The notes under the pieces were generated by a model that was not told the origin of the DNA, did no database searches, and saw nothing but the letters and a program-made list of their open reading frames with translations. The position numbers and the translations under genes were made by a program. DNA of 64,000 nucleotides from a virus, in the IMG/VR virus record IMGVR_UViG_3300044692_000050, positions 1 through 64,000 of that record, one strand, 5' to 3'. Shown here in pieces: positions 1 through 64,000 of this stretch (position 1 is the first letter of the stretch; each line of letters starts with the position of its first letter).

Positions 1-11
1 GGGGGGGGGGC

Positions 12-35
12 GGGGCGGGGGTGGCCCCCCGCCCC
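12..35 (-). terminator. GC-rich hairpin, probable terminator of the 46..816 gene
   Basis: GGGGCGGGGG-TGGC-CCCCCGCCCC inverted repeat directly after the stop codon; at the window edge. Confidence 0.45.
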
Positions 36-45
36 CCACGTCTGG

Positions 46-816
46 CTAGCGCAGGACGCCGAAGTCAGCGCCCCATAGCTGCGTGTCATCCACCGAGGCG
101 ATCGGCGTGCCGATGCCGTGCGAGAACCCGGTCAGGTTGCTGACGAGGAGCTGCGGACGCGGCTTGTCGGTCGGGAAGCCGTTGGCCGGGTAGGTCAGCA
201 CGAACGGGTGCGAGAAATTGGTGTCGCTTCCGTTGATCAGCGGCACGTAGCCGAGGTTCAGCGTGGCCGGGGAGTCGTTCACGTCCACGATCCACACCGT
301 CTTGGCGGAGACGCCGCACGGCTGCAGGGTCACGCCCTCGCCCCGGACGGCAGTGGCCGCCACTCCCACGCACAGGCCGGAGTCCACGCCGTAAGGCGAG
401 TACTCCACTTCGATCGCCGGGTCGTCTACGCCGGGGTTGAGCGTGCTGCAGTGGATGTTCGCGCCCTGCACCGTCGGGGCGGACGTGCAGCCGTAGTGCA
501 GCGCCACCGCGGACGACACCAGGCCCGCGGCGTAGAAGTCCGACGTGCTGCCCTGGAGGGAGGGAACGAAGTCCTCGGCCGGGTCCGTGTTGCTGGTCCG
601 GTAGAGGATGATCGGCTGGCCAACGTGCGCCCCTTGCCTCAGGACGTCGAGGACGTAGTTCGGGGTGTGGTGCGTCCCGAACGCGCGGGAGAAGATGTCG
701 ATGCAGTCGTGACCGCAGCTGGGTGTGGCCGCGCTCGCGGTGAGCGCTCCCGACGCTGCGGCGGAAGCCAGGACCACAGCAGCGGCCCCGGCGATGAACT
801 TGTTACGGATGGACAT
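46..816 (-). CDS. Secreted protein with ricin-B/beta-trefoil-like motifs
   Basis: Signal peptide MSIRNKFIAGAAAVVLAS...ASA; SGLCVGV...VTLQPCG...W and terminal QLW motifs. Confidence 0.7.
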   Translation of the reverse strand: MSIRNKFIAGAAAVVLASAAASGALTASAATPSCGHDCIDIFSRAFGTHHTPNYVLDVLRQGAHVGQPIILYRTSNTDPAEDFVPSLQGSTSDFYAAGLVSSAVALHYGCTSAPTVQGANIHCSTLNPGVDDPAIEVEYSPYGVDSGLCVGVAATAVRGEGVTLQPCGVSAKTVWIVDVNDSPATLNLGYVPLINGSDTNFSHPFVLTYPANGFPTDKPRPQLLVSNLTGFSHGIGTPIASVDDTQLWGADFGVLR

Positions 817-905
817 GGATACCTCTCGGTTGGTGACGCACCCCCTGCAGGCGCGTCCTCGGAGTCCGGGATTGGGGAACCGCTCCCGGTGGCGGGGGCT
901 TGTGG

Positions 906-1739
906 TTAGGCGGTCTCGCCGAGATCAAGCAGCGACAGTGGTTCATGCGGTGCCTGACTTGCTGTCGCCGGCTCGAGCGCCCCTTGCTGCAGCTTGCGCG
1001 CCGCCTGCTCGCACCAGCGCTCATCGGAATCAATGCCGATCACGGGGAGGCCGAGGTTGCGGGCGGCGACGAGGCTCGAGCCAGCGCCCGCGCACGGATC
1101 GAGCACAGGCAGGCCGGGCGTGGCCACGACCGACAGGAGCGTCTGCAGCAGCGGTAGCGGCTTCTCAGTCGGATGCACCCGCTGGGACTCGTGGACGGCC
1201 GGGAAGCGGAGCACGTTGCCCACGTCACGCCGCTGCGGGTCGACGGGATTCCCGGCCGACATGTGCACGATGAACTCGTGCTGGTTGCGGAAGATGGCCC
1301 CCATGCCGAACGCCTGCTTGTCCCAGACGAGGATCGGGTGCTGCCGCAGGTCGGCGGATTCCAGCGCGGCGGCGAGGTTCGCGGCCATCCGCCAGTCGAT
1401 GAACGCCAGGGCGTGGCCGCCGCGGATCAGGATGCGCCGCCACTGCAAGCCGCACTGCCGCATGAACCAGACGAAGCCCTGGGTGCTCATCGCGTCTCCG
1501 TGGATCCAGCTCTCATCGGTGTAGCGGTCGCTGCGGAGCATCGACTTGCGGACGCTGCGGGCGTTCTCCCGCCGCCCGCCGCTCGAGTAGGGCGGATCGA
1601 TCAGGACCGCGCCAATCGAGCCCGGCGCCATCGCTGCCATGATCTCGAGGCAGTCGCCGTGGTACAGCGTGACGCTCTCGTCCCTGTAATACGGCTCCGG
1701 CCCCTCCCCCTCCCCAAGGGGGGAGACTGAGCCGCTCAT
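906..1739 (-). CDS. DNA N6-A/N4-C methyltransferase (beta class)
   Basis: LYHGDCLE, DPPY, HPTEKP and VLDPCAGAGS motifs; ATGA overlap with upstream gene fixes start at 1739. Confidence 0.92.
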   Translation of the reverse strand: MSGSVSPLGEGEGPEPYYRDESVTLYHGDCLEIMAAMAPGSIGAVLIDPPYSSGGRRENARSVRKSMLRSDRYTDESWIHGDAMSTQGFVWFMRQCGLQWRRILIRGGHALAFIDWRMAANLAAALESADLRQHPILVWDKQAFGMGAIFRNQHEFIVHMSAGNPVDPQRRDVGNVLRFPAVHESQRVHPTEKPLPLLQTLLSVVATPGLPVLDPCAGAGSSLVAARNLGLPVIGIDSDERWCEQAARKLQQGALEPATASQAPHEPLSLLDLGETA

Positions 1740-2035
1740 GCGGCACCAGCGTGCGGCTCGCTGCTGCGTTCCGCGAGGCGGCGCGTTACGAGCTCGGCGT
1801 CGGTCGCGAACAGGAACTCCAGCGGGATACCCAGCCCCTCGAACAGGGCGGCCTTGGTGACGATGTACGCACCCGGACCCCTGCCCTTCCGCTGGACCTT
1901 GCACGGGAAATCCCCCGCGCGCTGGAGCTCATGGGACTTGGTGCGGCCGTAGCCGAACGCCCGGCCGGCCACCTCGAGCTTGAAAGCAGGCGGCAAGGCC
2001 AGGATCTCGGCCATGGTGAGCTGATTACTGATCAT
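1736..2035 (-). CDS. Excisionase-like HTH protein
   Basis: LPPAFKLEVAGRAFGYGRTKSHEL...GDFPCKV motif typical of actinomycete Xis; divergent from XRE-int; GGGAAGG RBS. Confidence 0.75.
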   Translation of the reverse strand: MISNQLTMAEILALPPAFKLEVAGRAFGYGRTKSHELQRAGDFPCKVQRKGRGPGAYIVTKAALFEGLGIPLEFLFATDAELVTRRLAERSSEPHAGAA

Positions 2036-2059
2036 GGAGCCTTCCCGGCAGTCGCGATG

Positions 2060-2195
2060 TACGCATGGAAGCGGACCAGTCCCCGGCTTCCCGTCCGAGA
2101 CCAGACAACCAATGCGTGCCGCGATTGTCAAGCTGCATGCCGGAACACGCCGCAAACTCTGGTTCCATGCGTAGTTCCTGCGCTAGCATCGGCGC
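2060..2195. promoter_or_regulatory. Divergent xis/XRE control region with 11-bp inverted repeat and leaderless promoter
   Basis: TACGCATGGAA (2060-2070) and TTCCATGCGTA (2163-2173); TAGCAT-N6-ATG at 2184-2198. Confidence 0.6.
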
Positions 2196-2795
2196 ATGGA
2201 CTCGACAGAAAGCGTCACCGTGGGCAAACGCCGGCTGGTGACGATGAATCAGATCGTCGCCTGGAACATGGCCTGGTACCGCCGCGAAGCAGGGATGACT
2301 CAGCAGCAGGTCGGCGACCACCTCGGATGGACCGCCCGCGCCGTATCCGAGGCCGAGCGGTCATGGGACAGCGGCAGGACGCGCGAATTCGACGCCCAGC
2401 TTCTGGCCGACCTCGCCGCGATCTTCGAGGTGCCCGTGATCGCGTTCTTCCTGCCGCCCGACGAGACCGACGGAGAGCTGCGCTACCCGTCGCCCGGGTC
2501 TGCCGGCGAACTGGACATGACGGATCTCATGTGGATCGTCATGCATGACAACGACAGCGAAGGCCCGGCGATGGAGGCGTTCCGCACCCGCATCCTCACC
2601 GCCGCCCGGGCCCGGCTGACGCCGGAGTGGGCGGAAGAAGTGGCCCGCTGGCTGAAGAAAGTCACCCCGGACTCCTTCATCGAGGACCAGGCCGCCATCT
2701 GGGAGTCCGAGGAGGCGTCCCTTGAGCGATCCCGAGACCGGGCCGGCCAGATGGCGCGAGCGCTCAGGGCCGTGCTGAAGGGCGAGCTGAAGTGA
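2196..2795 (+). CDS. XRE-family HTH regulator coupled to integrase
   Basis: YRREAGMTQQQVGDHLGWTARAVSEAERS HTH; GTGA overlap with int. Confidence 0.85.
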   Translation: MDSTESVTVGKRRLVTMNQIVAWNMAWYRREAGMTQQQVGDHLGWTARAVSEAERSWDSGRTREFDAQLLADLAAIFEVPVIAFFLPPDETDGELRYPSPGSAGELDMTDLMWIVMHDNDSEGPAMEAFRTRILTAARARLTPEWAEEVARWLKKVTPDSFIEDQAAIWESEEASLERSRDRAGQMARALRAVLKGELK

Positions 2796-4192
2796 AAGGC
2801 GACTCCATATACAAGCGGTGCAAGTGCAAGGATCCGGAGACCAAGAAGGAACTCGGCTCCGACTGCCCCGATCTGAAGCGCAAGGACGGGACGTGGAGTT
2901 CCAGGCACGGAACGTGGTACTTCTCGCTCGAGCTGCCGAAGGGTCCGGGTAATAAACGGCAGCCGAGGATGCGCCGCGGCGGGTTTGACAAGCGCGAGGA
3001 CGCCGAGGAGGCCCGCGAGAAGGCGCTGGCCGTCCTGCGCGAGGGCGTCGACCCGTCGAACCGGATGACGGTCGGCGCCTACCTGACCGAGTGGCTAGCC
3101 GGCCGCGTCAACCTGAAAGCAACCACGCGGCATAACTACGAGGCCAGCGTCAATACCTACCTGATCCCCCTGCTCGGCCACATCGAGCTCCAGCGGCTGA
3201 CGCCCCTGCACATCTCGCGCGCCTTCGCCACGATCCGCGAGTGGAACGACGACCTCGCCGCAGGGCGGCCGGTGCGGAAGTTCCAGCGCCACGTCGGCCC
3301 GGCCGCGATGCAGCGGATCCGCCACGTGCTGCGGTCCGCGCTCCGCGACGCCAAGCGCGCCCGGCTCGTCACGTACAACGCCGCCGAGGACGTGGACATG
3401 GAGCCGGAGCCGTCACGCAAGCCGGAGATCTGGACCGCCGAGCGGGTGCGGCAGTTCTGGCGCGACCACGAAGCCGCGCTCAAGCAGTCCCCGCTCACCC
3501 GCGGGGACCGGGCGTTCCTGGTGTGGCGGTCGCTCAAGCTGCGCCCGTTCCTGGTGATGATGTGGACGATCGAAGACCTCGGCGCGTTCCTGGACTACGC
3601 CGAGGGCAAGACGTTCGAGACCAGGACGCTGGCCGCGCTGTTCGAGCTCGCTGTCGCGACGGGAATGCGCCGCGGGGAACTGTGCGCGCTGCCATGGGCC
3701 AATGTCGACCTTGACAGGGGCGCGCTCTACGTCACCACGGCAGCGGTGCGGGCCGGCCGGCAGGTCATCCAGGGAGGACCGAAGACGGACAAGGGCCACC
3801 GCCGCGTCCCGCTCGCCGCGCAGGACGTGGCGCGGCTGAAGGCACACCGTGCCGCGCTGGCGAGGCAGCGGCTCGAGTACGGGCCCGGCTGGACGGAGAC
3901 AGACCTGGTGTTCACCCGGCTCGACGGCAAGCCGTGGCATCCTGACGCCATCACGAGTGCTTTCGAGCGGACGGCGTTTGCCGCGCACCTGCCGCCGGTC
4001 GGGTTCCACAGCCTGCGGCACGCGCACATCACCTACCTCTACGCGGCGAAGGTGGCCGAGCACGTGATCTCGGACCGGGTGGGCCACTCGGGCAAGAGGA
4101 TGACCCAGGCGTACGCCGCGGTGGCCGAGGAGATCTCGCACGAGGCGGCCGAGGCGGTCGCGGCGATGGTCCCGAGGCGGTCCGCGCGGTGA
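2792..4192 (+). CDS. int: Tyrosine integrase
   Basis: TGMRRGELCAL (R), PKT (K), HSLRH, RVGHS...TQAYA (H, Y); N-terminal arm-binding domain. Confidence 0.97.
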   Translation: MKGDSIYKRCKCKDPETKKELGSDCPDLKRKDGTWSSRHGTWYFSLELPKGPGNKRQPRMRRGGFDKREDAEEAREKALAVLREGVDPSNRMTVGAYLTEWLAGRVNLKATTRHNYEASVNTYLIPLLGHIELQRLTPLHISRAFATIREWNDDLAAGRPVRKFQRHVGPAAMQRIRHVLRSALRDAKRARLVTYNAAEDVDMEPEPSRKPEIWTAERVRQFWRDHEAALKQSPLTRGDRAFLVWRSLKLRPFLVMMWTIEDLGAFLDYAEGKTFETRTLAALFELAVATGMRRGELCALPWANVDLDRGALYVTTAAVRAGRQVIQGGPKTDKGHRRVPLAAQDVARLKAHRAALARQRLEYGPGWTETDLVFTRLDGKPWHPDAITSAFERTAFAAHLPPVGFHSLRHAHITYLYAAKVAEHVISDRVGHSGKRMTQAYAAVAEEISHEAAEAVAAMVPRRSAR

Positions 4193-4209
4193 GGGGCGCG
4201 GGAACAGGC

Positions 4210-4227
4210 GGACTCCATCCGGACTCC
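4210..4227 (+). repeat. Integrase arm-type site pair (left)
   Basis: GGACTCC-ATCC-GGACTCC, 11-bp period. Confidence 0.65.
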
Positions 4228-4295
4228 CCGCCTTGTCGTAAGGGGCAGGAATCCGAAACGGGAGATCGGGAAGCGCTGGTGAGACCAACAAGGAC

Positions 4296-4345
4296 TGGAG
4301 CCGGTGTCCGGGATCGAACCGGAGGCCTGCCGTTTACAAGACGGC
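4296..4345 (-). other. attP: attP core: 3' half of tRNA-Thr(UGU)
   Basis: Reverse complement GCCGT-CTTGTAA-ACGGC AGGCC TCCGG-TTCGATC-CCGGA CACCGGC T CCA; no 5' acceptor strand or D-arm; just downstream of int. Confidence 0.88.
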
Positions 4346-4481
4346 GAGTGTTCATGCCGGGACTATCCGCGAATGATTCGCTCCGTGTCGGAGGTCTCGC
4401 GTTTCTGCAGGTGGCACTATCTCGGGACCGGACTCGCGGTCCTTGGCAGGTTGCGATTGATCGGAACCTGGCGGGACATGC

Positions 4482-4499
4482 GGACCCCAAATGGACTCC
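4482..4499 (+). repeat. Integrase arm-type site pair (right)
   Basis: GGACCCC-AAAT-GGACTCC, 11-bp period, same orientation as left pair. Confidence 0.65.
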
Positions 4500-4517
4500 C
4501 CGAGAAAGGGCTGCCCG

Positions 4518-5000
4518 GTGACGCTCAACACTCAAGGCCGCCGACGTCGGCGCGCCGGAGAAGTCTCCCCGGACGGGAAGCCGGCCTGCTGGCGCTGGAA
4601 GCCGCCGACCGAGGAAACGATCGCGGCGGTGCGCGAGGAACTCCGCGCGCCCCGGCTCGCCAAGTGGGGCACCGAGGAGCGCGCCGAGTACAAGTGGGGC
4701 CCGCTCGAGCCGGAGGTCCGCTGGTACGTGATGCAGGGCTTCCAGAAAGGCCGCTGCGCCATCTGCGGCCACAGCCCGAACTACGGTCCGTCGCTGGTGA
4801 CCGATCACGATCACAAGAGCGACTTCATCCGGGGACTGCTATGTGGCCGCTGCAACACGATGGAGGGATGCCACCAAGGCGACAGCGGCATATACGCCTT
4901 GTACCGGCAGCGCCATCCCGCGATGATCTGCGGTCTGAGGTCCCGTTACACCTCGGTCGTCATCCCGCGGGGCTTTGTCCTGCCGCCGTGTCCTTGGTGA
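4518..5000 (+). CDS. Endonuclease VII-domain protein
   Basis: QKGRCAICG...LVTDHDH...IRGLLCGRCN motif. Confidence 0.85.
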   Translation: MTLNTQGRRRRRAGEVSPDGKPACWRWKPPTEETIAAVREELRAPRLAKWGTEERAEYKWGPLEPEVRWYVMQGFQKGRCAICGHSPNYGPSLVTDHDHKSDFIRGLLCGRCNTMEGCHQGDSGIYALYRQRHPAMICGLRSRYTSVVIPRGFVLPPCPW

Positions 5001-5031
5001 TGCCATCGCGGCCGTGTGCGACCCTGTCCCC

Positions 5032-5370
5032 ATGCCTCCGCCCCCGGACCCCGACCGTCTCCTCGTAGCCCAGATAACAGGTGAGGCCCTCCACCACGCC
5101 CGCCACGAACCCCCTGGAGACGCCGAACGACAGGCCGCGGTGACAGCCCTGCGCGAACTCGCCGGAGACCGCACGGACCTGCTCGCCGAAGTGGCGGGGA
5201 TCTTCGAGGGCGCGGGAGCGTCGGAACCGGATGCGGCACGCAGGCTCAACGCCGCGCGGCTGTGCCGGGATGCAGGTGCGGATGAAGCGCTGATCCCCGG
5301 CTGGGTGGAGGAAGGGAAACGCCGGGCTGAGCAAGCCAGGCAGCCGCCGTTCGGGGCGCGGGTGGTATAG
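5032..5370 (+). CDS. Hypothetical protein
   Basis: Helical, protein-like sequence; possible leaderless start. Confidence 0.6.
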   Translation: MPPPPDPDRLLVAQITGEALHHARHEPPGDAERQAAVTALRELAGDRTDLLAEVAGIFEGAGASEPDAARRLNAARLCRDAGADEALIPGWVEEGKRRAEQARQPPFGARVV

Positions 5371-5561
5371 CAGCGATGAAGATGGGGCCGGCGGGTGGTT
5401 TCCGAGTACCACATGTCCTTGCCGCTCTCGCCGGCCCCGTGGGTACCCGCGGCTCCGGTGCTGACTCTACCTGTCTCTACTGGCCTCTACCTGAAATGGA
5501 TAGGGGCGGGCGCTCACATCAGCACCCGGCCCCGGCCGGCCCCGAAAGGCCCCCAGGCCGA

Positions 5562-5933
5562 TCAGCATAGCCCGTGTACGGAGCAGCCGCCGCGATGTCC
5601 GCCGCGCTCAAGCAGTTCGGGCGGCCAGATGCACTTCGGTTCCGCGTGGAGCGCGGCCAGGTCCCCGAAGTCGTCGGCGTCCAGCCCTCCTTCCTCGGCG
5701 CGCAGGCAGGCGATGGCGTGTTCGAGCGTGCCGATGGCGTCCGCGTTGTCGATCACCTGGCTTAGCGCCTGCTGGATCAGGACTTGCGCCCGGTCGCTCC
5801 AGGCGCGGCACGTCACCAGAGCAGGGTCCTCGGTGATCCTGTCGGTACGGGGAAGCTCGAACGGGGTCATGCCGCAGCAGGGGGTGAGGCCGCCTCCGTC
5901 CGGCGGGCAGCGGTGGGTGATCTCGGTGCTCAC
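5562..5933 (-). CDS. Cys-rich hypothetical protein
   Basis: GTGA-coupled; HRCPP...TPCCG...VTC. Confidence 0.6.
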   Translation of the reverse strand: MSTEITHRCPPDGGGLTPCCGMTPFELPRTDRITEDPALVTCRAWSDRAQVLIQQALSQVIDNADAIGTLEHAIACLRAEEGGLDADDFGDLAALHAEPKCIWPPELLERGGHRGGCSVHGLC

Positions 5934-6139
5934 CGGGTAGTCCTCGCTTCCGTCATGTCGGGTGCCTCCGGCAGCAGGGTGACGCGCCCGCACCCGGAGC
6001 ACTCGATCGCCCAGCCCGGTTCGCCGATCTTGCCGTCCTGGCCGCGGGGTGCGGTGTACCAGCACACCCGGAACAGGGTCTCTGAGCAGGACCGGCAGGC
6101 GTACGTCCAGGCGGTGTTGGCCGGGGCCTCAGCGCTCAC
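5930..6139 (-). CDS. Zn-ribbon small protein
   Basis: CRSC...CSGC; GTGA-coupled. Confidence 0.55.
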   Translation of the reverse strand: MSAEAPANTAWTYACRSCSETLFRVCWYTAPRGQDGKIGEPGWAIECSGCGRVTLLPEAPDMTEARTTR

Positions 6140-6387
6140 TCGGCCGGCTCCCATGGCCCGTAGGTCACCGTGCGGCGGACGAGAGAGTGAGGGACGCCTG
6201 CCCGCTCGTAATCCTCGGCCAGTTCGCGGGAGATCTGCTCGGCCTCGGGTCCGGTCCCGCGGATAGCGACGCGTCCAGTAACCGGGTCGTAGCGGTTGCC
6301 CCACTCGGTCACCACAGTCTCGGCGCGGCCCATCACGATGTCCTCGGCGGCGTCCAGCCCGGAGGTCAGGTCAGGCTCAGGGGGCAT
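6136..6387 (-). CDS. Hypothetical protein
   Basis: Coupled ORF in leftward operon. Confidence 0.6.
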   Translation of the reverse strand: MPPEPDLTSGLDAAEDIVMGRAETVVTEWGNRYDPVTGRVAIRGTGPEAEQISRELAEDYERAGVPHSLVRRTVTYGPWEPAE

Positions 6388-6694
6388 CGGGTAGTTCCTC
6401 GTCCACCCAGTACGTCCCCCGGACCAGCGGCTGCGCGGCCTCCATGTAGGTGCGGACCTTGAGGGCTAGCTCCTGGTCGCCGAACGGGCCGAGTACCTTC
6501 TCGCCGCCAGCGGACAGAGGGTCCGTGGTGATCCACCAGCGGCCGGTTGCGCCGTCCGGCAGGTTCAGCCAGGTGCGGCCCCCGGCGTAGTCATACAGCA
6601 GCGTGTTGATCACGTCGATGACCGACCGCTGCTCCTGGTTGGCGCGCTCGGCCGCTGCCTGTAGCGCGTCGTTGCTGATGTTCACGTCAACCAT
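6377..6694 (-). CDS. Hypothetical protein, possible N-terminal ribbon-helix-helix
   Basis: VDVNISNDALQAAAERANQEQRSVIDVINTLL. Confidence 0.6.
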   Translation of the reverse strand: MVDVNISNDALQAAAERANQEQRSVIDVINTLLYDYAGGRTWLNLPDGATGRWWITTDPLSAGGEKVLGPFGDQELALKVRTYMEAAQPLVRGTYWVDEELPDAP

Positions 6695-7043
6695 TGCTGT
6701 TCTCTTTTCCGGTCAGGGCGTCGGTGATGGCCTCGCAGACCTTGGCGGGGTCGAGGTTCCAGGCGGTATCCCTGAAGCTGTCGGTGTCCACCTCGTACTC
6801 CTCGCGGACGGAACGAGCGTTGTCCGCCAGTTTCAGTACCGCCTCCAGGGCAGCGAGGAGGGGCGGTACGTCGAACGACGATGCCAGTCGCGCCAGGATC
6901 GCGGGCCGTGCGGCTACCTCAGGTACATCCGTTCCGGCCGCCTCGATGGCAGCGTCGGCGAGTTGCGCCGATGTCTCGCTGGCGGCTTCGGCGCGTTCCC
7001 GGATCTTCTCCAGGAGGGAGGACGGGTCTGCGGGCTCAGGCAT
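6687..7043 (-). CDS. Hypothetical protein
   Basis: LEKIRERAEAA...DVPPLLAALEAVL, a common actinophage motif. Confidence 0.6.
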   Translation of the reverse strand: MPEPADPSSLLEKIRERAEAASETSAQLADAAIEAAGTDVPEVAARPAILARLASSFDVPPLLAALEAVLKLADNARSVREEYEVDTDSFRDTAWNLDPAKVCEAITDALTGKENSNG

Positions 7044-7245
7044 TGCGGGTCTCCACGAGGTAGGTGAACACGATCTCGTCATCGTGCGCGGAGACGGTCA
7101 CTGTGTCGTCCCAGCGGCGCCGGTCCTCGGGCAGTTCGTTCTCGATCACGTCGAGCACCCGGCGGACCTGGGACCAGTTCGTCGGGGACGGCAGCGTGTA
7201 CTGCTTGGTCGTCGTGACGACCGTGCGGAATGACCAGTCGGCCAT
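7036..7245 (-). CDS. Hypothetical protein
   Basis: AAGGAG RBS, coupled. Confidence 0.6.
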   Translation of the reverse strand: MADWSFRTVVTTTKQYTLPSPTNWSQVRRVLDVIENELPEDRRRWDDTVTVSAHDDEIVFTYLVETRNA

Positions 7246-7248
7246 TTC

Positions 7249-7581
7249 CTAGTCTCCTTCCACGCCGGGCCGGTAGCCGCCGATGAAGCCGTCGTCGCGG
7301 GGATCTCCGTCAGGGAACCAGCCGTCGTCGCAGGTGACATCGGGGCGGGGAAGCTCGGTGTAGTGCTGCACTCCCCACGGCGGCTTGCGGTCGTCTGCGG
7401 TCACTCCGCAGCACGGGGCCTTCCACATGGAGCAGTCGGTGTAGCGGGCGGTCACGGTGACCTTGCCGAGGTCGTAGATTCCGCCGCACCAGCGGCAGCG
7501 GACAGGGGACTGCATGCCCTCGGTCTGCGCGTACATGGCGTCGTCGTAGCGCTGGCGGAACCAGTAGTCGCCCTCGGTCAT
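7249..7581 (-). CDS. Zn-binding hypothetical protein
   Basis: CRWC...PCC; GAGGAGG RBS. Confidence 0.6.
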   Translation of the reverse strand: MTEGDYWFRQRYDDAMYAQTEGMQSPVRCRWCGGIYDLGKVTVTARYTDCSMWKAPCCGVTADDRKPPWGVQHYTELPRPDVTCDDGWFPDGDPRDDGFIGGYRPGVEGD

Positions 7582-7853
7582 GGCAGGTCCTCCTCGGGGA
7601 TCACGTGGTACAGGCCGCCGGACTCGGCGTACTTGAGGATCATGTTCCCGTCGCGGTCCCGGCCGGAGTAGGCCCAGCCGCGCCCCGGCCAGCCGCCCGA
7701 CATCACGGCCTCATCGACGGCTTTGGCGGCCGCTTCCCAGACCTCGCGCTCGGGCTGGCGGACATCGCTCCACGGCCGGTTGCCTTCGAGGTAGTCGCGG
7801 TGGGCCTCGAACGCGATCTGGCCCAGCGTCTTGCCGACTGCGGGGTCGGTCAT
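7578..7853 (-). CDS. Hypothetical protein
   Basis: LGQIAFEA...WEAAAKA motif; ATGA-coupled. Confidence 0.6.
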   Translation of the reverse strand: MTDPAVGKTLGQIAFEAHRDYLEGNRPWSDVRQPEREVWEAAAKAVDEAVMSGGWPGRGWAYSGRDRDGNMILKYAESGGLYHVIPEEDLP

Positions 7854-8140
7854 GGGGTCTCCTCGGTGAAGGTGCGGTGCTGCGGCAGGCCGAGATGGGC
7901 GCGCAGCCACCGGCAGCGGGCGCACTCGCGCCGGCCGGCCCAGCAGTCGAACGCCTCAGCGCCGGGGATCTCGCGCTTCGGGGCGGCGTCCGGGTCGTGC
8001 TCGCTGTAGTCGCCGTAGAACGGCTGAAGGGGGCCGCTTTCCGGGCAGTCGAGCGGTTCGCCGGAGGCGTGGGCGCGGCGGACGGCGGCTTCGGCTGCGG
8101 CCCGCTCGGGGGTGGTCCCGGTGTCGGGAGTGGTGGTCAT
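7850..8140 (-). CDS. Hypothetical protein
   Basis: ATGA-coupled. Confidence 0.55.
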   Translation of the reverse strand: MTTTPDTGTTPERAAAEAAVRRAHASGEPLDCPESGPLQPFYGDYSEHDPDAAPKREIPGAEAFDCWAGRRECARCRWLRAHLGLPQHRTFTEETP

Positions 8141-8481
8141 GGCTTCTCTCCTTCGGTAACGGAAGCCCCGAACCGGGCCGCCTCGCGCTCTATGTCCGGT
8201 ACCTCTTCCCCGGACTCCAGCACCAGCGACACGGCGCGCTGAAGGCGGTTGATGAGCAACAATGCCTCTTCCGGGGAAAGCAGGACGCTGGCGTTGTTCT
8301 CCACCCCGGCGTCGATCATCAGGCCCACCATGCCGGGGTCGTGGCCGGGGTTGCCGCAGTCGTCGCAACTGAACGAGCCGTCGGGGAGATAGACGTGCTC
8401 CACGGTGATATCGGCCTCGGTGGCTTCTGAGTAGAGGCGCCCTATAGTGCGGGTGCGGAGCTGGGCCGCGGGGTCGGTCAT
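8137..8481 (-). CDS. Hypothetical protein
   Basis: ATGA-coupled; CDDC motif. Confidence 0.6.
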   Translation of the reverse strand: MTDPAAQLRTRTIGRLYSEATEADITVEHVYLPDGSFSCDDCGNPGHDPGMVGLMIDAGVENNASVLLSPEEALLLINRLQRAVSLVLESGEEVPDIEREAARFGASVTEGEKP

Positions 8482-8696
8482 AGTTCGCGCTCCTCGCTTG
8501 CGGCGTAAGCCTTGAGGCACGTCTTGCACGTGGCCTCGGCCGGGCTTGTCGTGGTCGGCGCGCTGAAGGTGACGCCACCTCGGCCGCACCATGTCTGGTT
8601 GCCGGGGATCAGCCAGTCGAGCAGATGGACCGGGCGGGGCGGCTGGCCCCTCGTCGCTCTCGCTGCGTCTGTGGCGCGCTGGAGTCCTTGCGTCAT
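8478..8696 (-). CDS. Zn-finger small protein
   Basis: VH...WCG...ATCKTC. Confidence 0.55.
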   Translation of the reverse strand: MTQGLQRATDAARATRGQPPRPVHLLDWLIPGNQTWCGRGGVTFSAPTTTSPAEATCKTCLKAYAASEEREL

Positions 8697-8799
8697 TTCA
8701 CGCTGCCGCCTTCCTGGTGAATCGGGGCCGGTTCCAGTCGCCTGGGCGTTCGGATACAGGAACCGGCAAGCTCTACCGCCAGCCTGAGATGAGTCCCGG

Positions 8800-8994
8800 T
8801 CATCGCGCGGACTCCATGCCGGCGCACCGGGTCACGGGGTAGTGCTCGGCGTAGACCCACCAGTCGTCGTTGCCGATGTCACTGCCGGGCGGGATCGCGG
8901 TGCGGCTGTACTGCTGGCCCGGCTGGATCGTGGTGCCGCACGAGTTGCACTTGCGCGCCTTGCGGGCGGTGCGGAGAGTCGTGATGACGGCCAT
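8800..8994 (-). CDS. Zn-finger small protein
   Basis: RTARKARKCNSCG..IQPGQQY motif common in phages. Confidence 0.65.
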   Translation of the reverse strand: MAVITTLRTARKARKCNSCGTTIQPGQQYSRTAIPPGSDIGNDDWWVYAEHYPVTRCAGMESAR

Positions 8995-9152
8995 TACGCC
9001 TTCCTTTCCAGCCTCGCCAGTACCCGATCCGCCACGCTGGTCCCAGGAGGTGCGTCGGGGAGACGCTTGGCGAACGTGGGGTCGGCGCTGTAGTCGGTGA
9101 TCTGCCGTCCGGTCTTGGGAGGGAGGGCCGGGGGGTCGGGGGTGTGCATGGC

Positions 9153-9386
9153 TCAGACCTCCGGCGCGTTCAGGATCATGACGATGGCCTCGGTCTTGGC
9201 GCGGGACAGGCCGCGCATGATCACGAACTGGCCCTCGCTGCCATCGGGGCGGCGGATTAGCTGCATGACCTCGAAGTGCCCGGTGCCGGTGCAGTTGTGG
9301 CCCACGTCGTAGCGGACCTCCGCGAGAGTGGCCTCGGGCGGAACGATGTCAGCGACGGTGAGTGAAAGCTTGCCGATGCGGCTCAT
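9153..9386 (-). CDS. Hypothetical protein
   Basis: GGAG RBS. Confidence 0.55.
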   Translation of the reverse strand: MSRIGKLSLTVADIVPPEATLAEVRYDVGHNCTGTGHFEVMQLIRRPDGSEGQFVIMRGLSRAKTEAIVMILNAPEV

Positions 9387-9435
9387 GTCGGTCTCCGTTC
9401 AGGTCAGATCAGGCAGCGAGGACGAGGGGCATGGG

Positions 9436-10068
9436 CTACCATCCCCAGGTACGCCGCGAGCGGTTGCGGTCGCGGTGCGCCTCGGTGAGCTTCTTGCTCC
9501 ATGACTGCTGCCAGTCCACGCGCCGCCCGTAGGAGCGGTGGAGCCGGGTCATCAGCGGCAGGTTGTCCTCGCACAAGTCGGGCCAGATGTCGTGCCATGC
9601 CACGTCCCAGCGGACCCCGGCCGGCCAGTTCTTCGCCTGCTCGTAGGCGTCGGCGTGGTGGCAGGTCACTCGCGGGCCGGCGTAGTGCGGGCCGACCAGT
9701 TCGATCACCCGCTCGTCGACCTCCACCACGTCAACGTGCTCGACGTGCTCGAAGGAAAGAGCGGCAGCGAGGACCATGCCCAGCCCGAGGCCGTTGATGA
9801 GGACGCGCTTGGCCTGCCGGGACTGGATGGCGCGGACGGCTTCCATGTGGTCGCGCTTCTCGGCATCGGTGTCGCTCATCCAGAGCCGGCCGCCGTCGTA
9901 GAGCGCGGTGTAAGTGCCGGGACGCGTCTGCCGTCCGCCCTTCCAGGCGAGGCGCATGTTCTCGAAAGAGTCGGGCTCCACGGTGAACCGCTTGACCCGC
10001 AAGGTGCCGATTGCGCCCTCGGGAACCGTGACGGTCATCGCATCATAGGGGCTCGTCATGGTGGTCAT
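9436..10068 (-). CDS. Class I SAM-dependent methyltransferase (spermidine-synthase-like fold)
   Basis: VLINGLGLG, VDVVEVD, HADAY and WDVAWHDIW motifs. Confidence 0.85.
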   Translation of the reverse strand: MTTMTSPYDAMTVTVPEGAIGTLRVKRFTVEPDSFENMRLAWKGGRQTRPGTYTALYDGGRLWMSDTDAEKRDHMEAVRAIQSRQAKRVLINGLGLGMVLAAALSFEHVEHVDVVEVDERVIELVGPHYAGPRVTCHHADAYEQAKNWPAGVRWDVAWHDIWPDLCEDNLPLMTRLHRSYGRRVDWQQSWSKKLTEAHRDRNRSRRTWGW

Positions 10069-10103
10069 GAGGCAACTCTAACTGAGAACATTGTTCGCGT
10101 CAA
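10069..10103 (-). promoter_or_regulatory. Sigma70-type leaderless promoter with palindrome in spacer
   Basis: TTGACG-N17-TAGAGT-N6-ATG; GAACATTGTTC at 10086-10096. Confidence 0.75.
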
Positions 10104-10148
10104 TCCGTACAGCTTGGTTCGCAAACATAGTTGTGGCAAACTAGACGC

Positions 10149-10370
10149 ATGGAACCTGATGAGAGGCTGGAACGGATCAGGAAGGCGCGGGTCGTCTACG
10201 ACCGCGCCAGAGCGAATCTGTTCCGCGAAATCCGCGACGGCCTGGCCGAAGCCGCACAGCTCCCCGAGAACCAGCAGCGAAAGCTCGGCCCCTCGGCGAT
10301 TCACCGGGCCTCCGGCTTCACCCGCGAGTACATCGCCAAGATCCGCGATGGCAAGGCAGACCCCAGCTAG
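10149..10370 (+). CDS. Small HTH DNA-binding protein
   Basis: LGPSAIHRASGFTREYIAKIRDG; divergent from the methyltransferase. Confidence 0.7.
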   Translation: MEPDERLERIRKARVVYDRARANLFREIRDGLAEAAQLPENQQRKLGPSAIHRASGFTREYIAKIRDGKADPS

Positions 10371-10502
10371 ATAACGACGACGAGACCGGCCACTCCGACC
10401 AAGAAGACAGCCGGCCCCGTCGCCCACTCCCATCTCTAGGAGCGTGTCCATCATGCCATCCGACGCTGCCGCTACCCTGCGTGCCGTCAGGCGGTTACCC
10501 GG

Positions 10503-11069
10503 TTGACCCCGGAAAGCACTCTCTGTCACCTCGGGCTCGCGGCCGACAGGTGCGCTTACGAGCACGTCGCTGCCCGCGTGCCGAAGGGCACCCAGGGCGA
10601 CAAGTCCAACCGCTCGTGCCCGTGCCACGACGACCGCAAGGCGTCGCTGTCCATCAACCCTGGCGACCGGGGCATGCGCGTCGTCTGGCGCTGCAACGCG
10701 GGCTGCTGGTTTGAGGACATCCGCGTCGCGCTGCTCGGCCTCGGCATCCATGAATCCTGCCTCGGAACCTACGGCCTGCCGAAACGCACCGTCGTGCCGG
10801 GCATGCGCACCACGACCGCGGACCTGGCCGTCATCGCCGACGCCAAGCGCTACCAGGCCGTCAGGAAGCTCCCGGTCAAGCTGAGCGACTCGCTGCGGCT
10901 CATGTGCATTCAAGCCATCAGCGAGGGAGACGGGGACCTGCCGGGCGATCCTTACGAGTTGCTGCCCGTGAACCTGGACGACTTCCGGGCGCTGGCCATG
11001 CGGGCGGGGATCGAACGGGGCTACACCTACCGCGTCTTCAGGCAGTGGATGGCTTACGGTGCAGCCTAG
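10503..11069 (+). CDS. Primase-type Zn-finger plus C-terminal HTH-like protein (paralog A)
   Basis: CPCHDDRKASLSI...WRCNAGC; homologous to 37820..38614. Confidence 0.75.
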   Translation: MTPESTLCHLGLAADRCAYEHVAARVPKGTQGDKSNRSCPCHDDRKASLSINPGDRGMRVVWRCNAGCWFEDIRVALLGLGIHESCLGTYGLPKRTVVPGMRTTTADLAVIADAKRYQAVRKLPVKLSDSLRLMCIQAISEGDGDLPGDPYELLPVNLDDFRALAMRAGIERGYTYRVFRQWMAYGAA

Positions 11070-11169
11070 GTCCGTAGTGCTAACACCCAACCCAACCGTA
11101 GTACTTACAGGCTCCCGAGCGGTGAAGTCAAGCCGCGCAGGTAGACGCCTCGGGCCGAATCCGAAAACC

Positions 11170-11231
11170 TGTGCACTAAGTGCGCACCCTGTGAACAAAG
11201 TGCACGAGGCTGGCTGTGCACTAAGTGCACA
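11170..11231. repeat. Three palindromic repeats TGTGCAC-N3-GTGCACA
   Basis: Copies at 11170-11186, 11190-11206 and 11215-11231. Confidence 0.85.
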
Positions 11232-11412
11232 CGTCCCCGCGCTCCGTCCGAGCCCGGCTAGCCCCCTACTCGTCGCTGCCATCTCTAGCCCTCGCCGTCC
11301 TCTTCGCTGCCGTCATCCGGCACCAGCACCTCACAGAGCCCGTATCCGGCCGGTCGGCAGATCAGGTCCGGCCCGTGGTCGGCGTGACGGTACAGGACAG
11401 GCTCAGGCGCGC

Positions 11413-11640
11413 TCACCAGATCACCTGATACTTCGCCAGCCCGGTCCCCTGGCACGCTGTACACGGATGCCGCGTCCCGTCACAGCGGGGATCGCAGCAC
11501 TGGATAGGGTCGTCGCACTCCTGAAGGTCCGGTTCGCCGCCGCACCAGGTGCAGCGCTCGTCAGCTTCGGCCCACTCGTCGTAGTCGTCGTCCAGGGCGT
11601 CATCAGCGCCGAGGTAGTTACCGCGCCCGTCCCCGCTCAT
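11413..11640 (-). CDS. Acidic Cys-rich (DnaJ Zn-finger-like) small protein
   Basis: CTWCGG...CTACQGTG. Confidence 0.55.
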   Translation of the reverse strand: MSGDGRGNYLGADDALDDDYDEWAEADERCTWCGGEPDLQECDDPIQCCDPRCDGTRHPCTACQGTGLAKYQVIW

Positions 11641-11810
11641 CCCGGCCACCCCGTGATCGCCCTGACCGCCACCAGCACCCCTGCAGCAGCGAGCGCGATG
11701 AGCAGCGGGCAGAACACGGCACCGAGCGCGATGGCCCAGGCGCCGGCGTGCATCAGGCGCTCCCTCAGCAGCCTCCGGGCAGCGGGTGCGGGCTCAGGCT
11801 GCGGCTGCAT
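11637..11810 (-). CDS. Small membrane protein
   Basis: Hydrophobic stretch; coupled. Confidence 0.45.
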   Translation of the reverse strand: MQPQPEPAPAARRLLRERLMHAGAWAIALGAVFCPLLIALAAAGVLVAVRAITGWPG

Positions 11811-12168
11811 CGGCGCTCCCCGCTTCCGGCCCCGGGTCGCGCACGACACCCAGCGGACCCAGGGTCAGTTCAAGCTGCACCCAGTTCTCCGGGCCGGGTG
11901 TCCGCTGCGCCCGCTCCCACAACCCCACGCACACGTCCGTGACGCCCACCAGGACGGCGAGACGCCGGCGGGACAGCCCGGCATCCTCGCGGGCCTGGCG
12001 CAGGGCGGCAGCCACGGCAGGAGAGCCGGACGGGGCCTGTCCCATCGCGCGGCGCGCCAGCGTACGCGCCGAGATGTGGCGGCCAGGATGCCCGCGGCGC
12101 CGGCCGCACCGCGGCAAGCCCGGGGAGCCGTAGCAGCGCATCAGGAACCCGCAGAGAGGACCGTTCAC
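11794..12168 (-). CDS. XRE-family HTH protein
   Basis: LRQAREDAGLSRRRLAVLVGVTDVCVGLWERAQRTP. Confidence 0.75.
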   Translation of the reverse strand: MNGPLCGFLMRCYGSPGLPRCGRRRGHPGRHISARTLARRAMGQAPSGSPAVAAALRQAREDAGLSRRRLAVLVGVTDVCVGLWERAQRTPGPENWVQLELTLGPLGVVRDPGPEAGSADAAAA

Positions 12169-12632
12169 GGCACGAGCCTCAGCTGCCCGGCAGCCTCCTG
12201 CTCGGCAGGAGTCGGCGGCGGCAACACCGGGGCACCCTGCCTGCATCCGGGGCATAGCAGCAGCGCGTCATTCAGGGTCACCCAAGAGCCAGGCTCGGGC
12301 CAGAACTCCTCCTGATCGCCGCCCTGGTACACCCAGCCGCTAGCGGGCATGGCCGCGTCAAGCTCGGCGCTGGTCTCGTAGTGGTTCGCTCCGGTCTCCT
12401 CGTCGGTGAACACGTCACCGCACCCGTCGCACTCCCCGACCCAGCAGCCGGCCGGGTTGACCTCCGGCGCCACCTTGGCCAGGTCCGCGAGGTCGGACGG
12501 GTCGCGTTCCTCCCGCATCCCGGACAGGGCATCGGCCGCCTCGTCAGGGGTGGCGTAGTGCGGGTTGAATCCGTCATCCCACGGGCGCGGGGAAAGCTCG
12601 AAGCAGGGTTCGCGTAGCTGGTGGATGGTCAT
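12165..12632 (-). CDS. Hypothetical Zn-binding protein
   Basis: CDGC...CPGC. Confidence 0.6.
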   Translation of the reverse strand: MTIHQLREPCFELSPRPWDDGFNPHYATPDEAADALSGMREERDPSDLADLAKVAPEVNPAGCWVGECDGCGDVFTDEETGANHYETSAELDAAMPASGWVYQGGDQEEFWPEPGSWVTLNDALLLCPGCRQGAPVLPPPTPAEQEAAGQLRLVP

Positions 12633-12639
12633 GACGTTC

Positions 12640-12948
12640 TCACTTCGGTGGCTCGGATGGTTCTTGCTCGCTGTCGAGGTCTTCCAGGACGGCCTCGTAC
12701 CGTCCCGGCACTCCGTCGTCATCAGGAAGCGCCCCGGCAGCGATGGCGAGGGCGTCGAGGATGGCCGCACGGTTCCGCTCCCAGCGGGCCAGCTTCGCCT
12801 CTGCCGCCTCAGCCCGGTCGAACTGGGCCTGGATGGTGGCCCTGACCTGAGAACGTGACGGAGACGCCCACACTGCCTCACGGGCCTTTGCCTGGTGGTC
12901 GACGATGGCGCGCATGGCGTCGTTGATGGCGTCGTCAAGGTCAGCCAT
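12640..12948 (-). CDS. Hypothetical coiled-coil protein
   Basis: Coupled ORF. Confidence 0.55.
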   Translation of the reverse strand: MADLDDAINDAMRAIVDHQAKAREAVWASPSRSQVRATIQAQFDRAEAAEAKLARWERNRAAILDALAIAAGALPDDDGVPGRYEAVLEDLDSEQEPSEPPK

Positions 12949-13231
12949 CGTCGCCGTCCTTGGCCGGCTCAAGCTCGCAGCCGAACTCGTTGCCGCAGCA
13001 GAAGTGCGGCGTCCTGAGCGACCGGGTGACCTGGCAGAACCCCCAATGGTGCCCCTGGTGGGAATTGCCGGCGTGGTGGCCGCAGCGAGGGCATACGACG
13101 CAGCGGCACCGGGTGGACCCGTCCGGCATCGTCACCCTGGTCGCGTTCACGGCGTCGCACGTCTCACCGGGGATGGGCTCAAGGCCGATCACGTCGCCGA
13201 GCTCGAACCGCTTCAGGCCGTCGGCGCTCAC
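12941..13231 (-). CDS. Cys/His-rich hypothetical protein
   Basis: CRCVVCPRCGHH...HFCC. Confidence 0.55.
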   Translation of the reverse strand: MSADGLKRFELGDVIGLEPIPGETCDAVNATRVTMPDGSTRCRCVVCPRCGHHAGNSHQGHHWGFCQVTRSLRTPHFCCGNEFGCELEPAKDGDDG

Positions 13232-13674
13232 TTCCCGGCCTCCGCTTCCGCTGCCCGGTCGGCCGCCTGCTGCCGGTCAAGCCACTCGCCGGCGGTCTCG
13301 GTGCCGTTCCACTGGTCTTCAGGGTCGTTGTCGTCCACGTCCGGGATGGAGTTGAGGATCCACTGCATCGCGGCCTCGGGGCCGTTCTGGAGCATCTCGA
13401 TCCGGGCGGCCTCCATCGACCGGGCCATGCCGGTGATGACCTTGCCCATCGTCCGGCAGGCATTGCGGAGCTTGCGCACCTCGTCGTCGGCGCTGACCGC
13501 GGCCTTCGCGGCGGCTTCCCATGCGCGTGTCGTCTTCTGGCTGTTAGCCCAGTTCCATGCCGCGGCCGGGGCCTGGTTGACGGGTCCTGCGCCGACAGCG
13601 GCCCAGAACGCCTCACAGGCAGCGCGGCCCGGCGTCGGCTCGGTGGTCACCGCTTCCTCCTTCTCGGTGCTCAC
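13228..13674 (-). CDS. Hypothetical protein
   Basis: GRAACEAF...WEAAAKA motif; GTGA-coupled. Confidence 0.6.
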   Translation of the reverse strand: MSTEKEEAVTTEPTPGRAACEAFWAAVGAGPVNQAPAAAWNWANSQKTTRAWEAAAKAAVSADDEVRKLRNACRTMGKVITGMARSMEAARIEMLQNGPEAAMQWILNSIPDVDDNDPEDQWNGTETAGEWLDRQQAADRAAEAEAGK

Positions 13675-13901
13675 GACGCGACCGGCTTCCAGGCGAACTG
13701 CTTGATCCAGTTCAGCGCCGACAGCGACCAGCGGGCCACGATCGCCCGGTTCACTGTCGGCCAGTCCACGGCATCCTGGTCGAGCAGGGCCAGCCGGTAG
13801 GTCAGGGCAACCTGGCGGCGCGTCATCTTCGGATCGGCGATCTCTTCCAGCAGCTGCCCTTGCGGGTCAGCCAGGCGGATCACGGTCGTCTCGGCAGTCA
13901 T
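13671..13901 (-). CDS. Hypothetical phage protein
   Basis: VDWPTVNRAIVARWSLSALNWIK motif. Confidence 0.65.
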   Translation of the reverse strand: MTAETTVIRLADPQGQLLEEIADPKMTRRQVALTYRLALLDQDAVDWPTVNRAIVARWSLSALNWIKQFAWKPVAS

Positions 13902-14266
13902 CAGAACGGCCCCATCTCGTCGTGATCGTCGTCGCCTTCATCACCCCACGCCGCATCGGCGAACCGCGACGTGATCGCCGTCCGCGGCGGCGCGGGCGGG
14001 ATGATGCCGGGCGTGATGCAGTACACGGCGTCCGGGCGGTAGAACTCCACCGCGCCGCCTTCCATGTCGAGCCGCAGGAACGGCTGCCCCGCGATCACGA
14101 CCTCGGACAGGTGTCCCTGGCGGAAGCGGTGGCCCATCAGCTCCAGGCGGACGGGGCCGAAGTCGGCGACGGGCGGGGGAAGATCGGCTATCGGCAGCGG
14201 CGCGGTAGCAGCCGGCGTCTCCTCGGCCTCGGTGATCTCGGCCTCTTGCGTTGTCTCGGTGGTCAT
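13901..14266 (-). CDS. Hypothetical phage protein
   Basis: LELMGHR...G.LSEV.IAG..FLRLD...FY...AVYCITP motif. Confidence 0.7.
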   Translation of the reverse strand: MTTETTQEAEITEAEETPAATAPLPIADLPPPVADFGPVRLELMGHRFRQGHLSEVVIAGQPFLRLDMEGGAVEFYRPDAVYCITPGIIPPAPPRTAITSRFADAAWGDEGDDDHDEMGPF

Positions 14267-14517
14267 CGTTCTGCTCCTCGGTGCTGGGTCTCGTACTGGG
14301 CGCTTTCCGGCGCCTGCTGCACGCCCTCGCATCCCGGCCGCCACCCGGACGGGCGGACCGCCGGGGGGCCGGCCAGGCCTTCGTCGTCAGGGCGCAAGAC
14401 GTGGCCGTACTGGCGCAGCAGATCCCGGAACCGCTCCCGGTCCCCTTCTGACTGCTGCCAGAGCTCGGCCGGGCCGGGAAGGGCCGGCGCCTCAGGACCG
14501 TCATGTCCGGCGGTCAT
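14263..14517 (-). CDS. Hypothetical protein
   Basis: Coupled ORF. Confidence 0.45.
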   Translation of the reverse strand: MTAGHDGPEAPALPGPAELWQQSEGDRERFRDLLRQYGHVLRPDDEGLAGPPAVRPSGWRPGCEGVQQAPESAQYETQHRGAER

Positions 14518-14583
14518 CGTGGCTCTCTCCTCTCGGCTCCCGCCGCCCGGACGGCACCGGGCGGCGGGGAAACGGGACTGGCG

Positions 14584-14904
14584 CTAGGCGGCGGCCCGCT
14601 TGCGGGCCACCTCGCGGATGGCGTCCACGTACTTGTCGTCGTAGGCGGCGATCTCCTCGGGCAGTTCCTCGAACGGCACCAGGTACGGGGTTATCCGGGC
14701 GCCGTTGTCCTTGACCGGGCCGTGCGTCCAGCCGCCGCCCACCCGCCAGAAACTCCATGCGTCATGGACCTCGCGGCGGCCGGTCTGCTCGCCCGTGGCG
14801 AGGACCAGCAGGGCGTACAGGCGGATCAGGTCAGGGTCCTGGCCGGGGATCAGCCGGTCCAGGTCGGCGGCGACCTCGGCTGCGTAGGACGTGAAGACGC
14901 TCAT
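14584..14904 (-). CDS. RyR (ryanodine-receptor repeat) domain protein
   Basis: VHDAW...GWTHGPVKD...PYLVPFEELPEE...YD matches the RyR repeat consensus. Confidence 0.75.
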   Translation of the reverse strand: MSVFTSYAAEVAADLDRLIPGQDPDLIRLYALLVLATGEQTGRREVHDAWSFWRVGGGWTHGPVKDNGARITPYLVPFEELPEEIAAYDDKYVDAIREVARKRAAA

Positions 14905-14986
14905 GTCGTTCTCCTTCGGTTCGTGTCTTGGCTTCGGTCCGGGTGCCCTGCGCCCGCAGCGTGGACGGGCGGAGGGCGGTCCGGGG

Positions 14987-15496
14987 CTACGTGCGGGCCT
15001 TGATCTCGGGGTTGACGAACGTGGCATAGGTATCGGCGGCAGTCACGCGCCCGGCGAGGACCGTGCACACCAGCAGCTCCCCGCCCTGGTCTGCAAGACG
15101 GGAACGGGCCACGTCCTCGGCGGCAAGCGGGCTGGTCGCGTTGAGCACGTCGCCGTACCGCTCGCCTTCGCTGGCGATGGCGCTAGGGCGCAGCCCGGCC
15201 GGGATCGCGATCCCGAACACGGTCCACTCCTCATCGATGAACCCGGCGACGTCAGGCTCGACGTCCTCGCTGTCGTCATTGCGCGGGTCGGCCGGATCCA
15301 CGAACAGCGTGTACAGGTCAGCGGCCGAGATTTCACCCGCAACGACGCGGCATACCAGCAGCGTCCCGCCCTTCTCCAGCGCCTCCATCTGCGCCATGTC
15401 CTCGGCCGCCCGGGGCGAGGTCGCCCGGTAGAACGAGCCGAACCTCTCGCGGGTCTCGGCCCAGAACCCGAACACGGTGTACTCCTGCATGGCCAT
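14987..15496 (-). CDS. Protein made of two tandem homologous domains
   Basis: TVFG...ATSP.AAED.A...GG.LLVC.V.AG...AAD.Y..FV occurs twice. Confidence 0.75.
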   Translation of the reverse strand: MAMQEYTVFGFWAETRERFGSFYRATSPRAAEDMAQMEALEKGGTLLVCRVVAGEISAADLYTLFVDPADPRNDDSEDVEPDVAGFIDEEWTVFGIAIPAGLRPSAIASEGERYGDVLNATSPLAAEDVARSRLADQGGELLVCTVLAGRVTAADTYATFVNPEIKART

Positions 15497-16092
15497 CAGT
15501 GCCGCCCGCTGCGGGCCGAGCCGCCGCCGAAGCTCCCGCTGCGGCTGGACGACCTGGATCCGCTTGAGGTGCCGGTCCGGGATGTACGGTTGGAGGTTCC
15601 GGTGCGGGCGCTGCCGCCCCCGTACTTGCGGCCCGTCGAGCCGAACGAGGTGCCGGAGCCGAACCGGGTCTTGCCGCCGAGCTTCGTGCCGCGGACGGTG
15701 CTGCCGTTCGAACCCCGGTAGGTGGCCTTGCGGGTCAGAGTGGTGATCGCGGAGCGGTGCGAGGCGCCGAACGACCGCTGCCGGGTCACGTACACCGTGC
15801 GGACACGAGCCGGGACGTAGGTGTCGTAATAGGCGGGGCTGTCGTAGTACGGGTAGTACTCCTCAAGCCAGCTGACAGGCATCGGCGCCGGGTGCCACGA
15901 CGGCGGGCACAGGCCCGCCCGCTCGAGCGCGATGGCCTCGGCGGGTGAGTCGACGTAGTAGCACTGGCCGTTGGCGCCGTAGGCAGCGGGGGCGTAGGTG
16001 ACGGGCTGGCCTGAGCCTCCGCAGGCGGTCAGGGTTGCTGCCGTCGCCGCGATCATGACGGCCAGGGCGAGGGGTCTGGTGATGATCTTCAT
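15496..16092 (-). CDS. Lipoprotein with G/S/R-rich tail
   Basis: Lipobox LTAC after hydrophobic signal; C-terminal RSGSFGGGS repeats; AAGGAG RBS. Confidence 0.75.
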   Translation of the reverse strand: MKIITRPLALAVMIAATAATLTACGGSGQPVTYAPAAYGANGQCYYVDSPAEAIALERAGLCPPSWHPAPMPVSWLEEYYPYYDSPAYYDTYVPARVRTVYVTRQRSFGASHRSAITTLTRKATYRGSNGSTVRGTKLGGKTRFGSGTSFGSTGRKYGGGSARTGTSNRTSRTGTSSGSRSSSRSGSFGGGSARSGRH

Positions 16093-16136
16093 GGTCGGTC
16101 GGTTCTCCTTGTCGGTGATGTCTGTTGCGTTTCGGG

Positions 16137-16445
16137 TCAGGCAGCCCGGTCCTGCCCGGACAGGGACCGGGGGGAAGGGGCCGGAAGGTAGCCAGCACGC
16201 CTGCACTCGCCCGCGATGAGGTCCAGGAGCCTGCGGAACGACTCCTCAACCGGATCCGCGTCACGGGGCACCGGCCGCAGCCGCTCGAGTTCCAGCTGGT
16301 GCACCTCATGGGAGTGCTCCCCGTGGCGGCGGCGGTGCTCGGCGGCGGCGTGAGCTTTCCTGCACGGATCGCACGGCGGGGTCTTGCACCTGATGTGGGC
16401 CTGGTAGCCGGGGTCGGTGCCGTGCGGCTTGCGAAGGTCGGTCAT
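16137..16445 (-). CDS. HGT-motif Zn-binding protein
   Basis: HGTDPGYQAH...PCDPCRKA. Confidence 0.6.
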   Translation of the reverse strand: MTDLRKPHGTDPGYQAHIRCKTPPCDPCRKAHAAAEHRRRHGEHSHEVHQLELERLRPVPRDADPVEESFRRLLDLIAGECRRAGYLPAPSPRSLSGQDRAA

Positions 16446-16747
16446 CACGCCACCCCCTCCGGGTCGGCGGTGCGGTGCGGGTGCTCGCGGCTCTCCCACT
16501 CGGCGCGGATGCGGCGGTACTCCTCACCCGGCCCGCTGCCCGAACCGGGCCGGGCGGTCCTGCCGAGAGGAGTCACCTTCGCCTCGGTCGGACGCCAGCC
16601 CTGAGCGCGGAACTTGGTCAGGAACTCGCCGGCCATCACGTCAGCGTCGGGCACGTCCTCGCCTGCGCGGATCGCGGCGTCACGCTCCCGGATGCGGTAG
16701 GCCAGGGCGTCGACGGCAGCTCTGGTCTCGCGGTCGAGGTCGGTCAT
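16445..16747 (-). CDS. Hypothetical protein
   Basis: Coupled ORF. Confidence 0.55.
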   Translation of the reverse strand: MTDLDRETRAAVDALAYRIRERDAAIRAGEDVPDADVMAGEFLTKFRAQGWRPTEAKVTPLGRTARPGSGSGPGEEYRRIRAEWESREHPHRTADPEGVA

Positions 16748-17607
16748 CGGGTCACCGCCTCGCGCGGGAACTCGCGGATGCGGAGGTCTTCGGGCCACGC
16801 GTCCCAGTCGGCACCATGCGCGCCCGCCCCGTGCTCTCGGCCGAGGATCGCGCCGAGCTGCTTGCAGAAGAACGGAACATCGGCGGCGGCACACTGATCC
16901 CGCAGCGACCGGAGCCACGCGAGCTCACATGGCCGGGCGCCCGGCCCGGACTCTCCGCCCGCGATGACCCATCCGATCCCGCCACGAGGTTCAAGGGCGG
17001 CGCCGACGAGCAGTGAGGCAAGCATCCGGATCGGCCCGAGCAGCGGCTCGGCACTGATGAAGCGCACGGCGGCCGGGGTGTCGAGCAGCGCCTCAATGCG
17101 CAGGTCGAACCGCTTCTCATCCTCGGCGCTGATGCCGAGGTGAACGTTCGGCAGCGGCCACGGCGTGCCCTCAAGCGGCATGTTGTTCCGCTCGCCAGCC
17201 TCGGTGATCAGAGCATGGAAGCGGGGTGAGGTCAGCAGCGACCGGAGCCGGCCGTGGCGCTTGGTCAGCACCTGGTACGTGTGATGCGGCGTCATCGCCA
17301 TGATCAGGAAGACTCGCGCGATGAACTCGTCAGGCACGTCGGCGTGGAACAGGTCGGACATGCTGTTGACGAAGATCCGGCGCGGCTTGCGCCAGCGCAG
17401 CGGGATGCCGAGCGCGTCCGGGTGGACCGTCAGGCCGAAGCCCGGCCCGCTGGTGCGCGGGTCGCCGTCGCGCTGGTACTTCGCCTGCCCCATGCCCTTG
17501 AGTCGCTTGGCCATCGTCAGCGCGTAGCAGTGATCGCAGCCGGGGCTGATCCGGTCGCAGCCGGTGGTGGGGTTCCAGACGGCCTCAGTCCACTGTATGC
17601 CGGTCAT
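16744..17607 (-). CDS. DUF5131 (phage Gp37/Gp68) radical-SAM-like protein
   Basis: IQWT...WNPTTGC..ISPGCDHCYA, FVNSMSDLFH, LTKR, SAEPLLG and GGESG motifs. Confidence 0.93.
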   Translation of the reverse strand: MTGIQWTEAVWNPTTGCDRISPGCDHCYALTMAKRLKGMGQAKYQRDGDPRTSGPGFGLTVHPDALGIPLRWRKPRRIFVNSMSDLFHADVPDEFIARVFLIMAMTPHHTYQVLTKRHGRLRSLLTSPRFHALITEAGERNNMPLEGTPWPLPNVHLGISAEDEKRFDLRIEALLDTPAAVRFISAEPLLGPIRMLASLLVGAALEPRGGIGWVIAGGESGPGARPCELAWLRSLRDQCAAADVPFFCKQLGAILGREHGAGAHGADWDAWPEDLRIREFPREAVTR

Positions 17608-17867
17608 TCGGTCACCTCCGCAGGGTCGTCGGGGATCTCCAGCCCTCCAGGGGCCTGCCAGCCGATGCCGATCATCAGGTTCACGATCCGCAGCGACACC
17701 ACGGGCAGGGACGTGTCCACGATGGGCGCGTAGCCGTTGCGGGCGCAGAACGCGGCTGTCTTGGCGTGGGCGTCGATCAGGTCGGTGATCTCCTGGGCGG
17801 CGAAAGCGATGGGGTCGACGCCTGCGGAGGAGGCGATCTTGGCGCGCTCGTCGGCGGGGTAGGTCAT
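17604..17867 (-). CDS. Hypothetical protein
   Basis: Coupled ORF. Confidence 0.55.
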   Translation of the reverse strand: MTYPADERAKIASSAGVDPIAFAAQEITDLIDAHAKTAAFCARNGYAPIVDTSLPVVSLRIVNLMIGIGWQAPGGLEIPDDPAEVTE

Positions 17868-18247
17868 GATCCCTCCGGGTTGTCTTTGGTAAGGCCGAGG
17901 GCCTCGCGTGCTTTCGCAGCCCCGCGCTTGGCGGTCTCCGCGCTCGGCTTGTCAGTGCCGGAGGTGAACGGGCACGATCCGGGCTGGTGCCGCTGGCCGC
18001 AGGCCTGATGCAGCGGCAGCCGCTTGCCGACCTTGCCCGGCCCGCGCTGCGGCTCCCGGCCTGCGGTGATCCCGAGATAGCGCTGGACGATCACCGAGGC
18101 GTCCGAGGCGACGTAGCGGTTGCACGCGCCTCCGAGGGCAGCGAGGATGAGCAGGGCGTCGGCGTCGTCCCGCTTGCCCTTGTGGGCGTCCTCAGGCTGC
18201 CCGCAGGTCCCGCAGGCTTCGATCGCCCGTTGCTTCGCGGCGTCCAT
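17864..18247 (-). CDS. Hypothetical Zn-binding protein
   Basis: CGTCGQPEDAH; CGQRH. Confidence 0.55.
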   Translation of the reverse strand: MDAAKQRAIEACGTCGQPEDAHKGKRDDADALLILAALGGACNRYVASDASVIVQRYLGITAGREPQRGPGKVGKRLPLHQACGQRHQPGSCPFTSGTDKPSAETAKRGAAKAREALGLTKDNPEGS

Positions 18248-18377
18248 CAGCGGGGTTCTTCCTCGGGCCAGTCGTCGTCGGCGGCCCCGTCCCGGTCGGC
18301 GAGCCAGCGGCGCAAGGCGGGCGGGTCGTCGGGGAGTCGCGCCCAGCGGGACATCGCGGGGTCTTCGCCGAAGCCGT

Positions 18378-18875
18378 TCATGCTGCCGGGTCCTCATCTG
18401 CGGCTTCGCGGGCGGCGCGGGACTCGGCCGCTTGCTGAAGCGCCTTGTCCTGCGGGGTGGGCACGTGGGGAATTGGCAGCGCGGCGCGGGCTTCGGCCCA
18501 CGTAGGCGGCGGGTCGTCCTCGCGGACTGGAGTGGTGATTGCTTTCGGGATGGCCCTGCCGTCCGCGATGGCCCGAAGTTCGGCCTTGAGCGTCTCGCGG
18601 AAGCGGACCGGATTGTCGGCATCCTCAGGCGGCGGTGCCGGGACGATCTCGCGGGCGAGGCGTTCGCGGCGCATGGCCTTGACGCGGGTCCGGACGTCAG
18701 CCGGCATGATCCACTCGCGGGACTCGCGGTAGTAGTCGGCGACGGCGGCTCTAGCGTCCGCGAAAGACAGGTCGCCGATGAGGGCCTGCCAGGTCTGCCG
18801 GTCGGTCAGCCCGAGCTTGCGGCGATCGACGCTGGCGATGATCTCCAGCAGGTCCCACACTTCGTCGCTGTTCAC
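18378..18875 (-). CDS. Helicase loader/inhibitor-like protein
   Basis: LL..IASVDRR...W..LIGDLSFADA..AV..YY...WIMPADV; downstream of initiator. Confidence 0.7.
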   Translation of the reverse strand: MNSDEVWDLLEIIASVDRRKLGLTDRQTWQALIGDLSFADARAAVADYYRESREWIMPADVRTRVKAMRRERLAREIVPAPPPEDADNPVRFRETLKAELRAIADGRAIPKAITTPVREDDPPPTWAEARAALPIPHVPTPQDKALQQAAESRAAREAADEDPAA

Positions 18876-19798
18876 GTGATCACGCTTCCTTGGATGGTTC
18901 CGGGCGGGTTGCCTTCGCGCTGCCGGCGGTCAAGCTCGCGCAGCTGCGCCACATCGGCGCGGCGCTGGTCGGCGGCTGACCCAGGCCGGCCACCGACTGT
19001 CGGCGGCGATGCACGCGATGCCATGAGTCGCCTGTGGGAGTCGGCGATCCACTTCTGCCACGGCTCGACCCAGGACTTTTTCTTCTTGCCCTCGCCCTTG
19101 AAATGCCGTTTGAACTGGGTTGTCTCGAAGTCGAGATCAAGGCCGGGGTGTGTCGAGTGTGCCCATCTGCGCATGGCATCGGAGGGCTGGAAGTCGTCGG
19201 GGACTTCGGTGTAAGCCGGCTGAGGTGCATTGGGCACGGCGTGCGCTCGCGCGACCTCCCTGCCACCTGCTCCATGCAACCTGCCACCTGCAACATAAAG
19301 AAGCGCTGACTGCGCTGCGCCCGGCTCGGGTTCGTCTGTGCGTGGCGCATACTCGTCTGCGCGAGACTCGGACGAGTCGTCTCCGGGTTGGGAATCATCC
19401 GGTTTAGGCGCTGATGGCCTAGGTGGCGGCTCGGGGTCGTCGGTGCCGGGCGCAGGGGGTTCGGGAAGCCGGCTCTTGACCTTCTCGGGTTCCAGGCGCT
19501 GGTGCTTGGGAAGCTTCGGCAGGTGCAGATACGGATCGCCGTCGACCTCATACGGGACCACTGCACCGAGCGCGGGACTTGCCAGTTCATCAAGCAGCTT
19601 GGCGATGACTGCGGCGTCGATGTCGTCGTCGTAGGAGAAGATCTGGCCCTTGATCCATTGCGGATCGCCGTTCAGGCGGGCGTGTTCATCGGCGAGGTTC
19701 CATAGGCCGATGTACAGCAGGCGAGCGTCACGCGATGTGCGTTTCGCGAGCTTCCTGTCATCCCAGAACTCAGGCTTGACGCTCCTGATACGGGCCAA
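18872..19798 (-). CDS. Phage replication initiator
   Basis: MARIRSVKPEFW...ARLLYIGLWNLAD; C-terminal VPDDFQP...F..HF...W..W. Confidence 0.85.
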   Translation of the reverse strand: MARIRSVKPEFWDDRKLAKRTSRDARLLYIGLWNLADEHARLNGDPQWIKGQIFSYDDDIDAAVIAKLLDELASPALGAVVPYEVDGDPYLHLPKLPKHQRLEPEKVKSRLPEPPAPGTDDPEPPPRPSAPKPDDSQPGDDSSESRADEYAPRTDEPEPGAAQSALLYVAGGRLHGAGGREVARAHAVPNAPQPAYTEVPDDFQPSDAMRRWAHSTHPGLDLDFETTQFKRHFKGEGKKKKSWVEPWQKWIADSHRRLMASRASPPTVGGRPGSAADQRRADVAQLRELDRRQREGNPPGTIQGSVIT

Positions 19799-19923
19799 CC
19801 CCCGGCCGCCTTCCGTCCTCGGTGCTGCTTGTTCCGGCCGGACGGCAGGCGCCCGGCGTCAATCTGTGACGCTAGTCATGATCCTACATCATGTCTAGCT
19901 AACATGTGAAGCTGTCGCGATCT

Positions 19924-19941
19924 TCTAGCATGCGTGCTAGA
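19924..19941. promoter_or_regulatory. Palindromic operator candidate
   Basis: TCTAGCA-TGCG-TGCTAGA in AT-richer divergent intergenic region. Confidence 0.5.
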
Positions 19942-19995
19942 CTTAATGCCACGCATGACTTGGCATCGTGTTGCCGGGTCACCGATGATGAGAGG

Positions 19996-20253
19996 GTGAG
20001 CGACGTGGTGGACGACCTTCTTGCGGCAGTTGCGACCGCCCGTGAGAGCCGGGCTGCCCATGAGAAGGACCACCAGCGCGTCATCGACCTGCTCATCGAC
20101 GTGCGCCGTCAGCGCGGTGGCGAGCTGGGGCCGGCCGATCTCGAGGAGATGATCGGCAAGTACATGGACCGGGCCACGATCAGCCGCAAGACGGCCCCGG
20201 CCTTCGATGGCAAGCCGCCGCACAAGCGAACGCGCCGCCCGGCCCGCTCCTAG
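19996..20253 (+). CDS. Small HTH-like regulator divergent from the initiator
   Basis: LGPADLEEMIGKYMDRATISRKT, similar architecture to 10149..10370. Confidence 0.65.
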   Translation: MSDVVDDLLAAVATARESRAAHEKDHQRVIDLLIDVRRQRGGELGPADLEEMIGKYMDRATISRKTAPAFDGKPPHKRTRRPARS

Positions 20254-20342
20254 CTTCTCGCTGCCGCCATCCCTGACCCCCGAACGCACGCTGAGGCCAC
20301 AGCCCGTACTGATGGCTGTGGCCTCGCTGCACGTCCAGGTGG

Positions 20343-20576
20343 TCAAGCGGCGTCACCCGCTTCCACGTCCCGCCGCGGCGCGAACAGGTCGACCATCCAC
20401 CCGTCCCCGTCCGCCTGCACCTTTGCCCGGGTGACCTGTGCGTCCCCGTGAAGTCCCGCCTCATCCAGCAGGGCGATCGCCAGGGCCTCGTCCCCGAGGT
20501 GGGTAGCCAGTACTGCGGTGACTTCTCCGCGGTCCCGGGACAGGAGGGTTCGGGGGATGGCCGGTCGGCCGTCCAC
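20343..20576 (-). CDS. Hypothetical protein
   Basis: Coupled ORF. Confidence 0.45.
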   Translation of the reverse strand: MDGRPAIPRTLLSRDRGEVTAVLATHLGDEALAIALLDEAGLHGDAQVTRAKVQADGDGWMVDLFAPRRDVEAGDAA

Positions 20577-20803
20577 TATGCGGCCCTCCTGATCTCGGCA
20601 GCGGTGAACAGCTCCCCCTGGACCATCGGCCCGGGAACGGCAGCGAGGACAGGGGAGACGGACACGATCCGCTCGTTCCTCCAGCAGCCCCGCGTCAGGC
20701 ACGAGAGGTACCCGCCGACCGCCGGGCGTGCCTGTGCCCCGTTCTGGTGCCCGCAGGCGAGGTGTGCGACCCAGAAGGGGTTCGGGGGTCCGGGGGGCAT
20801 CAC
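20576..20803 (-). CDS. Zn-ribbon small protein
   Basis: LACGH...C...C. Confidence 0.5.
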   Translation of the reverse strand: MMPPGPPNPFWVAHLACGHQNGAQARPAVGGYLSCLTRGCWRNERIVSVSPVLAAVPGPMVQGELFTAAEIRRAA

Positions 20804-21546
20804 GATGCCTCCAGGACCATCTGGGACAGGCGCTTGGCTGCGGCCTCGGCGTGCGGCTCGTGGAGCTCGATCCCGATGGCGCGGCGGCCGGACTGCCGGG
20901 CAGCGTCCAGCGTGGAGCCGCTTCCGGCGAACGGGTCGAGGATTAGGCCACGGGGTGGGCAGGCGTAGGAGATCAGCGGCGAGAGGATGCCTAGCGGCTT
21001 CTCCGTCTTATGAATGGCCCGGCCTTGCAGGTTCCGCACCCGGACTACGGAGCGCATCATGCGTTCGGAGGTCTGCTGCACTTCGCGGGCGTGAATATCG
21101 CCGCGATGGTCGCCGCCCGCCCGGCTGCGGTACATTGTCGCCGAACGTGGAGCGCCGGCCTCCAGGGGAACCTCGCGCCATACTCTGCGCCACTCGCCCT
21201 GATACCAGTGCGTAGCCTGCTCGTGGACGCGCTTGAAGCGATCCCGGTCAAAGCCGGAGCCGTTCTCCTTCTCCCAGATCACGTCCTGTGAGAACTTCCA
21301 GCGCGAGGCCTTGAACTCGGCCCCGTGCTCGAGGTACATCCGCAGCGACCCGAAACACCACAGCGACCGGGCATGCCGGGCGGCAACATCGAGCCAGCCC
21401 TCCGGCCAGACGTCCCACGCCAGCGACGTCTCTCCGCAAGGCGGGTCGGCCACGATCAGGTCCGGCTTCACGCCTAGCGCGGGCAGCACCTCGCGCATGT
21501 CCCCGAGGTAGAGCGCGGCCAGCTCGTCCTCGTAGTAAGCCTTCAC
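20800..21546 (-). CDS. Second beta-class DNA methyltransferase with DPPC in place of DPPY
   Basis: LYLGDMRE, ADPPCG, HKTEKP and ILDPFAGSGST motifs. Confidence 0.88.
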   Translation of the reverse strand: MKAYYEDELAALYLGDMREVLPALGVKPDLIVADPPCGETSLAWDVWPEGWLDVAARHARSLWCFGSLRMYLEHGAEFKASRWKFSQDVIWEKENGSGFDRDRFKRVHEQATHWYQGEWRRVWREVPLEAGAPRSATMYRSRAGGDHRGDIHAREVQQTSERMMRSVVRVRNLQGRAIHKTEKPLGILSPLISYACPPRGLILDPFAGSGSTLDAARQSGRRAIGIELHEPHAEAAAKRLSQMVLEAS

Positions 21547-21709
21547 GCCGCCTCCCTGAACTCTGCGGGTGCCACGTGCTCGAGCAGGGCCTGGATGGCC
21601 GCGTACATGCCTCCTGCAAGCTCCCGCTCGTCGTCGGCGTCGGAGTAGTACGGGCCTGCCTGCCACTCGTCCGCGGCGGCCTTGAGCCTGGCGAGGAGGT
21701 GCTCGGGGA

Positions 21710-22183
21710 TCATGTGCCACCTCGCAAGGGCTCGATAGCGGTAGAGGTGGGATGCCGCGGCGGGTTATCGGTGTGCGCCTGCGCGGCCTTGTCAACGCCG
21801 TCAGGGTCGCCCGGTCCCGCGGTCCAGTCGCAGTCCTGGCGGCTGAGGCAGCGGGCCGTAGCGGTGAGCTCAAAGCCGCCCGGAACGCCTGCGGGGACGG
21901 CGGCGGTCCTGGCTTGCCGCGGTCTCGCCGGGGACTTGCGGGCAGCCTTGGCCGCCGCAGCGCGCCACTCAGCGCCGCTGAGGCCCCTGGAACCGGCGCC
22001 AGGCTCGCTGGCTCGCACAGACGAGCCTGGCGCACGGGTCTGGGCCCGCCCCCGGACCGCAGGTGCGGTCTCCGAGGGCGGGGTCCCGCCCGGGTCTGAC
22101 CCCCCCGGGCGGGACGACGGGACCTGGCAGGCAGTCCCGGCGTATTCAGTTGTCGCGCCTGCCAGGTCGTCTCGGTTGCTCAC
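21710..22183 (-). CDS. Hypothetical protein
   Basis: Coupled; C-terminal C..C...H..H. Confidence 0.5.
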   Translation of the reverse strand: MSNRDDLAGATTEYAGTACQVPSSRPGGSDPGGTPPSETAPAVRGRAQTRAPGSSVRASEPGAGSRGLSGAEWRAAAAKAARKSPARPRQARTAAVPAGVPGGFELTATARCLSRQDCDWTAGPGDPDGVDKAAQAHTDNPPRHPTSTAIEPLRGGT

Positions 22184-22506
22184 GACGTCCCTCCGTCACT
22201 GAGGGACCCCAGGTATTCGCGTTCGTAGCGGTACCGGGTCTTGCGCGTGATGCCGACCTCCTCGGCCGCCTCGGCTGGCTCCACGCCCTGGCGGCGGAGC
22301 TTGTCGTAAAGGGCTTGCCGTGCGATGCGGTCTTCGGACCTGCGGGCACCTCCCCGGTTGGGGATGGGCTGGTTCCACTGGCCCGCCTGCTCAGGCGTCC
22401 AGCCCGGGATGCCCTGGTACCTGTAGCCGCCGCCCAGCTCGAGGTGGCTGGCGGAGTTCTGGCCCATGGTGGATCCGATGGAGCGGATCCTGCCGGTGCG
22501 GGTCAC
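22180..22506 (-). CDS. HTH protein
   Basis: LRRQGVEPAEAAEEVGITRKTRYRYE. Confidence 0.6.
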   Translation of the reverse strand: MTRTGRIRSIGSTMGQNSASHLELGGGYRYQGIPGWTPEQAGQWNQPIPNRGGARRSEDRIARQALYDKLRRQGVEPAEAAEEVGITRKTRYRYEREYLGSLSDGGTS

Positions 22507-22781
22507 GAGGCCCTCCTGCGACGGTAGACAGGCTCGGGAATGGTGATCATGGAGTCCATCTCGATCTCGGACAGGGCGTATGCCTCGTCGTCGTCGAGCG
22601 GCTCTCCGTCCTCGGCTAGCGCGGGGACGCGCCGGGGTCTGCTGCGGGCGTTCCAGGCCCGGCCGAGGCGGCGGAGCATGGCATCCCGGAACCGCCCGAG
22701 AGGCACGTCGCCGCCCGCGAAGACAGTGGCCAGCGCGATCATGATGATGGCGGCGAGCATGAGCCATACGCCGGGGTTCAC
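22503..22781 (-). CDS. Small membrane protein
   Basis: N-terminal TM helix. Confidence 0.5.
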   Translation of the reverse strand: MNPGVWLMLAAIIMIALATVFAGGDVPLGRFRDAMLRRLGRAWNARSRPRRVPALAEDGEPLDDDEAYALSEIEMDSMITIPEPVYRRRRAS

Positions 22782-23030
22782 GAGGTCTCACCCCGTTCCA
22801 TGAGCCACGCGCGGCGTTCCCGTCGCCTGCCGAGCGCGGAAGCGCCCAGGAGGGCCAGGGAGAGCGCCAGGGTGCCCGCTGCGGCCACGAGAGACCAGAA
22901 GACGGTGTTCGGTGCCTGCTTCATGACTTGCCCCCCAGGCGGAACGCGAAGGCCAGGAGGAATATCCCGCCCGCGAAGCAGAGGGCGGCGAGGGCGATGC
23001 CGATGGCGAGGTGTGCGGCAATCCAGGCGG

Positions 23031-23339
23031 TCACGTGCGCCTCCCTGGTGCCTCGCGTACGACCTGCTCGGCGGCGAAGGCGATGATGACGCTCAGGTCA
23101 GCGGCACTGATGGCCGGGAGCCTGTCTCCGACACAGGCGAGGAACTGGCCTGCCGCCATCAGGACGCGCCCGGCGAGCGCCCGGTCCTCCGGGAACTGCT
23201 CGGCCACCGTTCCGGCGAGATGCTCGGCGACGGGGAGGAGGTAAGCGGCTTCCGGGTTGTTCCTGCGATCGCGGGCGATGGCGAGTGCCTGGTCGGTGCT
23301 CGCGTTGAGAGCGGTCCTGTATCCGGCGAAGTCGTTCAT
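23031..23339 (-). CDS. Hypothetical protein
   Basis: Coupled ORF. Confidence 0.55.
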   Translation of the reverse strand: MNDFAGYRTALNASTDQALAIARDRRNNPEAAYLLPVAEHLAGTVAEQFPEDRALAGRVLMAAGQFLACVGDRLPAISAADLSVIIAFAAEQVVREAPGRRT

Positions 23340-23863
23340 GCGACCAGCCCCTCAGGTGCCACGTCCAGCCAGCGCCCGTCGCAGGACGGCCACATCTGCA
23401 GGCCGCCCGCGTCGGCCTCCAGGTGGACCAGGACGCTGATGGTTCCCGGCAGGATCGTGGCGCGCGGGATGATCAGCCCTTCGGCCTCGGCCTCGCGCCG
23501 CTTCGTCGTGTGCACCTTGCGGTGGCAGTCGGCGCAGATCCTGACCCCGTTGCAGGCGCAGTCCGTGTGCGGCCTACCATCGCCGCCAACACCCTTGAGG
23601 CGCCGATGGTGACGCTGGAGGTCCCGCGCCCATCCGCAGTGGATGCACCAGGGGTCGCGGGCGTCGATGAGGGCGGCCACGGCCTGCGGGAAGTAGTCAC
23701 CCCGGCCCGAGGTGGCCCGCTTCGCCGGCGCGCTCCTGGCCTCTCTCGTCCTTGCTGCCGGGAGGGAGGAGGGGAAGGGTGTCCGGGTGATCTGGCCTCG
23801 CGGGAGATAGGCACTCCGGGCGGGCAATGTTGAATTCCATGCGCGGGGGCGGTCGCCGGTCAT
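23336..23863 (-). CDS. HNH endonuclease
   Basis: RDPWCIHCG...HHRR..G.GG...CN...CADCH. Confidence 0.8.
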   Translation of the reverse strand: MTGDRPRAWNSTLPARSAYLPRGQITRTPFPSSLPAARTREARSAPAKRATSGRGDYFPQAVAALIDARDPWCIHCGWARDLQRHHRRLKGVGGDGRPHTDCACNGVRICADCHRKVHTTKRREAEAEGLIIPRATILPGTISVLVHLEADAGGLQMWPSCDGRWLDVAPEGLVA

Positions 23864-24282
23864 GACCCATACCCCTCGATCGCATTGCGCTCGGCCCGCT
23901 GCGTGGCCCCGACGGAGCGGCAGGTATCCCAGTCGTCCTTGAGCAGCCGCAAGGTCTCCTTGGCCGCGTTGAGCTCAGCGGCGAGCGCTTCGGCGGCGAA
24001 TACGGACGGGGCGGCGGCGAGGCGGGACGCCTGGTCGCGCTGCTGCTGCGGGCCCTCGGCGCTCAGGAACTCCTCGGCGCGGACGATCGTGGCGACTTTC
24101 GTTGCCTCGGCCACGTCGATGGAGAGCTTCCGGATCTCCTCGATCTTCTCCCGGCGCATCCGCTGGATGGCGACCATGACGCGGGCGATCTCCTGCGGGC
24201 CCAGATCCTCGACCTGGCGCCCTTGCGGGCGGTTGCCGGGCGCGAGTATCTGGCCGATGGAGACGGCTTCCAGGATGGTCAT
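23860..24282 (-). CDS. Coiled-coil phage protein
   Basis: Helical; follows recT as is common in actinophages. Confidence 0.6.
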   Translation of the reverse strand: MTILEAVSIGQILAPGNRPQGRQVEDLGPQEIARVMVAIQRMRREKIEEIRKLSIDVAEATKVATIVRAEEFLSAEGPQQQRDQASRLAAAPSVFAAEALAAELNAAKETLRLLKDDWDTCRSVGATQRAERNAIEGYGS

Positions 24283-25178
24283 CGCAGGCCGTCCCCGCTG
24301 AACCCTGCCGTCTTGGCCTGGATGGCCCTGCGGACAGCCTCGGCCTTCTCCGGGGCCATCGCGCCGGAGGCGGCCACCTCGTCAAGCTCGGCTTCGGCCC
24401 GCTGGCCGTCGTCGGCGCTCGCGATGCCGTCGATCCGGTCGGCCCAGTCGCCGAGGTCTGCGTCCGGTCCGTCCTCGGCACCCTCGTCCTGCGCGGCCGG
24501 GTCGTCGCTGCGCCCGATGACCTCGGCAACGGTTACCCTGCCGCTGCGCCGGGCCTGCGCGGGTGCCCCGCCAAGATCCTGCGGCAGCTCCTCCTCGATG
24601 TAGACGCCGCCGAGGTCATGCGGGAAGGCGCGGCGCAGCGCGAACGCCTCGGCGCACTTCTCGATCTGGTGCGCGGGCGCGTCCCGCCACTTCCCGGTGG
24701 GCGATCCGTTCTTGCTCTGCACGTACTCGCTAAACCGCAGGGTTCCGGGGTAGCGCCGGCCGTTCTTCAGGACGGTCACGGTGCATCCGGACGGCGGCTC
24801 GTTCTGGAGCCAGATCTTGTGCTCGCCGCCGCTGGCGTCGTACCAGATGGTGTCCTCATACTCGACCTCGATGCCGAGCCGCTCGGCGGCCCGGTCGCGG
24901 ATGACCCGGAAGCCCTCGATGCCGACCTGGATCGTCTGCTTGTCGATCCACTGGTCGCCGCGCCGTTCCTGGCGGCAGATCATGTAGATCTGCTTGGAGA
25001 ACGGGTCCAGCCCGGTCTTCTGGCAGTAGTGCATGAACACGGCCAGGTCGGCGCTGGAAGCGTTCTTGATGCCGAGCGCGGTCAGCGCAGCCCGCTGCTT
25101 GGGCGTCCACATCTCCTGGCCGGGACGGATGGCCAGGGCGGCGGTCGGCTGGTAGGTGTCGATCGCGGTGACGGTCAT
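24279..25178 (-). CDS. recT: RecT/Bet-family single-strand annealing protein
   Basis: FMHYCQKTGLDPFSKQIY, IQVGIEGFR, W...P..QIEKCAEAFALRRAFP. Confidence 0.9.
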   Translation of the reverse strand: MTVTAIDTYQPTAALAIRPGQEMWTPKQRAALTALGIKNASSADLAVFMHYCQKTGLDPFSKQIYMICRQERRGDQWIDKQTIQVGIEGFRVIRDRAAERLGIEVEYEDTIWYDASGGEHKIWLQNEPPSGCTVTVLKNGRRYPGTLRFSEYVQSKNGSPTGKWRDAPAHQIEKCAEAFALRRAFPHDLGGVYIEEELPQDLGGAPAQARRSGRVTVAEVIGRSDDPAAQDEGAEDGPDADLGDWADRIDGIASADDGQRAEAELDEVAASGAMAPEKAEAVRRAIQAKTAGFSGDGLR

Positions 25179-26047
25179 TCGAAGTCCTCCCCCGTGCGCT
25201 GCGCCCACGGCGGCAGCGAGATGTACGTGATGTCGTTGTCCGAGTAGCCGGGCCAGTAGCCGGCGGCGGTGCAGTCGCGGAAGATCTCGGCGGCGGTGCG
25301 CATCCGGTCGCGCCCGGCCTCGATCGCGCCGTCCTCCAGGCCGATGACGTTGACCAGGTAGGGCGCGGCCTTCTCTTGCACGATGAACAGGAACGCCGGG
25401 TCGTCGTCGAGCCCGAGGGCGCGCACGCCGTCGATGTACTGGGCGGCCTGCATGTGGTAGCTGAACTTGGCGGCGGCCCTGCGGAAGCTCTCCGCGTCGG
25501 CCGCCACAGCGGTCTTGTAGTCGGGGATCACGAGGCGGCGGCCCGGCGAGACGTCGGGCAGGAAGTCCAGCCGCGCCCGCCGCCAGATGCCGGTCTCGTC
25601 GTCCTCCCAGAACAGGGACTGCTCGGGCTTGCCGTGCTCCCGGTCGAGCAGCACGGACGCCACGGGGTGCTTGCGGAGGGTGTCCGCCATCGCGACGATC
25701 ACCAGCCACTCGTGCGGCAGGACCGGGACGTAGCCGTTCTCGCGCGCCTCGGCCGCGGCGTCCTTTGCCTTCTTGGTGCGCCAGTCGGGCGCGTCCACGA
25801 CGGTGACGTCAGGCCCGGATCCGAGGACCATGCGGTGCGCGGCGGTGCCGAACTCGAAGCTGTCCTTCGGCGGCGGCGGGTTCTGGCGCTCGTGCCAGAA
25901 CCGGGCCGGGCATGACGGCGGCAGCAGGAGCTTCGCGCCGGACGCCGACAGCGAGCCGCCCGGAACCGGGTCGCCGTGGTACTCGTCCTCCGGCATCCCG
26001 TCGCGGACGCCAGCGGTGAAGGCGGGAGCCTCGGCTAGCGCCGTCAT
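25175..26047 (-). CDS. recE: RecE-like PD-(D/E)XK exonuclease (DUF3799-like)
   Basis: YHGDP...LSASGAK, FGTAAH, EQS..W, RARLD, DYKT and YHMQAAQY motifs. Confidence 0.9.
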   Translation of the reverse strand: MTALAEAPAFTAGVRDGMPEDEYHGDPVPGGSLSASGAKLLLPPSCPARFWHERQNPPPPKDSFEFGTAAHRMVLGSGPDVTVVDAPDWRTKKAKDAAAEARENGYVPVLPHEWLVIVAMADTLRKHPVASVLLDREHGKPEQSLFWEDDETGIWRRARLDFLPDVSPGRRLVIPDYKTAVAADAESFRRAAAKFSYHMQAAQYIDGVRALGLDDDPAFLFIVQEKAAPYLVNVIGLEDGAIEAGRDRMRTAAEIFRDCTAAGYWPGYSDNDITYISLPPWAQRTGEDFE

Positions 26048-26274
26048 GCCGCCACCCTTCCCTGCTGGCCGCTGGCCTCGATCAGTCGTGCGTGCGCCGC
26101 CCTGATCGCCTCCACGTCCGGTGCTGTCCACTGCTCGCCCCGGTACGTGTCGGTGTGGTCCCTGATGAGGTCCCACACGCCGGACCGGGCGGCGTTCAGT
26201 TCCGGCGTCCAGGACAGTCCCCCGGTCTCCCGGTAGGTCGCGTGGGCGGTGAGGACGGCCTGAGCGGCGGTCAT
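26044..26274 (-). CDS. Hypothetical protein
   Basis: Coupled ORF. Confidence 0.55.
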   Translation of the reverse strand: MTAAQAVLTAHATYRETGGLSWTPELNAARSGVWDLIRDHTDTYRGEQWTAPDVEAIRAAHARLIEASGQQGRVAA

Positions 26275-26759
26275 GACGCCGCTCCGGCAAGGCGGTATTT
26301 CCTGGCCATGTCCCGCATCGCGGCGAGGATGACCTCTTCCTCTTCCGGGCTGCTGCCGAGGATGGCGGCAACGTTGGCGAACCCGTCGCCGATCCGCGCG
26401 TACGTCTTGGCCCCGGCTATGTCGTTACGCGGGTTCGCCCACGCCCAGAACGCGTGGTGGCTGGCATCCAGCTCGGCCCACACGTCCATGTACTGCTGGT
26501 ACGGGTCGGTGTCCGGGGCGGGCTTACCCGGCTCCGGGGCGGGTTCCGCGACGGCCGGAGACGCGGCCTTGGCGACGCACACGTTGCACGTCCACTGCTC
26601 GCCCGCGTGCATCCAGCCCGCACCGAGGGCGGCGGGGCGCATCGACTCGGCCATCACCCTGGACACGGCCTCGGTCCCGGCGGCGAACAGGGCACCGCAC
26701 GGGCTGCACTGGATCTGCCGTGAGGTCACGGCCGGGAAGGCCGTGGTGTCGTCGCTCAT
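26271..26759 (-). CDS. Hypothetical Zn-binding protein
   Basis: CSPC...GW...CNVC. Confidence 0.6.
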   Translation of the reverse strand: MSDDTTAFPAVTSRQIQCSPCGALFAAGTEAVSRVMAESMRPAALGAGWMHAGEQWTCNVCVAKAASPAVAEPAPEPGKPAPDTDPYQQYMDVWAELDASHHAFWAWANPRNDIAGAKTYARIGDGFANVAAILGSSPEEEEVILAAMRDMARKYRLAGAAS

Positions 26760-26977
26760 TCGGGTTCCCCCCCGTTGAGGTAGTTGATGGAGTCCGCGAT
26801 CCCCTTGAACGCCCCGTCAATGTCGCCCCGGACGGCGCAGGCGCAGCCCTTCGGGATGTGGCGGATGGCGATCCAGGACGCCTTGAGGTTCCGGGCCACG
26901 TTCTGCCGGTCGAGGTAGAACGACAGGGCGGCGAGCGGGATGCAGATCGCCAGGACGGCGATCGTGCTGCCGCTCAT
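26756..26977 (-). CDS. Small membrane protein
   Basis: N-terminal TM; ATGA-coupled. Confidence 0.5.
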   Translation of the reverse strand: MSGSTIAVLAICIPLAALSFYLDRQNVARNLKASWIAIRHIPKGCACAVRGDIDGAFKGIADSINYLNGGEPE

Positions 26978-27162
26978 GCCGCGTGCTCGCGGTACTGCGG
27001 CAACGGGATGCCGGGAGACGACTCGTACTGGCGGAGGTTCGCCTGTGCGGCCTCGTACTCGTCGTTCGCGGCGTCCACGATCCGCTGTGCCTCGGCCATG
27101 GCGATCGGGTGGTTCTCGCTGGCCCGGTTGAACCGCTCGCAAGCGGCTTCGTACTCGTTCAC
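26974..27162 (-). CDS. Hypothetical protein
   Basis: Coupled ORF. Confidence 0.55.
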   Translation of the reverse strand: MNEYEAACERFNRASENHPIAMAEAQRIVDAANDEYEAAQANLRQYESSPGIPLPQYREHAA

Positions 27163-27503
27163 TGGCCGTCCTCCGCCCGCGCCTTGGTGGCGGCTTCCTG
27201 GATCATCCGGATGGCCGTCAGGCAGTCCTCGCGGGAGATGCCGTCGTCGCCCTTGTTGTGCGCGATGTGGTCGTAGATCTCCTCGGCACCGCAGGTGTAC
27301 GGGAGGTTGGTGTTCCAGTCCTCCTCCTGCGCGAAGCCGATGCCGATCGTGGTGAACTTCGGGAAGCCGACGATGGCCTGCGTCTCGCTGAGGCGCACCC
27401 GGTAGGCCCAGTAGTCCTCACCGAGACTCGGCGTGAGCATGAACGGGCCGATGTGAGCCGTGCGGTCCTCCTGGCCCCTGACGTCGAGCACGAGGCCGCT
27501 CAT
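27159..27503 (-). CDS. Hypothetical protein
   Basis: YWAYRV...GFPKFTTIGIGFAQEEDWNTNLPY, globular. Confidence 0.65.
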   Translation of the reverse strand: MSGLVLDVRGQEDRTAHIGPFMLTPSLGEDYWAYRVRLSETQAIVGFPKFTTIGIGFAQEEDWNTNLPYTCGAEEIYDHIAHNKGDDGISREDCLTAIRMIQEAATKARAEDGQ

Positions 27504-27874
27504 GCCGCCACCAGCCTGTCCGCGAACAGGTCCGCCCCGTCGAAGTGCTCGCCCCGCGCCACCAGGACGACCGGCAGCCCGGACGGGAGGTAGGCCTCCA
27601 GCAGCAGGTTCATCGTGGAGCCCTGCCGGGTGACCCGGGAGGCGAACGCGATGCCCAGCGAGGTCGACAGCAGGTCAACGGCCCGGCAGACCGCCCACCG
27701 GGAGTCCTCAGCGTGGACGATCTTGCGGAAGTCGAAGGTGACGCGCTCCGGGCTGATCGTGGGGCGCGGGAGCCCTTCGGAGTCGCGGGCGAGGTCGAGG
27801 ATCATGGACGCGTCGGCGAACCACCCGCTCGTGTCCGGTGAGGTGTCGAGCACTATGGGGACTAGCTGAGACAC
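27500..27874 (-). CDS. Hypothetical protein
   Basis: AAGGGAG RBS; coupled. Confidence 0.55.
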   Translation of the reverse strand: MSQLVPIVLDTSPDTSGWFADASMILDLARDSEGLPRPTISPERVTFDFRKIVHAEDSRWAVCRAVDLLSTSLGIAFASRVTRQGSTMNLLLEAYLPSGLPVVLVARGEHFDGADLFADRLVAA

Positions 27875-27958
27875 TTGGTTGCTCCCTTGTGATTTACACT
27901 TGTCGCGTTGCTTCCTTGGCGGTCCCTGGCTGGTGGCACAGCCGGGGCCGCTGTTCTT

Positions 27959-28609
27959 TTAGGCGGCCCAGGACGGCTTACGCAGCCCTCTCCTGGCGCA
28001 TTCATCGGCGATGATCTGCCGCACCTCGATCTCTTTGGCGTCGATGGCCTCCAGGAGTGCTTCGATCTCCTTGGCCGCATATCCGTTCAGCAGGTCGGCG
28101 TTGCTGCCGAGGACGCCCATGTCGAGCAGTTGACGGGCCTTGCGGATCCGCTCAGCATTCTTCGTAACCGCCATTTGGATAGCGGCGCTCCGGGCGACCC
28201 GCGCCCCGATGGCATCCACTGCCGCGTCCCATTCGGCGGCTTCCGCTGACCGCTTCGCCGATCCTGATGCCCTCGCGGCTGGCACTGGAGTGGGCAGGGG
28301 TTCCGGTTCTGTTATCGCCGTGAACGGCAGCCCTTCCGCCTTCTCGACTACGGCGGCGTAGGTGATGCCCGAGTAGTACTCCTGCCCGGCCACCACGCCG
28401 CCGAGGCTCACGGCGATCTTCTTGAGGGTGCGCTCGTTGGCAAGCCACTCGGCATGCAGCGGAGACAGCCACTCGTCAGCGATGGTGAGACCGAACTTGC
28501 GGGCCATCCCCTTGTGCGCGGTGAGCCGCTGGCCAGTGTTCTGCGTCCGCCCGACCTTCACGCATCCGTTGGAGAAGCCGAGGACGTAGACGTGGCCAGC
28601 GCGGTTCAC
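27959..28609 (-). CDS. GIY-YIG/T5orf172-like protein (possible antirepressor-associated)
   Basis: GHVYVLGFSNGCVKVGRT...RL..H...E. Confidence 0.7.
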   Translation of the reverse strand: MNRAGHVYVLGFSNGCVKVGRTQNTGQRLTAHKGMARKFGLTIADEWLSPLHAEWLANERTLKKIAVSLGGVVAGQEYYSGITYAAVVEKAEGLPFTAITEPEPLPTPVPAARASGSAKRSAEAAEWDAAVDAIGARVARSAAIQMAVTKNAERIRKARQLLDMGVLGSNADLLNGYAAKEIEALLEAIDAKEIEVRQIIADECARRGLRKPSWAA

Positions 28610-28851
28610 GCCGCTACCTCGTGCCGCTTGCGCTCCAGTACCGGACGGGGGCAGTTCAGCGCCACGGCCATCCGCTTGATCACGGGTGGCGTGGCGTTGC
28701 GGGTGCCCTTCTCGATCTCGCTCATGAGGCTCGGTGAGATGCCGACCAGCCCCGCGAGCTGCTTCTGGGTGAGCCCGGCTTGCTCGCGGGCCCAGGTGAC
28801 GGATTCCGGCTCGTGGTCGAGCGGATCCTTTGGCTTCTTGCGTTCGGGCAT
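28606..28851 (-). CDS. Cro-like XRE HTH protein (leaderless)
   Basis: AREQAGLTQKQLAGLVGISPSLMSEIEKGTRN; TATGCT-N6-ATG. Confidence 0.88.
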   Translation of the reverse strand: MPERKKPKDPLDHEPESVTWAREQAGLTQKQLAGLVGISPSLMSEIEKGTRNATPPVIKRMAVALNCPRPVLERKRHEVAA

Positions 28852-28984
28852 GTCAGCAGCATAGTGCGAAGTGATGCGTACTGCAAGACATACGTGCGTA
28901 CTTCGCATCCGGCCTTGACAGATTCCTTACCTGGTGGACACTCATGGAGGGGCGGACCTCATATGAGTGCGAAGGTGTGCGAAG
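28852..28984. promoter_or_regulatory. Divergent cro/repressor switch with TGCG(A/T)A(G/C) repeats
   Basis: TGCGAAG at 28865, 28968, 28978 and inverted at 28901; TGCGTAC at 28875 and 28895; TTGACA at 28915. Confidence 0.65.
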
Positions 28985-29610
28985 ATTTGACCGTGACCGA
29001 GCTACACGGAACGTCCCCCGAAGGGGCGCTCATCGAAGCCGCGCGCAAGCAAGCGCACGTCTCCATGCGGGAGGCCGCCCGCCGGGCCGGCTTCTCAGAG
29101 GGCTGGTGGCGGCAGATCGTCGGCGGCACCCATGCCCCGGCGGCCACGATCGCCAAGATGGCCCTGGCTGTCGGCGGCATCGAGCCGGAACGCATGACCA
29201 CCGAGGGCCGACGCCCGGACGCCGCCGAGGAGATGCAGCGCGAGCTCGCCGAGGCCGGCCTGCCGGACGACGACGAGGGCATCACGCTGACGCCTCCGGG
29301 CATGTCGCCCGCGTTCGAGGCGGAATACCTCCTCGAATACCAGGCCCTCGGAGCGCGCATCCATGCCCGTGACCGGGCCGAGGCGGACGAAGCCAGGGAA
29401 CAGCGCCGCAAGCCGCGCCGCCTGACCGGGGAGGACTACTTCCCGCTCCACCCTGCCGATCAGCGCAGCTGGAATGACCTGATCAGCCGCGGGCTGTCGC
29501 GCAAGAGCGTGATCAGCATTCTGGCCACGGTCCATGTCCGCCTGGCCGACGAGGCGCAGCAGCAGGACGGCGCGACCGGCTTACGGCTGGTTCACTCACA
29601 CAGCCCGTAG
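28963..29610 (+). CDS. Immunity repressor-like HTH protein
   Basis: LIEAARKQAHVSMREAARRAGFSEGWWRQIVGG; divergent from cro-like gene. Confidence 0.8.
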   Translation: MSAKVCEDLTVTELHGTSPEGALIEAARKQAHVSMREAARRAGFSEGWWRQIVGGTHAPAATIAKMALAVGGIEPERMTTEGRRPDAAEEMQRELAEAGLPDDDEGITLTPPGMSPAFEAEYLLEYQALGARIHARDRAEADEAREQRRKPRRLTGEDYFPLHPADQRSWNDLISRGLSRKSVISILATVHVRLADEAQQQDGATGLRLVHSHSP

Positions 29611-29718
29611 GGCTCCCGTGCTGTCATGCGGGACTGGGGAGTCACTGTGTGATGCACGATAGGTCATATGGGTGATGAGGACGGAGGTCCGTACCGGGCC
29701 TCTTGGGGAGGGAATCAC

Positions 29719-30732
29719 ATGCCGGAGGCAACCAGGCCGCTACCCGCACACAGACCGTCGCTCGGGGATTACCTGGCGGAGATGATCGCGGCAGTCCGTG
29801 ACGGCACTGCGGAGATGAAGGCGGCCCGGCTGGCGTTCGAGCGTGGCGACACGGCCGAGGCGATGGTCGGCACATCCCGTGCAGGGTCGTTCGAGATGAC
29901 GATCGTCAAGGCCCTGGCGTCGGTGCGCGCCTACGTGGGCGCTGAGCAGTACATGCAGCTGATGCGCGAGCAGGTAGCGCAGCAGCGCGAAGCCGAGCGC
30001 CCCCGTTCCCATCGCCGCCGTCCACGCCGCCAGCGTCCCGACAACCCCGGCCTGAAGGCGCTCCCCGCCGTCATCGCCCTGGCCGCGCTATGGAGCCCGT
30101 TAAAGGGTGCCATAGCCGCCAAGAAGGTGGCCATGATCAAGGCCGCCGTAGTCGTGAGCGGCGCTGCCGTAGTGCCCTACGGAGCCTATATCGCGGTGCA
30201 GCCGTACATCCGGCCAGCCCCCGCCCCCCAGGTCCACGCCCGTCACCACGCCACAGCCACGGCCTCAGTGTCCCCTGTGACAGCTTCCCGCGCCCCGTCC
30301 CCGGTCAGGCACCGGCATGCGAGGGTAGCGAGAGCGGTGGTCAACGGGAAAGCTTCGCCGGCGCCGTCCGCGCCGCCCGGCCCGTCGCTGGTGCCGAGCG
30401 TGCCTGTCGTGGCGGTGTCCCCTTCGCCCGAGCCGCTGACGGGGATCATCAACGTCCAGCAGGTGAGCATCGTCCTGCGCCCGTCACCTGAGGATCCCAC
30501 GATGCTCATGGCCGAGATCGACTTCCGGGCAGTCGGCGGTCCCGCGGCCTGGTCGGCGGGGCTGGAGTCCGTTCCCGCTGGTGCCGACCTGTCCCTGTCC
30601 GCTGAGGGCGGGACGCTGGGTCCGGATGATCAGGGGTCGGTGGTCGTGTCGATGCCGCTGGTTCAGGGGCTTCTGGCGGGGTCGGGAGTGGTGGAGGTGT
30701 GCGGGCAGCAGGTCACGGTGTCGTGGCTGTGA
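29719..30732 (+). CDS. Membrane protein with Pro-rich linker and C-terminal beta (Ig/BACON-like) domain
   Basis: TM segments, PSPSP-rich linker, F.A.GGP..WS...LS...GTL.P. Confidence 0.6.
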   Translation: MPEATRPLPAHRPSLGDYLAEMIAAVRDGTAEMKAARLAFERGDTAEAMVGTSRAGSFEMTIVKALASVRAYVGAEQYMQLMREQVAQQREAERPRSHRRRPRRQRPDNPGLKALPAVIALAALWSPLKGAIAAKKVAMIKAAVVVSGAAVVPYGAYIAVQPYIRPAPAPQVHARHHATATASVSPVTASRAPSPVRHRHARVARAVVNGKASPAPSAPPGPSLVPSVPVVAVSPSPEPLTGIINVQQVSIVLRPSPEDPTMLMAEIDFRAVGGPAAWSAGLESVPAGADLSLSAEGGTLGPDDQGSVVVSMPLVQGLLAGSGVVEVCGQQVTVSWL

Positions 30733-30855
30733 GAGTGGCCGTGAAGCACGGATGGCACAGGTCCGGCCGCACGTTGATCTCACTGGTGACCGTCGGCCGC
30801 CCGCATTCGGAGCAGTCCACCGCGAACAGGCGCGGCATCACGCCGTGGTCATGCA

Positions 30856-31089
30856 TCAGGTTCCCTCCCTGCGGGTGAGCGTCACGGGCTCGTCCTCGCT
30901 GCCGCGGTCTTCCCTGCCGTCCCGGTAGGCCCGTGCAAGGGCGTCCCGTACGTCGAGTGCGTCGTCATTGGCGACGACCAGAATGACGGAGCGGTGCCCG
31001 TCGTCGGTGATCTCTACGATCTCGCGGCGGACCTGGCCCGCCTGGGTGAGAAACGTGTCGGTAACTAGTTTGTATTCGCGGCCGGCCAT
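30856..31089 (-). CDS. Hypothetical protein
   Basis: GGGAG RBS. Confidence 0.55.
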   Translation of the reverse strand: MAGREYKLVTDTFLTQAGQVRREIVEITDDGHRSVILVVANDDALDVRDALARAYRDGREDRGSEDEPVTLTRREGT

Positions 31090-31091
31090 CG

Positions 31092-31430
31092 CTAGCTCCC
31101 TGCCTTAGCGGCCCGCTCAGCCGATGCGGAACGCTCAGGGGCGAGAGGGTCGGCGGCCTGGCTCACTGTCCCCGCGTCCAGGATGCCCGCCACCTCGTCC
31201 AGTTCCTCAAGGATGGCGAGCCGCTGGGCGAGTTCGGCCGCGTCCTTGAGGATGGTCTGCGCGTTCAGTGAGCCGAGTCTCTGCCCGTTGTTGAGACGGT
31301 CAAGGACGATGGCGGCGTACTGCCAGATCTCCGTGGCGTTCTTGATGGCGGCCCCGATGTGCCGCTGGCGGAGGTTGTTGAACTGGCGTTCCTGGAAGGT
31401 GTCCAGTCCGGGGATCTTCTGGGCGGTCAT
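31092..31430 (-). CDS. Hypothetical helical protein
   Basis: Coupled to Phd-like gene. Confidence 0.6.
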   Translation of the reverse strand: MTAQKIPGLDTFQERQFNNLRQRHIGAAIKNATEIWQYAAIVLDRLNNGQRLGSLNAQTILKDAAELAQRLAILEELDEVAGILDAGTVSQAADPLAPERSASAERAAKAGS

Positions 31431-31759
31431 GGCTTCTCCTGCGGGGTCTGGGTGATCTCAGGCGCGGCGGCCTTCTTGATCTCGGCTAGCGCCGCCTCAC
31501 CGATAGCGCTGTGCAATTCGCCGATCGGCAGTTCGCTGTCGTCGGGCAGCATGCCGCCGTCCGTGTCGTGGGTGAAGGCGTAGACGCCCTTGTAGACGGC
31601 GTTCGCGTTGCGGTACCAGTCCACGGGGACTACGACGACTGCGGGGGTGTCATAGCGCATGACGGTGACGTGGGCGCCACCGTGCTCAACCTCGTCGAGA
31701 AGGTCTCGGAACCTGCGACGTGCCTCGTCGCTGTGGATGCGCCGTTCGGGAATGCTCAT
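31427..31759 (-). CDS. Phd/YefM antitoxin-like DNA-binding protein
   Basis: EARRRFRDLLDEV...HVTVMRYDTPAVVVVPVDWY. Confidence 0.8.
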   Translation of the reverse strand: MSIPERRIHSDEARRRFRDLLDEVEHGGAHVTVMRYDTPAVVVVPVDWYRNANAVYKGVYAFTHDTDGGMLPDDSELPIGELHSAIGEAALAEIKKAAAPEITQTPQEKP

Positions 31760-32637
31760 GTCATGAGACTAGCACGAGTCGTATGACTCGCAAGGCTTGG
31801 TAACGAACCTGTGACTCGAAAGCTACATCTGCCCGGCGCTGTCCTCTTCGCCATCCCCGCCAGCACCACAGCCGGCCCCTCCGGCTCAAGTGGCTCCGGA
31901 CCCCATCCCCGCACAGGGCTGATCCCTGGTGGCATAACGTCCAGGCCGGCGAAGAAGCTGAGCACCGTCTCGCGCGCATGGTCCCGGTACCCCGTCTCAA
32001 ACGCCACCCCCGTCAGCCCGTCCGGCATCTCCCGGTGCAGCACCGAGCACAAAGCCAGCCACGACCCCGCCGGCAGCCTCGCCGCGTACCCGCCGATCAC
32101 TTCCCGTGCCCGGTCCGCGCACATGTACTGCACCAGCGGGCCGGTGAGCAGCAGGAACGGCCGGGCCACGTCGATGAGGTTCCGCACGTCCGTGTTCCCC
32201 AGCACCGCGTCCGGGTCGGCCGGGTCTGCACATGCCACGGTCACGTGCCCGGCGGTGGCGGTCATCAGCTTCGCGGCGGGCACGCTCAAGGGATCGGCCA
32301 GGACGTAGGCGACCCGGGACCTCGGTGCGGCGGCATGCACCGGCACCAGCGGAGGGCACCCCTCGGGCTCGTACCGGCACGGCAGCGAAGGGGTCAGGCA
32401 GATCACCTGCCGCACCCCCTCATGGCCCAGCCAGTTCGCGGCCCGCGTGTCGAACAGCCGGACCCTGGCCGCTCGTTCCGCCGGGGCGCACATCTGCCCG
32501 TCCGGCGGCCGGCCGTACGCCGCCTTGACCCGCTCGGCGAGGTCCCGGTCCGACGCGTAGGAGTCCGTCCCGCCGAGCAGGTAGTCGACGACTCTGGCCA
32601 GGTCCGGCTTCAGGTCCGTGAGCAGTTCGGTGGCCAT
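31756..32637 (-). CDS. Actinomycete SAM methyltransferase (Methyltransf_19-like), divergent
   Basis: ARVVDYLLGG.D.Y..DR, GVRQ, RVAYV..DP, LPAGSWLAL, FFAGL...PPG; SAM-binding loop atypical (CLTPSLP). Confidence 0.75.
   Translation of the reverse strand: MATELLTDLKPDLARVVDYLLGGTDSYASDRDLAERVKAAYGRPPDGQMCAPAERAARVRLFDTRAANWLGHEGVRQVICLTPSLPCRYEPEGCPPLVPVHAAAPRSRVAYVLADPLSVPAAKLMTATAGHVTVACADPADPDAVLGNTDVRNLIDVARPFLLLTGPLVQYMCADRAREVIGGYAARLPAGSWLALCSVLHREMPDGLTGVAFETGYRDHARETVLSFFAGLDVMPPGISPVRGWGPEPLEPEGPAVVLAGMAKRTAPGRCSFRVTGSLPSLASHTTRASLMT
31760..31793 (-). promoter_or_regulatory. Leaderless promoter with palindromic operator
   Basis: TAGTCT-N6-ATG; CGAGTC-GTAT-GACTCG at 31775-31790. Confidence 0.7.
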
Positions 32638-33029
32638 GGGCGTGCCCCTTCCTCGTCGCTGATGTCCGAGGCCCAGGCCGCCTTCACTGATGTCTGACTC
32701 CCCGTGCCCGGTCCCGGTGCGGCGCTCACAGCGGGTGCCCTCACGGCGGCCCGGGATGGAATGGGGAGCATCGCAGGCCGTGTCTCGTGAACCCGCCGTT
32801 TCTGATCACGCACCGGGACCGGTGCTCTAGCGGGCCGTACCGGATGCGGGTTTCCCTCCCGGCGCGCGGGGCGGGGGAGCGGCTGTCGCGGCAACCTGCC
32901 GCGGTTTCGCTGTCCCCGCGCGCCCTTCCGGCACGGCCCGGCTTGAAGCGCGGCAGCCCGCTCTCGAGGTGGACACCCTGACGGGGGGGAGGTCAGTAGC
33001 GCCCGCGGGCCGCCGCGCAGAACTAGACG

Positions 33030-33275
33030 CTACCCACTATCAGGGTCCGGTGACGCAAAGTACTCGTCGCCCTTGTTCAGCGCGTCGCCGAGCTCGGCCG
33101 CGTCGTACATGACGCTGCCCGATTCGTACGGGAACCATACGATCCACCGGTCCCCGTCAGGGGTGATGGACGCGCCGTGGTCGCGCTCGAAGCGTTCCTT
33201 GCGGAGCTTCAGCCCGGCAGGGATCAGCACTAACGCGGGACTGGGCACCAGGTACAGGTGCCGGGTGCCGCTCAC
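33030..33275 (-). CDS. Hypothetical protein
   Basis: GTGA-coupled. Confidence 0.55.
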   Translation of the reverse strand: MSGTRHLYLVPSPALVLIPAGLKLRKERFERDHGASITPDGDRWIVWFPYESGSVMYDAAELGDALNKGDEYFASPDPDSG

Positions 33276-33508
33276 CGCATGCCCAGCCGGGCGATGAACT
33301 GGCGGACCAGGCCGTCCGCTGTCTCATCGGTGAGTACGTCGCCGGAGACGCGGTGCATGGCGTGCCACTGGTCGTCTGTGCATCCGATGCCGGAATAGAG
33401 CTCGTCCCAGTGCTCGTGCAGTACGTCGAGCACGTCGTTCACGTCGACTGCGAAGGGATCCGCGCTCCCTCTCAACCCCCCCGCAGCCTTCCCCAAGGCT
33501 GCAGTCAT
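33272..33508 (-). CDS. Hypothetical protein
   Basis: L..HW...Y..I.....W.A..R. Confidence 0.55.
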   Translation of the reverse strand: MTAALGKAAGGLRGSADPFAVDVNDVLDVLHEHWDELYSGIGCTDDQWHAMHRVSGDVLTDETADGLVRQFIARLGMR

Positions 33509-33675
33509 TATCACTCCGTGAGATGTATCGGGTGATGATCAACCGCAGGCTACCGTGCAATTGCACGTCAGCACCACGGGCGTAGTGATCGAATTACCTG
33601 CAGTTAGCGCCGACAGGAGGGGGTGACGCGCCCGGCGTTACCCGTGTTACGGGTGTCCTGTTTGAAAGCGAGACC

Positions 33676-34878
33676 TCAGGTCAGCCCGACGGCTGATTTC
33701 AGCGCCCGCACCTCATCCGTAGGCCGGGTGGCGCCTCGTACCGCGGCACGGGCCAGGTCCCGGAACGGGCCTTGGCTTCGCGCCCACTCAGCTGACACGG
33801 AGTGCGCCTCCAGGAGCGCGAGCACGGCCGACCTCGGGCGCCCCCGGCCCCGGCCCATGTCCATGTACGCCCGCGCCACGTCGAGATGCAGCGCCCCCCA
33901 GGATATGCCGAGGAGATCGGCCCGGCTGACCCGCTGCGCGGCCTTCACGGCCTCCTGGGAGCGTCCCAGCACCGTGTCCGTGTGCGCCCGCTGCATATTC
34001 ACCTGGCTGGGTCCGTGGCTGACGTTGTAGTCGTGCCGGTCCCCCTCGGTGTACTGCAGGGCCGTGACCGACGCCTCGGCCAGGTAGTCCCGCACCGCGT
34101 CCGCGCGCCCCGCTGCGGCGGCCGGGGCGGCGGCGGACATCAGGAGCGCGCCGTGGACGGTGAGATGCTCCATGGACACCCGGCCCGGCGGGCGGATCGC
34201 GTCGGCCATCTGCGCGGCCACCCGCTCGGCCTTGTCCAGCCTGCCCTGGTGAAGCAGGATCCAGCTGAGCGTGCCGGCGAGGGTGGCGTGCTGCAGCGGG
34301 TCGTCGCACTCGTAGGCGACCGTGATGGCCCGCCGCGCCGCGGCGAACGCGAGATCGTCGTTACCGACGTGGACCAGGACGTCCGCGGCGAGCTGCAGCG
34401 CCTGGGCGAGCGGCTTGCGCGCCGCCGCGCCATCCTCCCGGACGGCTGCGCGCCCGGCGCTGATGACCGGCGGGAGCAGCGTGGCCAGCAGCCCGAACCG
34501 GCCCGACCAGTACAGCCCCCACCCGAACTCCACGTCCCGCTCAAGCTGGCTCACGGGCGCCGGGATAGCCTCGTCTTCGCCGAGGTCCATGCCGGGGATG
34601 TCGCCGACGGACAGCAGGGCATCCCGCAGAGCCAGGATGCCGTGGTCCCGGTCGCTGCGGTCGAGCCGCTCCCCCCGGTCCAGGAGCCGGCCCGGCTCGA
34701 CGGTGAGCGCGGCGGCGATCCGCATGATGAGCTGGCAGCCGGGCAGCCGCTCCCCCCGCTCGATCTGGGAGATGTACCCGGCGCTGGTGCCCGCCGCGTG
34801 GGCGAGGGCTTCCTGGCTCATGCCGCGCTCGCGGCGCAGCTCGCCTATGCGATCACCGACGGACAGCGTAGAATCCAT
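33676..34878 (-). CDS. XRE HTH regulator with long helical (TPR-like) C-terminus
   Basis: IGELRRERGMSQEALAHAAGTSAGYISQIERGER; ~400 aa actinomycete type; GAAGGAGG RBS. Confidence 0.9.
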   Translation of the reverse strand: MDSTLSVGDRIGELRRERGMSQEALAHAAGTSAGYISQIERGERLPGCQLIMRIAAALTVEPGRLLDRGERLDRSDRDHGILALRDALLSVGDIPGMDLGEDEAIPAPVSQLERDVEFGWGLYWSGRFGLLATLLPPVISAGRAAVREDGAAARKPLAQALQLAADVLVHVGNDDLAFAAARRAITVAYECDDPLQHATLAGTLSWILLHQGRLDKAERVAAQMADAIRPPGRVSMEHLTVHGALLMSAAAPAAAAGRADAVRDYLAEASVTALQYTEGDRHDYNVSHGPSQVNMQRAHTDTVLGRSQEAVKAAQRVSRADLLGISWGALHLDVARAYMDMGRGRGRPRSAVLALLEAHSVSAEWARSQGPFRDLARAAVRGATRPTDEVRALKSAVGLT

Positions 34879-35258
34879 GATCAAGGCCTCCTTCTCCTGC
34901 GGATCTCGACAATCTCAGGATAGGGAGGCCTCGGCATTTCCGCACGTCGCAGAACGAATCAAGAATGCACGTATGTACACTAAGCGATGCTTTGCGCGTT
35001 TGGCGTTATTAATTCGGCCGCCGTTTACCCGTGCGCTGCATCGTGCGCGAGAGGCATCTCCGGCGTGGCCTGCGCCTCGCCTGCGGGGTCGGGGATCTCC
35101 GGGGCCCGCGGGTTCAGGAACCTGCCATCGCCGGCGCAGGTGCACACCCTGAGCACGTCCCGCTTCGGCACGTCACCCGACCTCGCGGGACAGGTGAGGT
35201 CATGCAACGGGCGCCAGGTATCTGCCATGCCACGCACGGTAAGGCCGGGCGCCGACAT

Positions 35259-35504
35259 TCAGCCTTCCGTCAGCCCCAGCACTTCCGCCACCCCGGGGGC
35301 CATCACGACCGCATGATCCCCTCCGGGCGCCCGGTACACGCCCCAGCCGGGTTCCAGCCGCTCCGTACGGTCATAGCCGCAGACGAGGACACAGCCGTGC
35401 TCGCGGCCCGCGGCCTGGTCCCCGGCGATGGCCTCGATCTCGGCCTCGTCGTGGATGCCGGCGATTGCGTAGTCCAGGTCAAGCTCAACATGCTTGCGGG
35501 GCAT
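35259..35504 (-). CDS. Hypothetical protein
   Basis: CATGCT-N6-ATG leaderless start. Confidence 0.55.
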   Translation of the reverse strand: MPRKHVELDLDYAIAGIHDEAEIEAIAGDQAAGREHGCVLVCGYDRTERLEPGWGVYRAPGGDHAVVMAPGVAEVLGLTEG

Positions 35505-35797
35505 GTTCCAAGCATGACAGAGTCCCGCCGCGCCCGCCGCCTGACGCGCCCGGCTACTGGTCCGTGCCTCCTATCGCCAGGATGGCGGCGAAGATAAGGA
35601 TCGCCAGGATGCCAGCGAAGAGGGCTGCGGGGTTCACAGCCTCACCCCTTCCGCCCCGTGCTCTGCGTCCCACTCGGCGTCACGCCTGACCTCAGCCCTT
35701 GCCTGGTCCCTCATCCCACGGAGGACCCAGCCCCCGGCGAAGCAGACTGCGGCGATGACGGCTATGGCAGCGAGGGAGGAGATGAAGGCGGCGGCGC

Positions 35798-36229
35798 TCA
35801 TACTCCCGGCCCCCTGTGCCCGTTGAGGCAGACGAACTCCAGCATGACCGCGCCCGGCTCCAGCTCGGACCGGGCCGTGTCGCGGGGAGCGCCGCAGGTC
35901 TGGCACGTGCCGTAGATGGCGGCCTTGCGCGCCTGCTCAGGAGTCCAGTCGCCGGGGCAGGAACTGACGACGGGCGCGGTCGCGGGGTGACCGGCGGCAA
36001 GCCGTGCCCGGTTCTTGCGGCTGTCCGTGACGATCAGCTCGGTCACCTCGCGGTCACGTTGCAGGCGGGTGCAGACTTCCGCGAGGTGCGGGTCGCATGC
36101 CCAGGAGATAACCACGTCACCCCGGCGCATGATGTACCAGTGAGGGTCGGTGGCGTCGCATACCTCGCAGCAATAGGCGTAGCCGTGGCCGGTTGGTGCG
36201 GTCTCGGGTGTGGCGGTGATCTCGGTCAT
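35798..36229 (-). CDS. Zn-finger hypothetical protein
   Basis: CEVC...C..H; CQTC...C..GH; AGGAG RBS. Confidence 0.6.
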   Translation of the reverse strand: MTEITATPETAPTGHGYAYCCEVCDATDPHWYIMRRGDVVISWACDPHLAEVCTRLQRDREVTELIVTDSRKNRARLAAGHPATAPVVSSCPGDWTPEQARKAAIYGTCQTCGAPRDTARSELEPGAVMLEFVCLNGHRGPGV

Positions 36230-36442
36230 GGCGGTCTCCTAAGCCTCGTCGCCGGGATCGGGGCAGCTGGCGCACGGCTCGCAGCCGAGAAACAGCGTCT
36301 CGTAGCGGCATTCCCCGGCCCGCGAGTCCCAGAAGTAGCAGGTCTCCCGCGTGTCCTCCGGTCCTTCGTCGTCCGCCTCGTCGTCAAGGGTGCTATGGCT
36401 GTCGGTCATGGTCGGGTCTCCTGTTCCTGGTGTTTAGGCGGG

Positions 36443-36661
36443 TCAGTTGAAGCCCTCGATGTAGCGCCGGAGGCTTCCCGGCTGGCTGAAGTGACCGCCT
36501 GTGGCCAGCATGTACATCAGCTGGACGCCAGAGTGACCCGCCGTGTCCGGGTGCTTGTTCAGGTCCGAGGTCAGCGAGGCGATGGCGTTGGCCATCTCGC
36601 CCCGGTCGGCGTATTCCAGGGCGCGGTCCTTGGCCCACTTCAGGTGCTCATCTCGGTTCAT
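36443..36661 (-). CDS. Conserved small phage protein
   Basis: MNRDEHLKWAKDRALEY...A.ASL.SDL.KHPDT..H...IEGFN. Confidence 0.7.
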   Translation of the reverse strand: MNRDEHLKWAKDRALEYADRGEMANAIASLTSDLNKHPDTAGHSGVQLMYMLATGGHFSQPGSLRRYIEGFN

Positions 36662-36701
36662 GGTTCCCCCCAGGGATAGGTGATGGATTTAGGCGGCGGC
36701 A

Positions 36702-37769
36702 TCAGGGGCGGTCATGCTGGCCCCCGTACTTCCCAACGTGCCGCAGGGCCTCTGTCGCGCAGCGCCGGGCATCGCGGTGCACCTCGCTTCCGCCGAACCT
36801 GACAATGCGCCATCCGGACTCTTCGAGTAGGCGCTGGCGCTGCCGGTCCCTGGCGATATCCGTCGGGCTGGAATGCGTAGCATGCCCGTCGATCTCAAAC
36901 CCGACCTTGACGCCGGGACCGACTCTCTCCGTCAATGCGAAGTCCAGGAAGAAGTTCCTTCCCTTGACAGTGACCGGGAACTGCGGCGCGAGGATGGCGG
37001 CCAGATCGGGCGGCCACACGTCCTTGCATGCCCGCAAGAACATCTGCTCGACAGGAGAGCCGAGGGCAGGGCCGGCCGCCGTGACGGAGAACAGGGTCAG
37101 GCGGAAGGCTCCCTTGTGGCTGGCCGACAGGAGCGCGAGGCGCGTGCCGCAGGCGCAGACCATCGTGATGACGTTGTAGCCCCCGCAGGTCTCCAGGGGA
37201 TTGCTGGGTTCGTAGCGCCTTTGATCCGGATGAGCGAAGACGTTCGCGCCGACGCCGCCCGCGATTGAGCTGTCACCGCAGCGCGGGCAGAGCAGGTCCC
37301 CATCTGGAGAGAACCTGAGAGGCCGCTTCGCCCATACCCAGGAACCCGGCTCCCCTTCCGGTGGCCCCCAGGCCGCGGGCCATGCGGGGAAGTCCGGGTG
37401 TAGCCGGTACGACTTTCCGTTGCCGACCGCGGGCGTTTCCTCGGCAGGGTCCCCGTCGGCCACCTCATCGGCGTACCGTCCATCGCGAAGCCAGCTCGAC
37501 GCATGGGGGATGTACTTGGTTTCGGTGCCGTTCTCACGGCATTTGACAGCGAACCGCCTGGCCGCGTCGATGATCTCGTCGGAGTTGCCGCTCTTGCGGG
37601 TCACCCGCTGCCACAGCCTCTGCGCGCCCGCCTTGCCGATCTTGCGCGGGTAGGCAGCCCAGAACTCATCGAACTTCGGGTCGGGCGTCGTGCGGCGACG
37701 TCGCCCTGCCGACGCCTCGACGGGGATCACGCTGAGCCCGTAGTTGGGATCACTCTCGCTGGGGGTCAT
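36702..37769 (-). CDS. Fusion: replication-protein C-terminal domain + Zn ribbon + DUF559 endonuclease
   Basis: FDEFWAAYPRKIGK...IPHASSWLRDGRY; CPRC; SPVE...LDFA..GFEIDGH..H...DRQRQR.L...GWRIVRFGGSEV. Confidence 0.82.
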   Translation of the reverse strand: MTPSESDPNYGLSVIPVEASAGRRRRTTPDPKFDEFWAAYPRKIGKAGAQRLWQRVTRKSGNSDEIIDAARRFAVKCRENGTETKYIPHASSWLRDGRYADEVADGDPAEETPAVGNGKSYRLHPDFPAWPAAWGPPEGEPGSWVWAKRPLRFSPDGDLLCPRCGDSSIAGGVGANVFAHPDQRRYEPSNPLETCGGYNVITMVCACGTRLALLSASHKGAFRLTLFSVTAAGPALGSPVEQMFLRACKDVWPPDLAAILAPQFPVTVKGRNFFLDFALTERVGPGVKVGFEIDGHATHSSPTDIARDRQRQRLLEESGWRIVRFGGSEVHRDARRCATEALRHVGKYGGQHDRP

Positions 37770-37800
37770 ACTGCTGGCCTCCTGCTCCTGGCCTGGGGTT

Positions 37801-37966
37801 TTATCATTTTGATAATCGCCTACGCTGCCGGTTTCGTCATGCCTGCCGAGCGCAGGGCCTCCAGCGCCGCCGCCTCCATCGCGGCATTATCATTTTGATA
37901 ATCGTTCGGGGCCGAATCATTATCACTTCGAGAATCCGACCCCCCTGGCTCTATCAAATTGATAAT
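37801..37966. repeat. Four palindromic repeats TTATCA-N3-TGATAA
   Basis: Copies at 37801-37815, 37886-37902, 37919-37935 (degenerate) and 37951-37966. Confidence 0.85.
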
Positions 37967-38614
37967 GCCCGCATCCTCAGTGACCTGCGAAGCTTGACGC
38001 TCGTCTTCAGGCTGTGTTAGTACAACGTGGTCTGGAATTACCGCGCTCTGACCCTTGGCCTTCACTAGAGGGTCGGTCCCCCAGAGGCGGTAGGCACTGG
38101 GCTTCGGAACTCCGGCCCGCACCGCGAAGCTGACATAATCCGCCTCGCTCCCGACGGGGACCTGGACTCCCTCAAAGGCAGCCAGGATGCGGATCTTCAG
38201 CAGTCCCATCTTCAGGTCCGAGTTCATCAGCCCCGTGACGCTCGCCTTGAGTTCCAGCATCTCCCAGCGCAGCCGCTCAACTTGCCTGTCCAACTCCCTG
38301 ATCTGGGCGCGCTCTGCGGCGTTGGACCGAACCTTGCGCTTCATCTCATACTCGGGCGTGCCGTAGGGGCCGAGAAACTCCTCGGACATACCGAGGCCGA
38401 GGAGTGCGGCGCGGACTACCTCGTCGTCGCAGCCGCCATGGCAGCAGAACACGACGGGGATCGCGTCGCCGGGCGCGATGGCGAATGACCGGCGCCGGTC
38501 GGCGTGCCCCGGAACGGGGCAGCGGGCGTAGTACTGGCCAGGCTTAGAGCCGGGAATAGCGCTCGGCAGGTAGCGCAGCACTTCGCTTGCGAACCACTGC
38601 GGGACAGCAACCAC
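37820..38614 (-). CDS. Primase-type Zn-finger plus HTH-like protein (paralog B)
   Basis: CPVPGHADRRRSF...CCHGGC...ALLGLG...RAGVPKPSAYR; homologous to 10503..11069. Confidence 0.75.
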   Translation of the reverse strand: MVAVPQWFASEVLRYLPSAIPGSKPGQYYARCPVPGHADRRRSFAIAPGDAIPVVFCCHGGCDDEVVRAALLGLGMSEEFLGPYGTPEYEMKRKVRSNAAERAQIRELDRQVERLRWEMLELKASVTGLMNSDLKMGLLKIRILAAFEGVQVPVGSEADYVSFAVRAGVPKPSAYRLWGTDPLVKAKGQSAVIPDHVVLTQPEDERQASQVTEDAGIINLIEPGGSDSRSDNDSAPNDYQNDNAAMEAAALEALRSAGMTKPAA

Positions 38615-38798
38615 ACACTCTCCGTCCTATCGGGTGAGAACGGAGAAAAACGTCCCGAAATGTTCCCGCGCGCCCTTGAAGCGGGCCGGCCTTGCGCGGG
38701 TACACTATGGGTGGCTGAATGTTCTTCAACGTTCTCGCGATGGCCCGGCGCCTATGAACGCCGGGCCTCGCTGCTGTAAAGGGTAATGCGCCCCTGCC

Positions 38799-38999
38799 CT
38801 ACTCGGGCAGGTCGAACTCGCCGCGCTTGGCGCCCGCGAGGAAGCACTCCCACTCGTGCCGGGTGAACACGTGCGGGGCCTTGCTGCGGTCCTTGGTGTC
38901 GCGGACGCCTACCTCGTCGCCGCGGAACGCCACCTCGACGCAGCCGATGTCGTTGCTGCTGTCGCTCTTGAACCAGTGCGCGTCGTTCCAGTCGTTCAT
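38799..38999 (-). CDS. DUF397 protein
   Basis: WFKSDSS...CVEVA...VGVRDTKD...FTRHEW..FLAGAKRGEFD. Confidence 0.93.
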   Translation of the reverse strand: MNDWNDAHWFKSDSSNDIGCVEVAFRGDEVGVRDTKDRSKAPHVFTRHEWECFLAGAKRGEFDLPE

Positions 39000-39559
39000 G
39001 CCGCGTGCTCCCTCTCGGTGATGTTGTTTGCTGCCACGTACTCGGCCAAAGGTGCCGCGAGCCTGAGTGCGTCGTCGCGCTCCGCGCAGAACCATGCCAA
39101 CTCGCGTTCATTACGGGTCATCTCGACTCGCACCACTTCCCCGCCGTCGTAGACGAGGATGGCCGCGAGGTCGTCATCGAACAGCCAGTAGTCGTAGGAC
39201 GCGAGCCATTCCTCGTACGCCCTCTCACGACCTAGGACGCGTACGTCCTCACCCGCCTCCACCGAGGCCGGGGAAGCGTGCAGCAGGGAGAACCGGACAT
39301 AGTTCGTGACCGGCTCTGTCACGACCTTGACCCGCTGCATGGTGCGGCCGGATGCGCGGACCTCGCGGACGAGCTTCTTCCACGGCTCGCGCCATGCCGG
39401 GTCCACTGGCTGCCCGGCGAGGAACTGCGCGAAGGGCACCGTCTCGTTGTCGGCGGCGTAGTAGTCCAGCGTCTCTATGCGGAAGACGCGCCGCTTGAAC
39501 AGGCCGGTGAACTCCTGTCCTAGCTGTTCAAGCGTGGTCACGTTGTTCAGAGTGCTCAC
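38996..39559 (-). CDS. DUF6879-like protein
   Basis: FRIETLDYY...W...V...G..MQRV.VV.EP.T.Y...AGEDVR...DYWLFDD. Confidence 0.8.
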   Translation of the reverse strand: MSTLNNVTTLEQLGQEFTGLFKRRVFRIETLDYYAADNETVPFAQFLAGQPVDPAWREPWKKLVREVRASGRTMQRVKVVTEPVTNYVRFSLLHASPASVEAGEDVRVLGRERAYEEWLASYDYWLFDDDLAAILVYDGGEVVRVEMTRNERELAWFCAERDDALRLAAPLAEYVAANNITEREHAA

Positions 39560-39620
39560 ATCACTAGGCTAGCCCCTGACTTTCATTGAGGCCAGCCTTA
39601 CACTGACTTAAATGACTTAA
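39560..39620. promoter_or_regulatory. Divergent promoter region with TGACTT repeats
   Basis: Three TGACTT copies; TAGCCT-N6-GTG leaderless on minus strand. Confidence 0.6.
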
Positions 39621-39638
39621 CCCTTTGGGAGCGCGAGC

Positions 39639-40478
39639 ATGAGCCACCCGCCGTCACCGTCACAGCAGCGGCTTACCTCCATCCTCAGGGGCCTGCGCGA
39701 ACGCTCCGGGTTGAGCACCTACGCCCTCGGGAGTGCGCTCGGGTGGAGTCAATCCAGGGTGAGCCGCATTGAACGCGGTGAGGGCAAGGCGGCCAGCGTC
39801 GAGGAGGTCCAGGCGTGGGCCGATGCGACCAGCGCCGACACTGCGACCCATGCTGAGCTGGCCGCGCTCGCGGAGCAGGCATGGGACGAGACCCGGTCGT
39901 GGCGCGCTTCGCACCGCGGCGGTCTCGCTGCCCGGCAGCGCGAGATGGGCGAGTACGAGCAGCAAGCTACCGAGATCCTCCAGTTCACCCCCGCCACCAT
40001 CCCCGGCCTGCTTCAGTCCCCCGCCTATGCCCGGTCGGTCATGACCTTCGGGGATGTCACCAGTCAGGGCGGCATAGACGAGGCCGTAGCGGCGCGCATG
40101 AGGCGCCAGGGCGTGCTCCGCGACGAGGGCCGCAGGTTCGAGTACCTGCTGACCGAGGGCGCGCTCCGCTGGAATCCAGGGCCGCCCGAGGTCGCTGCCG
40201 AGCAACTCGCGCACCTTCTCGCCGCCGCGAAGCTCCCCGCCGTCTCGCTGTCGGTCATCCCGTTCAGCCGCCGCCCGGCCGGCGTGTACCTGCACCCCTT
40301 CACGATCTACCGCATCCCTGACGCCCCGGCTGTGCTGGTGGAGAACTACCACGCTGAGAGCTTCATCGCGGAACCCGGCAGTCTTGCCATCTACGAGCGG
40401 ACGTTCGCCATGCTGCTCGCTTCCGCCGTGACCGGTGATGAGGCGGCCGAGTTCATGCGGGCCGTTCTTCTCGGTTAG
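39639..40478 (+). CDS. XRE-DUF5753 regulator (Scr1/WhiJ-like)
   Basis: LRERSGLS...SQSRVSRIERG; IPGLLQSPAYA; ARMRRQ..L; L.EGALR. Confidence 0.92.
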   Translation: MSHPPSPSQQRLTSILRGLRERSGLSTYALGSALGWSQSRVSRIERGEGKAASVEEVQAWADATSADTATHAELAALAEQAWDETRSWRASHRGGLAARQREMGEYEQQATEILQFTPATIPGLLQSPAYARSVMTFGDVTSQGGIDEAVAARMRRQGVLRDEGRRFEYLLTEGALRWNPGPPEVAAEQLAHLLAAAKLPAVSLSVIPFSRRPAGVYLHPFTIYRIPDAPAVLVENYHAESFIAEPGSLAIYERTFAMLLASAVTGDEAAEFMRAVLLG

Positions 40479-40484
40479 TTCCTG

Positions 40485-40513
40485 TTGACCCTGACTCAAG
40501 TCTGACTTACGCT
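40485..40513 (+). promoter_or_regulatory. Promoter of the transfer operon with TGACT repeats in spacer
   Basis: TTGACC-CTGACTCAAGTCTGACT(17)-TACGCT. Confidence 0.7.
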
Positions 40514-40559
40514 TGCATCAGGTGGGCATCGTGCTCACCGGAGACCAAGTGGAGCCGAC

Positions 40560-40853
40560 ATGACGACCGGGCTACGCCCAGCCGCACCGAGCGCAGTCAG
40601 CCGCAAGAAGGACACGCGCCTGTTCGTCCCGGTGCGCGAAGCCGCCGACGCGCTCGGCGTATCGCGGTCGACCGTCATGCGGGCCAACGCGAAGGGCCAG
40701 TTCCCGCTCGTCAAGATCCTCGGCACATGGCGCACGCCACGCCGCTTCATCGATGACTTCCACCGCGCAGCCCTGCACAGCAAGGTCATCGTGCTGGAGG
40801 AGTACGCGGCCGAGTGGATGGAGCGCAACCCGGTCGCTGAGGCAGTGGCGTAG
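40560..40853 (+). CDS. Excisionase-like HTH (HTH_17-like)
   Basis: VPVREAADALGVSRSTVMR...GQFPLVKILGTWRTPR. Confidence 0.8.
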   Translation: MTTGLRPAAPSAVSRKKDTRLFVPVREAADALGVSRSTVMRANAKGQFPLVKILGTWRTPRRFIDDFHRAALHSKVIVLEEYAAEWMERNPVAEAVA

Positions 40854-41102
40854 ATGCCCGCGCAGACCCCCGCAAACGACTTCGGCCCCGGTGCTGTGAA
40901 CACCGGAGCCGAGATGAGCCGTACCCGCCAATCCGCATCAGCAAGGAGCGAACTCAATGGGGACGATAACACACCTCGCCGACTATCAGGCTCAGCGCCA
41001 CACCCCGATCCCTTCATGGGTAACCGGTCCCCTGACTCCCGCTCAGCTCCTGTTCATCCAGCTGGGCAACGAGCAGTACGCGATGCAGCAGGCGGCGACG
41101 TC

Positions 41103-41669
41103 ATGACCCCCGAGCCCTGGCTGGCCGCCAGCCTCGCCCGCATGGCCTCCCTGGATCTGTCCCCCCGGCACATCCTCGGCGAGATCCGCCTCCGCGAGGA
41201 GATGCAGCGCACCGCCACCGAGCCGGGTCTCGCTGAGCGCATCCTCGCCCGTTCCCCGCTCGCTCCTGGCGCGTCTCCCGCACCGAACCCCCGCCGTGAC
41301 GGCGGACGTGCCATGGAGCGAGCGCTGAAGGACGAGGGGCGCGCCAACCCTGCAGGCGCGCCCCTCCCCGAGCCTGACGTAGCCGCCCGCCTCGACGCCC
41401 AGTCCGTAGCCGAGCTTGAGGCTGTCGAGGTGGACGCGGAGAACGCCGAGTGCGAGCACCGCTCCCTCATCGCCCTGGCGAACACCCTCGCTGAACTAGC
41501 TGGGTGCGTCATCGACATCGCCACCGGGGACCTGGACACGGCCCGCGAGTTCCACCTCGAAGCCTCCATGGCGTCCGTGGACGCGGCTCCGCCCGGCACC
41601 CGTGAGGGCGAGGCGCTGGCCACCCTGCTGGACTTCGCCGGCAACGAGATCACCCGGAGGGCCGCCTGA
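41103..41669 (+). CDS. Hypothetical protein
   Basis: Helical ORF in rightward operon. Confidence 0.55.
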   Translation: MTPEPWLAASLARMASLDLSPRHILGEIRLREEMQRTATEPGLAERILARSPLAPGASPAPNPRRDGGRAMERALKDEGRANPAGAPLPEPDVAARLDAQSVAELEAVEVDAENAECEHRSLIALANTLAELAGCVIDIATGDLDTAREFHLEASMASVDAAPPGTREGEALATLLDFAGNEITRRAA

Positions 41670-42091
41670 TGGCCCGCAACGCCTTCAGCGCCTCCGACGC
41701 CAAGCAACTCACCTTCCAGCAGGTCGTGAAGCTCGGCCTCGCCCAGAAGGACGACGCCCAGCGTGACAGCGACGACGAGGAATGGGAGGACGAGTGATGG
41801 CCCGCGACCCGCTCCTCAAGGCCCTGCGCGGAATCAAGCGCGACGCGAATCGTGACATCCAGCTCGGCCGGGACAACGACGGCGACGAGGCGAACCAGCG
41901 CTGGCACCTCGCCGACGACGGCCTGCGCGCCGCGCGTCCCCGCCGCTGCCCCTCCTGGGTCTGCGGCCAGGGACGGAAGTCATGAAGCCCCGCCCCATCC
42001 AGGACCGGACCTGGGTTACCGAGGCGGACCCGGCCCTGTCCCGCGAGGACGGCCCGCTGCAGGTGCTGAGCACCAAGAAGGGCGGCACGTC

Positions 42092-42709
42092 ATGAGCCGC
42101 ATGAGCCGCGCCGACCGCGCCGCATGGAGGTCGGCGCGGACCCTGGCCGATCTCGGCCGCCTCGGCGCGCAGTGGCTGGAAGGCGACCTCGCCATGCAGC
42201 CCGCCTGGCGCGCAGGTCCCGACGAGGAGACGCAGCCGCTGATCCCGGCGCTCGCCGCGCTCAACCGGGCCGGGTTCTACACGACCGCCAGTTCACCCGG
42301 CGACGACGGCACGTGCTCCGGCAACGTGCACTGGCGGCAGCGGGCGGCTGTCGAGGGCTTCGCCGACGCTGACCTCGCGGGGCGCCTGTACCTGGCGGCC
42401 CATGAAGCGGGCCTCATCACCGTCACCCATGACCCGGCCACGCTGCCCCGCAAGCACTGGGACAAGGCCCTGGAGATTGCGGTGACCGAGCGGGACGGCA
42501 GCCCCTACACCTGGTTCGGCCAGCAGTGGTCCCGCCGCGAGATCCGTTCACGCCGGCACTGGGGCACCTGCCGCCGCGCCGCGCAGGACGCCCTGTGCTC
42601 AGCGTGGCAGGTAACCATCGTGGACCCGGAGTGGGTCCGCGAAGACCTGCTATGGGACGTCCTGGCCCAGGTCGCTGACGCACGCACCCCGGCCGAGGTG
42701 GTGCCGTGA
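42092..42709 (+). CDS. DUF6919-like protein (seen in actinomycete ICEs)
   Basis: W..ARTLADLG.L.A.WLEG...PDEET..L...L..LNRAGF.T..S.PG...QRAAVEGF...DPEW. Confidence 0.75.
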   Translation: MSRMSRADRAAWRSARTLADLGRLGAQWLEGDLAMQPAWRAGPDEETQPLIPALAALNRAGFYTTASSPGDDGTCSGNVHWRQRAAVEGFADADLAGRLYLAAHEAGLITVTHDPATLPRKHWDKALEIAVTERDGSPYTWFGQQWSRREIRSRRHWGTCRRAAQDALCSAWQVTIVDPEWVREDLLWDVLAQVADARTPAEVVP

Positions 42710-42915
42710 ATCTCCGCGTCGTCCTGTCCGCGGTCCTGTCCGGCGTGCTGATGACCGCCCTGGGCCACCCGGCCCCCAGCCCGGACCCGGCCACCGTCCT
42801 GCCCGTCCTGACCGCCGCCGCAGCCGTGGCGCTCGCCTGCGCCGTCCTGGCCTGGGCCGCGACCAGGGTCATCCACCGCTACTGCACGCGCCGGTACCTG
42901 CCGGCCATCACCTGA
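42706..42915 (+). CDS. Small 2-TM membrane protein (Spd-like candidate)
   Basis: Two hydrophobic segments; upstream of translocase. Confidence 0.55.
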   Translation: MNLRVVLSAVLSGVLMTALGHPAPSPDPATVLPVLTAAAAVALACAVLAWAATRVIHRYCTRRYLPAIT

Positions 42916-42927
42916 GAGGACACCGAC

Positions 42928-43140
42928 ATGGGCCTGTTCGGCAACAGGAACGCCAACCCCAAGTACAGCCGCATCGACTCATCGACCGGCCGCAACAAGC
43001 GGGACAAGAGCCCCCGCCGCGAGACCAGGGTGAACCCGCCGCCCCGCCAGATGGGCACTGCCAAAGTCGTGGACCGCGCCGCGTGGCGGCGCAGTCAGAG
43101 GACCGGCCGGCCGATCCAGCGCAAGACCTGGGGATGGTAG
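42928..43140 (+). CDS. Small basic protein
   Basis: GAGAGGA RBS; R/K-rich. Confidence 0.55.
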   Translation: MGLFGNRNANPKYSRIDSSTGRNKRDKSPRRETRVNPPPRQMGTAKVVDRAAWRRSQRTGRPIQRKTWGW

Positions 43141-43176
43141 TCCCCCGGCACCCGACATCCCTGACTGGAGAATGAA

Positions 43177-45594
43177 GTGAGCGAGCAGGAACGCCCGGAC
43201 GTGCCGGACTGGGCAGAAGCCGGGGAAGATGAGGCGCTTGAGGGTGTCGTCGTCCCGCTGCGCCCCGGCGCGCCCGAGCACGCTCTCGCCCCGTCGCCAC
43301 GCCACTCCGCACCCGGCCAGCCAGGCGAGCTCCGGCAGATCATCCCCGGCCAGTTCCGCTCCTGGGACGCGTTCCGCAAGCACTACGGCTGGCACCTGCA
43401 CCGCGCCGGGCATCACGCCGCCTACCACCTGTTCCCGTCACGGGCGATAACCCGGCTCGTCAACACCCTGCGGTATGCGGCAGTCGGCATCGGGAAGTTG
43501 CTGGTCGCGCTGATCGCCTGGTGGCACGTCGCCGAGCAGGCCTACCTGCGCAACGAGGCGGTCGCCGCGAACGACCCCCGGACTTACCTGCAACTGCAGA
43601 AAAACGGCAAGGAATCCCGCCTGACCCGCGGACTGGTCCTGCTCGCCTGCCTCGCCGCCGCGGTCCTCGCCGGCGCGCTGATCACCGTTCACGTCCCGCT
43701 GGCGTGGATCCCGATCGGCTGCGTCGCCGTCCCGCTGCTGGCCTGGGCCGGGCGTCCCGCCGACAAGCCCATCCTCGACTCTGCTGTCACCCCGGTCCAC
43801 CTCGAGCCGCTGTCCCGCGAGGTAATCGTCCGTGCACTGAGCACCCTGGGCATCGGCGAGCTCACCAAGGCCATCGGCAGGGATCCCGAGCGCGCCGTGG
43901 TCCTAGTCGACCCGATCGTCCGCGACGGGCCCGGCTGGCTGGCCCGCCTCGACCTGCCGCACGGCGTCACCGCGTCGGCGGTCATGGACAAGCGCGAAGA
44001 ACTCGCCTCCGGGCTGCGCCGCTCCATCGGCTGCGTGTGGCCCGAGAACGAGCGCAGGCGCCACCCCGGCGCCCTGAGCCTGTACGTGAGCCACGAGGAC
44101 ATGTCGCAGGCCTCTCAGCCGTCCTGGCCGCTGGCCAGGCGCGGCGCGGTGGACATGTTCCGGCCGGTCCAGTTCGCCACCGACCAGCGCGGCAAGCCGA
44201 TCACGATCACGCTCATGTTCGTGTCCATCATCATCGGGAGCGTCCCGAGGATGGGCAAGACGTTCCTGCTGCGCCTGCTGCTGCTGATCGCCGCCCTCGA
44301 TGTCCGCGCCGAGCTCCACGTCTACGACTTCAAGGGGACTGGTGACCTGGCAGCCCTGCGCGCGGTGGCGCACCGTTACCGGGTCGGCGACGACGAGGAC
44401 GACATCGAGTACTTCGTCGCCGACATGCGCGCCCTGCGCGAGGAGCTGCGGCGGCGGACCAAGGTGATCCGCGAGATCGCCGAGAAGCAGCCGGCGCTGT
44501 GCCCGGAGAACAAGGTGACCCCGGAACTGGCCAGCCGTAAGGATCTCGGCCTGCACCCCATCGTGATCGCCGCCGACGAGTGCCAGGTGCCGTTCACGCA
44601 CCCCGGTTACGGCAAGGAACTGGTGGAGATCGCCACCGACCTCGCCAAGCGCGGCCCGGCTCTGGGCATGATCGAGGAACTGGCGACCCAGCGCCCGGAC
44701 GCCAAGGCCATCCCGCGTGACATCAGCGCCAACGCCGTCCTGCGGATGTGCCTGAAGGTCATGGGTCACATCGAGAACGACATGATCCTCGGCCAGTCGG
44801 CACACAAGAACGGCTACAAGGCCACCATGTTCGACTTCGATGACAAGGGCATCTTCTACTTCTCCGGCGAGGGCAGCGCGCCGCGGATCTGCCGCAGCTT
44901 CGAGATCGACGGCCCGGCCGCCACGAAGATCGCCGCCCGCGCCCGCGCCATGCGGGAGCAGGCCGGCCGGCTGACCGGCTACGCGCTCGGCCAGGATCAG
45001 GCCGAAGAGGTCCGCTCGTTCCTCGCTGACGTGCTGGACGTGTTCGGCGCTGACGCCAAGCTGTGGCTGACGACGATCGCCGACCGGCTGCACGGCCACG
45101 TCTCGGGCGCCTACCCGGACATCACCCCGGAGGCGGTGGCGAGCCAGCTCCGCGCCCTGAACGTGACCGTGAAGGACGTGCGGGAGCCGGGCCAGGCGGT
45201 GCGCAAGGGCTGCGAGTGTACGGGCGTGCTCGCGGCGATGGGTGATGCGGTCCCGTCCGACCCGCCGCCTGCGCCCCGCCCGGTGCCGCAGCGAGCGCGC
45301 GCCGATGCCGTGCCGGATCCCGAAGCGCCCGCGCCGGCGGATGACTGGCCGCACGACTTCCAGGATCTGCTCCTCCATGCCGCCGAGCTCATCATCACCA
45401 CCCAGCACGGCTCAAAGCAGATGCTGCAGCGCAAGCTCCGGGTCGGGTTCGACCTCGTGGCCCGGATCATGGCCGAGCTCCAGGCCGCGAGGATCGTCGG
45501 ACCGGAGAACGGCACGCCGGCGCGGGATGTCCTGAAGCGTCCGGAGGAGCTTGAGGTGACTCTTGAGATGTTGCGGGGAGCGGTCCATGCCTAG
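43177..45594 (+). CDS. traB: FtsK/SpoIIIE-family DNA translocase, TraB-like, with extra FtsK-gamma domain
   Basis: N-terminal TMs; Walker A [9 protein letters not shown]; Walker B IAADECQ; ATQRPD; TraB-type wHTH, then [14 protein letters not shown]...IVGP gamma domain. Confidence 0.9.
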   Translation: [805 protein letters not shown]

Positions 45595-45610
45595 CCTCGT
45601 CCCCGTTTTG

Positions 45611-45733
45611 TGTCGCGGGACCGCAACAGCCCTGCTACCTGCAGAAATGCTGATCTGCGCGACGGTGCGCAACGCCCCTCCGCACAGACGGGCCGCCCTG
45701 ACCTGCGTTGTCGCGGAGCCTGGCGCCGCAACA
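45611..45733. repeat. clt-like 8-bp repeat cluster directly downstream of traB
   Basis: (C/G)CGC(A/G)AC(A/G) at 45621, 45657, 45667, 45726 and inverted TGTCGCGG at 45611 and 45709. Confidence 0.65.
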
Positions 45734-45773
45734 CGGAAGCCCCTCCCGGCCGCCTACATGGGGGTCTCGACCG

Positions 45774-46181
45774 ATGGCGCTGATGCCGCGGCTACACATC
45801 ACCTGCTCCCGGTGCGGCAAGCCCCGCGAAGGCATCGTCCACGTCTGCCGGTCGAACTCCAAGCGCAAGGCCACCGTCAAGCCGGTCATCTCGTTCGGCA
45901 AGTGCTCGTGCGGGAAGCCGATCGGGAACCCGCTGACTCACGTCTGCCGCAAGAAGTCCGACTTCAAGCGCCGCAAGTCCAAGGCCGAGAAGGCTGCCAG
46001 GGCCGCGGCACGCAAGAAGCGGCAGGCCGAGAAGCACGACTACCAGGCCTGCGCGGACAAGGACTGCAAGAAGTCGCTGTGCGTGGCCTACAAGACGGGC
46101 CGCAAAGACGGCTACGACGAGGGGTTCGAGGAAGGCTACGGGGCTGGGTTCGCCGCGGGCTCGGCGTCCGGTGCCGCGTGA
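45774..46181 (+). CDS. Basic multi-Zn-finger protein
   Basis: CSRCGK..HVC; CSCGK..HVC; H...C...C...C. Confidence 0.7.
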   Translation: MALMPRLHITCSRCGKPREGIVHVCRSNSKRKATVKPVISFGKCSCGKPIGNPLTHVCRKKSDFKRRKSKAEKAARAAARKKRQAEKHDYQACADKDCKKSLCVAYKTGRKDGYDEGFEEGYGAGFAAGSASGAA

Positions 46182-46191
46182 GGAGGCTGCC

Positions 46192-46437
46192 GTGCTGAAC
46201 CTGATCTTGTTCCTGCTCGCCGTCGTCGTCGTTTACGGCCTGTTCGTGCTGGTCAAGGCGGACAGGCAGTGCGGAACGTGCGGCGGCTGGGGCAACCGGA
46301 AGAAGCGCCGCCGCAACAAAGCCTGCTCCCGGTGCCACGGCACGGGACGCACGTTCTGGCCTGGCGCTCGGCTCGTCCACAAGGGCGCGGCGCTCGGATT
46401 GCGGCAGTTGCGCGAGCGATCGGAGCGTGAGTCATGA
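46192..46437 (+). CDS. Membrane-anchored DnaJ-type Zn-finger small protein
   Basis: TM plus CGTCGGWG...CSRCHGTG; typical neighbour of AICE traB. Confidence 0.7.
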   Translation: MLNLILFLLAVVVVYGLFVLVKADRQCGTCGGWGNRKKRRRNKACSRCHGTGRTFWPGARLVHKGAALGLRQLRERSERES

Positions 46438-46973
46438 CACGCGGAACGTGGCAGGGGTCAGGGACCTGGCAGACCAGCAGCCTGAGCCTCGGCGACCTGG
46501 TGAAACCGGCCGCCCTGCTGGCCGTCGCCCTTGCCGTCATGGCCCTGGTTGCGCAGGTCATCGTCTGGCTGGCTGTCATCCTCGGCGCCTTTCTCGCAGC
46601 AGGTACCGCCGCCGTGGTCGTCGTGTGGCGCCTGACTCGCCGCCGCGAGGCCCGTCACGCCGCCGAGCGTCCGTTCCTGGTCGCCCGCCCGGCTCCCGAC
46701 GCCCTGACCACGACGGCGATCCCGCAGGTCACGGCGCCTGCAGTGCAGGTTGTCGAGCACCATCACTACGTACACCAGGTCATCACTGCCCCGGACCCGG
46801 CATTCGCCGTCGTCCGGGCCGCGATCACCGGATCAGCAGCGGAGGGAGGTGAGCAACATGGGCAAGGACGACGCGAACAACAACGACCAGGCACTGAGCG
46901 ACAAAGAACGCGCAGGGCTGGACGTCGTGCTGACTGCCGGACGGTATTTCGGCAGCAAGGACAACCCGAATAA
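46434..46973 (+). CDS. Membrane protein
   Basis: Two TM helices; ATGA-coupled. Confidence 0.55.
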   Translation: MTRGTWQGSGTWQTSSLSLGDLVKPAALLAVALAVMALVAQVIVWLAVILGAFLAAGTAAVVVVWRLTRRREARHAAERPFLVARPAPDALTTTAIPQVTAPAVQVVEHHHYVHQVITAPDPAFAVVRAAITGSAAEGGEQHGQGRREQQRPGTERQRTRRAGRRADCRTVFRQQGQPE

Positions 46974-47134
46974 CCAGGCGAAAGGCAAGTAGCCGGGGCG
47001 GCCTGCCCGCCGTCCGGGCCAGCCTCGCCCCGGCCTGACCCCACCAGTCCCGCCGGCCGCACACGCCACCGCTGTGCGGCCGGCGGGATCACGACACCGC
47101 AAACCTGCCGACACGACGACGACCAGGGGACACG

Positions 47135-48238
47135 ATGAAGGTCATGGGAAAGCACTCGACGCCGCTCGACGGCGTGACGCTGGCGAACGGCCACGCGCTG
47201 GCACCGTTCACCATCCCGGCACCGCTTCAGGTCACCCCGCGCGGCCCGGCAGCCACCTGGCCGCAAGCTGTCGACGACGACGCGCCAGGTCACTTGCAGC
47301 GGTGGCGCGAAGCCGTGACTTCGCACCGCGGCTGGCTCGCCGCCGTCCCGATCATCCTCGTCAACTCCGTCGCGTTCTGCGGCCAGCTGGCATTCCTGCG
47401 CGGTCACCTGCCGTGGATCCTGCCCGGCCAGGTGCTCGTCGCGGCCACCCTGGAGTCAGTCGCGGTCTACCTGGCATGGCAAGCGCACCTCGCTCTCGCC
47501 GCCGATGACTCGGCGCTGCGGCTGCGACTGGCTGCTTACTCGTTCGCCGCGGTCATCGGCGTCATGAACTATTCGCATTACATGGCGCCGCACTGGCGGC
47601 CGACGTTCGCCGCGGTCACCTTCGGCCTGATGTCGCTGTCGTCGCCGTGGCTATGGTCGGTGCACTCCCGCCGCGCCAGCCGTGACGCGCTGAAGGCAGC
47701 CGGGCTGATCGAGGCGCACGCCGTCCGGCTCGGCATGAACCGCTGGATGTGGCACCCGGTCAGGTCGTGGCGGGTCATGTTCCGCGCCACCTGGGAAGGC
47801 GAGACCGATCCGGCCCGCGCCATCGCCCTGATCGCGCCGCAAGTCGGCGACCTGGACCGGTTCCAGGTCGCCCCGGAAACCACGCCCGCCGCCGACCCGG
47901 AAGTCACCGCTGAGCAGGCCGTCCAGGTCACCCCGGGGCCGCCCTCGGGTGCCGACCTGGAGCCCGCGCCGGCGGCGGTTCCAAGTCAGCCGCCCCGCCG
48001 CCCTGGAGCCGCCGCCAAAGCCGGCCGCAAGTCGGCGCCGCGATCCGGCAAGCCGGCCGCCCCGGCGCGCATTTCTGACGCCGACCTGCTCGGCCAGATC
48101 CGCGGCGTGCTCGCTGACAAGCCGGACGCCAACATCACCGACGTGGCGAAGGAGCTAGGCCGCGGCCGGGACCGGATCCGGCCGCTGCTCGAGCAGGCTC
48201 GCGCCGCCGCACCCGAGGGACAGGACCCCCGGCCGTGA
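47135..48238 (+). CDS. DUF2637/SpdA-like membrane protein with C-terminal HTH
   Basis: Four TMs (A..LESVA.YL...NYSH...SPWLW), Pro-rich linker, ITDVAKELGRGRDRIR. Confidence 0.75.
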   Translation: MKVMGKHSTPLDGVTLANGHALAPFTIPAPLQVTPRGPAATWPQAVDDDAPGHLQRWREAVTSHRGWLAAVPIILVNSVAFCGQLAFLRGHLPWILPGQVLVAATLESVAVYLAWQAHLALAADDSALRLRLAAYSFAAVIGVMNYSHYMAPHWRPTFAAVTFGLMSLSSPWLWSVHSRRASRDALKAAGLIEAHAVRLGMNRWMWHPVRSWRVMFRATWEGETDPARAIALIAPQVGDLDRFQVAPETTPAADPEVTAEQAVQVTPGPPSGADLEPAPAAVPSQPPRRPGAAAKAGRKSAPRSGKPAAPARISDADLLGQIRGVLADKPDANITDVAKELGRGRDRIRPLLEQARAAAPEGQDPRP

Positions 48239-48522
48239 CCGAACCCCACCCTCCCCACACCGCCGCCGCGATCGACGCCATCGAAGCGGCCATCGACACG
48301 GAGACAGACCTCGGCGGCTGGCTGTCCGCCGTCCTGGTCTACGCCGCTGCCCGCAAAGGCACCCTGGACGCCCTCACCGCCGGCCGTCCCGGCTCGTGGG
48401 AAGCGGCCCATGTCGACCGCCTCGCCCGCGGCCTGGCCTTCGACGACGACGGGCTGCAGTGGTACCGCGAGGACGACCGGGCGCGGCGTGAGGCCGGGAA
48501 GGCGGCACGCAATGACGGCTGA
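48235..48522 (+). CDS. Hypothetical protein
   Basis: L.AGRPGSWEA motif; GTGA-coupled. Confidence 0.6.
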   Translation: MTEPHPPHTAAAIDAIEAAIDTETDLGGWLSAVLVYAAARKGTLDALTAGRPGSWEAAHVDRLARGLAFDDDGLQWYREDDRARREAGKAARNDG

Positions 48523-48890
48523 GCATGCCCGATGTGCTCGCACGACTGGTGATCCACTAGACTGATACCCAGCGTTCCGGTCCGTGACCAGCAGAAACGC
48601 TCCGTCCTTTGCTGATCTCCGACCCTGAATGGTGCCCTCCTCGTGTCCGCCTGGCTCCCGTGGCTCGTCGCTGCCGCGATCCTCCTCGTCGTGCCCGTCG
48701 TCCTAGGCCTGTTCGTCACCGACGAGCCCGACAATGCGATACGCCACGAGTCCAGCGATGACCACCAGGAGGACGCAAGAGACCCGGCGCCCGGCCTCCG
48801 ACTCGCCGCGTGAGCGCACCATTACCCTCACCCGCCCCTGTGTGCGCATACTGTGCGTAACACCGCAGTACACGCGAGGGGGAACGCCCG

Positions 48891-49649
48891 TTGAGCAGCG
48901 ACAACGTGCCCGTGGCCACTGAGGCATCATGCCCCGGCAGTTGCAACGACCCGTACCGCAAGGCCGTAGCCGCCTACAAGCAGGCACTCGCCGACTACGA
49001 TCCCCTTGACCCCGAGCAGTCCCGGCCCGAACCCCCCGAGATCCGGCCGTGGCCCGGCAACCCGTGGTGCGGACGGTGCAGGTCCCGGATCCGCGAGCAG
49101 CTCGCCGAGCTCGACGACCTCGCTGCCCTCCTAGGGGCCGCTGCCGACGGCCACCGCGCCTCACCAGGCGGCGAGCGGGTCTCCGGGTCCGCCGAGCCGC
49201 CATCCCCGTCCCGCGCCGGCGATGACCTCGATGAGCTCACGGTCATGCTCTCCGGCTGGGAAGGCGCCTACCGGGACCTGCGGGAGTGGCCGGCGCTCAC
49301 CCGCCGCGGGAACCTAGCCTCGGTCCTCACCACGTGCGTCGCGTGGCTGACCCTCCACCTGGACGAGATCTTGCTGGCCCCATTCGCGGCCGATTTCGGC
49401 ACCGAGGTGATGCAGTGGCATCGCGAGCTCACCGCTAAGTCCAAGGCCGGGGCGCGGACGCTGCGCAAGCCGCTGCGCTGCCCTCGCTGCCGCCTGCTGC
49501 TGCTGACGTGGACCGAAGGCGACGCTGACGTCCGGTGCGGCAACCCGTCGTGCCACGCGGTGATCCCGCTCGCGGAGTACGAGAACGAGACCGAGCGGGT
49601 CGCCGCCGCCCTGGAACGCGGCGAGGCCGACGCGACCGAGGCGGCCTGA
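48891..49649 (+). CDS. Zn-finger late-gene regulator candidate
   Basis: CPGSCN...CGRC...CPRC...C...C; located at early/late boundary. Confidence 0.65.
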   Translation: MSSDNVPVATEASCPGSCNDPYRKAVAAYKQALADYDPLDPEQSRPEPPEIRPWPGNPWCGRCRSRIREQLAELDDLAALLGAAADGHRASPGGERVSGSAEPPSPSRAGDDLDELTVMLSGWEGAYRDLREWPALTRRGNLASVLTTCVAWLTLHLDEILLAPFAADFGTEVMQWHRELTAKSKAGARTLRKPLRCPRCRLLLLTWTEGDADVRCGNPSCHAVIPLAEYENETERVAAALERGEADATEAA

Positions 49650-49732
49650 CCTGCCAGGACGCCGCGCCGGGTGTTTGACAAACCGGCATGCCCACCTGTG
49701 TACTATCTCTAACGGATCACTGTGCCCTTATG

Positions 49733-49758
49733 CCCCTGGTGTCTCACCAGGGGTTTTT
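49733..49758 (+). terminator. Intrinsic terminator
   Basis: CCCCTGGTG-TCT-CACCAGGGG-TTTTT. Confidence 0.85.
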
Positions 49759-49778
49759 CGCGTATCTAGGGGGTCCGT

Positions 49779-50030
49779 GTGGCTGGCGACCTTGACGTGA
49801 ACGCCCTGCTGTCCGGTGCCGACGCGGCCCGGTATGCAGGGGTGAGCGTACGCGTGATCGTGAACTGGCGGAACCGCGGCCACCTCCCCGTCGCTACCGA
49901 CGAGCGCGGCAACGAGATCCGCGACAGCCGGGGCCGGCCGAAGTACCGGCTCCTCGACGTGGCCAAGGCCGAGAACGCGACACGGCAGCGGGCCGAGCAG
50001 ATGGCCAGCCAGTTGCGCCGCGCCGCCTGA
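49779..50030 (+). CDS. MerR-like HTH protein
   Basis: DAARYAGVSVRVIVNWRNRGHL...GRPKYRLLDV. Confidence 0.8.
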   Translation: MAGDLDVNALLSGADAARYAGVSVRVIVNWRNRGHLPVATDERGNEIRDSRGRPKYRLLDVAKAENATRQRAEQMASQLRRAA

Positions 50031-50069
50031 CGGCCCGGCAATACCGCTCTGACCTGGTATTATGGGGGC

Positions 50070-50273
50070 ATGGCCATGCAGGAGTTCCGCGACGGGCACT
50101 GGCAGGCCTCGATCCCGCTGCCGTTCTACGGGCTGTTCCACGTCCGCTGCGACTGCGGGCGCAAGTTCTGGGGCCTCAATGACCGGCGCACAGGAGCGCG
50201 TTACCGCGAGCACTACGAACGGGCACACGTCCGGCTCAAGGCGTTCCTGGGTACCGGCCGGCCATCAGCGTGA
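50070..50273 (+). CDS. Small Zn-finger protein (leaderless)
   Basis: CDCG...HY..H; TATTAT-N6-ATG. Confidence 0.6.
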   Translation: MAMQEFRDGHWQASIPLPFYGLFHVRCDCGRKFWGLNDRRTGARYREHYERAHVRLKAFLGTGRPSA

Positions 50274-50291
50274 CCAGTTCCGGGGGGAACC

Positions 50292-50489
50292 ATGACCATC
50301 ACCACCGGCCAGGCCCTCCCGGGTGACGTCATCCTTGACGGCGACGGCACCTGCTGGCAGCGGGGAGACGAGTTCTACAACTGGGCCACGTTCTCCGGCC
50401 CCGTGCTCCACTTCGGCCCGTGGGAAGCCTCGTACGGTCCTCAGGGTGAGCTGACCCTCCTGGTGAGGGAGGGGAAGCCGGTCCGCTAG
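50292..50489 (+). CDS. Hypothetical protein
   Basis: PGDVILD.DG..WQ. Confidence 0.6.
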   Translation: MTITTGQALPGDVILDGDGTCWQRGDEFYNWATFSGPVLHFGPWEASYGPQGELTLLVREGKPVR

Positions 50490-50492
50490 GCG

Positions 50493-50765
50493 TCAGTCGT
50501 CACATTCCCCGATCCACAGGTCCACGATCTCGTGCTCGTTGATGGCCGCGATCAGCTCACGTGCGCCCTCGGCTACTTCACCGCTGCTGCCGTCCGCCAG
50601 CCCTTCCAGGTACGGGATGTGCGCCTTCGTGACGAGCATCTCTCCGCGCAGCGTCCCGTCGTGATCGAAATACCTGCGCGCCAGCGGGTACTTCAGCGCC
50701 ACCGGCAGATCGCGTGCAGGCGGGACCTCTTTCGGGACCGGCCGCCAGTACAGCCCGAAGCTCAT
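50493..50765 (-). CDS. Hypothetical protein
   Basis: GGAGGGG RBS. Confidence 0.6.
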   Translation of the reverse strand: MSFGLYWRPVPKEVPPARDLPVALKYPLARRYFDHDGTLRGEMLVTKAHIPYLEGLADGSSGEVAEGARELIAAINEHEIVDLWIGECDD

Positions 50766-50835
50766 TTCGTTCCCCTCCTGCGGCGCAACGCCGCCATGAT
50801 GTCCGACGCGCTCTCAGGCTCACGCTGCGCGGATG

Positions 50836-51000
50836 TCACGCGGGCGTGCACCAGCTGTCCCAGGAACCGCCATCGGGCGGCGGGTCAGCCATGGGCGCTG
50901 GCTTGTCGACAACCTCTCCCGCTCCCTCGCATACCGGGCACGGGTTGCGGTTGACGCTGGAGTCGGTGCCGCTTCCATAGCAGCGCGGGCAGATCTTCAT
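50836..51000 (-). CDS. DnaJ-type Zn-finger small protein
   Basis: CPRCYGSG...CPVCEGAG. Confidence 0.5.
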   Translation of the reverse strand: MKICPRCYGSGTDSSVNRNPCPVCEGAGEVVDKPAPMADPPPDGGSWDSWCTPA

Positions 51001-51290
51001 TGCTGGCCTTCTTTCTGCAGCTTGCAGATCCCGCACTTGCACGTGAGAGCATGACGGGTCCTGCGGGGTTCGTCCTCAACGACGGGAAGGGCCGGGACCG
51101 GGTGCTTGGCACCGGAGCGCTTAGCGCGTAGCAGCCGCAGCCCTTCGGTGAGAAGCGCGCTCTTGACGCCGCGCCCGCCGCCGAGCCGCTCCACTTCGGC
51201 TTCCAGCCATGCCACGTCCTCGGCTGGCGCGTTCCAGCCGAGGAACGGGTTGTTATGGACCCCGTGGCGGCTGCCGGTCCTGCCAGCCAT
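50997..51290 (-). CDS. Ribbon-helix-helix-like regulator with C-terminal Zn knuckle
   Basis: H..P.LGW..PAE...WL...KSALLTEGL; H..TCKCGIC. Confidence 0.6.
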   Translation of the reverse strand: MAGRTGSRHGVHNNPFLGWNAPAEDVAWLEAEVERLGGGRGVKSALLTEGLRLLRAKRSGAKHPVPALPVVEDEPRRTRHALTCKCGICKLQKEGQQ

Positions 51291-51827
51291 CTAGTGGCCG
51301 CCCTCGATGATCCGCCTGACGGTCGCTTCACGCTGGGCCGCAGCCTTCCGGGCAGTCTCGGGATGCGCGGCGTCGAATGCCGCCAGCGCCTCGGCTGCCT
51401 CGATGATCCGCTGCTGGTCCTCGTCGGCCTCCGGCCCGCCGAATGGGTTGGCGTAGTCCTTGTCGAACCGCTCAGCGGCGTTGATGCCGGAGCCCTGCTC
51501 GGCGTAGTCCAGGGCGGTGACGAGCCGCTCGCGCTCGCCGTCAAGGTCGGGCGGGATGGCGGCTGAGACCTCGCGGTAGACCTGCTCGATCTGCGCGGCC
51601 TCATCGGCAGTGAGAAGCATCGGGCCGATGGCCGCGACATATTCGGGGCCGGCCTTGGCGAGGGCGGCCTTCGGGGCGGCGTGGTGCGCGCCGAGGTGCC
51701 GGGTGATCTCCTTGCCCTCGATGTACAGCGTGGTCGACGGCTGGTGCAGGTGATCGACCGGCTTGATGGTGACGACGGCAGTGCGCCCGTCGCGGAGTGT
51801 CTTGGTAAGGGCCGTCCGCTGGGTCAT
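51291..51827 (-). CDS. Hypothetical protein
   Basis: GAAGGGAAG RBS; first gene of antisense cassette. Confidence 0.65.
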   Translation of the reverse strand: MTQRTALTKTLRDGRTAVVTIKPVDHLHQPSTTLYIEGKEITRHLGAHHAAPKAALAKAGPEYVAAIGPMLLTADEAAQIEQVYREVSAAIPPDLDGERERLVTALDYAEQGSGINAAERFDKDYANPFGGPEADEDQQRIIEAAEALAAFDAAHPETARKAAAQREATVRRIIEGGH

Positions 51828-51844
51828 CTCGCTTCCCTTCCTTC

Positions 51845-51886
51845 GGTGCTAAGCACCACTCTACCCATGATGCAAAGCACCGTCAA
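51845..51886 (-). promoter_or_regulatory. Sigma70-type promoter with palindromic operator
   Basis: TTGACG-N17-TAGAGT; GGTGCT-A-AGCACC at 51845-51857. Confidence 0.75.
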
Positions 51887-51993
51887 GTGCCAGGTCGGCC
51901 CCGATCCCCGCGCCGGGCAGGGCCTCACCGCCGCCGCGCCCGGCGCGGGCCACCTACCCGGGACGCGCTCCGCGCAACCACGAGAGAAGGTCT

Positions 51994-52188
51994 GTGAGAC
52001 TCCGCCAGTCGCTCACCACCCGCCAGGGCCGCAAAGTCCCCCGCATGCTGTACCAGCAGCAAGGACCCGAACCGGCCGACGACGATCCGATCATCGGACT
52101 CGTGGACACACCGGAGTTGGCCGCGCTGATCGTCGCCGCCGTCAACGCCTACGAGGCCCGCGCGCAAGACGGCCCTCCAGGCACCTGA
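51994..52188 (+). CDS. Hypothetical protein
   Basis: GRKV...Y...D..IG..DT.ELA..IV.AVN. Confidence 0.55.
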   Translation: MRLRQSLTTRQGRKVPRMLYQQQGPEPADDDPIIGLVDTPELAALIVAAVNAYEARAQDGPPGT

Positions 52189-52200
52189 GCAGGTGATCCG

Positions 52201-52521
52201 GTGAGCGGATGGACAGGATCCACGAGGCGCCAGCGGCTCCCCGCCAACTGGCAGGCACTCCGCCGCCAGATCCTCGAGCGCGACGGCTGGCAGTGCACCG
52301 AGATCCTCCCGTCCGGCGCCCGCTGCCCCGCCGCCGCAACTGACGTGGACCACGACCGGGCCATGACGGATGACCACTCACCCGAGCGGCTGTCGTCCAA
52401 GTGCCGCCGTCACCACGCCATCAAGAGCGCCGCCGAGGGCGGCCGTGCGTCGGGCGCGCGAGCCAAGGCCCGCGCCGCAGCCAGGTACCGGCCCGCTGAA
52501 CGGCATCCCGGTTTGCTCTGA
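52201..52521 (+). CDS. Packaging-associated HNH endonuclease
   Basis: W.GSTRR.RLP.NW...R..ILERDG.QC...C...ATDVDH...DDHS...C..HH..KS..EG. Confidence 0.88.
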   Translation: MSGWTGSTRRQRLPANWQALRRQILERDGWQCTEILPSGARCPAAATDVDHDRAMTDDHSPERLSSKCRRHHAIKSAAEGGRASGARAKARAAARYRPAERHPGLL

Positions 52522-52531
52522 AGGAGGGCTG

Positions 52532-52816
52532 ATGGCCAGCCGCAAGAACGAGCCCGAGCAGGAAAGCCCCGAGGAAACGCCCGCTCCCGAACCGCAGCCC
52601 GAACCCGAGACCGCTGAGCCCGAGACCGGCTTCCCCTGCCCCTGCGGCTCCCGCCACGAGCTCGACCCGGACATCGCCCGCCTGGCCTCCGCTGACCCGA
52701 TCACCATCGTCCACGCCGCTGAGGGCACATGGCGCATCCCCCGCGTCTTCCTCGCCGCCCACGACGCCAGCCAGCTCGCGGAGGCCGCCGCCCAGTACGG
52801 ATTCGAGGAGGCCTAG
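52532..52816 (+). CDS. Hypothetical protein
   Basis: AAGGAGG RBS; CPCG..H. Confidence 0.6.
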   Translation: MASRKNEPEQESPEETPAPEPQPEPETAEPETGFPCPCGSRHELDPDIARLASADPITIVHAAEGTWRIPRVFLAAHDASQLAEAAAQYGFEEA

Positions 52817-53025
52817 ATGCCGACCCCGCCTTCGCTGTTCCAGCGGATCTGCTTCCTCGTCGCGTTCCTCCTGTTCGCCGTCGCCGCTATCCAGTCCGCA
52901 GCCGCGAATATCCCCGTGACGCCGTGGCTCATCCCCGGCGGTCTCGCCGCGGTAGCTCTCGGCCTGTTCCTGCCCTGGTAGCGCGCCAACCCGGCAATAG
53001 GCCGCTGACCTGGTAATATAGGGTC

Positions 53026-53187
53026 ATGGCAGACGAACCGCAGGACCCGATGACCTCGCTGGCCGAAGGCGCGGCGCAAGTGCACGAGCTGTTCACTGCC
53101 TACCAGGAATCCGGCTTCTCGCGACCCGAGGCGCTCCAGATCGTGATCGGCATCATCACCGCCTACATCGGCAAGGGCGGTCAGTGA
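53026..53187 (+). CDS. Small helical protein (leaderless)
   Basis: MADEPQDPMTSLAEGAAQVHELFTAYQESGFSRPEALQIV; TAATAT-N6-ATG. Confidence 0.6.
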   Translation: MADEPQDPMTSLAEGAAQVHELFTAYQESGFSRPEALQIVIGIITAYIGKGGQ

Positions 53188-53384
53188 GCCCGCGTGTCAC
53201 CTGGAGACTCTGGCGGCTGATCCGCTACCACTACCCGTACACGACGGCCGCCGTCCTGCTCGTGGCAGCCTCGGTGACGATGCTGTTCTTTACGCCGACC
53301 CGCAAAGCCGGCCTCATCCTGCTGACTGTCCTCGCCGTCAGCGCCCTGTCTACCGCGCAGAAGCGGTACAGCAACCGCGCTTAA
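53184..53384 (+). CDS. Small 2-TM membrane protein
   Basis: Two hydrophobic segments. Confidence 0.5.
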   Translation: MSPRVTWRLWRLIRYHYPYTTAAVLLVAASVTMLFFTPTRKAGLILLTVLAVSALSTAQKRYSNRA

Positions 53385-53431
53385 CCCCGGCCCACTCCGC
53401 GGCCCGTGCCGCACCCGACACAGGAGGCACC

Positions 53432-53776
53432 ATGGCCCGCACCCCGCTCACGTCCCACAACCTGGCCGACGGCTCCGCTCCGGGCGCCGTCCTCGCCGAC
53501 CCTGCCGGCGACCCGGCCGATGCGGTCAACGGCAACAGCTACCCCAACACCGGCCTCACCGGCCTCCGGGTGAAGAACACCGACACCAACCCCCACACGA
53601 TCACCCTGATCACGCCCGGCGCGGTCGACGGCACCCTCGCCATCGCGGACGACCCGCGCACCATCCCGGCGTCGAGCACCAAGTGGATCGGCCGCCTCCC
53701 CGTCGCCGTGTACGGAGCGACCGTCCAGTTCACCGCGGACAGCGCCCTGCTCAACGTGACCGTCCTCGAGCCCTGA
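53432..53776 (+). CDS. Conserved actinophage beta-rich protein (possible virion accessory)
   Basis: AGGAGG RBS; AD.VNGNS..N.G...L.VKN...T.T..TPG.VDG. Confidence 0.65.
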   Translation: MARTPLTSHNLADGSAPGAVLADPAGDPADAVNGNSYPNTGLTGLRVKNTDTNPHTITLITPGAVDGTLAIADDPRTIPASSTKWIGRLPVAVYGATVQFTADSALLNVTVLEP

Positions 53777-53794
53777 CCGCGTTACCGTTCAAAC

Positions 53795-54100
53795 GTGGGC
53801 GCACTCGTCATCGACATCAGCCGCACCGTCCAGCCATCCGGCGAGGTCCGCGTCATGGCCGGCGACTTCACTGTCGGCAACCTTAACGGCGACTGCGACA
53901 TCAAGCTCGACGACGAGTACGTCTCCAACCGCCACGCCCGCTTCTACCAGCAAGCCGGCGCGTGGCTGGCGGAAGACCTCGGCTCCACGAACGGGGTCTT
54001 CACGGTGCCCGGCATCCAGCGCGAATGGTCACCGATCCCGCTGCGGCAAGGCAGCAAGATACGGGTCGGCCATACGATCCTGACGGTCGTGCCAACGTGA
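53795..54100 (+). CDS. Stand-alone FHA domain protein
   Basis: CDI.LDDEYVSNRHAR...EDLGSTNG...L..G..I.VG.T. Confidence 0.88.
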   Translation: MGALVIDISRTVQPSGEVRVMAGDFTVGNLNGDCDIKLDDEYVSNRHARFYQQAGAWLAEDLGSTNGVFTVPGIQREWSPIPLRQGSKIRVGHTILTVVPT

Positions 54101-54268
54101 CCGTCTTCAAGCCCTAGAGGCCCGTGATCTCCACGCACTGAACGCCGCGGAACTCCGTCAGCCGGTCCTCGATCCCGTCGACTACGGCCCAGTCTGCTGT
54201 TGAGAACACGTCCAGGCCCTGCCACTCTTCAGGCAGCGCCGCCAGTGCGGCAGCCAGCTCGCGAACTG

Positions 54269-54601
54269 TCACGTCCCGTCCTCCATCTCAGCCCACCTGC
54301 GGCGCAGTGCCCCACCGAGATCCAGGTCATCCTCTGCCGCAGCCAGAGACGCTGCGTGACCCAGGCCCATCAGGTGAAGCTGCCCTGCATAGCCCGACGC
54401 TGCGGACAGGATGTCACCGATCCCCGTAAAGCCGCCCTCTGCCGACGCTACCTGCGGGCAGGTGTTCCGCTCCGGAATGGCGTCCACGTAGCCGTCCCCG
54501 TCATCGGCGTACCGCATCTCGTTGCAGCACGCTTCCATGCACAGGCAGTTCCCTGCGGCGTCCCTCGGGTGCGGCTGGTAGTGCTCATCGTCGCTGCTCA
54601 T
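54269..54601 (-). CDS. Hypothetical protein
   Basis: Acidic, Cys-containing. Confidence 0.4.
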   Translation of the reverse strand: MSSDDEHYQPHPRDAAGNCLCMEACCNEMRYADDGDGYVDAIPERNTCPQVASAEGGFTGIGDILSAASGYAGQLHLMGLGHAASLAAAEDDLDLGGALRRRWAEMEDGT

Positions 54602-55277
54602 GCCAACCATGATGCGTCACCCAGGTTGCAAACAGAGGGCCACCACGCAGCACCACGGCAGCGGCCGGATAGGAACCCCCCGCCAAGACGGGTCCTCCAG
54701 GCCAGCCATAGCAGCGCCACCACGACAGGGACACGGCAGCACCCGGCCAGCTGCACGCATCAGCCCCGGCAGTGCGGCACTCCAGCCCGCGACATGGATC
54801 CCTCCCGCACGCACAGACACCCCACGTCCCATGCACAAGGCACCCCCGCTTAACCAGAACCCCTAGCCCCGGTCACCATCCCGGGGACTCCGGTCACGCA
54901 CGCGAGACACGGGCGCACGCAGGGGCGAGGCAGGCAGGCCGCGGGTACGAGCGGCACGCACGCGGGACATGAGCGGTGCGGCGAGCGTGGCGATCGGCAG
55001 CAGCACTAGCGGTGTGACAAAAGTGGACAGACCCCACCCTATTGACCCCATTCGACCCTCCCGGCCTAGACCGCTTCGTGTTAGCGCCTGCCAGGCCGCC
55101 CAACTGTAGGGGTCGATCAGATGCCCCGCAAAGATGGGGTCGGCCCGAAAATTGCGAAGTGTCGCGGCGAAGCCGCAGAAATGACGTTTTCGCAGGTAGA
55201 ATAGGGGTTGTAAGGCCCCGGAGGGTGCCGGAAACACCCCCCGGTGGCGTGCCGAACCTGACTCAGACAGGCGCGAC

Positions 55278-56267
55278 ATGATCGATCGTACATGCCCGCA
55301 TTGCGGCAACCCAGTGACGCGTGGCCCGCTGGCGGTTTACTGCTCTCCGCAGTGCAAATATGCGGCAGCCCATGACCGGGCCGACCTGAACGGGAGCGCG
55401 CGAGCCCGAGAGGCGGCACGGCAGGCGCGCAAGGCTGCCGAGCGGGATGCGAATCGCAAGCCGTGCCCGTATTGCGGCACATCGATGGACGGCTGGCGCA
55501 TGCAGTGCGGTGCCGCCGAGTGTAAGCGGCGGCTCGTCAGCGAGCGCAACGCGGCCCGGCAGCGCGAGTACCGTGAGCGCACAGGGAAGTGGCCGAGCCA
55601 GCGTTACCGCACTCCCCGCGAGCACGTCTGTGAGGCGTGCGGCGAGCCGTTCACTTCGCCGGACAAGGCGACCCGGTTCTGCTCGGGCGCGTGCGCGAAC
55701 AGCGTGCGGCGGTGGACGCGGACGTGCGGCATGTGCGGCGGTCAGTGGGAGGCGAAGGCCCCGACGGACCTGTTCTGTTCAGCGACCTGCCGCGAGGTGG
55801 CCGGCCGAGCGCACCGGGCGCAGGTCATGGTCCGGCCGGGGTTCCGTGAGCGCCGCTGGATGGCGCTGGCAGTTGTCCGGTCGCTGCGGAAGCGCTGGTA
55901 TGCGGGTCAGTGCGTGCGGTGCGGCGAGTGGTTCGTTCACGATCAGCCGCACACCAGGACATGCTCACGGCGATGCGCGGGGAAGCTCTCGAAGGCGCGG
56001 CGCCGGGCTGTCGAGCTGGAGGCGTTCGTTGAGGACGTGGCCCGCTGGAAGATCTTTGAGCGGGACGGATGGCGTTGCCAGTTGTGCCGTAAGCCAGTCG
56101 CGCGCACCAAAAGCGTGCCACACCCGAAGGCACCTGTGCTCGACCACATCATCCCGCTGGCTGCTGGCGGGACGCATGAGCCGTCCAACGTCCAGTGCGC
56201 CCACTTCCTGTGCAACTGCCTGAAAGGCGACCGGGGCGGCGGCGAGCAGTTGCTGCTGATCGGCTGA
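55278..56267 (+). CDS. HNH endonuclease with multiple CxxC/CSxxC Zn fingers (homing-like)
   Basis: Repeated C..CG..F...FCS..C; IFERDGWRCQLC...LDHIIPL..GG.H..SNVQCAHFLCN. Confidence 0.88.
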   Translation: MIDRTCPHCGNPVTRGPLAVYCSPQCKYAAAHDRADLNGSARAREAARQARKAAERDANRKPCPYCGTSMDGWRMQCGAAECKRRLVSERNAARQREYRERTGKWPSQRYRTPREHVCEACGEPFTSPDKATRFCSGACANSVRRWTRTCGMCGGQWEAKAPTDLFCSATCREVAGRAHRAQVMVRPGFRERRWMALAVVRSLRKRWYAGQCVRCGEWFVHDQPHTRTCSRRCAGKLSKARRRAVELEAFVEDVARWKIFERDGWRCQLCRKPVARTKSVPHPKAPVLDHIIPLAAGGTHEPSNVQCAHFLCNCLKGDRGGGEQLLLIG

Positions 56268-56544
56268 CGATAAGGAGGACGCGATGACTGAGCCGAAGGC
56301 CAAGACGGAGAAGCCCGCTGAGCCGGCGACGGTCCGGCGGCCGGGCGACCAGCCCGATAAGGCCATCTCGGAGGGCGTCATTCTCCCCGAGGAGATGCGG
56401 GAGAAGGAAACGGACCCGAAGAAGGTCGAGATCAACAAGAACGTCACTAGTTAGCTGCTCTGGCGGCTGCCTGCGTGGCGTCCGCGCTTCCTGTCGCCGG
56501 AACGGCAACAGGAGGCTTCCCGGAACGGGAAAGGATGCGAGGGC

Positions 56545-56982
56545 ATGGGAGTTAAAGGGGCGGTCCCGAAGCGGACCGACCAGCTGCACGGCCACCGGAA
56601 GCCCCCGGCGACAGATAAGGCCCCGACTCCGCCCGGGGCGGCGTCGTACCGGCGCCCGGCGGCTGACAGCACGTGGCATCCGCTGGCGAAACGCTGGTGG
56701 AACGCCCTGAGCAAGTCGGGGCAGTCCACGTGGTACCAGCCGTCTGACTGGGAGCACGCCTACATCTGGGCGGAGATGCTGTCGCGGCAGCTGTTCTCAG
56801 CCAAGCCGTCTTCGATGATGCTGGCAGCATGGGATGCGGCATCGGTCCGGCTGCTGGTGACCGAGGGAGACCGTCGCAGGATGCGCATCGAGCTCGACAA
56901 GGGCGGCGAGGTCGATGCGGATAAGGAAGCCGCTGTAGCGAGCATGCAGGCGTGGCGTGCCAACCGCGCTAGCGGTTCCTGA
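56545..56982 (+). CDS. terS: Terminase small subunit
   Basis: GAVPKR...WHPLAKRWW..L..SGQ...YQPSDW...LLVTEGDRRRMRIEL; precedes terL. Confidence 0.85.
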   Translation: MGVKGAVPKRTDQLHGHRKPPATDKAPTPPGAASYRRPAADSTWHPLAKRWWNALSKSGQSTWYQPSDWEHAYIWAEMLSRQLFSAKPSSMMLAAWDAASVRLLVTEGDRRRMRIELDKGGEVDADKEAAVASMQAWRANRASGS

Positions 56983-58705
56983 CCGCCGCCTTCCTGCGCC
57001 GGCTGACCGGCTGATCACGCTCCCCGCGGGCGAACCTGAGCTGACGCTCGGCTGGCATGCGATCGTGTGGGCCGGGACGTACCTGAAGCACCCGAACGGG
57101 ATCCGGGCGGGGCTGCCGTGGAAGTACACCGACAGCCAGCGCGCTTTCGTTCTGTGGTGGTACGCGATCCACCCGGACGGCCGGTGGGTCTACCAGCACG
57201 GAGTGCGCCGCCGCAGCAAGGGCACTGGCAAGAGCCCGGGTGCGGCGACTCTGTCGCTGACGGAGCTGCTGGCGCCTGTCCGGTTCGCGGGGCTGGCCGA
57301 TACGGACGTGCCGTACCTGGAGGGGAACGGCAGGAACGGCCTCCCCGCCGGGTGGGTGCAGATCGGCCGGGTGATCGGCAAGCCGGTGGCGATGCCGCTA
57401 GTGCAGATCGCGGGTGTGTCCGAGGCCGCGACGGCGAACACGATGCGTCACGTCCGGGCGATGACGGCGAAGAACTCCAAGGTCGTCCAGGCGTACCACC
57501 TTGATCCGGGCAAGACGGTGATCTACACGCCGTCAGGCGGCCAGCTCGAGGTGATCACGTCGTCGGCGGCTTCGGCTGAGGGGGCCGAGGTGACCGCGGC
57601 GTTCCTCGACGAGCCGGAGCACTGGACGCCCGCGTCAGGCGGGGTTGAGCTCGCCGCGACGATCGACCGCAACCTGGCCAAGTCGGGGTCCCGGGCGATC
57701 GAGACGGCGAACGCGTGGGAGCCGGGCGCGGGGTCGGTGGCTGAGGCGACGTTCGAGGCGTGGTGCGCGCAGGAAGAAGGCCGCACGAAGTCAGGCGCGC
57801 TGATCCTGTACGACGCCGTGGTCGCGCCCCCGGACACGGACCTGGCCGACGAGGAGTCGCTGCGCAAGGGGATCGCGTTCGCCTATGACGACTCGGACTG
57901 GGTTGACCAGCAGGTCATCATGGACCGCATCCTGTCGCTGCGGACCAAGCCGGACGAGGCGCGGCGGTTCTACCTCAACCAGCCGGTGGCCAGCGCCGAT
58001 TCGTGGGTGACGCCGCAGGAATGGGCGGTCCTCGCCGATCCGACACAGGTCATCTGCGATGGCGATGAGATCGTAGCGTTCTTCGACGGCTCATCCAGCC
58101 GGGACGCGACGGCCTTGATTGCCTGCCATGTCGAGACGGGCTATGTGTTCACGGTCGACATATGGGAGCCGGAGCCGGGCCCGTCGCATTCTCCGGGAGC
58201 GGCCCGCATCCCGGTCGCCGAGGTCGACGCTGCGGTTGAGCGGATGTTCGACCGGTGGCAGGTCTGCGCGTTCTTCGCTGACGTGAAGGAATGGGAGTCC
58301 TTCGTCAAGGTGACCTGGCCGGAGCGGTACGCGGAGCAGCTAGAGCTCCACTCGGTGCCGTCGGGCAAGGACCCGCAGGCCATCGCCTGGGACATGCGGA
58401 CGCACACCTACGAATTCACGCTGGCCGCCGAGCTCACCTTGACGGAGATCACGGGCGACACCGGGCCCGCGTTCCGTCATGACGGGGATTCGCGGCTAGG
58501 TCGGCATGTGGTCAACGCCCGGCGGCATCCGAATCGGTGGGGCGTCTCGATCGCCAAGGAATCGAAGGATTCGCCAAAGAAGATCGACGCGGCTGTCTGC
58601 ATGATCGGGGCGCGGCTAGCACGCAGGCTGCTGCTGGCCGAGCGCGCTAAGCAGCAGCAGAAGGCGAAGAAGCCCAGGTCAGGTAGGGTTCACGGCTTCG
58701 CTTAG
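56957..58705 (+). CDS. terL: Terminase large subunit
   Basis: Walker A RRSKGTGKS; LDEPEHW; RRFYLNQ; FFDGS...DATAL; KKIDAAV. Confidence 0.95.
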   Translation: MPTALAVPDRRLPAPADRLITLPAGEPELTLGWHAIVWAGTYLKHPNGIRAGLPWKYTDSQRAFVLWWYAIHPDGRWVYQHGVRRRSKGTGKSPGAATLSLTELLAPVRFAGLADTDVPYLEGNGRNGLPAGWVQIGRVIGKPVAMPLVQIAGVSEAATANTMRHVRAMTAKNSKVVQAYHLDPGKTVIYTPSGGQLEVITSSAASAEGAEVTAAFLDEPEHWTPASGGVELAATIDRNLAKSGSRAIETANAWEPGAGSVAEATFEAWCAQEEGRTKSGALILYDAVVAPPDTDLADEESLRKGIAFAYDDSDWVDQQVIMDRILSLRTKPDEARRFYLNQPVASADSWVTPQEWAVLADPTQVICDGDEIVAFFDGSSSRDATALIACHVETGYVFTVDIWEPEPGPSHSPGAARIPVAEVDAAVERMFDRWQVCAFFADVKEWESFVKVTWPERYAEQLELHSVPSGKDPQAIAWDMRTHTYEFTLAAELTLTEITGDTGPAFRHDGDSRLGRHVVNARRHPNRWGVSIAKESKDSPKKIDAAVCMIGARLARRLLLAERAKQQQKAKKPRSGRVHGFA

Positions 58706-59005
58706 CTGCGGGATCTGGTAGTCCAGCGCTGCTTTCGCCGAGTCGCTCGCCAGGAAGTCCCAGAAGACGTCGTTAGCCGACGCGGGATCCAGCGTGAGGT
58801 TGACGGACGCGATGCGGATGACCCGGCCGAACAGCGCGAACCGGTGCACATAGTAGGTGCCGGTCTGCGCCTCAGGTAGCTCCTGGTCGCTGGACCACAC
58901 GGCGGTCAGGTTGATCTCGGGCATTTTCATGTACGGAGCCGTCGGACCTTTGATGTCCCATATCTCGCCGCGCCGAGGTCCATCGATAAGCAGAGTTTTT
59001 GCCAT
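58679..59005 (-). CDS. Antisense moron between terL and portal (leaderless)
   Basis: LLIDGPRRG start; TATGCT-GGTCAG-ATG. Confidence 0.65.
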   Translation of the reverse strand: MAKTLLIDGPRRGEIWDIKGPTAPYMKMPEINLTAVWSSDQELPEAQTGTYYVHRFALFGRVIRIASVNLTLDPASANDVFWDFLASDSAKAALDYQIPQLSEAVNPT

Positions 59006-59033
59006 CTGACCAGCATAAACGGACGGGGGTCTG

Positions 59034-60551
59034 ATGGCGCTCTCCCCCGACCAGGTGCCGGACGTGGCGACCCGCGTCCTCGCGATGCGGGAACGGGAGC
59101 AGTACCGCCTCCGTCGCATCAGTGACTACATGCGCGGCAAGCACGCGTCCGTTTACGTCCCCAACGGGGCCCGGTCGGAGTACAGGTGGCTCCTCGAACG
59201 GTCCGTGGTCAACTTCCTGCCCCTGGTCGTCAGCGTCATCAGCCAGAATCTCCACGTAGACGGGTATCTCCCCGTCCACGTAGACGGAGACGCCGCCGAT
59301 TCAACGACGACAGGATCCAGCTCCCCTGAGAAGGATCCCGCCAACCCGTGGTCGATCTGGCTGGCCAACCGGATGAACGCCCGCCAGCACGGGTTGCACC
59401 GCGCGGTCGTCAAATACGGCGTGGCCTACACAGTGGTGCTGCCGGGCGACCCGCAGCCGGTGATGCGGCCGGTGTCCCCGCGACGCATGACCGCGCTGTA
59501 CGCCGACGACGTAGATGATGAATGGCCCGTGTACGCCGTCGAAGAACGCGTGATCCGCAACGACAAGGGCGCGATCAGGCAGATCTGGTTCTACGACGAC
59601 AACTGCCGGTACACCCTCGTCGGCAAGGAGAATGACCCGCGCCTTTACTGGCCGGATGACAGCAGTCTCCTCGGTTCCGGATGGGAGGGCGTCCCGTCCG
59701 GGGAACCGATGATCGAGGAACACGGCCTCGGCGTGTGCCCGGTCGTGCGCTTTCTCCATGACGTGGACCTTGACGGCGAGATGGACGTCTCCGGCGAGGT
59801 CGAGCCCCTGATTCCTTTGCAGGATCAGGTAAATACAACCACTTTTAATACCCTGATGGCGCAACAATATGCGGCATTCAGGCAGCGGTGGGTCACCGGA
59901 ATGGTCCCGGATGATGAGGACGGCCGACCCCGCGAGCCGTTCCGCGCGGGGGTTGACAGGCTATTCGTCGCGGAAGACACGGACACTAAATTCGGTGAAT
60001 TCGGCGAGACCAGCCTTAACCCTTTCCTGGACGCGCGGGAAGCGTCGATAAGGCACATGTCAACCGTCGCGCAGGTGCCCCCTTATCATCTTTTGGGACA
60101 AATGATAAACTTGAGCGCCGAAGCGCTCGCTGCTAGTAAAGACGGAATGGACCGGAAATGTCAGGAGCTTGAGTCCGTCCTTTCTGAGCCCCATAAGCAG
60201 AATCTTCGCCTAGGTGGACTGGCGGCCGGCAACAAAGCGGCGTGGGAGGACACCACCTCCACCATCGCCTGGCGCGACACTTCTGCTCGCGCGTTCGCCG
60301 CGACCGCCGACGCCCTCGGCAAGGTCGCCCAGATGCTAGGCGTGCCGGCTACGGAACTCTGGTCGCGCATCCCTGGCGTCAGCGCCGAGGAGGTCGCGCG
60401 CTGGAAAGAAGTCGCCTCCAGGCAGGGCCCGCTTAACGAACTCAACCGGCTCCTTGAGGCCCAGATGACGCACGGAGTGCAGACTCAGGGGCCGCCGACA
60501 GAGGCTGAACCATTCCAGGCTCCCGCTTTGGGGAGGACCAAGGGGGTCTAA
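59034..60551 (+). CDS. Portal protein (SPP1 gp6-like)
   Basis: Position after terL; N...VV...L.VDGY, HGLGVCPVV.F, AAFRQRW, NLSAEAL, WRD. Confidence 0.93.
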   Translation: MALSPDQVPDVATRVLAMREREQYRLRRISDYMRGKHASVYVPNGARSEYRWLLERSVVNFLPLVVSVISQNLHVDGYLPVHVDGDAADSTTTGSSSPEKDPANPWSIWLANRMNARQHGLHRAVVKYGVAYTVVLPGDPQPVMRPVSPRRMTALYADDVDDEWPVYAVEERVIRNDKGAIRQIWFYDDNCRYTLVGKENDPRLYWPDDSSLLGSGWEGVPSGEPMIEEHGLGVCPVVRFLHDVDLDGEMDVSGEVEPLIPLQDQVNTTTFNTLMAQQYAAFRQRWVTGMVPDDEDGRPREPFRAGVDRLFVAEDTDTKFGEFGETSLNPFLDAREASIRHMSTVAQVPPYHLLGQMINLSAEALAASKDGMDRKCQELESVLSEPHKQNLRLGGLAAGNKAAWEDTTSTIAWRDTSARAFAATADALGKVAQMLGVPATELWSRIPGVSAEEVARWKEVASRQGPLNELNRLLEAQMTHGVQTQGPPTEAEPFQAPALGRTKGV

Positions 60552-60806
60552 ATGGCCGGTGGAGAAATTGCGCATCCAGAGGCCACCGAGAGGCTGATGC
60601 GGTATTGGTCGACGGGGCCTGGCGGGGCAAAAATTGGCTGGAATCGGCCGGGTGATTTCGAGACCTGCAAAATTGAACTCGGGAAATATGTTCCTGAGCA
60701 TATGCTAGACGGACTCTGCGCCCGGCTGCACCACAGGGCTACGGGTGCGTGGCCAGGCCACGCCGCAGGCGAGCAGGCCGCCCACGAGGCCGAGAAGAAG
60801 GGCTAG
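60552..60806 (+). CDS. Conserved small head-region protein
   Basis: L.RYW..G.GGAKI.W..PGDF..C...LGKY...GLCA.LH..ATG.WPG. Confidence 0.75.
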   Translation: MAGGEIAHPEATERLMRYWSTGPGGAKIGWNRPGDFETCKIELGKYVPEHMLDGLCARLHHRATGAWPGHAAGEQAAHEAEKKG

Positions 60807-61120
60807 AGGTCTGCCGGATAGATAGGAACCCGAACGCCGATCGTCTCGTTGATCAGACGCGGCGGCCCTTCCTTCTCCGTGACGGTGATCTTCCGGCCGA
60901 GCATCATGTCATCGGGGTCCGGGGTCCACTTCGACTCATCACGAGCCTCGTCGTCGGCGTCTGGCGGCAGGCATGCACGGCGCAGCGCCTTGTACCAGTC
61001 CGGACCCATGAGCCAGCGTGTTGAGCCGAGGCTCCGGATGAACGGGTCGGCCGCGTAATCCGCTTCGACGAACGCCCCGTAGACCTCCATGGGGCTCAGT
61101 TCGTCCACGTGTTCACTCAT
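60803..61120 (-). CDS. Antisense moron (leaderless)
   Basis: TACGCT-GGTCAG-ATG. Confidence 0.65.
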   Translation of the reverse strand: MSEHVDELSPMEVYGAFVEADYAADPFIRSLGSTRWLMGPDWYKALRRACLPPDADDEARDESKWTPDPDDMMLGRKITVTEKEGPPRLINETIGVRVPIYPADL

Positions 61121-61149
61121 CTGACCAGCGTAAACGAGCAGGGGGCGCA

Positions 61150-62007
61150 ATGGGGCAGCCCACGCCGCCACCCAGCACGCCGCAGCCGGTAGTGACGGGC
61201 GGCGCGATCGTCGCCGGCGGTTCCCTGGCTCTCACAACGTCGGCCACCCTGGCCGCTCAGGCCGCCCTGGCGGCGTCCTTCTACCAGTCCCAGGCGTTCC
61301 TCGCCGCGATGGCCACGAGGGACATCCTGACCGTCTGGCGGCAACTGAACCTGCGTGACGTCCGGTCGTCGTGGCCCGCGCTGCGCACCGCCCTGGCCGC
61401 GCTGATCCGTGACCGGTACTCGCAGGCGTCGGCGCTCGGGCAGGCGTACTACGGGCAGGCGAGGCAGGCCGCGGGGGTTCCGGGCGAGCCGCCGAGGGTG
61501 CATGTCCCGCCGCCGCCCGAGCCGCAGATCACAGCCACCCTGGACTCAACGGGCCCGTGGAACCTGCTCGGGAAAATCAAGCAGGGCCAGCAGCTAGCCA
61601 CGGCGAACGAGAACACGGCGGTACAGCTGGCCGGGTCGGCGCAGCGGCTGATCACGAACGGTGCCCGTCAGGCGGTCATGCGATCGGTGGCGGCCGATGA
61701 CAAGGCCGTGGCCTGGGCTCGTGTCACGTCGGCGAACCCGTGCGCGTTCTGTGCCCTTCTGGCAGGGCGCGGCGCTGTGTACAGGTCGGAGAAATCAGCC
61801 AGTTTCGACGCCCACAACCACGACCAGTGTGTAGCCATGCCCCTGTTCTCGCATGAAGAGGCGCAGGCCACCAAGGACAACCCGCTGTATGACCAGTGGA
61901 AGCGGGTCACCAAGGGTCATGGCGGCGCTGAGGCACTGAAGGTGTGGCGGCGTCACTGGGACGCGCAGCAGAACCGCGACGGCGTGAAGGTTCTGCCAGC
62001 CGCCTAG
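61150..62007 (+). CDS. Head maturation / MuF-like protein
   Basis: WARVT...PCAFC.LLAGRG.VY...AHNHDQC; between portal and scaffold. Confidence 0.85.
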   Translation: MGQPTPPPSTPQPVVTGGAIVAGGSLALTTSATLAAQAALAASFYQSQAFLAAMATRDILTVWRQLNLRDVRSSWPALRTALAALIRDRYSQASALGQAYYGQARQAAGVPGEPPRVHVPPPPEPQITATLDSTGPWNLLGKIKQGQQLATANENTAVQLAGSAQRLITNGARQAVMRSVAADDKAVAWARVTSANPCAFCALLAGRGAVYRSEKSASFDAHNHDQCVAMPLFSHEEAQATKDNPLYDQWKRVTKGHGGAEALKVWRRHWDAQQNRDGVKVLPAA

Positions 62008-62303
62008 ACGAGTAGCCAGATCACCGCCGCGGTCAGTGCAACGAGGCTGATCCCGAAGGCCCTGGCCAGCCAGAGCCGGAGACGCCACCGCCTCTCTTTG
62101 GCTGGTGCTTGCAGCGCTGAGAGCTCGGCGCATGTGGCGCACATGCCGCCGCCCGGCTGGACTGTCTGGTCGGGCGTGCCGCATTCCGAGCAGGTCCGTA
62201 TCCGGAGCTCGTCTTCAAGAGGAACCCATCTCGCCGGGTGGTCGGGGTCACCGCTGCAGGCGTGAGGTTCCGCTGGTTGCCCGCACACGCACATATCAGC
62301 CAC
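62004..62303 (-). CDS. Antisense Zn-finger protein with C-terminal TM
   Basis: CVCG..H, CSEC..CATC, hydrophobic tail. Confidence 0.5.
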   Translation of the reverse strand: MADMCVCGQPAEPHACSGDPDHPARWVPLEDELRIRTCSECGTPDQTVQPGGGMCATCAELSALQAPAKERRWRLRLWLARAFGISLVALTAAVIWLLV

Positions 62304-62469
62304 GGCCGACCGCGATCTTGCAGGTGCGGATGAACGGGCAGGTCTCGTCCATGACGCAGGTGTCGGCGGCGTAGCAGTCGCTGGCTTCGGCGCGGGCTAG
62401 TTCGCTGCCGAAGTAGGCATCGAGTTCGGCTTCCATGCGCGCGAACGCGTCTTCGCCCGTTTCGTCCAT
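62296..62469 (-). CDS. Small antisense Cys-containing ORF (leaderless)
   Basis: TAAGCT-N6-ATG; MDETGEDAFARMEAELDAYF...C....C....CPF..C. Confidence 0.55.
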   Translation of the reverse strand: MDETGEDAFARMEAELDAYFGSELARAEASDCYAADTCVMDETCPFIRTCKIAVGRG

Positions 62470-62497
62470 AACCCCAGCTTAAGGCGGGTGTGGCGCG

Positions 62498-62869
62498 GTG
62501 GCCGGTTACGGCTCGTCCATCCAGCGCTCACCCGGTACCGACCCGCTTGTCCCGCAGCCTATGAAGGGGGCCAGGATGGCACAGCCCGACGCGGCGACGA
62601 TGCGGAAGCTCCAGGCGCAGGGCAAGGCCATGCGGAACGCCAACGGTGACCCGAGCTACCAGATCCGCAACGCCGACGACCTGGACAACGCGATCCGCGC
62701 TGTCGGCCGGGTGAAGCCGCGTCCGGGTGAGACCAAGGAAGAGGCCATGGCTCGTGTCAGGCGCTGGATCATGTCCCGCGCCAAGGCGATTGGCCTGTCC
62801 AGCCGCATCCCTGACACCTGGGATTCGTCGGGGAACCTCAAGGACGACAACGACGGCGACGAGAACTAA
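62498..62869 (+). CDS. Head-associated small protein (DUF6582-like) with capsid-like N-terminal peptide; alternative start 62577
   Basis: GKAM...SYQIRN..DL.NAI.AVGR...VRRWI..RAKAIG....IP.TW. Confidence 0.7.
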   Translation: MAGYGSSIQRSPGTDPLVPQPMKGARMAQPDAATMRKLQAQGKAMRNANGDPSYQIRNADDLDNAIRAVGRVKPRPGETKEEAMARVRRWIMSRAKAIGLSSRIPDTWDSSGNLKDDNDGDEN

Positions 62870-62947
62870 CCGCAGTACAGCACCACCCCACTAAGGCGCC
62901 AGCCGGAACGGCAGGCGCCTTTTCCATGTCCCGGAACGGGAGAACCC

Positions 62948-63649
62948 ATGTCAGAAGACGCCGCGGGAGCACAGGACGCCGGAACGGCCCCTGAGACCGC
63001 ACAGCAGACCCAGCAGGACGGCAACCCGCTGTTCCGCACCACGGAGACCGTTAAGGGCCGCACGGGGGCGCAGAACGGCGCTCAGGGCGACGACAAGGAC
63101 GCGGCGGCCGTGCTCGCCGACGCCACGGCCGACGGCCAGGACGAGGATCCGCTCGCCAAGGCCCAGGCCGAGATCGCCCGGTGGAAGCAGCAGGCCCGCG
63201 AGAACGAGCGCCGCGCCAAGGCCAACGCCGACAAGGCCAAGCAGTTCGACGCGTACGAAGAGAGCCAGAAGACCGAGCAGCAGAAGCTCGCCGACCAGCT
63301 CGCCGCCGCCCAGGAAGAGGCGCGCAAGGAGCGGGGCTCGAGGCTCAGGCTGCTCGCCGCCGCCCAGTACGACCTCGACCCGAGTCTTATCGACTACCTC
63401 GGCGACGGCGACGAAGACGCCATCAACGAGCGTGCCGAGGCATTCGCGCGGGCCATCAACGAGAAGGCCGCCGTCCTCGCCGCCGCTCAGGTCCAGGCCG
63501 CCCAGCAGGCCGCCGCGGCACAACAGCAGCCCCGCGCCAACGGCTTCGGCCGGCCCGTAGAGGCCCTCCGCCCCGGCGCCCTGCCCGCCACGGACAACCG
63601 CACCAACGACCCCAACGCCTGGATCCGCCAGGCCCTCGGCCGCAAGTAA
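62948..63649 (+). CDS. Scaffolding protein
   Basis: Acidic N-terminus, WK..AR.NE.RAK.N, KTEQQK coiled coil; precedes capsid. Confidence 0.88.
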   Translation: MSEDAAGAQDAGTAPETAQQTQQDGNPLFRTTETVKGRTGAQNGAQGDDKDAAAVLADATADGQDEDPLAKAQAEIARWKQQARENERRAKANADKAKQFDAYEESQKTEQQKLADQLAAAQEEARKERGSRLRLLAAAQYDLDPSLIDYLGDGDEDAINERAEAFARAINEKAAVLAAAQVQAAQQAAAAQQQPRANGFGRPVEALRPGALPATDNRTNDPNAWIRQALGRK

Positions 63650-63706
63650 CACCCCAACCAGCAGCGGACCTGTAGTCCGGCTGCCCCCGTTTGAAAGGAC
63701 GGATAC

Positions 63707-64000
63707 ATGCCCGACTACACCGACATGATCGCCCGCAACAGCGGCGGGACTGACGCCCTCGTCCCCGAACCGCTCGCGCTGGAGATCATCCAGGAGCTGC
63801 CCAAGAAGTCCGCTGCGCTGTCCCTCATGAAGCGCGTCAACATGTCCACCAAGACCGAGCGCATGCCGGTCCTGGACGTGCTGCCGCTGGCCTACTTCGT
63901 CAACGGCGACACCGGCCTCAAGCAGACGACCACGCAGGCGTGGAAGAACGTCACGCTCGTCGTGGAAGAAATTGCAACAATTGTTCCAGTGCCCGAAAGT
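63707..64000 (+). CDS. Major capsid protein (5' part, truncated by window)
   Basis: GAAAGGA RBS; MPDYTDMIARNSGGTDALVPEPLALEII...RMPVLDVLPLAYFVNGDTGLKQTT...EEIATIVPVPE. Confidence 0.9.
   Translation, partial: MPDYTDMIARNSGGTDALVPEPLALEIIQELPKKSAALSLMKRVNMSTKTERMPVLDVLPLAYFVNGDTGLKQTTTQAWKNVTLVVEEIATIVPVPES

Follow-up and report, generated by a model that had tools for sequence, protein, structure and literature searches.

The window analysed here is a stretch of 64,000 nucleotides of viral DNA, taken from a record of 102,340 bases with a G+C content of 68.6%, which is 98% complete according to CheckV. The phage is an actinomycete phage. On the plus strand the genes of the head module are arranged in the order terminase, portal, PHROG 6439 protein, VG15/Mu-F-like protein, a small gene, scaffold and capsid (Table 1). 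In most relatives the VG15/Mu-F-like gene lies directly upstream of the small gene. A prohead protease of the S78 or ClpP type was not found in the 98%-complete genome.

Table 1. Features of the head module and of the small gene in the window.
Feature	Position	Strand	Remarks
Large terminase	56957-58705	+	
SPP1-type portal	59034-60551	+	
Small PHROG 6439 protein	between portal and VG15/Mu-F-like gene	+	
VG15/Mu-F-like minor head protein	61150..62007	+	PF25310, E 5e-35
Two small ORFs between VG15-like and small gene	62004-62303, 62296-62469	minus	
Shine-Dalgarno-like stretch ahead of GTG 62498	62481..62490	+	weak to moderate, by duplex energy
Long isoform (tag, linker and core)	62498..62869	+	123 aa; open frame; homologues called at this length with ATG starts
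Tag	62498..62566	+	23 codons copying the tip of the N-arm of the major capsid protein
Basic linker, codons K-G-A-R, doubling as ribosome-binding site	62563..62575	+	-11.5 kcal/mol
Core gene, short isoform	62576..62869	+	97 aa, small helical domain; public gene call P0002
Scaffolding protein, candidate partner of the tag	62948..63649	+	DUF4355 below the Pfam cut-off; PHROG scaffold matches
Capsid N-arm tip	63707..63775	+	residues 1-22
HK97-fold major capsid gene, 5' part	63707..64000	+	PF05065, TIGR01554; continues to 64702 beyond the window

Two small open reading frames lie on the opposite strand ahead of the small gene. For the first of these, homologues of 55% identity were found at the same place and also on the minus strand in three related phages (L091:1652-1942, L092:3131-3421 and L093:1183-1416), and it is therefore a conserved antisense gene within the head module and not noise. 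The second has no homologue among the related loci.

Among actinophage capsids, the capsid protein falls into the Bobi/Muddy family, and its closest solved relative is the capsid of Muddy (8EDU, E 6e-87; bioRxiv 10.1101/2022.09.09.507160). In the AF2 model of the capsid monomer the N-arm helix spans residues 23-40, and residues 1-22 ahead of it are disordered. A search of the PDB using the first 42 residues returned designed repeat proteins and a TAL effector only, which were taken as chance matches. Within the scaffolding protein, the C-terminal ~35 residues are conserved across the group of related phages.

A copy of the capsid N-terminus at the start of the small gene

The reading frame of the small gene can be extended upstream of the called start to a GTG at 62498. 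This GTG opens a frame of 123 codons, so that the extension is in frame with the core, as the initial annotation had it. Codons 1-23 of this frame were reported there to resemble the start of the capsid protein at 63707, and the alignment is reproduced with 11 of 23 positions and one gap. The pattern of this tag can be written as Y-x3-I-x-R-x2-G-T-D-P-L-V-P-Q-P.

The significance of this likeness was assessed in several ways. Among 2291 pieces from the six-frame translation of the 102-kb genome, the piece containing the capsid start is the top local-alignment match of the extension with a score of 48, the runner-up reaching 39. None of 20000 shuffles attained the pairwise score of the extension and the capsid piece. 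Furthermore, a profile of the capsid N-terminus, built from 20 other phages and leaving out the capsid of the window, matches in the six-frame genome only the capsid start (E 4e-12) and the extension (E 6.2e-7), with the third-ranked match at E 0.37. The likeness of the extension and the capsid start is thus real and beyond chance. On the DNA level, a comparison of the two stretches starting at 62498 and 63707 revealed no likeness, which places the similarity at the level of the protein.

The similarity ends with the tag. Neither the N-arm helix nor the HK97 fold comes after it; a basic linker and a small helical domain are present instead, and the long protein gave no match to capsid families. 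The small protein mimics the N-arm tip only and is not itself a capsid protein. Judged by the structural model, the tag covers exactly the flexible tip of the capsid N-arm.

In the capsid proteins the motif is widespread at the N-terminus, being present in 108 of 120 homologues. Many of these homologues have a length of 390-495 aa with the motif still N-terminal (P0168, P0170, P0179, P0184, P0201 and others), which means that the extra length is internal or C-terminal; possibly, it is a decoration or display domain. In a prophage of an Actinomycetota MAG (L001:5383-6358) the capsid gene matches in three pieces in different frames and is probably broken.

Two probable starts and the core domain

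The internal ATG of the small gene, placed at 62577 in the initial annotation, actually occupies positions 62576-62578 and is codon 27 of the long frame. The public gene call picked this internal ATG (P0002), and callers often took it despite the presence of the extension, as observed for the window (P0002) and for L006 to L008. Both starts are preceded by a putative ribosome-binding site. Ahead of the GTG, the Shine-Dalgarno-like stretch forms a duplex with the 3' end of the 16S rRNA of -10.3 kcal/mol, where the 5th percentile of the genome is -9.7, and this stretch is also kept in L016. Ahead of the ATG, the linker itself contains the sequence GAAGGGG at a distance of 6 nt. A purine-rich, Shine-Dalgarno-like linker is found ahead of the internal start in 11 of 11 extension-bearing loci, and in relatives in which tag and core are split into two genes the equivalent stretch closes the first gene right before the ATG of the core. 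Among 39 tagged homologues the residue at the core start is Met in 36 and Val in three; the single Val that was read from DNA is encoded by a GTG codon. Because the internal start and its ribosome-binding site have been kept in this way, it is probable that a tagged product starting at GTG 62498 as well as an untagged product starting at ATG 62576 are made.

The core had been described as DUF6582-like. This was not borne out, since no Pfam match was obtained for the protein of the window at E<=0.01 or for 58 family members at E<=1, and no family in Pfam, PHROGs or NCBIfam covers the small protein. AF2 predicts helices at residues 59-71 and 80-98 with a pLDDT of about 88, and a disordered tag with a pLDDT of 52-59, to which the monomer model gives no placement. 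Fold searches with the model of the small protein gave no assignment for the core, all Foldseek matches lying at E above 0.01 and the best one in BFVD, where only uncharacterised homologues were retrieved, at E 0.03. A PDB-wide fold search gave Z values up to 4.7 for a common helical arrangement and nothing clear, and a search of PDB sequences with the profile of the small-protein family retrieved eL32 alone (E about 0.3), taken as chance.

In distant phages, the core domain is located inside or at the end of ClpP-type prohead proteases and Mu-F proteins (L034, L041, L047, L050 and L032). This places the core among the internal head proteins and suggests, on the basis of these gene arrangements, that the stand-alone small gene was split off from a protease- or Mu-F-type protein. 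In the Streptomyces phage KimJongPhill (L065:3122-4309), genes 10 (Mu-F-like) and 11 (untagged small gene) share a reading frame, with a single stop codon and 24 bases between them, a near-fused arrangement. Some homologues of the core further possess an acidic motif, D-P-D-G-D-G-D...T-D-H-x-H/Y-W, with a weak DUF7211 match. It stands after the core in some homologues and before the core in the fused forms (carriers are P0009, P0043, P0046 and P0050 as well as L034, L043, L047 and L048).

Conservation of the extension

The initial annotation left two readings of the extension, a mimic of the capsid N-arm or a fossil of a displaced capsid gene start, and for the latter an extension that is absent or frame-broken in relatives was envisaged. 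Instead, at least 38 of 117 homologues as called retain the extension without a frame break, several of them with ATG starts, and this holds down to 55% identity. In 11 loci read from DNA, dN/dS amounts to 0.34 for the extension in comparison to 0.26 for the core, and at the invariant codons of the tag synonymous change is free. These substitution patterns show that the extension is under purifying selection, and it appears to be translated.

The conserved positions are informative as well. Across 39 homologues the tag is invariant or nearly so at Y4, R10, G13, D15, P16, L17, V18 and P21, and every invariant residue is intact in the tag of the window. In 87 capsid proteins the constrained positions are Y4, R10, D16, L18, V19, P20 and P22, of which R10, D16, L18 and P20 are invariant. 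The constrained positions Y4, R10, D15, L17, V18 and P21 of the tag match those constrained in the capsid family.

The tagged form occurs in no isolated phage within a collection of 50,697 records. Gene product 11 of KimJongPhill is an untagged homologue, and the capsid N-terminus of this phage differs. JacoRen57 has a related capsid start, and the second copy is absent.

The tag as a portable module

In the nearest relatives of the phage (L091-L093, with capsid proteins 80-82% identical, L094 and L013) the motif is found in a separate mini-gene of about 45-60 codons. The stop of this mini-gene overlaps or abuts the ATG of the core gene in the form TGATG, TAATG, TAA-ATG or TGA-ACC-ATG. The mini-gene and core gene of these relatives represent the split form of the gene that is fused in the window. 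In L013:1253-1435 and L094:76-531 the mini-gene has an extra basic tail, and in L094 and P0244 to P0246 it also has a Cys-rich leader, which shares its DNA with the end of the VG15-like gene but is read in a different frame. Motif-bearing mini-genes are also located elsewhere in the head module, namely between portal and VG15 (L026, L015) and ahead of the portal (L069).

A length-limited search yielded 39 proteins that carry the tag, and an exhaustive profile search of 1.84 billion representatives yielded 65. Five long repeat proteins from the exhaustive search (P0279, P0284, P0299, P0315 and P0325) do not contain the motif and were set aside, as was L097, which has the second half of the motif only and is probably a chance match. 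The carriers are nearly all 35-144 aa long, and their N-terminal parts are unrelated, being acidic or Cys/His-rich. Some mini-proteins consist of little more than the tag with an acidic leader and a short basic tail, without an obvious cargo, which would suit an address tag and an assembly regulator equally. About eight methyltransferase-like proteins of 194-255 aa end in the capsid-tip motif (L087:2976-3575, L089:2991-3572, L106, L107, L108, L109, L111 and L113); their matches to Pfam Methyltransf_25/31 lie below the cut-off. In L087 and L089 the methyltransferase-like gene is close to an amidase-like gene, and in G001 it is about 13 kb away from the capsid gene.

The capsid protein and the small protein of the window have the motif at the N-terminus; in most other carriers it is found at the C-terminus or within a few residues of it. 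A binding mode that depends on a free N-terminus is therefore not compatible with this distribution. The tag is a portable module present on otherwise unrelated proteins.

Linkage of the tag to the capsid protein

The tag and the capsid motif occur together. In all eight sufficiently long records that were found via the tag alone (G001, G003 to G007 and the contigs of L107/L132 and L118/L133), a Bobi/Muddy-family capsid protein starting with the motif is encoded as well. In a tree of the capsid proteins from which the motif was left out, 10 of 13 members of clade B versus none of 7 members of clade A have a second copy, and the second-copy clade is well supported; the phages in this, the preceding and the following comparison are related and thus phylogenetically non-independent. 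The tags are closer to the capsid tip of their own phage than to those of others (permutation p = 0.005, n = 14, kinship ignored), and they are about equally similar to the capsid tips of clades A and B. The tag may well have begun as a duplicated 5' end of the capsid gene.

A proposed docking tag for co-assembly

Taken together, the reading that we consider reasonably probable is that the tag serves as a docking or address tag, which mimics the tip of the capsid N-arm and allows co-assembly into the procapsid. Here, the long form of the small gene product would carry a short linear peptide copying the flexible N-arm tip, and this peptide would bind whatever the N-arm tip of the capsid protein binds during assembly. 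Binding would then bring the attached protein into the procapsid. Candidate partners are the scaffolding protein with its C-terminal ~35 residues, a neighbouring capsid subunit or another component. The gene probably delivers two products, a tagged long form and an untagged short form. Physical binding, the nature of the partner, incorporation into the particle and the use of both starts are what we infer.

Several observations are in line with a docking function. The tag and the capsid tip are predicted to be disordered on their own, as docking peptides are, and the position of the core among internal head proteins counts for this reading as well. A published parallel for what an N-arm tip binds comes from phage SPP1. 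In procapsid I, the N-terminus of the capsid protein gp13 binds the scaffold, and after release of the scaffold the N-arm extends, with Y3, I10 and P12 contacting the next capsomer (PMC6813328). The head module of SPP1 is similar to the one described here, with an SPP1-type portal, a Mu-F-like protein, a separate scaffold and an HK97-fold capsid protein. The SPP1 N-terminus has Y..I and D-x-[IL]-V-P-E in common with the motif, a likeness that is short and was judged by eye. We know of no second copy of the N-arm tip on another protein in SPP1.

The closest precedents are two further systems in which terminal peptides direct proteins into a capsid or shell. [quoted passage not shown] The carriers described here are diverse as well, and the tag is the sole part they share. 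In contrast to the tag, which is mostly C-terminal, the T4 sequence stands at the N-terminus, attaches to the scaffolding core and is removed by the prohead protease, a protein whose S78/ClpP-type representatives were not detected in this genome. A further difference is that the tag copies the N-arm tip of the capsid protein of the phage itself. To our knowledge, it has not been reported that the T4 sequence is a copy of a capsid N-arm tip.

The second system is represented by the cargo-loading peptides of encapsulins, in which 10-20 terminal residues direct unrelated cargo into an HK97-fold shell as it self-assembles (PMC11664910). The length, the disorder and the terminal position of the tag match these peptides. 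By contrast, the present system is a tailed phage with a terminase, an SPP1-type portal and a scaffold near the capsid gene, and the tag is homologous to a part of the shell protein, a feature that does not belong to the descriptions of encapsulin peptides.

Alternative explanations

The first alternative is a shared recognition signal, through which one processing enzyme or chaperone of host or phage would recognise both the capsid protein and its tagged counterparts and act on them. A precedent exists in the staphylococcal phage 80alpha, whose capsid and scaffold proteins carry one common N-terminal motif that is cleaved off by the host protease Prp; this motif mimics the ribosomal protein L27 and is cleaved by a protease of the Firmicutes host (PMC5744158). 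As in the phage studied here, one terminal peptide is common to the major capsid protein and another head protein, and the 80alpha motif is also found on non-homologous proteins (PMC5744158). The portability and the conservation of the tag would fit such a signal equally well. However, the motif described here mimics the N-arm tip, is often C-terminal and lacks an L27-like F|A site as cleaved by Prp. It overlaps the part of the N-arm that is included in the family profiles, TIGR01554 starting from residue 12 and Pfam from residue 17, and so gives the impression of a structural element that stays in the mature protein rather than a removable propeptide. In most carriers it is located at the extreme C-terminus, where cleavage after the motif releases nothing, and no candidate protease of the S78/ClpP type is available in this nearly complete genome. 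A recognition signal is considered unlikely.

Ranking behind it, and unlikely too, is a role as assembly regulator. The peptide would compete with the N-arm tips and cap contacts of scaffold or capsomers without bringing in any cargo, and would in this way time or shape assembly, expansion or capsid size. The mini-proteins of 35-60 aa, which are close to the tag alone with short charged flanks, would suit this role, as would the translational coupling of the mini-gene to a gene of the head module and the contacts between capsomers that the N-arm tips of SPP1 make following scaffold release (PMC6813328). Nevertheless, the tag also ends methyltransferase-like proteins (194-255 aa) and many Cys/His-rich proteins encoded outside the head module, and this is the pattern expected for cargo and not for a dedicated regulator. 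Furthermore, a competing peptide produced in large amounts should disrupt assembly.

Quite improbable is a motif that binds some host protein with no part in assembly, or that distracts a host sensor of the capsid N-terminus. In general, diverse small phage proteins can bind host factors through short conserved peptides at their termini, and nothing specific to this case was found. Against it, the motif is an element of the N-arm tip conserved across the HK97-fold capsid family, it resembles the N-arm tip of SPP1 with its known lattice contacts, and the tag of the window is located in the head module.

Finally, module exchange could have left behind a capsid gene start that is untranslated or no longer functions, so that translation begins at ATG 62576 only. 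Such a fossil would agree with the public gene call at the internal ATG (P0002), with the only moderate ribosome-binding site ahead of GTG 62498 and with a possible origin from a duplicated capsid 5' end, but it is highly improbable and was rejected as the present state, as the extension preserves its reading frame among homologues of as little as 55% identity, many with ATG starts, shows purifying selection with synonymous turnover, keeps in the window all invariant residues including those invariant in the capsid, and has independent, functional-looking copies elsewhere. Of the two readings offered initially, the N-arm mimic is consequently the one that fits the findings, with a portable module that co-occurs with the capsid motif and with docking as its inferred part, whereas the fossil does not agree with a selected, in-frame extension.

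Implications for the Bobi/Muddy-type actinomycete phages

The observation made in the window is confirmed and proves to be one case of a wider pattern, for which docking is the best supported, still unproven reading of the sequences. How minor or internal head proteins are chosen is understood in few tailed phages beyond T4, P22 and P1. A portable peptide copied from the tip of the N-arm in the phage's own capsid protein would, if true, be a simple and previously undescribed rule.

The docking reading makes two predictions: the tag alone would load a reporter into procapsids, and the six residues Y4, R10, D15, L17, V18 and P21 would be essential. Such a tag might also be put to use for bringing chosen proteins into HK97-type capsids. 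If one of the alternatives is right, the motif would still represent a new conserved family tied to capsid assembly.

More tentatively, and with less confidence than is given to docking itself, Bobi/Muddy-type actinomycete phages may use a cargo-loading system in which a copy of the capsid N-arm tip serves as the label, the gene of the window being this label fused to a head protein. If this is true, the head would take up dozens of fast-evolving small proteins together with a methyltransferase-like enzyme and might deliver them along with the DNA, counter-defence being one conceivable role. Small unannotated proteins and the methyltransferase-like enzyme would then become likely cargo of the virions across a large group of actinophages from soil.
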